A stretch of 20,482 bases of DNA from a virus, in IMG/VR virus record IMGVR_UViG_3300025128_007994; one strand, given 5' to 3'. Positions 1 through 20,482 of this stretch are shown here, piece by piece. The translations under genes and the position numbers were made by a program. The notes under the pieces are model-generated. The model saw nothing but the letters and a program-made list of their open reading frames with translations. It ran no database searches and had not been told where the DNA came from. Position 1 is the first letter of the stretch. Every line of letters starts with the position of its first letter.

Positions 1-1923
1 CGCTCTACGATTGGTACGAGTACTTTTGATTCATACCTTGGCGAGATGCCAAAAGCAATAGCAAGGGACACCCTCAATGATATTATGCAATCGATTAATG
101 TGTTGCCGGCCGAAACTTTAAATAGTGAATCTGAGCGCGCCACGAACGCCGAGCTTCTCACTGTTCAAGCCTATGGCAAAATAGATGAACACTTAAGTGA
201 GTATTTAAACAATAGATTATGTAGAATTATGGTTGGCACCGCTGCCATTTCCAATGAAGCAGCCGCCGATGCTGCTGGCATGGGGGGCACCTTGAAGGCC
301 GGCAAGAGCTTGGTATCTATAAGATACTACAGCCCGGGAACGAAACAGGTGCCAATGATTTACGGAGATTGGTCTTTGCCGGCCAACCTCGGCCTGGCTA
401 CCCTCCCCGGATCTGACGCGCCCAACTACGATAGGTTTATATATGAATTTGGTTCTGATATGATTAATTTGATCAGGGCAGATCTGATATCAAGAAGAGA
501 TGCGATCAAAGCAGCGATTATGGAGATTCTCAGACTCCAAGGTTACTATGTCGGAACTGCGACAGATATAGGAATACATTCTGCGCTAGCCGAAAACGAT
601 ATTATATTAAAGAAATATGGTTACTTCTTTTTTGATATGGAGAAATACATTCGTAAGCAATCAGTAGCATCGCAAGTGATGAATATAGATAGGTTTTTGG
701 CCTTCTTTCCAGCGGCGAAACAAATAACCAACAACGCTATAACTTTCTCTAAAGCAGAATATATAAATCATAATTTCGGAGAAAATGGTGTCAAGTTATT
801 CCTTAAAAAAGATCTTACTGGTGAGTCTCTGAGCGCCAAGGCCACAAGATTTGAATACTTACGATTTGGCACACCGCTGAAACCAAATGGCAACCCATAT
901 GTTTATTCAAAAGTTAACACTCTTTCTAACATTACATTTGACCAAATAACCGAGTATTCGAGGTTTATACCATCAGTAGGCGCGGATGCAGCCGGCGAAT
1001 CTGCATCGTCTTATAGTGGTGATGACGCCGAGCGCGCCCGAAACATGGACTCTGGCACAACATCATCTACCTCCTCGGGAACATCGACACCAGAAGCGGA
1101 ATTGCTTCCTGACGAATTAGATATGGCTTCATTATTAGCCGACCCTGCATATCAGCCAAGCGACCAGTATAGTATGCTGGCACTTCGTAACTATGCTTTC
1201 CCCGGCTTCAGCGACGCGCCACTATATGCTGGTACAACTTGGCGTGATGATTATCGATTGATGTGTTTCAACTATCAGATATTTATTGACGATGACGATG
1301 CTTTTTTCAATCCATTCTTTAAGAACGCCCCATATTCAAACGACTGGGTCACTTTTAAGGTGGAGCTTTTCGATGAATCAGACACCATGATTGGAGCTAT
1401 AGTGACCCAGTATCACGCCATACTAGAAGAATTTAATGAATACTTTGAATTTGCAATAGAAGGTTGTGCATATGATAACTACAACCAGAAATTTAATGAT
1501 TTCTTTGTTGAGCAGATGCTAGGAATGTATCCTGAGCCCAGAGACTCTCCATGGTTTCGAATGGTGGCGATTTTCACGCTGTATATGAACATTTTTACAA
1601 ATGCATACAGTGGAGATAAAGCACAAATGGAGGAGGCTGCAAACGTCATAATAGAATCTGTACGACCGGAAACCGGCAGCTTGAGGTATCTTTTAGAATT
1701 CCATGACGAACTCATGTCCTTCAGTAACTCACTAAAAGCTGCAGAAAACAATGCTAAGAATATTGCGAATGCCAGCAGAGAGGATGCCGGCCCGGGCTCC
1801 GCTGCGCCACCACAAACTCAGCGGACTTTCACACTAAATACAATTGTTTCCGAGAGAGTTATCGATCATATTGGTGACTATACAGTACGCGCAGATAAGA
1901 TGGACTTTTTCGATGACGACTAA
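1..1923 (+). CDS. Large hypothetical protein, probably virion-associated; 5'-truncated
   Basis: The frame of the 46..1923 ORF is open from base 1 (CGC TCT ACG ... GAG ATG), so the true start probably lies upstream. No recognisable catalytic motif. The structural role is inferred from context only. Confidence 0.6.
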   Translation, partial: RSTIGTSTFDSYLGEMPKAIARDTLNDIMQSINVLPAETLNSESERATNAELLTVQAYGKIDEHLSEYLNNRLCRIMVGTAAISNEAAADAAGMGGTLKAGKSLVSIRYYSPGTKQVPMIYGDWSLPANLGLATLPGSDAPNYDRFIYEFGSDMINLIRADLISRRDAIKAAIMEILRLQGYYVGTATDIGIHSALAENDIILKKYGYFFFDMEKYIRKQSVASQVMNIDRFLAFFPAAKQITNNAITFSKAEYINHNFGENGVKLFLKKDLTGESLSAKATRFEYLRFGTPLKPNGNPYVYSKVNTLSNITFDQITEYSRFIPSVGADAAGESASSYSGDDAERARNMDSGTTSSTSSGTSTPEAELLPDELDMASLLADPAYQPSDQYSMLALRNYAFPGFSDAPLYAGTTWRDDYRLMCFNYQIFIDDDDAFFNPFFKNAPYSNDWVTFKVELFDESDTMIGAIVTQYHAILEEFNEYFEFAIEGCAYDNYNQKFNDFFVEQMLGMYPEPRDSPWFRMVAIFTLYMNIFTNAYSGDKAQMEEAANVIIESVRPETGSLRYLLEFHDELMSFSNSLKAAENNAKNIANASREDAGPGSAAPPQTQRTFTLNTIVSERVIDHIGDYTVRADKMDFFDDD

Positions 1924-1936
1924 AATACATATCGAT

Positions 1937-1945
1937 ACTAATTAT
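1937..1945 (+). promoter_or_regulatory. Candidate late-promoter motif ACTAATTAT
   Basis: One of four ACTAWTTA copies found by eye; intergenic, about 20 nt before ATG 1965. Confidence 0.4.
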
Positions 1946-1964
1946 CTGGGCCAAGAGAAGTAAA

Positions 1965-2540
1965 ATGTTAACTAAAATAACCCCTGTCAAGAAAAAGCGC
2001 AAGCCAACGACATCACGCAGACACAACTCACAAATTTTTGTTGATAAAATCGTCGACAAAAGAACTGAGCCGACGTTGTTCAATATTGAATCAGCACGCG
2101 TGGCAGTCATGTTATCGACAGGACCCTACACAGACTTAAAGCAAATGAGAAGCAGTCACGTTGACAACAGAAGAAATATAGTCGCTGCGGAGACCCTTCA
2201 TTCAATGAACGTGGGCATTGTTGACATACAAAAAGATTTTTCATTGCTAGAGGCGGATTCTAATAAAACGACAATAAAGAACAAAAATATAATGGATAGA
2301 AAAGATTTTCAAAATACCATAAATGAAGCGATCGCAACAACAGACAAGTTTATCGCGAAATCGGATCCGTTCTTTCAATTAGATGATGATGTTAACTCGT
2401 TGATTGGTTATAGAAAAACAAAATCAGATATTACCGGCGAGGTAGTAATTAACGCAGATGTGTCATATATAACATCAAATATGACCATCTTAAACCAAAG
2501 TGGAAAATACTTTGGAAAAAATAAGTATTTTAAGGAGTAA
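1965..2540 (+). CDS. Hypothetical protein (191 aa, basic N-terminus)
   Basis: The ORF fills the gap between co-directional genes and has a Lys/Arg-rich start (KKKRK). No known motif. Confidence 0.65.
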   Translation: MLTKITPVKKKRKPTTSRRHNSQIFVDKIVDKRTEPTLFNIESARVAVMLSTGPYTDLKQMRSSHVDNRRNIVAAETLHSMNVGIVDIQKDFSLLEADSNKTTIKNKNIMDRKDFQNTINEAIATTDKFIAKSDPFFQLDDDVNSLIGYRKTKSDITGEVVINADVSYITSNMTILNQSGKYFGKNKYFKE

Positions 2541-2544
2541 GTAA

Positions 2545-3597
2545 ATGCCCGGACCAGGATCCGATATATCAATTGACATCCCTGCCAAAGAGGGCGCCGA
2601 CTCCCCATATGGCGATACAGAGGGCCTGTGTGTTGAGTATGAGGACATCGGAGGCTTTACTCCGGGCGTCATACCTGGAGGCGGCCTATATACCGGCCCT
2701 GGTGGCCTAGGCGGCGGCGGCGGCTTCGGCGGGCCCGGGAGCGGGGGAGGTGGCACCGATAGCCCTCCTGCTGAACCGGCACCAGATTTTTCAACTCTTG
2801 AAGATTGGCCAATCGACGCAATCGATGAGACAACAGAGATAGCGGTTACGGACACATACATGCTCACGGGGCAGAACATATCATCGCCACTCTCGGCAAC
2901 GACTCCCGGCTGCATAGACACGGAACAAATGGATATAGGTCTCACCATCTTTCCCGTCACTAAAGGTTTTGTTAATAGTGCTTATGGGTGGGACGATGTG
3001 GCTTCAATGCCGGCATGGGCCGTGACCTTTCAGTATTCTATGGACAATGCGATCGCCATAGTGAAATATGACATGTCCTCCCAATTTGTTGACCCGGAAG
3101 TGGGGATTCAAGGGGTGTCTACCGGACTTGCAATGTACGCACACGCTTCCCCTGGGGGCACAGTAGAAGACCCGGATCTGAGCCCCTCCGCGGCATACGC
3201 TGAGGGCGACGATTACGGCGCCGAGGTGCTGTATGAAAATCCGTTCGACTACAACGAAGATGAAGAGGCTGCCCTGGAGGCGAAGTTTGGCTATTACGAC
3301 CCGAGTGTCAGTCCCGATTTATTTGAGGGCACGATTGAAAGAATAAGAGAGGCTATGGGTGACTTGGTGGACGCCATGGCAACCGGCTATACTGCTCGCG
3401 CCAATATAACAAGAACGACGCCACCCCTAAAAATTACTGACGCAATGTACGAAGAAATCAGCAGTAGCGAAATAGACGAAGTGGTACCAGACGGGCCTGT
3501 GACCGGCACCAATCGAGTCGTCACTGCTCAAGGCTCCGCATTCCGCGCGGGAACTCTTTCCCCGGGCGGTGATGGTGGTGGTGGAGAGGACTACTAA
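2545..3597 (+). CDS. Acidic Gly/Pro-rich hypothetical protein (350 aa)
   Basis: AAGGAG RBS just upstream. GGLGGGGGFGGPGSGGGG tract and high Asp/Glu content. The stop overlaps the next start (TAATG). Confidence 0.7.
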   Translation: MPGPGSDISIDIPAKEGADSPYGDTEGLCVEYEDIGGFTPGVIPGGGLYTGPGGLGGGGGFGGPGSGGGGTDSPPAEPAPDFSTLEDWPIDAIDETTEIAVTDTYMLTGQNISSPLSATTPGCIDTEQMDIGLTIFPVTKGFVNSAYGWDDVASMPAWAVTFQYSMDNAIAIVKYDMSSQFVDPEVGIQGVSTGLAMYAHASPGGTVEDPDLSPSAAYAEGDDYGAEVLYENPFDYNEDEEAALEAKFGYYDPSVSPDLFEGTIERIREAMGDLVDAMATGYTARANITRTTPPLKITDAMYEEISSSEIDEVVPDGPVTGTNRVVTAQGSAFRAGTLSPGGDGGGGEDY

Positions 3598-6500
3598 TGG
3601 GTATTAGAGATGATGGAACCTTCAAATCCGAAAGTGGAATAATTTTAACAATGACCGGCCGCCGCGATGACTCTGATGAAGCAGTGGATCGCATGCGGGC
3701 CCGGGCACATGGTTACACCGAGGCCGTGCCGCTCGGAATGCTCTCCGACAATCAAACATACGCTGAACCGACGTCAAAAAAGGTCTCTTTAGTAGATTTA
3801 AATTTGATAGACGGCACTAGTGATCGTCTTAGGAACACTTTGGGTGGGGTATTTTACAACGACTTTGACGTAAGCGGAGAATACTATGTACCACCGGTGT
3901 TTTATAAATTCCTTCCCATGAACAACACAAACGAATACATATATTCGGTTGTTTCATATACGGGCCCGGAAGTTGATGACGCTATTTCAACTTATGTGGC
4001 TGGAACAACAACGAACGACACAGAGGCTGTCAGCGCGAGAGGTTACGGAGCCGGAAGTGAATATTACCAACAAACAATTATACCAAGCACTCGATTTGTG
4101 TGTAGGATTGAAGGGAACCCCACAGCCCCATATTTAACCGATGTACTTAAGGGTAACAAATACTGGGAAAAAATGTTTACAGGAGGTGAATATGAATACA
4201 CTACGGTTAAGTCAATGTATAACAACGCCACCTATGACGACCACTATATAACAACAACATTGCCATACCCCAATATAGAAAAACAGTACCTGCAAAAGGC
4301 GGCAAATGAGAAACAGTTCATTGCGGCTACTTATGATTACAATCACTATTTGAGCGAATACCAGGCATATGCATCATCATTAGACAGTGAATTACTGATT
4401 CCAAATTATTATGCGATGACATTGGCCGCATATGCTCCTTTGCATGCGGCGCATATGGGTGCGAGTAGTGATGACCAAATACAAGGCCTATTAAACCCAA
4501 ACATCTTTGACCACTACACTGTTGGCGGAACACTCCAGCACGACGAGCTAACAAACTACGTCGTCCCAACAGACCCAGTCACAGAATTGACTCCAACATG
4601 GCAAGTACCACTATCAGCATACCTGACAGGTACCTTGGTGCAAAATAGTTCAAAAATTAGTGCGACGGCTTTAGAATATGCTATGCAGCATAATAAAAAT
4701 ATTTTGTTTGGAAGGCCAAGTATGTTGGACGAAGACAATGAGTTAACAGAACTAGCTGTAGCTTTCCCATATTACAATAAAATTAATTTTCCAACTCAAA
4801 CAGCCGGCCAGTATTCTTCTATTATTAGAACAAATGGGTGTGCTGCCTTGTTTCTAAGATCTCTCAAAGAAATATTCCTAGGCCAAGCAGAGGAAGCGGT
4901 GCCAATTACCAATAAACAATTCATGCAAAATGAAATATTTATGTCTTCTTCTGTAACCACCGGCGCGGATGTCAAAGCAAGCACAACGGCAACCAAATCG
5001 TACAAAACTGTTGATTTGGTTAAGGCCCTCCTACATATACATGATAATATCCAACCAGAAGAAGAAGACTTCTTTGTTGTTGACTACAACAGCGTTGGTA
5101 CCGAGGCGGTGTACGATATGAAAAGCGTATATCGATCATATACTAGTCGAAACTCAGTTAGAACCATTAACGATATATTATCAACATTTGGTAACTCTGA
5201 ACATGCCACTAGCGTCAGTAATATAAACAGCATATTGAATTCCCAAAATCTATCAATAGACTATGACGTCGATACTTTTAACTATTTGCAGCCCGAGAGC
5301 AAACCAAACGAAATAGTTGCTTACAGGATTGAAAAAATTGGTGGACTCGTCACCGGCGATTCAAACACCCAGGACGCCTTGCAAAACTTTTGGATCTTCA
5401 ATGACCAGAGTTTGAATATTTTAAATCTTATAGATTCACAAATAAAGTATGATACAACTTACACCTATAAAATATACGCATATTACGCAATCAAAGGGTT
5501 CAAGTACCGGTACTCTGACCTGCAAATAAGCAAGATAGTTGGCCAAGTGTCCAGCGAGGGACTCCCTGGCTCAGTCGAAGCTGCCTCAGGATTGGCTGAT
5601 GGTCCGGTTGATCAGCCATCGGGATATTGCATTGAATACTATAATCCATTTACCAATGAACGAAGTAAGGATTTGCTAGAGAACATTCCAGAGGTCTATG
5701 GCGAAGAAGGTTCCTTGCCAATTTCTTCTTTGAGCGATGAATCTCTGCGCACAGCAGTGTCTTCGAAACGCGGCGCCGATGAACGCGTGTTGCCCCCCTA
5801 TGTTGCTAACTTTATTGTAACGTCACAACCATCTCTTAAAATAGTTGAAGTGCCGTTGATGACAAAGTCGTACAAGGTATTAGATAACCCACCGAATGAA
5901 TTGGATGTTGCTCCGAATTACGTACTGGATAATTCTAATCGATTGCACTTTGATTTGGTTTACCAAACATTTAGCGCCCATTCTTACCCTAGGCCGATCA
6001 ATAACCTGGACATAACCGTTGAAGAAGAATTTCTACAAGCAAACGATTTCCTTACAACAACAATGATCGACAAGGAAACGGTATCCCCGCAAAGAACAGT
6101 GGAAGTATACAGACTCAGTACAAAGCCGAGAAGTTTTAGAGATTTCTCAGGAAATCTTCTGTCAACACTGTCCTTGGCAATAGAGGCCAGTGATTTTTCT
6201 TACACAACAGCCGTATTTAGTGATATTGTAAAGTCAAATCAAAAATATTATTATCTTTTTAGAGCGGTCAATGAACAGGGAATATCCGGGAATGTTGATA
6301 CAATCTTAGAAGCAGAGCTAATAAACGACGGAGGGTATAAGTACGCTACTTTTGAAGTCTTATTCGAAGAAGATCTACAGGCAGATGATTTCGTAAAATC
6401 ATCAGCACAGTTTAAGAAAATTCTTCAGCTAACTCCAAATTTGACACAAACGGAAATCAACTCAGATAATGCAGATTTTAACCAGTCCGCAGAATCCCAG

Positions 6501-6632
6501 TATAAGAATGTTGATATCGGCACTGCAACAGATTTGATATGGGACAAGACTTTTAAAATTCGATTAACTTCCAAGAAAACTGGCAAAAAAATCGATTTGA
6601 ACGTTACTTATACTGATCCTACTAAAAATTAG
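3597..6632 (+). CDS. Large hypothetical protein (1011 aa), probable virion structural protein
   Basis: Long ORF coupled to the previous gene. Tyr/Thr/Asn-rich, with beta-strand-like segments (YTYKIYAYY, YYYLFRAVN) reminiscent of FN3/Ig-like folds. Confidence 0.65.
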   Translation: MGIRDDGTFKSESGIILTMTGRRDDSDEAVDRMRARAHGYTEAVPLGMLSDNQTYAEPTSKKVSLVDLNLIDGTSDRLRNTLGGVFYNDFDVSGEYYVPPVFYKFLPMNNTNEYIYSVVSYTGPEVDDAISTYVAGTTTNDTEAVSARGYGAGSEYYQQTIIPSTRFVCRIEGNPTAPYLTDVLKGNKYWEKMFTGGEYEYTTVKSMYNNATYDDHYITTTLPYPNIEKQYLQKAANEKQFIAATYDYNHYLSEYQAYASSLDSELLIPNYYAMTLAAYAPLHAAHMGASSDDQIQGLLNPNIFDHYTVGGTLQHDELTNYVVPTDPVTELTPTWQVPLSAYLTGTLVQNSSKISATALEYAMQHNKNILFGRPSMLDEDNELTELAVAFPYYNKINFPTQTAGQYSSIIRTNGCAALFLRSLKEIFLGQAEEAVPITNKQFMQNEIFMSSSVTTGADVKASTTATKSYKTVDLVKALLHIHDNIQPEEEDFFVVDYNSVGTEAVYDMKSVYRSYTSRNSVRTINDILSTFGNSEHATSVSNINSILNSQNLSIDYDVDTFNYLQPESKPNEIVAYRIEKIGGLVTGDSNTQDALQNFWIFNDQSLNILNLIDSQIKYDTTYTYKIYAYYAIKGFKYRYSDLQISKIVGQVSSEGLPGSVEAASGLADGPVDQPSGYCIEYYNPFTNERSKDLLENIPEVYGEEGSLPISSLSDESLRTAVSSKRGADERVLPPYVANFIVTSQPSLKIVEVPLMTKSYKVLDNPPNELDVAPNYVLDNSNRLHFDLVYQTFSAHSYPRPINNLDITVEEEFLQANDFLTTTMIDKETVSPQRTVEVYRLSTKPRSFRDFSGNLLSTLSLAIEASDFSYTTAVFSDIVKSNQKYYYLFRAVNEQGISGNVDTILEAELINDGGYKYATFEVLFEEDLQADDFVKSSAQFKKILQLTPNLTQTEINSDNADFNQSAESQYKNVDIGTATDLIWDKTFKIRLTSKKTGKKIDLNVTYTDPTKN

Positions 6633-6652
6633 AAGAAGATTAAAAAACCAAG

Positions 6653-6661
6653 ACTATTTAT
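6653..6661 (+). promoter_or_regulatory. Candidate late-promoter motif ACTATTTAT
   Basis: Intergenic; followed by a GAGAGG RBS and ATG 6678. Confidence 0.5.
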
Positions 6662-6677
6662 ATAGAGAGGAAATTAA

Positions 6678-7694
6678 ATGGCATTTTTAGATAACTCCGG
6701 CGACATCATTTTGGACGCCGTTCTGACCGATACGGGCAGAAGAAGAATGGCGAAAGGTAATTTTAGAATTTCTAAATTTGCTATTGGCGATGATGAGATT
6801 GATTACGGATTATATAACAAAGAACATCCGTCAGGCTCCGCATACTACGACTTAGAAATCCTCCAAACACCCGTGCTTGAGGCATTCACTCAGATGAACG
6901 CTAATATTAACTACGGGTTAACTTCTTATGCAAGACAAGACTTGTTATATATCCCTGCAATCGAGTTAAACCAGAAAACATTCAACTCCCGAATCGTGAT
7001 AAAATCAGCAGCCAAAAACGTTATTTATCTGGCAGATGACTCAAAAACAAACGCGGCCGGCTCTGTAACAAGCAAGGTTATGTCAACCGCCGGCGGATCT
7101 GAAACCAATATCCTTAAAGGTAGTGATACTTCGGGCCGATTTGTACTCATAGAAACCGGCATTAACTCAAGTGAGCTTGCCTCAGATCCTTCAGGCCAGT
7201 CGGCATATATCACATCTGTTGGCCTAGCGGATAATAGTTTCTTGGTTCGATACGATAACAGATTTATCGGCAGCGTTATAGGACCCAGTCCGTCCTCAGT
7301 ATTTGCCAACAGCAGCGCCAACGGCGCTACTTTAGAAGTATCGCTTGTCGCTGCTCAAAATACTCGTAGATCAAGAGAGCTTTCAAACTACAATGAATCT
7401 ACTGTTAACGCTTCTTTGAGTAGAGTATACGCGCAATCTGGCGTTGACAGTGCTGACACGAGCACAAATTACTCAGCAATTGCTGGACCACGTGGCGTCT
7501 TTACTGCTTTAAACTTTAACATTGTGTCGAACCTACCACAATCTGATTATACTAAATATGGTACAACCTCTAATGATTTATTTGCGGACGGCACTCTTTT
7601 CGATTTTATCGATACAACTATATATGTTCAAGGAGTCGCGACAAATGCCACGATTCAATTGCCCATAAGAATTATTAAATTAGCGCAAACCTAA
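6678..7694 (+). CDS. Phage structural protein, putative baseplate/tail component (338 aa)
   Basis: The N-terminus MAFLDNSGDIILDAVLTDTGRRRMAKGNFRISKFAIGDDEIDY resembles the 'LTxxGR...I(S/T)KFA.GD' start of phage tail-collar/baseplate-associated proteins. Good RBS. Confidence 0.6.
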   Translation: MAFLDNSGDIILDAVLTDTGRRRMAKGNFRISKFAIGDDEIDYGLYNKEHPSGSAYYDLEILQTPVLEAFTQMNANINYGLTSYARQDLLYIPAIELNQKTFNSRIVIKSAAKNVIYLADDSKTNAAGSVTSKVMSTAGGSETNILKGSDTSGRFVLIETGINSSELASDPSGQSAYITSVGLADNSFLVRYDNRFIGSVIGPSPSSVFANSSANGATLEVSLVAAQNTRRSRELSNYNESTVNASLSRVYAQSGVDSADTSTNYSAIAGPRGVFTALNFNIVSNLPQSDYTKYGTTSNDLFADGTLFDFIDTTIYVQGVATNATIQLPIRIIKLAQT

Positions 7695-7708
7695 ACCGGA
7701 GAAAATGA

Positions 7709-8803
7709 ATGCCTGTTTCGTATGAACCACTTAACGTAAATACTGACGTTACCAACACCAAAACAATACTGCATGAGGTTATACCCCTCACAGGAACAAT
7801 CGTTTCCGGCACGTACAGTGACGAGAACATCAAGAACTACACACACGGAATGTTCCAATCTGTATATGATTACCCGTACCTTAGTTCTTCCGCTAACCAT
7901 ATTTTTGACATCTCGGTTGGCTATGACGAATCTTCAACCTTGTCGGCATCCACCAACGTCCAGAACAACAAGAAAATCAATATGTACAACCAGTTTGCCC
8001 AAGTACTCCTTGGTTACACTGGTTCTAACAATACTGTTAGACTGTTTGAAGATGACCTGCTGCTTGACAACGTCGGTACTATGCAAGATGTATTTGTGGT
8101 ATCCTTCTCTCGTCTTCTAACCAAAGACCAAATTAAGAAAGGTACCTTCTCATTAGAGCTAGGCCGCGGCGCTTGGGCTACTGCTCACTCTACTACCATA
8201 ACCTTGCAAGATCTAAAAGCATCCACTAGTGGCGATGGGACCTTGTCCACAATCGGCGGTGATTACGGAGTCCTATTCGACTCAACATCGTCTGAAGGAA
8301 ATAACGCTGCAAACACTTCTAGTTATGGCGTAGTATTCTACCAAGCCGGCATCGCAATTCTCTCTTCTTCAATCTGGGATACAGCCATCACATTGCCCGG
8401 CTATAATCAGTTTAGCAGTGGCTCTTACCTCAGCGGCGGTGCAGGTAACATGACGCCTCTGGCATGCAGTGCATCCATTGCAACGTCGTCAATCTCCGGT
8501 ACATGCGATGCCCTGAGACACAGAATAACAAATCTAACATTCAATAACTCTACAGAAATCAACTCTACAATATATTTCTGCCGCCTGCCAGTTAACAAGT
8601 TTAACTATAGCACAAATCCAACATACACTAGTGGCAGCAAGATCCGCGTCAAGAATAACGCGTCCGACCTTCCGGTCGCATATGCCTCCACCGTAGGCCT
8701 CTACAACGCTCAAAACGAACTTCTGGCCGTCGCCAAGTTGTCCGAGCCCCTGAAGAAGACACCACAAAACGAGTTGACGATCAGAGTCCGATTGGACTAC
8801 TAA
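7709..8803 (+). CDS. Phage structural protein, putative baseplate/tail component, paralogue A (364 aa)
   Basis: GGAG RBS; Ser/Thr-rich. The C-terminal block NYSTNPTY...VGLYNAQNELLAVAKLSEPLKK...RLDY resembles the 'GLYD..G.L.AVA' motif of tail-collar-type domains. Confidence 0.6.
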   Translation: MPVSYEPLNVNTDVTNTKTILHEVIPLTGTIVSGTYSDENIKNYTHGMFQSVYDYPYLSSSANHIFDISVGYDESSTLSASTNVQNNKKINMYNQFAQVLLGYTGSNNTVRLFEDDLLLDNVGTMQDVFVVSFSRLLTKDQIKKGTFSLELGRGAWATAHSTTITLQDLKASTSGDGTLSTIGGDYGVLFDSTSSEGNNAANTSSYGVVFYQAGIAILSSSIWDTAITLPGYNQFSSGSYLSGGAGNMTPLACSASIATSSISGTCDALRHRITNLTFNNSTEINSTIYFCRLPVNKFNYSTNPTYTSGSKIRVKNNASDLPVAYASTVGLYNAQNELLAVAKLSEPLKKTPQNELTIRVRLDY

Positions 8804-8804
8804 A

Positions 8805-10127
8805 ATGTCTTTTCGTAAGTTTGGCCAAAACGACATTGTGCTAAACACAATGCGCGCCTTCCCGGCGGTTGAGTTTGTGGTGTACAATACCCAGGTGTAT
8901 TACAATAACACCCCTCATCAAAGCGGCGCTTTCTCGGATAACATTCTTTGCATAACTTCCAGTGTCAGCGGCGGTATAAGCCTTTATGAATACAACGTAG
9001 ACCGCGCTGGAACGTATGCCTTAAACGCCGATGAGTCAATTCTTACAAGCTCGGCTTTGGGCAGCGGCCCCAACAATCTTATTACTCCCTACATCACTAA
9101 AGGATCTGCCCGGGCATCATTCAAAACAGCCGGCAAGGTCTCCTACAATAACGAATTTAAATACGGAGACATCATCAGGGCAAACTATCCGTTAACTGCC
9201 TCAATCACAAGAGAATTTATGTCGCCCAACCCTGGTTATCGGGAACCAGCTTTCAATACTTTTGATAGTACGAGTCAACTCAGTGGGGGTGCCCCAGAAT
9301 ACCCGCACTTCTATGCCCTTAAGAACAGGTTAAACCACTACCAATACTTAAGCGAACACTACGCAATCGTTGGCGGCACTGCCGGCAGCGATTATCACTG
9401 GGACAAAGCCGAGCAGCCCATCAACCTCATATCAGTCCCTTCGATTTTTTACGGCTCTAAAATCAAAGAAGGCACCGTTGTCTTAAAATACTTTGTTAGC
9501 GGTTCGAAAAAAGCTGAGCTAAGAGATACAAAGCAAAACGGAGAGTTGATCGAAGTAACTGGTTCCAATGTGGGAGCAGTCGCCGGGGTTGTCTTATACA
9601 GTGAAGGGTTTTTGCTTTTGACTGGTTCTTGGGAAATTAACGATCAAGAGTTGCCTTTGGTCGACGGCACTACGGCCGGCGGTCTGGTTACATCTAAATG
9701 GGTTTATTTCGGCGCCGGAGCTAGTGACGGCATAAACTCTCAAACAGTCGATAATGTTGATTTTGCAAAAGCATCCTTCTCAATAAACTTTCATGGCCAA
9801 ACAGAAACCCAAGTTCAAACAATGTTTGCACAAGCCCGCCGCGGCCAAGCCAACTATTCCAATAACCCGACATTTATAAGGTACGGACAAGAACTCATAC
9901 AAGCAACTGGTTCTCAGATATACGAAGAGAACCCCGTACGCAAAATTAAAAACATAGCATCTTCAAGTTTTGCTACCTTTGATGCGCCATTCAAACGCCA
10001 AGTGTATATATCTAGGGTGGGGTTATATGATAAAGATCAAAATCTCATTGGCTTAGCCACATTAGCAAACCCAGTGCTAAAAGAAGAAGATCAAGATTAC
10101 ACTTTCAAACTTAAGCTGGATATATAA
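8805..10127 (+). CDS. Phage structural protein, putative baseplate/tail component, paralogue B (440 aa)
   Basis: Shares the C-terminal block with the previous gene (NYSNNPTF...VGLYDKDQNLIGLATLANPVLK...KLDI). Confidence 0.6.
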   Translation: MSFRKFGQNDIVLNTMRAFPAVEFVVYNTQVYYNNTPHQSGAFSDNILCITSSVSGGISLYEYNVDRAGTYALNADESILTSSALGSGPNNLITPYITKGSARASFKTAGKVSYNNEFKYGDIIRANYPLTASITREFMSPNPGYREPAFNTFDSTSQLSGGAPEYPHFYALKNRLNHYQYLSEHYAIVGGTAGSDYHWDKAEQPINLISVPSIFYGSKIKEGTVVLKYFVSGSKKAELRDTKQNGELIEVTGSNVGAVAGVVLYSEGFLLLTGSWEINDQELPLVDGTTAGGLVTSKWVYFGAGASDGINSQTVDNVDFAKASFSINFHGQTETQVQTMFAQARRGQANYSNNPTFIRYGQELIQATGSQIYEENPVRKIKNIASSSFATFDAPFKRQVYISRVGLYDKDQNLIGLATLANPVLKEEDQDYTFKLKLDI

Positions 10128-10468
10128 TGAACCCAATAGTCATAATCGCTCCCAAGATTACTAGGATGCTTTCCATAGTGGTAGATATTACAGCAATTAC
10201 TCTGTATCCGTTCATAATTTCTCACGATGAAATGTCGGATGATGTTTTACGACATGAAACTATACATATTCTTCAACAAAAAGAACTTTTTGTGGTATTC
10301 TTTTATTTGTTGTATGGTTGGGATTACCTGAGAGGGTATATAAAATTCCGAAATAAAGATCTAGCGTACCGTAGGATTCGTTTTGAGCAAGAAGCATATG
10401 CTCAGATGTTTAACGAAAGTTATTTAGATAATAGAAAATCATATAGCTGGCGCAAATATAGGGTTTAA
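10127..10468 (+). CDS. Small HExxH zincin-like protein (113 aa)
   Basis: LRHETIHILQ motif plus downstream FEQEAY (candidate third ligand); hydrophobic stretches; TAATG coupling to the upstream gene. Confidence 0.6.
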   Translation: MNPIVIIAPKITRMLSIVVDITAITLYPFIISHDEMSDDVLRHETIHILQQKELFVVFFYLLYGWDYLRGYIKFRNKDLAYRRIRFEQEAYAQMFNESYLDNRKSYSWRKYRV

Positions 10469-10469
10469 A

Positions 10470-11042
10470 ATGGTTTTAGGTGTCGATATAAGTACCAGTA
10501 TCACAGGCTTCGCCGTGGTTGCTGATGAGCAAATAGTTTATTATGATTCAATTGATTTGCGTAAACACAAAGGCGTCTTTGAAAAGACAGTCGCAATCAA
10601 AGAAAAGATACTTGATTTATATGAGATGTATCAATGCAATAACGAAGATGTCCTTGCATTCGGGCATTCACAGTTTCCGATAGAGCATATTTATATTGAA
10701 CAGTCACTTCACATGTTCATGGGCGGCAAATCGTCTGCAAAAACATTATCTCTTCTCACAAGATTCAATGGCATTGTGTCATGGCTTCTTTATGAAACTT
10801 TTGAAATCGAGCCAAAGTTTATTGGTGCAAGCAGCGCCCGCAAAGAAGCAGGCATTAAAGTTCCCCGCGGCCAAAAGGCAAAGCAAGTTGTGTTAGAGCA
10901 CTTACTGGAAACAGAACCGGCCTTCAAAATAGAATATACCAAGCACGGAAATCCTAAGCCTGAATCCTACGATCGGGCCGATGCTATTATAATTGCAAAA
11001 GCCGGCGCCGCGATAGAAGAAAGAGGTGAATGTGAAGTATAG
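10470..11042 (+). CDS. ruvC: RuvC-like Holliday junction resolvase
   Basis: RNase H-fold acidic tetrad pattern: LGVDISTSITGFAV (D), IYIEQ (E), YDRADA (D..D). Confidence 0.85.
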   Translation: MVLGVDISTSITGFAVVADEQIVYYDSIDLRKHKGVFEKTVAIKEKILDLYEMYQCNNEDVLAFGHSQFPIEHIYIEQSLHMFMGGKSSAKTLSLLTRFNGIVSWLLYETFEIEPKFIGASSARKEAGIKVPRGQKAKQVVLEHLLETEPAFKIEYTKHGNPKPESYDRADAIIIAKAGAAIEERGECEV

Positions 11043-11754
11043 AATTAAAGGTGCAAAGGTGGCACCACCTTTACGCGCTCCGGATCCCGATACCGAGTCG
11101 ATGGTATCTCAACAAAGGCTTACATATAGTAATTTTCCCGCTGCTGGCCAAGGCGAAGACCTCGATGGCCACTGGAATTTAAAGGAAGATTATGAACAAA
11201 GAGTAAAAAACTTTCTCGAACAGAGGTTATTAATTAAACCAGGGTCGCTTGATATGGCGGTAGACATCGGTAGCCTAAACGGAAAGTGGGAAGGTCTCTT
11301 GTTCGAATACTGTGATAAAGTAACCTGTGTCGATATCTTCTCCGACAGGTTCGACACGATCAGAGAGAGATACCCCGACAAAGTAAAAGCAAAGAAGATA
11401 TATTTCTATGAAACATTGGGATATGAACTCAGTGGGCTTCTTGATCGAAGCGTTGATTTTGTTTTTTCACTAGATTCTTTGACGAATGCGGCGCCATTAA
11501 TGTTAGATTTATATCTAAAAGAAATACATCGAGTTCTAAAACCTGGCGCCATCGCCGTCATTCATGTTGACACCAGATCTGCCGCCGAGATTATCTCCGG
11601 TACCCTTAAATCAGAATTGTTTTTACGGACTTTGGAATGGCATGGGTTTACAACTATTGATGTTACTGACCTTAATGATCATCGAAGTCACATAACCCAT
11701 GGGAAACCATTACAACGCGGCCTTCTTTATGCATTTCAAAAACCACTGTCATAG
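11026..11754 (+). CDS. Class I SAM-dependent methyltransferase
   Basis: Motif I-like AVDIGSLNGKW, acidic strand VTCVDI, SVDFVFS, and LKEIHRVLKPGAIAVI. The start is GTG 11026 or GTG 11032. Confidence 0.8.
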   Translation: MNVKYRIKGAKVAPPLRAPDPDTESMVSQQRLTYSNFPAAGQGEDLDGHWNLKEDYEQRVKNFLEQRLLIKPGSLDMAVDIGSLNGKWEGLLFEYCDKVTCVDIFSDRFDTIRERYPDKVKAKKIYFYETLGYELSGLLDRSVDFVFSLDSLTNAAPLMLDLYLKEIHRVLKPGAIAVIHVDTRSAAEIISGTLKSELFLRTLEWHGFTTIDVTDLNDHRSHITHGKPLQRGLLYAFQKPLS

Positions 11755-11780
11755 ACAGAATAAAAAGATACAGAAAAGGC

Positions 11781-11809
11781 TTGACACTTGTTGAAAAGTG
11801 TATTATATT
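11781..11809 (+). promoter_or_regulatory. Sigma70-type promoter
   Basis: TTGACA (11781-86), 17-bp spacer, TATATT (11804-09); AGGAG RBS before ATG 11842. Confidence 0.8.
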
Positions 11810-11841
11810 AATAGAGTAAATTTCATTACAAAACAGGAGAT

Positions 11842-12288
11842 ATGATGAAAGTAGAAAACGGAAACAACGTCAGTGTGCACTACCGCGGCACCCTGAGTGA
11901 CGGGACAGAATTTGATAATTCAAAAACTCGCGGGGAGGCCTTGAATTTTCAAGTCGGCTCGGGAATGATGATTCCAGGGTTTGACAGCGCATTAGTGGGT
12001 ATGTCTGCAGGCGAGACAAAGAGCATTTCTTTAAGTGCGGATGATGCATATGGTGAGCGCGTTGATGACGCAGTACAGACCGTGCCAAAGTCTGCTTTCG
12101 GCGAGGGATTTGAATTTCTTGTAGGAGAGGTTGTACAAGGCAACGGCCCACGTGGCCCATTTATGGCAAAGATTCAAGAAGAAAGAGACGAAGACGTTCT
12201 TTTAGACTTTAACCACCCACTCGCCGGCGAAGAGCTTAACTTTGAGATTGAGTTGGTTTCGGTGAATGACGAAGCGTCTACATCATAG
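11842..12288 (+). CDS. slyD: FKBP-type peptidyl-prolyl cis-trans isomerase, SlyD/SlpA-like (FKBP + insert-in-flap domain, no His-rich tail)
   Basis: VSVHYRGTLSDGTEFD, MIPGFDSALVGM, AYGE and DFNHPLAGEELNFEIELV are SlyD/SlpA signature segments. Confidence 0.92.
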   Translation: MMKVENGNNVSVHYRGTLSDGTEFDNSKTRGEALNFQVGSGMMIPGFDSALVGMSAGETKSISLSADDAYGERVDDAVQTVPKSAFGEGFEFLVGEVVQGNGPRGPFMAKIQEERDEDVLLDFNHPLAGEELNFEIELVSVNDEASTS

Positions 12289-12308
12289 TAGGCGCCCACA
12301 TCTGATAG

Positions 12309-12343
12309 ACGGCTCTCTATTTTTTATAGAGGGCCGTTTTTTT
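12309..12343 (+). terminator. Rho-independent terminator
   Basis: Stem ACGGCTCTCTAT / ATAGAGGGCCGT (12 bp with one G-U pair), TTTTT loop, followed by a T run. Confidence 0.85.
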
Positions 12344-12344
12344 A

Positions 12345-12373
12345 TTGACTTTAGTACTCCCGTGTGTTACCTT
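12345..12373 (+). promoter_or_regulatory. Sigma70-type promoter with extended -10
   Basis: TTGACT (12345-50), 17-bp spacer, TG-n-TACCTT (-10 at 12368-73); GAGG before ATG 12388. Confidence 0.65.
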
Positions 12374-12387
12374 AAGAACGAGGGCGT

Positions 12388-13326
12388 ATGAATAAGAAAG
12401 AGGCAAAGAAGATATTACATGAAACGCTTGGAAACAGCATTGACAAAGGAAACGAGTTACTTTTCTCGTGTCCTTCGTGCAATCACCACAAGCGTAAGTT
12501 CTCTGTTAACTTGGATAAGCATGTTTATAAGTGTTGGATTTGCGATTATCGCGGTCGTAATATTAGGCGTATTATTAGGCGCTATGGTTCTTATCTGCAA
12601 CTACAGAAATGGGACGCAATATCAGGCAGAAGTGATCTTGAGAAATTTGCTGACCTCTTTATGGAAACAGAGCGTCGAGAAGACAAAGAAAAAGTGGAAC
12701 TCCCAGAAGAGTTCACAAGCCTCTCATCCAACAGCACACCAGCCACCGGCACGTATGCCTACCGATATCTCCAGAAAAGAGGACTAACCAAGGCTGACAT
12801 TCTCAAGTGGAAGATCGGTTATTGCTTTAGTGGCGAGTATCGCAATAGGATTATTATTCCTTCTTTCGCCGAGAATGGCGATTGTAGCTACTTTATAGCA
12901 AGATCCTATACTGGGGACTCCTACAAGTACAAAAACCCGAGAGCGTCGAAGGACGTGGTCTTCAACGACCTATTTGTAGATTGGACTGCTGACTTAATAT
13001 TAGTAGAGGGAGTTTTCGATGCCATCGTCGCCGGAAATGCTGTTCCTATTCTAGGCTCCACTTTGCGGCCAAGCTCTGATTTGTTGCGTAAAATTGTATT
13101 TAATGACACTCCGGTTTACATTGCCCTTGATCCAGACGCAAGAAAAAAAGAAAACAAGATCATTCAAATGCTTCTTAGATATGACATTGAGCTTTACAAA
13201 ATAGATGTGTCGGGATATGAGGACGTCGGGTCGATGCCGAAAGAGGTGTTCCAACAAAGAAAGATAAACGCTTCCTTTATTGATGCAGACAACTATTTAC
13301 TGGTGAATTTGTTATCAGCAATATGA
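12388..13326 (+). CDS. DNA primase (Zn-finger + TOPRIM, DnaG/T4 gp61-like)
   Basis: CPSC...CWIC zinc ribbon, YLQKRGL, RIIIP, KYKNP, LVEGVFDA and ALDPD TOPRIM motifs. Confidence 0.9.
   Translation: MNKKEAKKILHETLGNSIDKGNELLFSCPSCNHHKRKFSVNLDKHVYKCWICDYRGRNIRRIIRRYGSYLQLQKWDAISGRSDLEKFADLFMETERREDKEKVELPEEFTSLSSNSTPATGTYAYRYLQKRGLTKADILKWKIGYCFSGEYRNRIIIPSFAENGDCSYFIARSYTGDSYKYKNPRASKDVVFNDLFVDWTADLILVEGVFDAIVAGNAVPILGSTLRPSSDLLRKIVFNDTPVYIALDPDARKKENKIIQMLLRYDIELYKIDVSGYEDVGSMPKEVFQQRKINASFIDADNYLLVNLLSAI
13292..13300 (+). promoter_or_regulatory. Candidate late-promoter motif ACTATTTAC
   Basis: Lies within the primase 3' end, 35 nt before ATG 13336. Confidence 0.4.
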
Positions 13327-13335
13327 GGAATAAGC

Positions 13336-14031
13336 ATGAAAATCAGCAAAAAAGATCTTAAAGAGATAATCAAAGAAGAAATCGAAGCGACATTGACCGA
13401 GGAATTCGGAGATGACGCGCCCTTCCGCGCACGCGATATGGTACCGCCAAAGGTTCGTGGAAAGCTTAAAGACACATTTACTAAGATACCCAACCCAGAT
13501 CTAGAGAAGCGCAGCGCCGAAAGAAAACCTGACGCTCAAGAAAAAGCTGCATGGAAAGCCGCCGGCGGCGCCCTTAGTGTTTTTGACAAGCCAACGATAG
13601 CCCAATTTCTTGAAGACGCAGGCCTTAATATATCTCTAGAAAAATATATGGATAATATAAAGTTGGCTGTTGAAAACGATCGTTTGGGGCGCCAAATCGT
13701 CTCTCTCGTCGATGCACTGGCGTTGGCTAATAAGACAGGCTCTCGACGCGGCCACTTAAAAACCGCCAAGAAAAAATCCAGTAAGCCGCCACAATTTACA
13801 AGAGAAGCTGTAACATCGATGGAAGAAATAATTGCCGAAGAGATCGAAGTCTTAATGGCTGAGGACGACGATTGGATTCAGAAAGCAGTTGATCCCGAGC
13901 ACGAAGGCGATTGCACTCCGATGACAAAGAAAACCTGCACGCCGGCGCGTAAGGCTCTCGCCAAGAGATTCAAGAAAGCCGCGAAGAAGAAAGAAAAGCA
14001 AGGTGGAACAGGCTGGCAAGGAAAGGTCTGA
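13336..14031 (+). CDS. Hypothetical protein with MKI-x-K-x-x-L-x-x-IIKEE leader; candidate internal head protein
   Basis: GAGGA RBS; leader MKISKKDLKEIIKEEIEATLTEE; internal repeat MEEIIAEEIEVLMAE; very basic C-terminal module. Confidence 0.65.
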   Translation: MKISKKDLKEIIKEEIEATLTEEFGDDAPFRARDMVPPKVRGKLKDTFTKIPNPDLEKRSAERKPDAQEKAAWKAAGGALSVFDKPTIAQFLEDAGLNISLEKYMDNIKLAVENDRLGRQIVSLVDALALANKTGSRRGHLKTAKKKSSKPPQFTREAVTSMEEIIAEEIEVLMAEDDDWIQKAVDPEHEGDCTPMTKKTCTPARKALAKRFKKAAKKKEKQGGTGWQGKV

Positions 14032-14837
14032 TGAGAATAGCTGAATCTAAACTTCGGCAAGTCATCCGCGAAGAAGTCGAACTCCGTATTGTTAAACAGA
14101 CGATTACGGAGGTTGTTCGTGAGATGAATATGGAACTCACAGAAGAACAAAGGATGCTTCTTGAGCAAAGTGTCTTGGACGCGATAAAGTCGGCCGCAGC
14201 CAAAGCAGCGCTGCCGATTGCAGTTATGGCTGCATTGGCGTTCGGTAGTCAAGTAGCATCGAATGTTTACGATCTACAGGGCGTTGGCGTTACGCCCGCC
14301 GCGGCCGAACAGATACAGAATGCTTTTGATGCTAGCCAAAACATGTCAGATGCCAGAGCCGATTTCATTCAGAATGCTATTGACGCCAGCGGCCGCGAAG
14401 GCGAGATACCTGCAGACTTAGAAAAAGGTGTCGGTGCTGACGACGCTAAAGACATTGCAATGGATCGCCTTGAGGCTGAGTTTGCATCTGTGGGCGATAT
14501 TGAGAGCACCGGCCAAGCACAACGAACGGCAAATGGTTATCAATATATCGCTTACGTTCCGTACGACTCGTTACCTGATGGATACAAGGATACTTTTACA
14601 AGAGGCGCCGAAAAAGAAGATCTGAAACAGTATTACCAAACGATGGAAATTCAAGACTTAGCAGATTTAGTGAGGGACTTCAACAAGTGGGGCTCCGAAG
14701 GTCAAGGCGACTTCTATGACTCATCGACGAGTACTCAACTCCTCCCGTCATCCTGGTCGATAGCTTATAAGGCATTACAGGACAAAAACGCTGAACGCAG
14801 CGCCAAGGGCAAAAATACTTTTAAAGAAAACGCTTGA
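14031..14837 (+). CDS. Hypothetical protein with related leader; candidate internal head protein
   Basis: TGATG coupling; leader MRIAESKLRQVIREEVE; hydrophobic Ala-rich segment AAAKAALPIAVMAALAFG. Confidence 0.65.
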   Translation: MRIAESKLRQVIREEVELRIVKQTITEVVREMNMELTEEQRMLLEQSVLDAIKSAAAKAALPIAVMAALAFGSQVASNVYDLQGVGVTPAAAEQIQNAFDASQNMSDARADFIQNAIDASGREGEIPADLEKGVGADDAKDIAMDRLEAEFASVGDIESTGQAQRTANGYQYIAYVPYDSLPDGYKDTFTRGAEKEDLKQYYQTMEIQDLADLVRDFNKWGSEGQGDFYDSSTSTQLLPSSWSIAYKALQDKNAERSAKGKNTFKENA

Positions 14838-14862
14838 CAGCGCGCCCCTAGGGTGATATAGT
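14834..14862 (+). promoter_or_regulatory. Sigma70-type promoter with extended -10
   Basis: TTGACA (14834-39, overlapping the TGA stop), 17-bp spacer, TG-n-TATAGT (-10 at 14857-62). Confidence 0.8.
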
Positions 14863-14883
14863 ACATGTACAGGGGAGGCATGT

Positions 14884-14979
14884 ATGCTTAGCTTTACTAT
14901 TGATACGCTTACGAAGGCAATTTTCATCTATACGTCATGGTATGGATTTAGTGTTCTCGCCTGGATGATGTTAAACTAG
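14884..14979 (+). CDS. Small hydrophobic protein (31 aa), possible single-pass membrane peptide
   Basis: GGAGG at 14874-78, 5 nt before ATG. Translates to MLSFTIDTLTKAIFIYTSWYGFSVLAWMMLN. Its TAG overlaps the AGGAG RBS of the next gene. Not in the ORF track. Confidence 0.6.
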   Translation: MLSFTIDTLTKAIFIYTSWYGFSVLAWMMLN

Positions 14980-14987
14980 GAGTTTTT

Positions 14988-17900
14988 GTGAGCATTAAGA
15001 TTGCACATGTATCGGATATTCATGTCCGAAAATTGAAGTACCATAAGGAATACCGCGCGGTATTTGAACAGTTATATGAAAAGTTGAAAGAAGAAAAGCC
15101 CGATATTATTGTTAATACTGGCGACACCTTTCACACTAAACTTGATTTGAGTCCCGAGGCGATTCGTATGATGAGTGACCTGTTTGCCAATCTGGCAGAC
15201 ATTGCACCTTATTATATGATTCTCGGTAACCACGACATGAACCTAAAAAACAGCGGCCGCTTAGATGCGCTTAGCCCGATTGTCGACAACCTAAGTCACC
15301 CTAACTTGCATTTCCATAAACATTCAGAAGTCATTGAAGTGGCTGACGGTATTGATTTGCACGTACTATCTATTGTAGATCCAGAGAACTGGCAAGAGAC
15401 GTTGCCGGCGGATCGAGTCAATATTGCCTTGTATCATGGTTCGGTCGTTGGTTCTGTTACTGACACTGGCTGGATGATGACTCATGGAGATATCGATTTA
15501 GACACAGTAGAAAAATACGACTATGCTTTACTTGGCGACATTCATAAAACTGATCAAAAGGTGGACAAGGCCGGCCGCGCGCGCTATCCGGGATCTCTGG
15601 TACAACAGAACCATGGCGAAAGCAATGATAAGGGTTACCTTATTTGGGAAATTGAAGATAAAAATGAATGGTCTACTCGCCACGTTTCGCTTACGAATCC
15701 AAAGCCTTTCATCACGATTGAGCTTACTCGTAAGGGACGAATGCCAAAGAATGTTTCTGTTCCGCTTGGTGCTCGCCTTCGTCTCGTTAGTAATAACAAT
15801 CTTCCGTTAGACATCATGAAGCGCGCAGTAGACATTGCGAAGCATAGATTCAAGCCCGAGAGCATCTCGTTTCTCAATAGGGCATCAGGAGATCGTGGCA
15901 GTGTCGAAGGCCTCGCTGATGGTCTTAAAACTGAAAACCTTAGGGATATTGAGGTGCAAGAAGAATTGATTGACGAATACCTTGCAGGCTATGAAGCAAC
16001 GCCAGAGACATTAGAAAAGGTGTTTGAATTAAATAAAAAATACAATAAGATGGTTGAAGATAACGAGGACATCTCACGAAATATCAATTGGAAATTAAAG
16101 TCTTTTGGCTTTGATAACTTGTTCAACTATGGCGAAGACAACAATATAAACTTTGAAGAACTTAGTGGCATCGTTGGCGTCTTTGGCAAAAACTTCTCCG
16201 GAAAGAGTAGCATTATCGATGCGGTGCTTTGGACTATGTTTAATTCGACATCTAAGAATGAGCGCAAAAACATCAATGTCATTAATCAAAATAAAGATTG
16301 TGCCGCCGGCCAGATTGAAATTGAGATCGGAGACAGGCTTTATAAAATTGAAAGAACCGCATCCAAGTACATTAAGCGTCTTAAGGGAGAGGAAACGAAT
16401 GAGGCAAAGACTGAACTGAACTTTGAGGTATTTGATAAAGTGATGGGTGAGACAACATCACTTAATGGCCTTACCCGTACTCAGACGGATGCGAATATTC
16501 GCAAGCATTTCGGAACACTCGATGACTTTTCAGTATCGTCGTTATCGTCCCAGCATGGCGCCCTGGCTTTTATTGATGAAGGGTCAACGCGCCGCAAGGA
16601 AATTATAGCGAAGTTCTTGGACTTGGAATTGTTTGAACAAAAGTTTAAGTTATCTAAAGAAGATTCTGTAGACCTTAAGGGCGCCCTCAAAAGACTCAGT
16701 ACCCGAAACTATGATGATGAAATTCTCAGCGCCCAGCAGGAATTGATACAGACACGCGAAGATCTCCATCACCAACAGGATAAGTGTGATAGTCTGAAGG
16801 GCGGCTTGTCTACACTGATGACTCAGTGTGCAGACACGCAGGCAAAAATAGATTCGATCCCTGCAGAAGTTATAGATATTGCTGCGATAAATAATGAGAT
16901 TAGAACCAAGGAAAACCAAACTACTGCTCTTAAGATCAAGATTGGTGATGGCGAAAAAGAACTCAAAACCAAACAAGGGGTTTACAAAAAGGTCGTTGAT
17001 TTCCTGCAAGAATTTGAGTTGGAGAAATATGAGACCTTGAGAGAAAAGATAGGCACCCATAGGGAAAGTTTAAAGCAACAAGAAGATAGTCTTGACAAAT
17101 TGTTAGATGCTCACGGCGATATTTTAAAGAAAGAAAAGTTGCTGCAAGAACATGAGTATGATCCAGAGTGCAAATACTGTTGTGAGAATGAGTTTGTCAA
17201 AGAGGCCCACGACGCGGTTACCATGAAATCGTCTGTTGAGGCAGAGCAAAAAGATGCCCTGAGATACATAGAGCGAATCTCGCGAGAAATAAAAACATTA
17301 AATCCTCAAGAAGTTGAAATACAACTGGAGAAATATGAAAATGTGCAAAAGAGCAAGCATAGCGTCTCCTCTGCTATCGCTGATTTAAATCTTGAGATTG
17401 AAAGAAACAAGAACTCCATACACACAATTGACGTGCAAATGGCCACCCTGCGATCAGCGAGAGATGAGTACGAACAAAACAAAGAAGCTATAGAAAATCT
17501 TGAAGCTCTGATATCTCAATTGAATAAGTGTCAGTTCGAAATAAAGAAAGCAAACAGCGGAATAGAAAAGTGTGAAAAACTAACCTTGGATTTTGTTAAA
17601 TCAGTGGGCTCCCTTGAGCAAAAAACAGAAAACCTTGTAAGCCAGAAAAAAGAATACATAGAACTTCAAAGAGAGTTTGCTGCATATGACTTATATATGC
17701 AATGTATGCACTCAAATGGAATTGCCTATGATATTATCAAAAAGAAGATTCCAGTAATCAATGAAGAAATTGCAAAGGTCCTTGCCAATATTGTAGACTT
17801 TGAAATCTTTTTTGAGGCATCTGGAAATAAATTTGATATTTTTATTAAGCATCCACAATATGATGAACGACCGATTGAAATGGCCTCCGGAGCAGAAAAG

Positions 17901-18155
17901 TCTTTGTCTGCAATCGCTATCCGTCTTGCACTTTTGGGTGTTTCGTCACTACCAACTGGAGACATATTTGTTCTTGACGAGCCGGGCACCGCACTTGACG
18001 AGGAAAATATGGAGGGTTTTATTCGGATCTTGGAACTAATTAAAGTGTATTTTAAGAACGTTTTGTTGATCTCTCACCTTGATTCGCTCAAAGATTGTGT
18101 TGACATGCAAATCGTGATTGAAAAGAAAGACGGATACGCAAGAGTAAATCAATAG
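14988..18155 (+). CDS. Mre11-Rad50 (SbcD-SbcC; T4 gp47-gp46-like) fusion nuclease/ATPase
   Basis: N-terminal calcineurin-like phosphoesterase motifs (SDIH, TGD, GNHD, YHG, GDIH). Then Walker A GKNFSGKS, coiled coil with central CKYC zinc hook, signature ASGAEK, Walker B VLDEP and H-loop ISH, all in one uninterrupted frame. Confidence 0.92.
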   Translation: MSIKIAHVSDIHVRKLKYHKEYRAVFEQLYEKLKEEKPDIIVNTGDTFHTKLDLSPEAIRMMSDLFANLADIAPYYMILGNHDMNLKNSGRLDALSPIVDNLSHPNLHFHKHSEVIEVADGIDLHVLSIVDPENWQETLPADRVNIALYHGSVVGSVTDTGWMMTHGDIDLDTVEKYDYALLGDIHKTDQKVDKAGRARYPGSLVQQNHGESNDKGYLIWEIEDKNEWSTRHVSLTNPKPFITIELTRKGRMPKNVSVPLGARLRLVSNNNLPLDIMKRAVDIAKHRFKPESISFLNRASGDRGSVEGLADGLKTENLRDIEVQEELIDEYLAGYEATPETLEKVFELNKKYNKMVEDNEDISRNINWKLKSFGFDNLFNYGEDNNINFEELSGIVGVFGKNFSGKSSIIDAVLWTMFNSTSKNERKNINVINQNKDCAAGQIEIEIGDRLYKIERTASKYIKRLKGEETNEAKTELNFEVFDKVMGETTSLNGLTRTQTDANIRKHFGTLDDFSVSSLSSQHGALAFIDEGSTRRKEIIAKFLDLELFEQKFKLSKEDSVDLKGALKRLSTRNYDDEILSAQQELIQTREDLHHQQDKCDSLKGGLSTLMTQCADTQAKIDSIPAEVIDIAAINNEIRTKENQTTALKIKIGDGEKELKTKQGVYKKVVDFLQEFELEKYETLREKIGTHRESLKQQEDSLDKLLDAHGDILKKEKLLQEHEYDPECKYCCENEFVKEAHDAVTMKSSVEAEQKDALRYIERISREIKTLNPQEVEIQLEKYENVQKSKHSVSSAIADLNLEIERNKNSIHTIDVQMATLRSARDEYEQNKEAIENLEALISQLNKCQFEIKKANSGIEKCEKLTLDFVKSVGSLEQKTENLVSQKKEYIELQREFAAYDLYMQCMHSNGIAYDIIKKKIPVINEEIAKVLANIVDFEIFFEASGNKFDIFIKHPQYDERPIEMASGAEKSLSAIAIRLALLGVSSLPTGDIFVLDEPGTALDEENMEGFIRILELIKVYFKNVLLISHLDSLKDCVDMQIVIEKKDGYARVNQ
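18035..18043 (+). promoter_or_regulatory. Candidate late-promoter motif ACTAATTAA
   Basis: Lies within the 3' end of the Mre11-Rad50 gene, about 125 nt before GTG 18167. Confidence 0.3.
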
Positions 18156-18166
18156 GAGATATTACC

Positions 18167-18694
18167 GTGAAAATCACCAAGAGCGAGTTAACAGGACTCA
18201 TTAAAGAAGAAATTGAAGCAGCAATCGACGAGGGTTTTATGGACTCTATCAAGGGTGCTTTTGGCATGGGCGGCGGAGATGAAGCTCCAGCAGCCGATCC
18301 AATGGCAGATGTCCCAGAAGAAGAACGTGAGGATTATGAAGAATTCCGTTCTGGCAGTAGTGCTGGCTACTATAAATGGTCCCAAGCTCGCGGCCAGAAC
18401 TTCGACGATACGAGTTCGTATGAGGCTTATGAGGACTTCTTAAAGTGGAGAAGCAAATACGTGGCAGACTCCGAGCAAGAGCGCATGGCTCGATACGATA
18501 TTGATAAAGCTAAGCAGAATCGTCGTCGCTCTGGTTCATCATCCTCGTCGTCATCCTATAAACGCGACCGTTCGGACCCCACACGCGCGTCATCGGCCGT
18601 TGGTTCCTCCAATCTTGCTTACGGCGAATCCGTAGAGAAGATTAAAGATATCATCAGAGAAGTAATTCAAGAGATGAATAAGGAATCTAAGTAA
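18167..18694 (+). CDS. Hypothetical protein with MKITKSEL..LIKEE leader; candidate internal head protein
   Basis: AGGAG RBS and GTG start; leader MKITKSELTGLIKEEIEAAIDE; second motif copy at the C-terminus (IKDIIREVIQE). Confidence 0.65.
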   Translation: MKITKSELTGLIKEEIEAAIDEGFMDSIKGAFGMGGGDEAPAADPMADVPEEEREDYEEFRSGSSAGYYKWSQARGQNFDDTSSYEAYEDFLKWRSKYVADSEQERMARYDIDKAKQNRRRSGSSSSSSSYKRDRSDPTRASSAVGSSNLAYGESVEKIKDIIREVIQEMNKESK

Positions 18695-19522
18695 ATGAAA
18701 CTTTTGTTTGAAAACTGGAATAAATTTGTTGCTGAAGATGCAGACCCGTCTAAGGTTGATCCAAAAGTATTTCCACAAAAACTTTCACAAGTACAACCGA
18801 AGGGCGCCCGCTTTATGTCGCGCACCGGCCAAGCAGATGGTTCTGGTGATGATGACACCATTAGCGTATCGTATAAACCTCAAGGGGTCGCCCCTGTTGG
18901 CAAACTGAAGCCATCTCAATCAAGCATGAATATTGAAAAGGCAATGGCTTTTGTGTTAAATATGCTTTGGGAAGGCAATCAAAAATTAAATGCCGGTGGA
19001 GATTTGGGTGCATTTATTAGCAATGACGGCTATATTATGGACGGTCACCATCGCTGGGTATCGACTGCTATGATTGATCCTACTGCTCAAGTTGGGGGCT
19101 ATTTGGTGGATTTCCCCGGTCAGCAATTGGTGGCTATTTTAAATGCAATGACAAAAGGTCTTTTTGGTGTTCAACGTGGAAAGCCAGCTACGGGCGGTTT
19201 TGATCAGTTTACTCCTGAAAAAATGAAAGAGCAATTAGTAAAATACGCTAAAGGAGGCGTATGGGGCATGAAACCAGAAGATGTTATGCAGGTCTTACAA
19301 AAATTTACTGGTGCCCAAGGTGAAGCAGCCATTGATGCAGCAGTTCAAAAAATGGCGCAAAACTTAAGTAATGTAACATTTGAAGTGCCTTCTTGGGCTT
19401 CTGGTCGTGTTGACATGCCAGTGGTAGACGATGATAACGTTGCAATTGCCGCTAATGCGCTTGATAGTGGACAAGTTAATGTTAACCCACCATACAAAAA
19501 AGGACAGAAGGCCGCAGAATAA
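18695..19522 (+). CDS. ParB/Sulfiredoxin-like domain protein with short N-terminal leader
   Basis: LKPSQ and GYIMDGHHRW motifs typical of the ParB/Srx fold; leader MKLLFENWNKFVAE. Confidence 0.75.
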   Translation: MKLLFENWNKFVAEDADPSKVDPKVFPQKLSQVQPKGARFMSRTGQADGSGDDDTISVSYKPQGVAPVGKLKPSQSSMNIEKAMAFVLNMLWEGNQKLNAGGDLGAFISNDGYIMDGHHRWVSTAMIDPTAQVGGYLVDFPGQQLVAILNAMTKGLFGVQRGKPATGGFDQFTPEKMKEQLVKYAKGGVWGMKPEDVMQVLQKFTGAQGEAAIDAAVQKMAQNLSNVTFEVPSWASGRVDMPVVDDDNVAIAANALDSGQVNVNPPYKKGQKAAE

Positions 19523-19532
19523 GGAATAAACA

Positions 19533-20482
19533 ATGAACGATAATGATAACAACGAATTTGATTTTCTGCCTCCCGCAGAACCACCTCCCGCGTTTGCGCA
19601 GGAAAAAGACAGTTACCACGAAGAAGTAGATGCAGAAGATTTCGGCATGGTTGAGGACTTCGGATTACAGATGGAATACTCTGATGAAGATTTACTCCCC
19701 GAGAACACAGCACCCTCATCTATCAATGTTGGTTTTGTCGGTGTCGGCGGTGGAGGCAATAAAATGGCGAATGCGTTTATTGAGCTAGGTTTCAATAAGA
19801 CGCTACTCGTAAATTCAACAGGTAAAGACATTCCAAAGAATGTAGAAGAGGATCACGTTGTCCTCATTCCCGATTCAGACGGGATTGGAAAAAACGTAGA
19901 ATATGGAAAAGAGGTTTTAAGTCAAAATGGTGCGATTGTTGAAGATGCCCTGCGTATCAAACTCGGTAAAGTTGATTGGTTATTCGTCCTTGCTGGCGGT
20001 GGCGGCGGTACCGGTAGTAGTGTTACCGCTCTGCACCCTGTCTTTGAGCGTTACATGCGCTCTGTGCAGTCGACTGGCAAAGTCGTTTACGTAGTATCAT
20101 GGCCAACAGCACAAGAAAACCTTAATCCCACAATCGCTCGTAATGCGTTGACGCTGGCAAATGATGTTGCCAAGCACCCGCATATCATTCTCGACAATGA
20201 ACGAGCCACACGCTTACTGCGCGGCAGAATCGGCATGCTTGGCATGTACCCTGTCGCCAACACAACTTTTGCTAAGTCACTTGCCCAAGTGTTAAAACTC
20301 TCCACTGAGGATTCACCGATCCAATCTTTCGATAGTAAAGATCTGGAAACATGTCTGGGCAATAATGGCAGAGCCTTTCTTGGTTCGACCATGATAAAAG
20401 ATCCTAATACTGGAAAGCTTGGATCGGTGATCCTTCATAACTGCATGAATCGTTCTGCATGCCCTCCGCCCAAGGGTAAGGC
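19533..20482 (+). CDS. Tubulin/FtsZ-family GTPase (PhuZ/TubZ-like), 3'-truncated
   Basis: AAGGA RBS, ATG 19533, frame open to the window end (at least 316 aa). T1 loop VGVGGGGNK (about 19740), DGIGKN, tubulin signature AGGGGGTGS (19992-20018), ILDN, and T7-like loop SFDSKD (20325-20342). Absent from the ORF track because no stop codon is reached. Confidence 0.9.
   Translation, partial: MNDNDNNEFDFLPPAEPPPAFAQEKDSYHEEVDAEDFGMVEDFGLQMEYSDEDLLPENTAPSSINVGFVGVGGGGNKMANAFIELGFNKTLLVNSTGKDIPKNVEEDHVVLIPDSDGIGKNVEYGKEVLSQNGAIVEDALRIKLGKVDWLFVLAGGGGGTGSSVTALHPVFERYMRSVQSTGKVVYVVSWPTAQENLNPTIARNALTLANDVAKHPHIILDNERATRLLRGRIGMLGMYPVANTTFAKSLAQVLKLSTEDSPIQSFDSKDLETCLGNNGRAFLGSTMIKDPNTGKLGSVILHNCMNRSACPPPKGK

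What the first reader, a model, noticed from the sequence alone, without database searches (positions are those of the whole stretch)
19533..20482. Unlisted phage-encoded tubulin/FtsZ homologue
Seen: manual translation gives an open frame with GVGGGGNK, GGGTGS, DN and a DxxD T7-like loop in the canonical order. Known: phage tubulins (PhuZ of phiKZ-like jumbo phages, TubZ of c-st) form filaments that position phage DNA and move capsids. Inference: this phage builds its own cytoskeleton. The neighbouring genes (sigma70 promoters, DnaG-type primase, RuvC, SbcCD) do not look like a phiKZ-type context, so this may be a separate viral tubulin lineage.
Basis: partly seen in the sequence, partly recalled or inferred. 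Interest (0 to 1): 0.8.

Follow-up and report, generated by a model that had tools for sequence, protein, structure and literature searches.

The report
Tubulin-like GTPase of marine T4-like phages
An abundant group of uncultured ocean phages with T4-type heads carries its own, very strongly conserved tubulin/FtsZ-family protein that belongs to none of the studied phage tubulin families, so a phage cytoskeleton probably exists outside the "nucleus-forming" jumbo phages.

Summary
Window 19533-20480 (+) is a real tubulin/FtsZ-superfamily gene. All GTP-binding and catalytic loops are in canonical order. The window end cuts off the last ~63 codons; relatives are ~380 aa.

The carrier is viral. There are at least 139 IMG/VR contigs, and complete genomes run 190-196 kb. 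A 52%-identical branch sits in 240-293 kb phages. All tested genomes have a T4-type Gp23 capsid and no chimallin.

The protein is neither host FtsZ nor PhuZ. It reaches 49.7 bits against an FtsZ cut-off of 295, and BLASTP against PhuZ gives E 0.61. Its nearest relatives, at 25-35% identity, are a metagenomic TubZ-like clade that an ESM Atlas lead labels viral. That clade's best solved match is RepX/TubZ, and its only cultured phage member found is phage G gp138.

The family forms its own long-stemmed clade. It has an FtsZ-like T1 loop, a ~65-aa acidic N-terminal arm and no C-terminal tail. It is far more conserved than the flanking genes (94% against 60-73%).

The most likely role is a GTP-driven filament made from an early, host-type promoter that organises phage DNA or particles. 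This is inferred, not shown. The upstream ParB/Srx-like gene is an accessory, not a fixed partner.

Other first readers of this scan have noted the same family on other genomes. No paper describing it was found.

The parts
19533..20480 (+). Tubulin/FtsZ-superfamily GTPase gene. The window holds 316 codons; the last ~63 are cut off by the window end.
   Evidence: ORF. Pfam PF00091 34.9 bits. Full-length relatives are 376-383 aa. AF2 model plus TubZ/CetZ/FtsZ at Z 29-32.5.
19533..19727 (+). Acidic, proline-containing N-terminal arm (aa 1-65; 19 D/E against 1 K/R), predicted disordered.
   Evidence: Composition. pLDDT 41-55 over residues 1-50. In 118 family members the arm has a median length of 63.5 aa and net charge -16.
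19557..19574 (+). N-terminal FDFLPP short motif
   Evidence: Position. Conserved in most close family members and missing in the short-armed ones. Similar Phi-D-Phi-P-(D/E) motifs occur in 30 of 76 distant relatives.
19638..19664 (+). DFGMVEDFG motif of the arm. Its D-F is invariant in the family.
   Evidence: D37, F38 and G45 are invariant in alignment A1. The [DE][FY][DEG]Phi pattern is present in 118 of 118 family members.
19740..19763 (+). T1 loop GVGGGGNK. It is FtsZ-like, unlike the GxGQxG of the sister clade.
19995..20018 (+). T4 tubulin signature GGGGGTGS
   Evidence: G157-G162 are invariant in A1. G158 and G160 are invariant across the 42-sequence A2.
20097..20117 (+). T5 loop SWPTAQE
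   Evidence: S190-T193, Q195 and E196 are invariant.
20190..20201 (+). T6 LDNE (guanine-contacting Asn)
   Evidence: D222, N223 and E224 are invariant. The stretch aligns with FtsZ IPND.
20325..20342 (+). T7 synergy loop SFDSKD, whose two Asp residues complete the GTPase site of the next subunit in a filament.
   Evidence: Aligns to FtsZ NLDFAD. D268 is invariant and D271 nearly so across the family plus the distant clade.
19521..19525 (+). AAGGA ribosome-binding site. It overlaps the stop codon of the upstream gene, 7 nt before the ATG, and the intergenic gap is 10 nt.
   Evidence: Read directly from the sequence.
18695..19522 (+). Upstream accessory gene with a weak ParB/Srx-type fold (DGHHRW). 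It is not a fixed partner of the tubulin.
   Evidence: No Pfam hit even at E 10. AF2 pLDDT 87. Best folds are sulfiredoxin Z 5.2, Atu1540 5.0, SerK 4.8 and SbnI 4.3. Found in 1 of 5 complete tubulin-bearing genomes and about 14 of 80 loci.
14834..14862 (+). Sigma70-type promoter (TTGACA-17-TATAGT with TG) ahead of the fused SbcCD gene. It is the probable start of the transcript that reaches the tubulin gene.
   Evidence: 11 of 12 match. A promoter of at least 11/12 lies within 220 nt upstream of SbcCD in 26 of 39 relatives, against 3 of 195 control windows. No + strand terminator-like site lies between it and the window end.
14988..18155 (+). Fused SbcD-SbcC (Mre11-Rad50-like) gene, the conserved upstream landmark of the tubulin locus.
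   Evidence: Pfam Metallophos plus SMC_N in one ORF. Found at position -1 to -3 in 62 loci.

Best explanation
The gene encodes a genuine, phage-borne member of the tubulin/FtsZ superfamily. It founds a distinct family carried by uncultured marine phages of 190-293 kb that have T4-type heads and no phage nucleus. It keeps every loop needed to bind GTP and the T7 loop that activates hydrolysis only inside a head-to-tail polymer. It therefore most likely assembles into GTP-dependent filaments in the infected cell. It is probably transcribed by host RNA polymerase from the sigma70-type promoter ahead of SbcCD, together with recombination and replication genes, and so early or in mid-infection. The filaments would then position or move phage DNA or assembling particles, as TubZ and PhuZ do. 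Its acidic N-terminal arm would take over the role that C-terminal tails play in TubZ, PhuZ and FtsZ: subunit contacts or docking of a partner. What is shown: identity, fold, motif conservation, viral carrier, absence of chimallin, and strong purifying selection. What is inferred: polymerisation, timing, cargo, and the role of the arm.
For: Fold and motifs: Pfam, PDB sequence hits, and the AF2 model with pLDDT 90.6 and Z 29-32.5 to TubZ/CetZ/FtsZ.

Conservation: T1, T4, T5, T6 and T7 residues are invariant across 21 family members. G73, G76, G158, G160 and D268 are invariant across 42 sequences that include 25%-identical relatives.

Viral carrier: Gp23 is present in 10 of 10 related genomes, there is one tubulin copy per genome, and completeness is 100% for G001-G004 and G008.

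No chimallin was found, and the positive control worked.

Kinship to cytomotive TubZ-type proteins: hhalign to the metagenomic TubZ-like clade scores 374 (E 6e-53, 318 columns). It scores 146 to RepX, c-st TubZ, phage G gp138 and two plasmid tubulin-like proteins, and 79 to FtsZ. The sister clade's best PDB hit is RepX at 171 bits, and 13 of the 42 scanned sequences carry Pfam TubZ-like_C.

Selection: the tubulin has 94% median identity, against 60% for SbcCD and 73% for primase, in the same 41 loci.

Expression: a conserved sigma70-type promoter, tight gene spacing and no terminator.
Against: No experiment and no cultured host exist. Polymerisation, GTPase activity and cargo are all unobserved.

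No conserved adaptor gene (TubR-like) or centromere-like repeat lies next to the gene.

The family lacks the C-terminal tail on which TubZ and PhuZ filament assembly depends.

The tree leaves its position unresolved between FtsZ and the TubZ-like radiation. An AU test does not reject a sister relation to FtsZ (p 0.64).

Direct profile hits to solved TubZ/RepX (21-28 bits) are weaker than those to CetZ and FtsZ (38-41 bits).

The promoter assignment rests on consensus matching only.
Confidence: 0.55

Rival explanations
1. Host-division interference. The protein acts as an FtsZ decoy. It would either co-assemble with host FtsZ as a tail-less poison subunit, or use its acidic N-terminal motif to occupy FtsZ-binding partners. 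Either way the cell stops dividing and grows larger for a bigger burst.
For: The T1 loop is FtsZ-type GVGGGG rather than the GxGQxG of its sister clade. FtsZ and CetZ are the best direct PDB sequence hits. There is no membrane-tether tail. The AU test does not reject grouping with FtsZ. Blocking FtsZ is a common phage strategy, as the titles and abstracts on lambda Kil, T7 Gp0.4 and T5.008 listed show.
Against: Identity to any FtsZ is only ~20%, which is too low to expect shared polymer interfaces. The score against the FtsZ equivalog model is 49.7 against a 295-bit cut-off. An inert decoy would not need an invariant catalytic T7 loop. Known phage FtsZ inhibitors are small peptides, not 380-aa GTPases. 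The closest relatives by profile are TubZ-like proteins.
Confidence: 0.2
2. Genome partition. The tubulin is the motor of a type III-like segregation system that keeps the phage genome as a plasmid-like episome during pseudolysogeny. The upstream ParB/Srx-like protein would be the DNA adaptor.
For: Kinship to RepX/TubZ partition proteins. In this window the ParB/Srx-like gene is translationally coupled to the tubulin gene. A review links jumbo-phage tubulins to pseudolysogeny (PMC7824862).
Against: The ParB/Srx-like gene is found in only 1 of 5 complete tubulin-bearing genomes and about 14 of 80 loci. Its best fold matches are enzyme-type Srx, SerK and SbnI at Z of 5.2 or less, with no detected HTH. 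No conserved TubR-like gene sits beside the tubulin. The carrier has a T4-type head and the locus lies between recombination and lysis genes.
Confidence: 0.1
3. It is a cellular FtsZ-family gene: either a host gene on a contig wrongly called viral, or a recent capture of host ftsZ.
For: JGI annotates some members as 'cell division GTPase FtsZ'. Two copies lie in MAGs named Flavobacteriaceae and Legionellales.
Against: The gene lies within complete 190-196 kb Gp23-encoding phage genomes, one per genome. The two MAG hits are 98%-identical fragments at contig ends, in two unrelated taxa, and the Flavobacteriaceae MAG has its own normal FtsZ at 348 bits. No other match was found in 185,579 species genomes. 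The nearest Atlas clusters are 87-100% viral.
Confidence: 0.02

Closest known systems
TubZ / RepX (type III plasmid and prophage partition GTPases: pXO1 RepX, pBtoxis TubZ, Clostridium phage c-st TubZ)
   Same: Both have the two-domain tubulin fold. The best structural scores are 4ei7 at Z 32.5 and 2xka at 32.3. Profile-profile probability is 99.2%. The family's sister clade has RepX as its best solved match.
   Different: T1 is GVGGGG, not GxGQxG. There is no C-terminal helix or tail. The family has a 65-aa acidic N-terminal arm instead. No TubR gene is adjacent. The carrier is a T4-type phage rather than a plasmid or plasmid-prophage. Pfam TubZ-like_C was not detected in the scanned family member.
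PhuZ of nucleus-forming phiKZ-like phages (Chimalliviridae)
   Same: Both are phage-encoded tubulin-superfamily GTPases in large myoviruses, and both are presumed to act inside the infected cell.
   Different: There is no sequence similarity (BLASTP E 0.61) and no hit to phrog_4733 or Pfam TubZ_C_2. BFVD PhuZ matches have TM of only ~0.5. No chimallin is present in the genomes.
Bacterial FtsZ (TIGR00065)
   Same: The T1 loop is FtsZ-like, the T7 loop is N/S-x-D-x-x-D, and the core length is similar. FtsZ gives the best single-sequence PDB hits (E 8e-12).
   Different: The score is 49.7 bits against a 295-bit cut-off. There is no FtsZ_C hit, no linker and no C-terminal peptide. hhalign covers only 211 columns at score 79. 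The gene is viral, not cellular.
CetZ (archaeal cell-shape tubulin/FtsZ paralogues; 3zid, 4b45, 4b46)
   Same: CetZ is the top hit of the family profile in PDB, aligned over the full length (41 bits). Z is 30.5-32.3 and identity 21-22%.
   Different: CetZ proteins are archaeal chromosomal genes. No CetZ sequence could be put into the tree, so the relation is untested phylogenetically.
Bacillus phage G gp138 ('putative FtsZ-like cell division protein')
   Same: It is the only cultured-phage member found of the wider TubZ-like clade to which the family is tied. It has been mentioned only in passing, as an FtsZ/tubulin-like GTPase with a CetZ KEGG assignment (PMC12484599).
   Different: tblastn with the marine protein does not find it in the phage collection at E 1e-5. 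It lacks the acidic N-terminal arm: its GTPase core starts at residue ~6. Its host is a Gram-positive soil bacterium.

Membership tests
Tubulin/FtsZ superfamily (Pfam PF00091, clan Tubulin) | GTPase-domain HMM score above the gathering threshold | tested here: met
   34.9 bits against 33 for the window fragment. 36.3 bits for the full-length relative. 42 of 42 family and sister-clade sequences match.
Tubulin/FtsZ superfamily (Pfam PF00091, clan Tubulin) | T1 (GxGxxG) and T4 (GGGTGS/T) nucleotide-binding loops in canonical order | tested here: met
   GVGGGGNK at aa 70-77 and GGGGGTGS at aa 155-162. Both are invariant in the family.
Tubulin/FtsZ superfamily (Pfam PF00091, clan Tubulin) | Two-domain fold: Rossmann-type GTPase domain, core helix H7, C-terminal domain | tested here: met
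   AF2 pLDDT is above 95 over residues 60-379. Z is 29-32.5, rmsd 2.4-3.3 A, over 290-320 aligned residues to TubZ, CetZ and FtsZ.
Tubulin/FtsZ superfamily (Pfam PF00091, clan Tubulin) | Acidic T7 loop that completes the active site of the neighbouring subunit | tested here: met
   SFDSKD aligns with FtsZ NLDFAD. D268 is invariant and D271 at least 90% conserved across 42 sequences.
Tubulin/FtsZ superfamily (Pfam PF00091, clan Tubulin) | GTP-dependent polymerisation | not testable with these tools
   This needs purified protein.
FtsZ (NCBIfam TIGR00065 equivalog) | Score above the equivalog cut-off (295.2 bits) | tested here: not met
   49.7 bits.
FtsZ (NCBIfam TIGR00065 equivalog) | Disordered C-terminal linker ending in a conserved partner-binding peptide | tested here: not met
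   Full-length relatives end 2-6 residues after the last strand.
PhuZ (phrog_4733; Pfam TubZ_C_2 PF22334) | Match to the PhuZ family models | tested here: not met
   There is no hit to phrog_4733 or PF22334 at E up to 1-10, whereas phiKZ PhuZ scores 395 and 128 bits. BLASTP E is 0.61.
PhuZ (phrog_4733; Pfam TubZ_C_2 PF22334) | Occurs with chimallin (nuclear shell) in the same genome | tested here: not met
   0 of 10 genomes match phrog_4795. PF25677, run on G001-G005 only, gave no hit above its cut-off. The phiKZ control scores E 1.8e-232.
TubZ (type III partition system TubZRC) | Sequence or profile kinship with TubZ/RepX | tested here: inconclusive
   hhalign to the TubZ/RepX/phage G set gives 99.2% probability at score 146, and the sister clade's best PDB hit is RepX at 171 bits. 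Against this, direct profile hits to RepX and c-st TubZ are only 21-28 bits, Pfam TubZ-like_C was not detected in the scanned family member, and the tree is unresolved.
TubZ (type III partition system TubZRC) | Adjacent small DNA-binding adaptor gene (TubR) and centromere | tested here: not met
   The immediate neighbours are variable, and no conserved small upstream partner appears across 80 loci. Centromere repeats were not searched for.
TubZ (type III partition system TubZRC) | C-terminal tail that mediates filament contacts and TubR binding | tested here: not met
   There is no C-terminal extension. An N-terminal acidic arm is present instead.
CetZ | Groups with archaeal CetZ in phylogeny | not tested
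   No CetZ sequence could be fetched as a reference. The only evidence is PDB profile and fold scores, where CetZ is tied with FtsZ and TubZ.

The most novel reading that the evidence does not exclude
A T4-type, nucleus-less phage lineage that is among the commoner large phages of the ocean runs a cytoskeleton of a previously unrecognised design. It would be a tail-less tubulin whose conserved acidic N-terminal arm (FDFLPP and DFGF motifs, recalling the D-I-P-x-F-L peptide at the FtsZ C-terminus) docks the filament onto host division or membrane proteins such as FtsA, ZipA or SepF. One protein would then both organise phage replication or assembly and disable host division.
Probability: 0.12. 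Interest if true: 0.85.

Novelty: new variant of a known kind. Interest (0 to 1): 0.6.

Why it matters
Phage tubulins have so far been studied in two settings. PhuZ acts with the chimallin nucleus of phiKZ-like jumbo phages. TubZ partitions plasmid-like prophages.

This family shows a third setting: widespread marine phages with T4-type heads, apparent reliance on host-type promoters and no nuclear shell. Its architecture also differs, with an N-terminal acidic arm, no C-terminal tail and an FtsZ-like T1 loop.

The gene is much more conserved than the neighbouring replication genes. That marks it as important to these phages and makes it a clean candidate for biochemistry.

The wider TubZ-like clade it belongs to, which an Atlas lead places mostly in viruses and which has hundreds of 50%-identity clusters, is essentially undescribed. 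Characterising it would test whether intracellular organisation by filaments is common among large phages rather than special to nucleus-formers. It would also add deep branches to the FtsZ/TubZ/tubulin tree.

Tried and rejected
- **Cultured phages and plasmids.** tblastn and megablast of the gene and the whole window against 50,697 phage records found nothing. tblastn against 72,556 plasmids found nothing even at E 0.1.
- **Own genome.** No genome is held for the window.
- **Context of distant relatives.** IMG/VR scans with P0203 and P0194 found none. That the wider clade is viral therefore rests only on the Atlas taxa, phage G and BFVD.
- **Missing references.** No CetZ, archaeal FtsZ, eukaryotic tubulin, BtubA/B or pBtoxis TubZ sequence could be brought in, so the tree has only two bacterial FtsZ as outgroup.
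- **Weak chimallin hit.** A 12-bit PF25677 hit in G004 (E 0.003, below the cut-off) was treated as noise, since M. jannaschii rang too.
- **T4 late promoter.** TATAAATA is not enriched: 2 matches against 1.17 expected, both on the minus strand.
- **Overall promoter count.** The count of sigma70-like sites in 14.5-20.5 kb is at chance level (13 against 11.2). Only the 11/12 site before SbcCD, which is conserved in relatives, was used.
- **PhuZ in the fold list.** PhuZ was not among the 50 entries shown by VIA-align. This does not exclude it further down the list.
- **ParB-tubulin module.** The idea of an obligate ParB-tubulin module was rejected on synteny.
Full report
**Observation.** The + strand has an open frame from ATG 19533 to the last complete codon at 20480. 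It is 316 codons long and the window ends before any stop. An AAGGA ribosome-binding site overlaps the stop codon of the upstream gene, and the gap between the two genes is 10 nt. The translation carries the tubulin/FtsZ loops in canonical order:
- T1, GVGGGGNK, aa 70-77
- T4, GGGGGTGS, aa 155-162
- T5, SWPTAQE, aa 189-195
- T6, LDNE, aa 220-223
- T7, SFDSKD, aa 265-270

Pfam Tubulin (PF00091) scores 34.9 bits (E 2.5e-8), above its 33-bit cut-off, even on this truncated piece. One correction is needed: the gene is cut by the window end. Relatives of 87-98% identity are 376-383 aa and stop a few residues after the last beta strand.

**Who carries it.** No genome is held for the window, and nothing in 50,697 phage records or 72,556 plasmids resembles the gene or the window. 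IMG/VR holds at least 139 contigs with close relatives. The 5.8-billion-protein collection holds more than 1000 homologues, many from Tara and other marine samples.

Four related records are rated 100% complete at 190-196 kb, and one of them has direct terminal repeats. I fetched that one, G002 (195,459 bp). It has 42% G+C, and 213 of its 229 ORFs lie on one strand. All five records tested encode a T4-type Gp23 major capsid protein (about 206 bits) and exactly one tubulin gene.

The capsid's nearest cultured relatives, at 34-45% identity, are Microcystis phage Mel-JY01, Rhodothermus phage RM378 and Flavobacterium 'immuto' phages. These are distant members of the T4-like head lineage. A 52%-identical branch of the tubulin family (P0161) sits in Gp23-encoding phages of 240-293 kb.

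Chimallin was not found in any of the ten genomes with phrog_4795, nor above the cut-off with Pfam PF25677, which was run on five of them. The same search finds phiKZ chimallin at E 1.8e-232.

In 185,579 prokaryote species genomes, the only matches were two 98%-identical fragments at contig ends. They lie in a Flavobacteriaceae MAG and a Legionellales MAG. The first of these has its own ordinary FtsZ. These are best read as mis-binned phage contigs. The gene is therefore viral and belongs to a non-nucleus, T4-type lineage.

**What kind of tubulin.**
- *Against PDB by sequence.* The single sequence hits FtsZ best (E 8e-12), then CetZ 3zid (1e-9, full length), then c-st TubZ (1e-3). PhuZ does not appear. 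A 21-member family profile puts CetZ first (41 bits), then FtsZ (38), c-st TubZ (28) and RepX (21).
- *Against curated models.* The protein scores 49.7 bits against the FtsZ equivalog model, whose cut-off is 295. BLASTP against phiKZ PhuZ gives E 0.61, and neither the PhuZ PHROG nor Pfam TubZ_C_2 matches.
- *By structure.* An AlphaFold2 model of the full-length relative, built on a 42-sequence alignment, has mean pLDDT 90.6. The core is above 95 and residues 1-50 are disordered. Foldseek ties FtsZ, CetZ and TubZ at E about 1e-19. VIA-align gives RepX/TubZ-Ba Z 32.5, CetZ2 32.3, TubZ-Bt 32.3, CetZ1 30.7, FtsZ about 29 and c-st TubZ about 29. These values are near-ties. In BFVD the best matches are unnamed 'FtsZ' proteins of uncultured Caudovirales. 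PhuZ-type proteins follow at TM about 0.5.

**Nearest relatives.** An exhaustive HMMER scan of 1.84 billion cluster representatives found only 735 hits at E of 1e-3 or better and 23 at 1e-30 or better. After the family itself come full-length proteins of 345-430 aa at 25-35% identity. They have a GxGQxG T1 loop, and many have an acidic N-terminal extension with motifs such as IPDLPLEDFEIPE.

The profile of this clade has RepX/TubZ of pXO1 as its best solved match: 171 bits over the full length, against 129 for FtsZ and 115 for CetZ2. When the clade was scanned together with seven family members, 13 of the 42 sequences carried Pfam TubZ-like_C and 33 carried Tubulin_2. The one cultured-phage member found is Bacillus phage G gp138, which has been noted only in passing in the literature (PMC12484599). 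ESM Atlas neighbours of the marine protein are all viral clusters, and several carry TubZ-like_C. This is a lead, not proof.

Profile-profile comparison of the marine family gives:

| Compared with | hhalign score | E-value | Columns |
|---|---|---|---|
| Metagenomic TubZ-like clade | 374 | 6e-53 | 318 (includes the C-terminal domain) |
| RepX, c-st TubZ, phage G gp138, two plasmid tubulin-like proteins | 146 | 5e-20 | 216 |
| Two bacterial FtsZ | 79 | 2e-10 | 211 |

The alignment depths differ, so these scores are only roughly comparable.

**Tree.** A maximum-likelihood tree of 53 sequences (LG+C20) recovers the marine family as one clade with 100% support on a long stem (1.93). It lies at an unresolved node between FtsZ and the TubZ-like radiation. 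That radiation contains RepX, c-st TubZ, PhuZ and gp138. An AU test does not reject a sister relation to FtsZ (p 0.64). CetZ, archaeal FtsZ and tubulins could not be included. My reading is that this is a separate, fast-diverged viral family, most probably an offshoot of the TubZ-like radiation, with its exact position open.

**Distinctive anatomy.** The family combines three features:
- an FtsZ-like T1 loop;
- an N-terminal arm with a median length of 63.5 aa and a net charge of -16, carrying an invariant D-F inside a DFG(F/M)xE(D/H)(F/Y)G motif (118 of 118 members) and, in most members, an FDFLPP motif near the N-terminus;
- no C-terminal tail.

TubZ, PhuZ and FtsZ all place their partner- or subunit-binding peptide at the C-terminus. 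That is established knowledge of those families. In this family the equivalent element appears to have moved to the N-terminus. This last point is inference.

**Constraint and expression.** In the same 41 loci, the tubulin is 94% identical to the window's copy (median), against 60% for the fused SbcCD and 73% for the primase. The loci were chosen by tubulin similarity, but the within-genome contrast still stands.

The gene lies downstream of the conserved SbcCD gene. It sits among variable small genes that share an 'MKIT..IIKEE' leader, and upstream of small membrane and coiled-coil genes that look like a lysis cassette. No neighbour is constant.

A sigma70-type promoter (TTGACA-17-TATAGT with TG, 11 of 12) lies at 14834-14862, ahead of SbcCD. 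No + strand terminator-like site follows it up to the window end. A promoter of at least 11/12 occurs upstream of SbcCD in 26 of 39 relatives, against 3 of 195 control windows. The T4 late motif TATAAATA is not enriched. The gene is therefore probably expressed early or in mid-infection with recombination functions. This is inferred.

**The upstream gene.** ORF 18695-19522 has no Pfam match. Its model has pLDDT 87. In a search of 48,161 chains, its best folds are sulfiredoxin (Z 5.2), Atu1540 (5.0), SerK (4.8), SbnI (4.3), KorB (3.6) and PadC (3.6). Foldseek's top 12 are all ParB-type N-domains, but at E of 0.03 or worse. This gives weak but consistent support for a ParB/Srx fold of the enzyme-like kind.

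The gene occurs in only 1 of 5 complete tubulin-bearing genomes and about 14 of 80 loci. It is an accessory gene, not the tubulin's fixed partner.

**Mechanism.** Intact nucleotide loops, an invariant T7 loop that is useful only in a polymer, and very strong purifying selection point the same way. The best-supported explanation is a GTP-driven filament that organises phage DNA or particles in the cell, with the acidic arm mediating assembly or docking.

For identity and lineage my confidence is about 0.9. For the mechanism it is about 0.5. The rivals are an FtsZ decoy that blocks host division (0.2), a partition motor for a carrier state (0.1) and a cellular gene (0.02).

**Novelty.** Searches of the held literature covered marine jumbo phages, jumbo-phage reviews, chimallin/PhuZ surveys, huge phages and the phage G paper. 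None describes a tubulin in T4-type marine phages. Weinheimer and Aylward report tubulin only in their phiKZ-like cluster (PMC9123017).

JGI pipelines already label some members 'cell division GTPase FtsZ'. Other first readers of this scan flagged the same family on other genomes. I class it as a new variant of a known kind.

Noticed in passing
window 13336-14031, 14031-14837, 18167-18694; L012 9490-9972 and 12459-13127: Many otherwise unrelated small proteins around the tubulin gene begin with the same leader, MK(I/L)(T/S)(K/E)S(E/Q)L..(I/L)IKEE(I/L). By single linkage they form the largest neighbour cluster, with 170 ORFs in 73 loci. Their gene content varies between closely related phages.
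   Followed up: partly
window 18695-19522: A 275-aa protein with an invariant DGHHRW motif and more than 800 metagenomic homologues has no Pfam or named PHROG match. Its predicted fold is weakly ParB/Srx-like (sulfiredoxin Z 5.2, SerK 4.8, SbnI 4.3). It is present in only a minority of the related phages.
   Followed up: yes
window 14988-18155: SbcD-like (Metallophos) and SbcC/Rad50-like (SMC_N) parts lie in a single 1055-aa ORF. This ORF is conserved upstream of the tubulin gene in 62 loci but is only 53-79% identical between them.
   Followed up: partly
window 14834-14862 and the equivalent sites in L001, L008, L011, L012, L018, L021: A near-consensus sigma70 promoter with an extended -10 TG lies ahead of SbcCD. 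It is conserved in 26 of 39 relatives, against 3 of 195 control windows. This suggests host-RNA-polymerase transcription of this module.
   Followed up: yes
G008 (IMGVR_UViG_3300007513_000001) 176509-180120; G011 139350-142938: The 240-293 kb relatives carry two adjacent Gp23-type capsid gene copies (~631-643 aa each). The ~195 kb phages have one.
   Followed up: no
L002-L011 downstream of the tubulin gene (positions +2 to +4): Conserved small genes lie downstream: a 66-aa protein with two hydrophobic segments, a ~130-aa protein with an N-terminal membrane anchor and a coiled coil, and a ~140-aa protein with a signal peptide and a C-terminal anchor. Together they look like a holin/spanin lysis cassette.
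   Followed up: no
L095 (PAAD01000063.1) and L096 (PBLX01000051.1): Two MAGs, one Flavobacteriaceae and one Legionellales, contain 98%-identical fragments of this phage tubulin at contig ends. These are most likely phage contigs mis-binned into MAGs, so they are not usable as host evidence.
   Followed up: partly
L098 2698-4125 (Bacillus phage G); L097 1010-2679; L099 1169-2595: In phage G, the pXO1-like plasmid and a Priestia plasmid, a ~100-aa gene sits directly upstream of the TubZ-like gene (gp137, BCA_RS00195, BUW91_RS28495), in the position of TubR. The marine family has no such constant neighbour.
   Followed up: no
window 11842-12288: A phage-encoded FKBP-type peptidyl-prolyl isomerase (Pfam FKBP_C, 75.8 bits) lies just upstream of the DnaG-type primase.
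   Followed up: no
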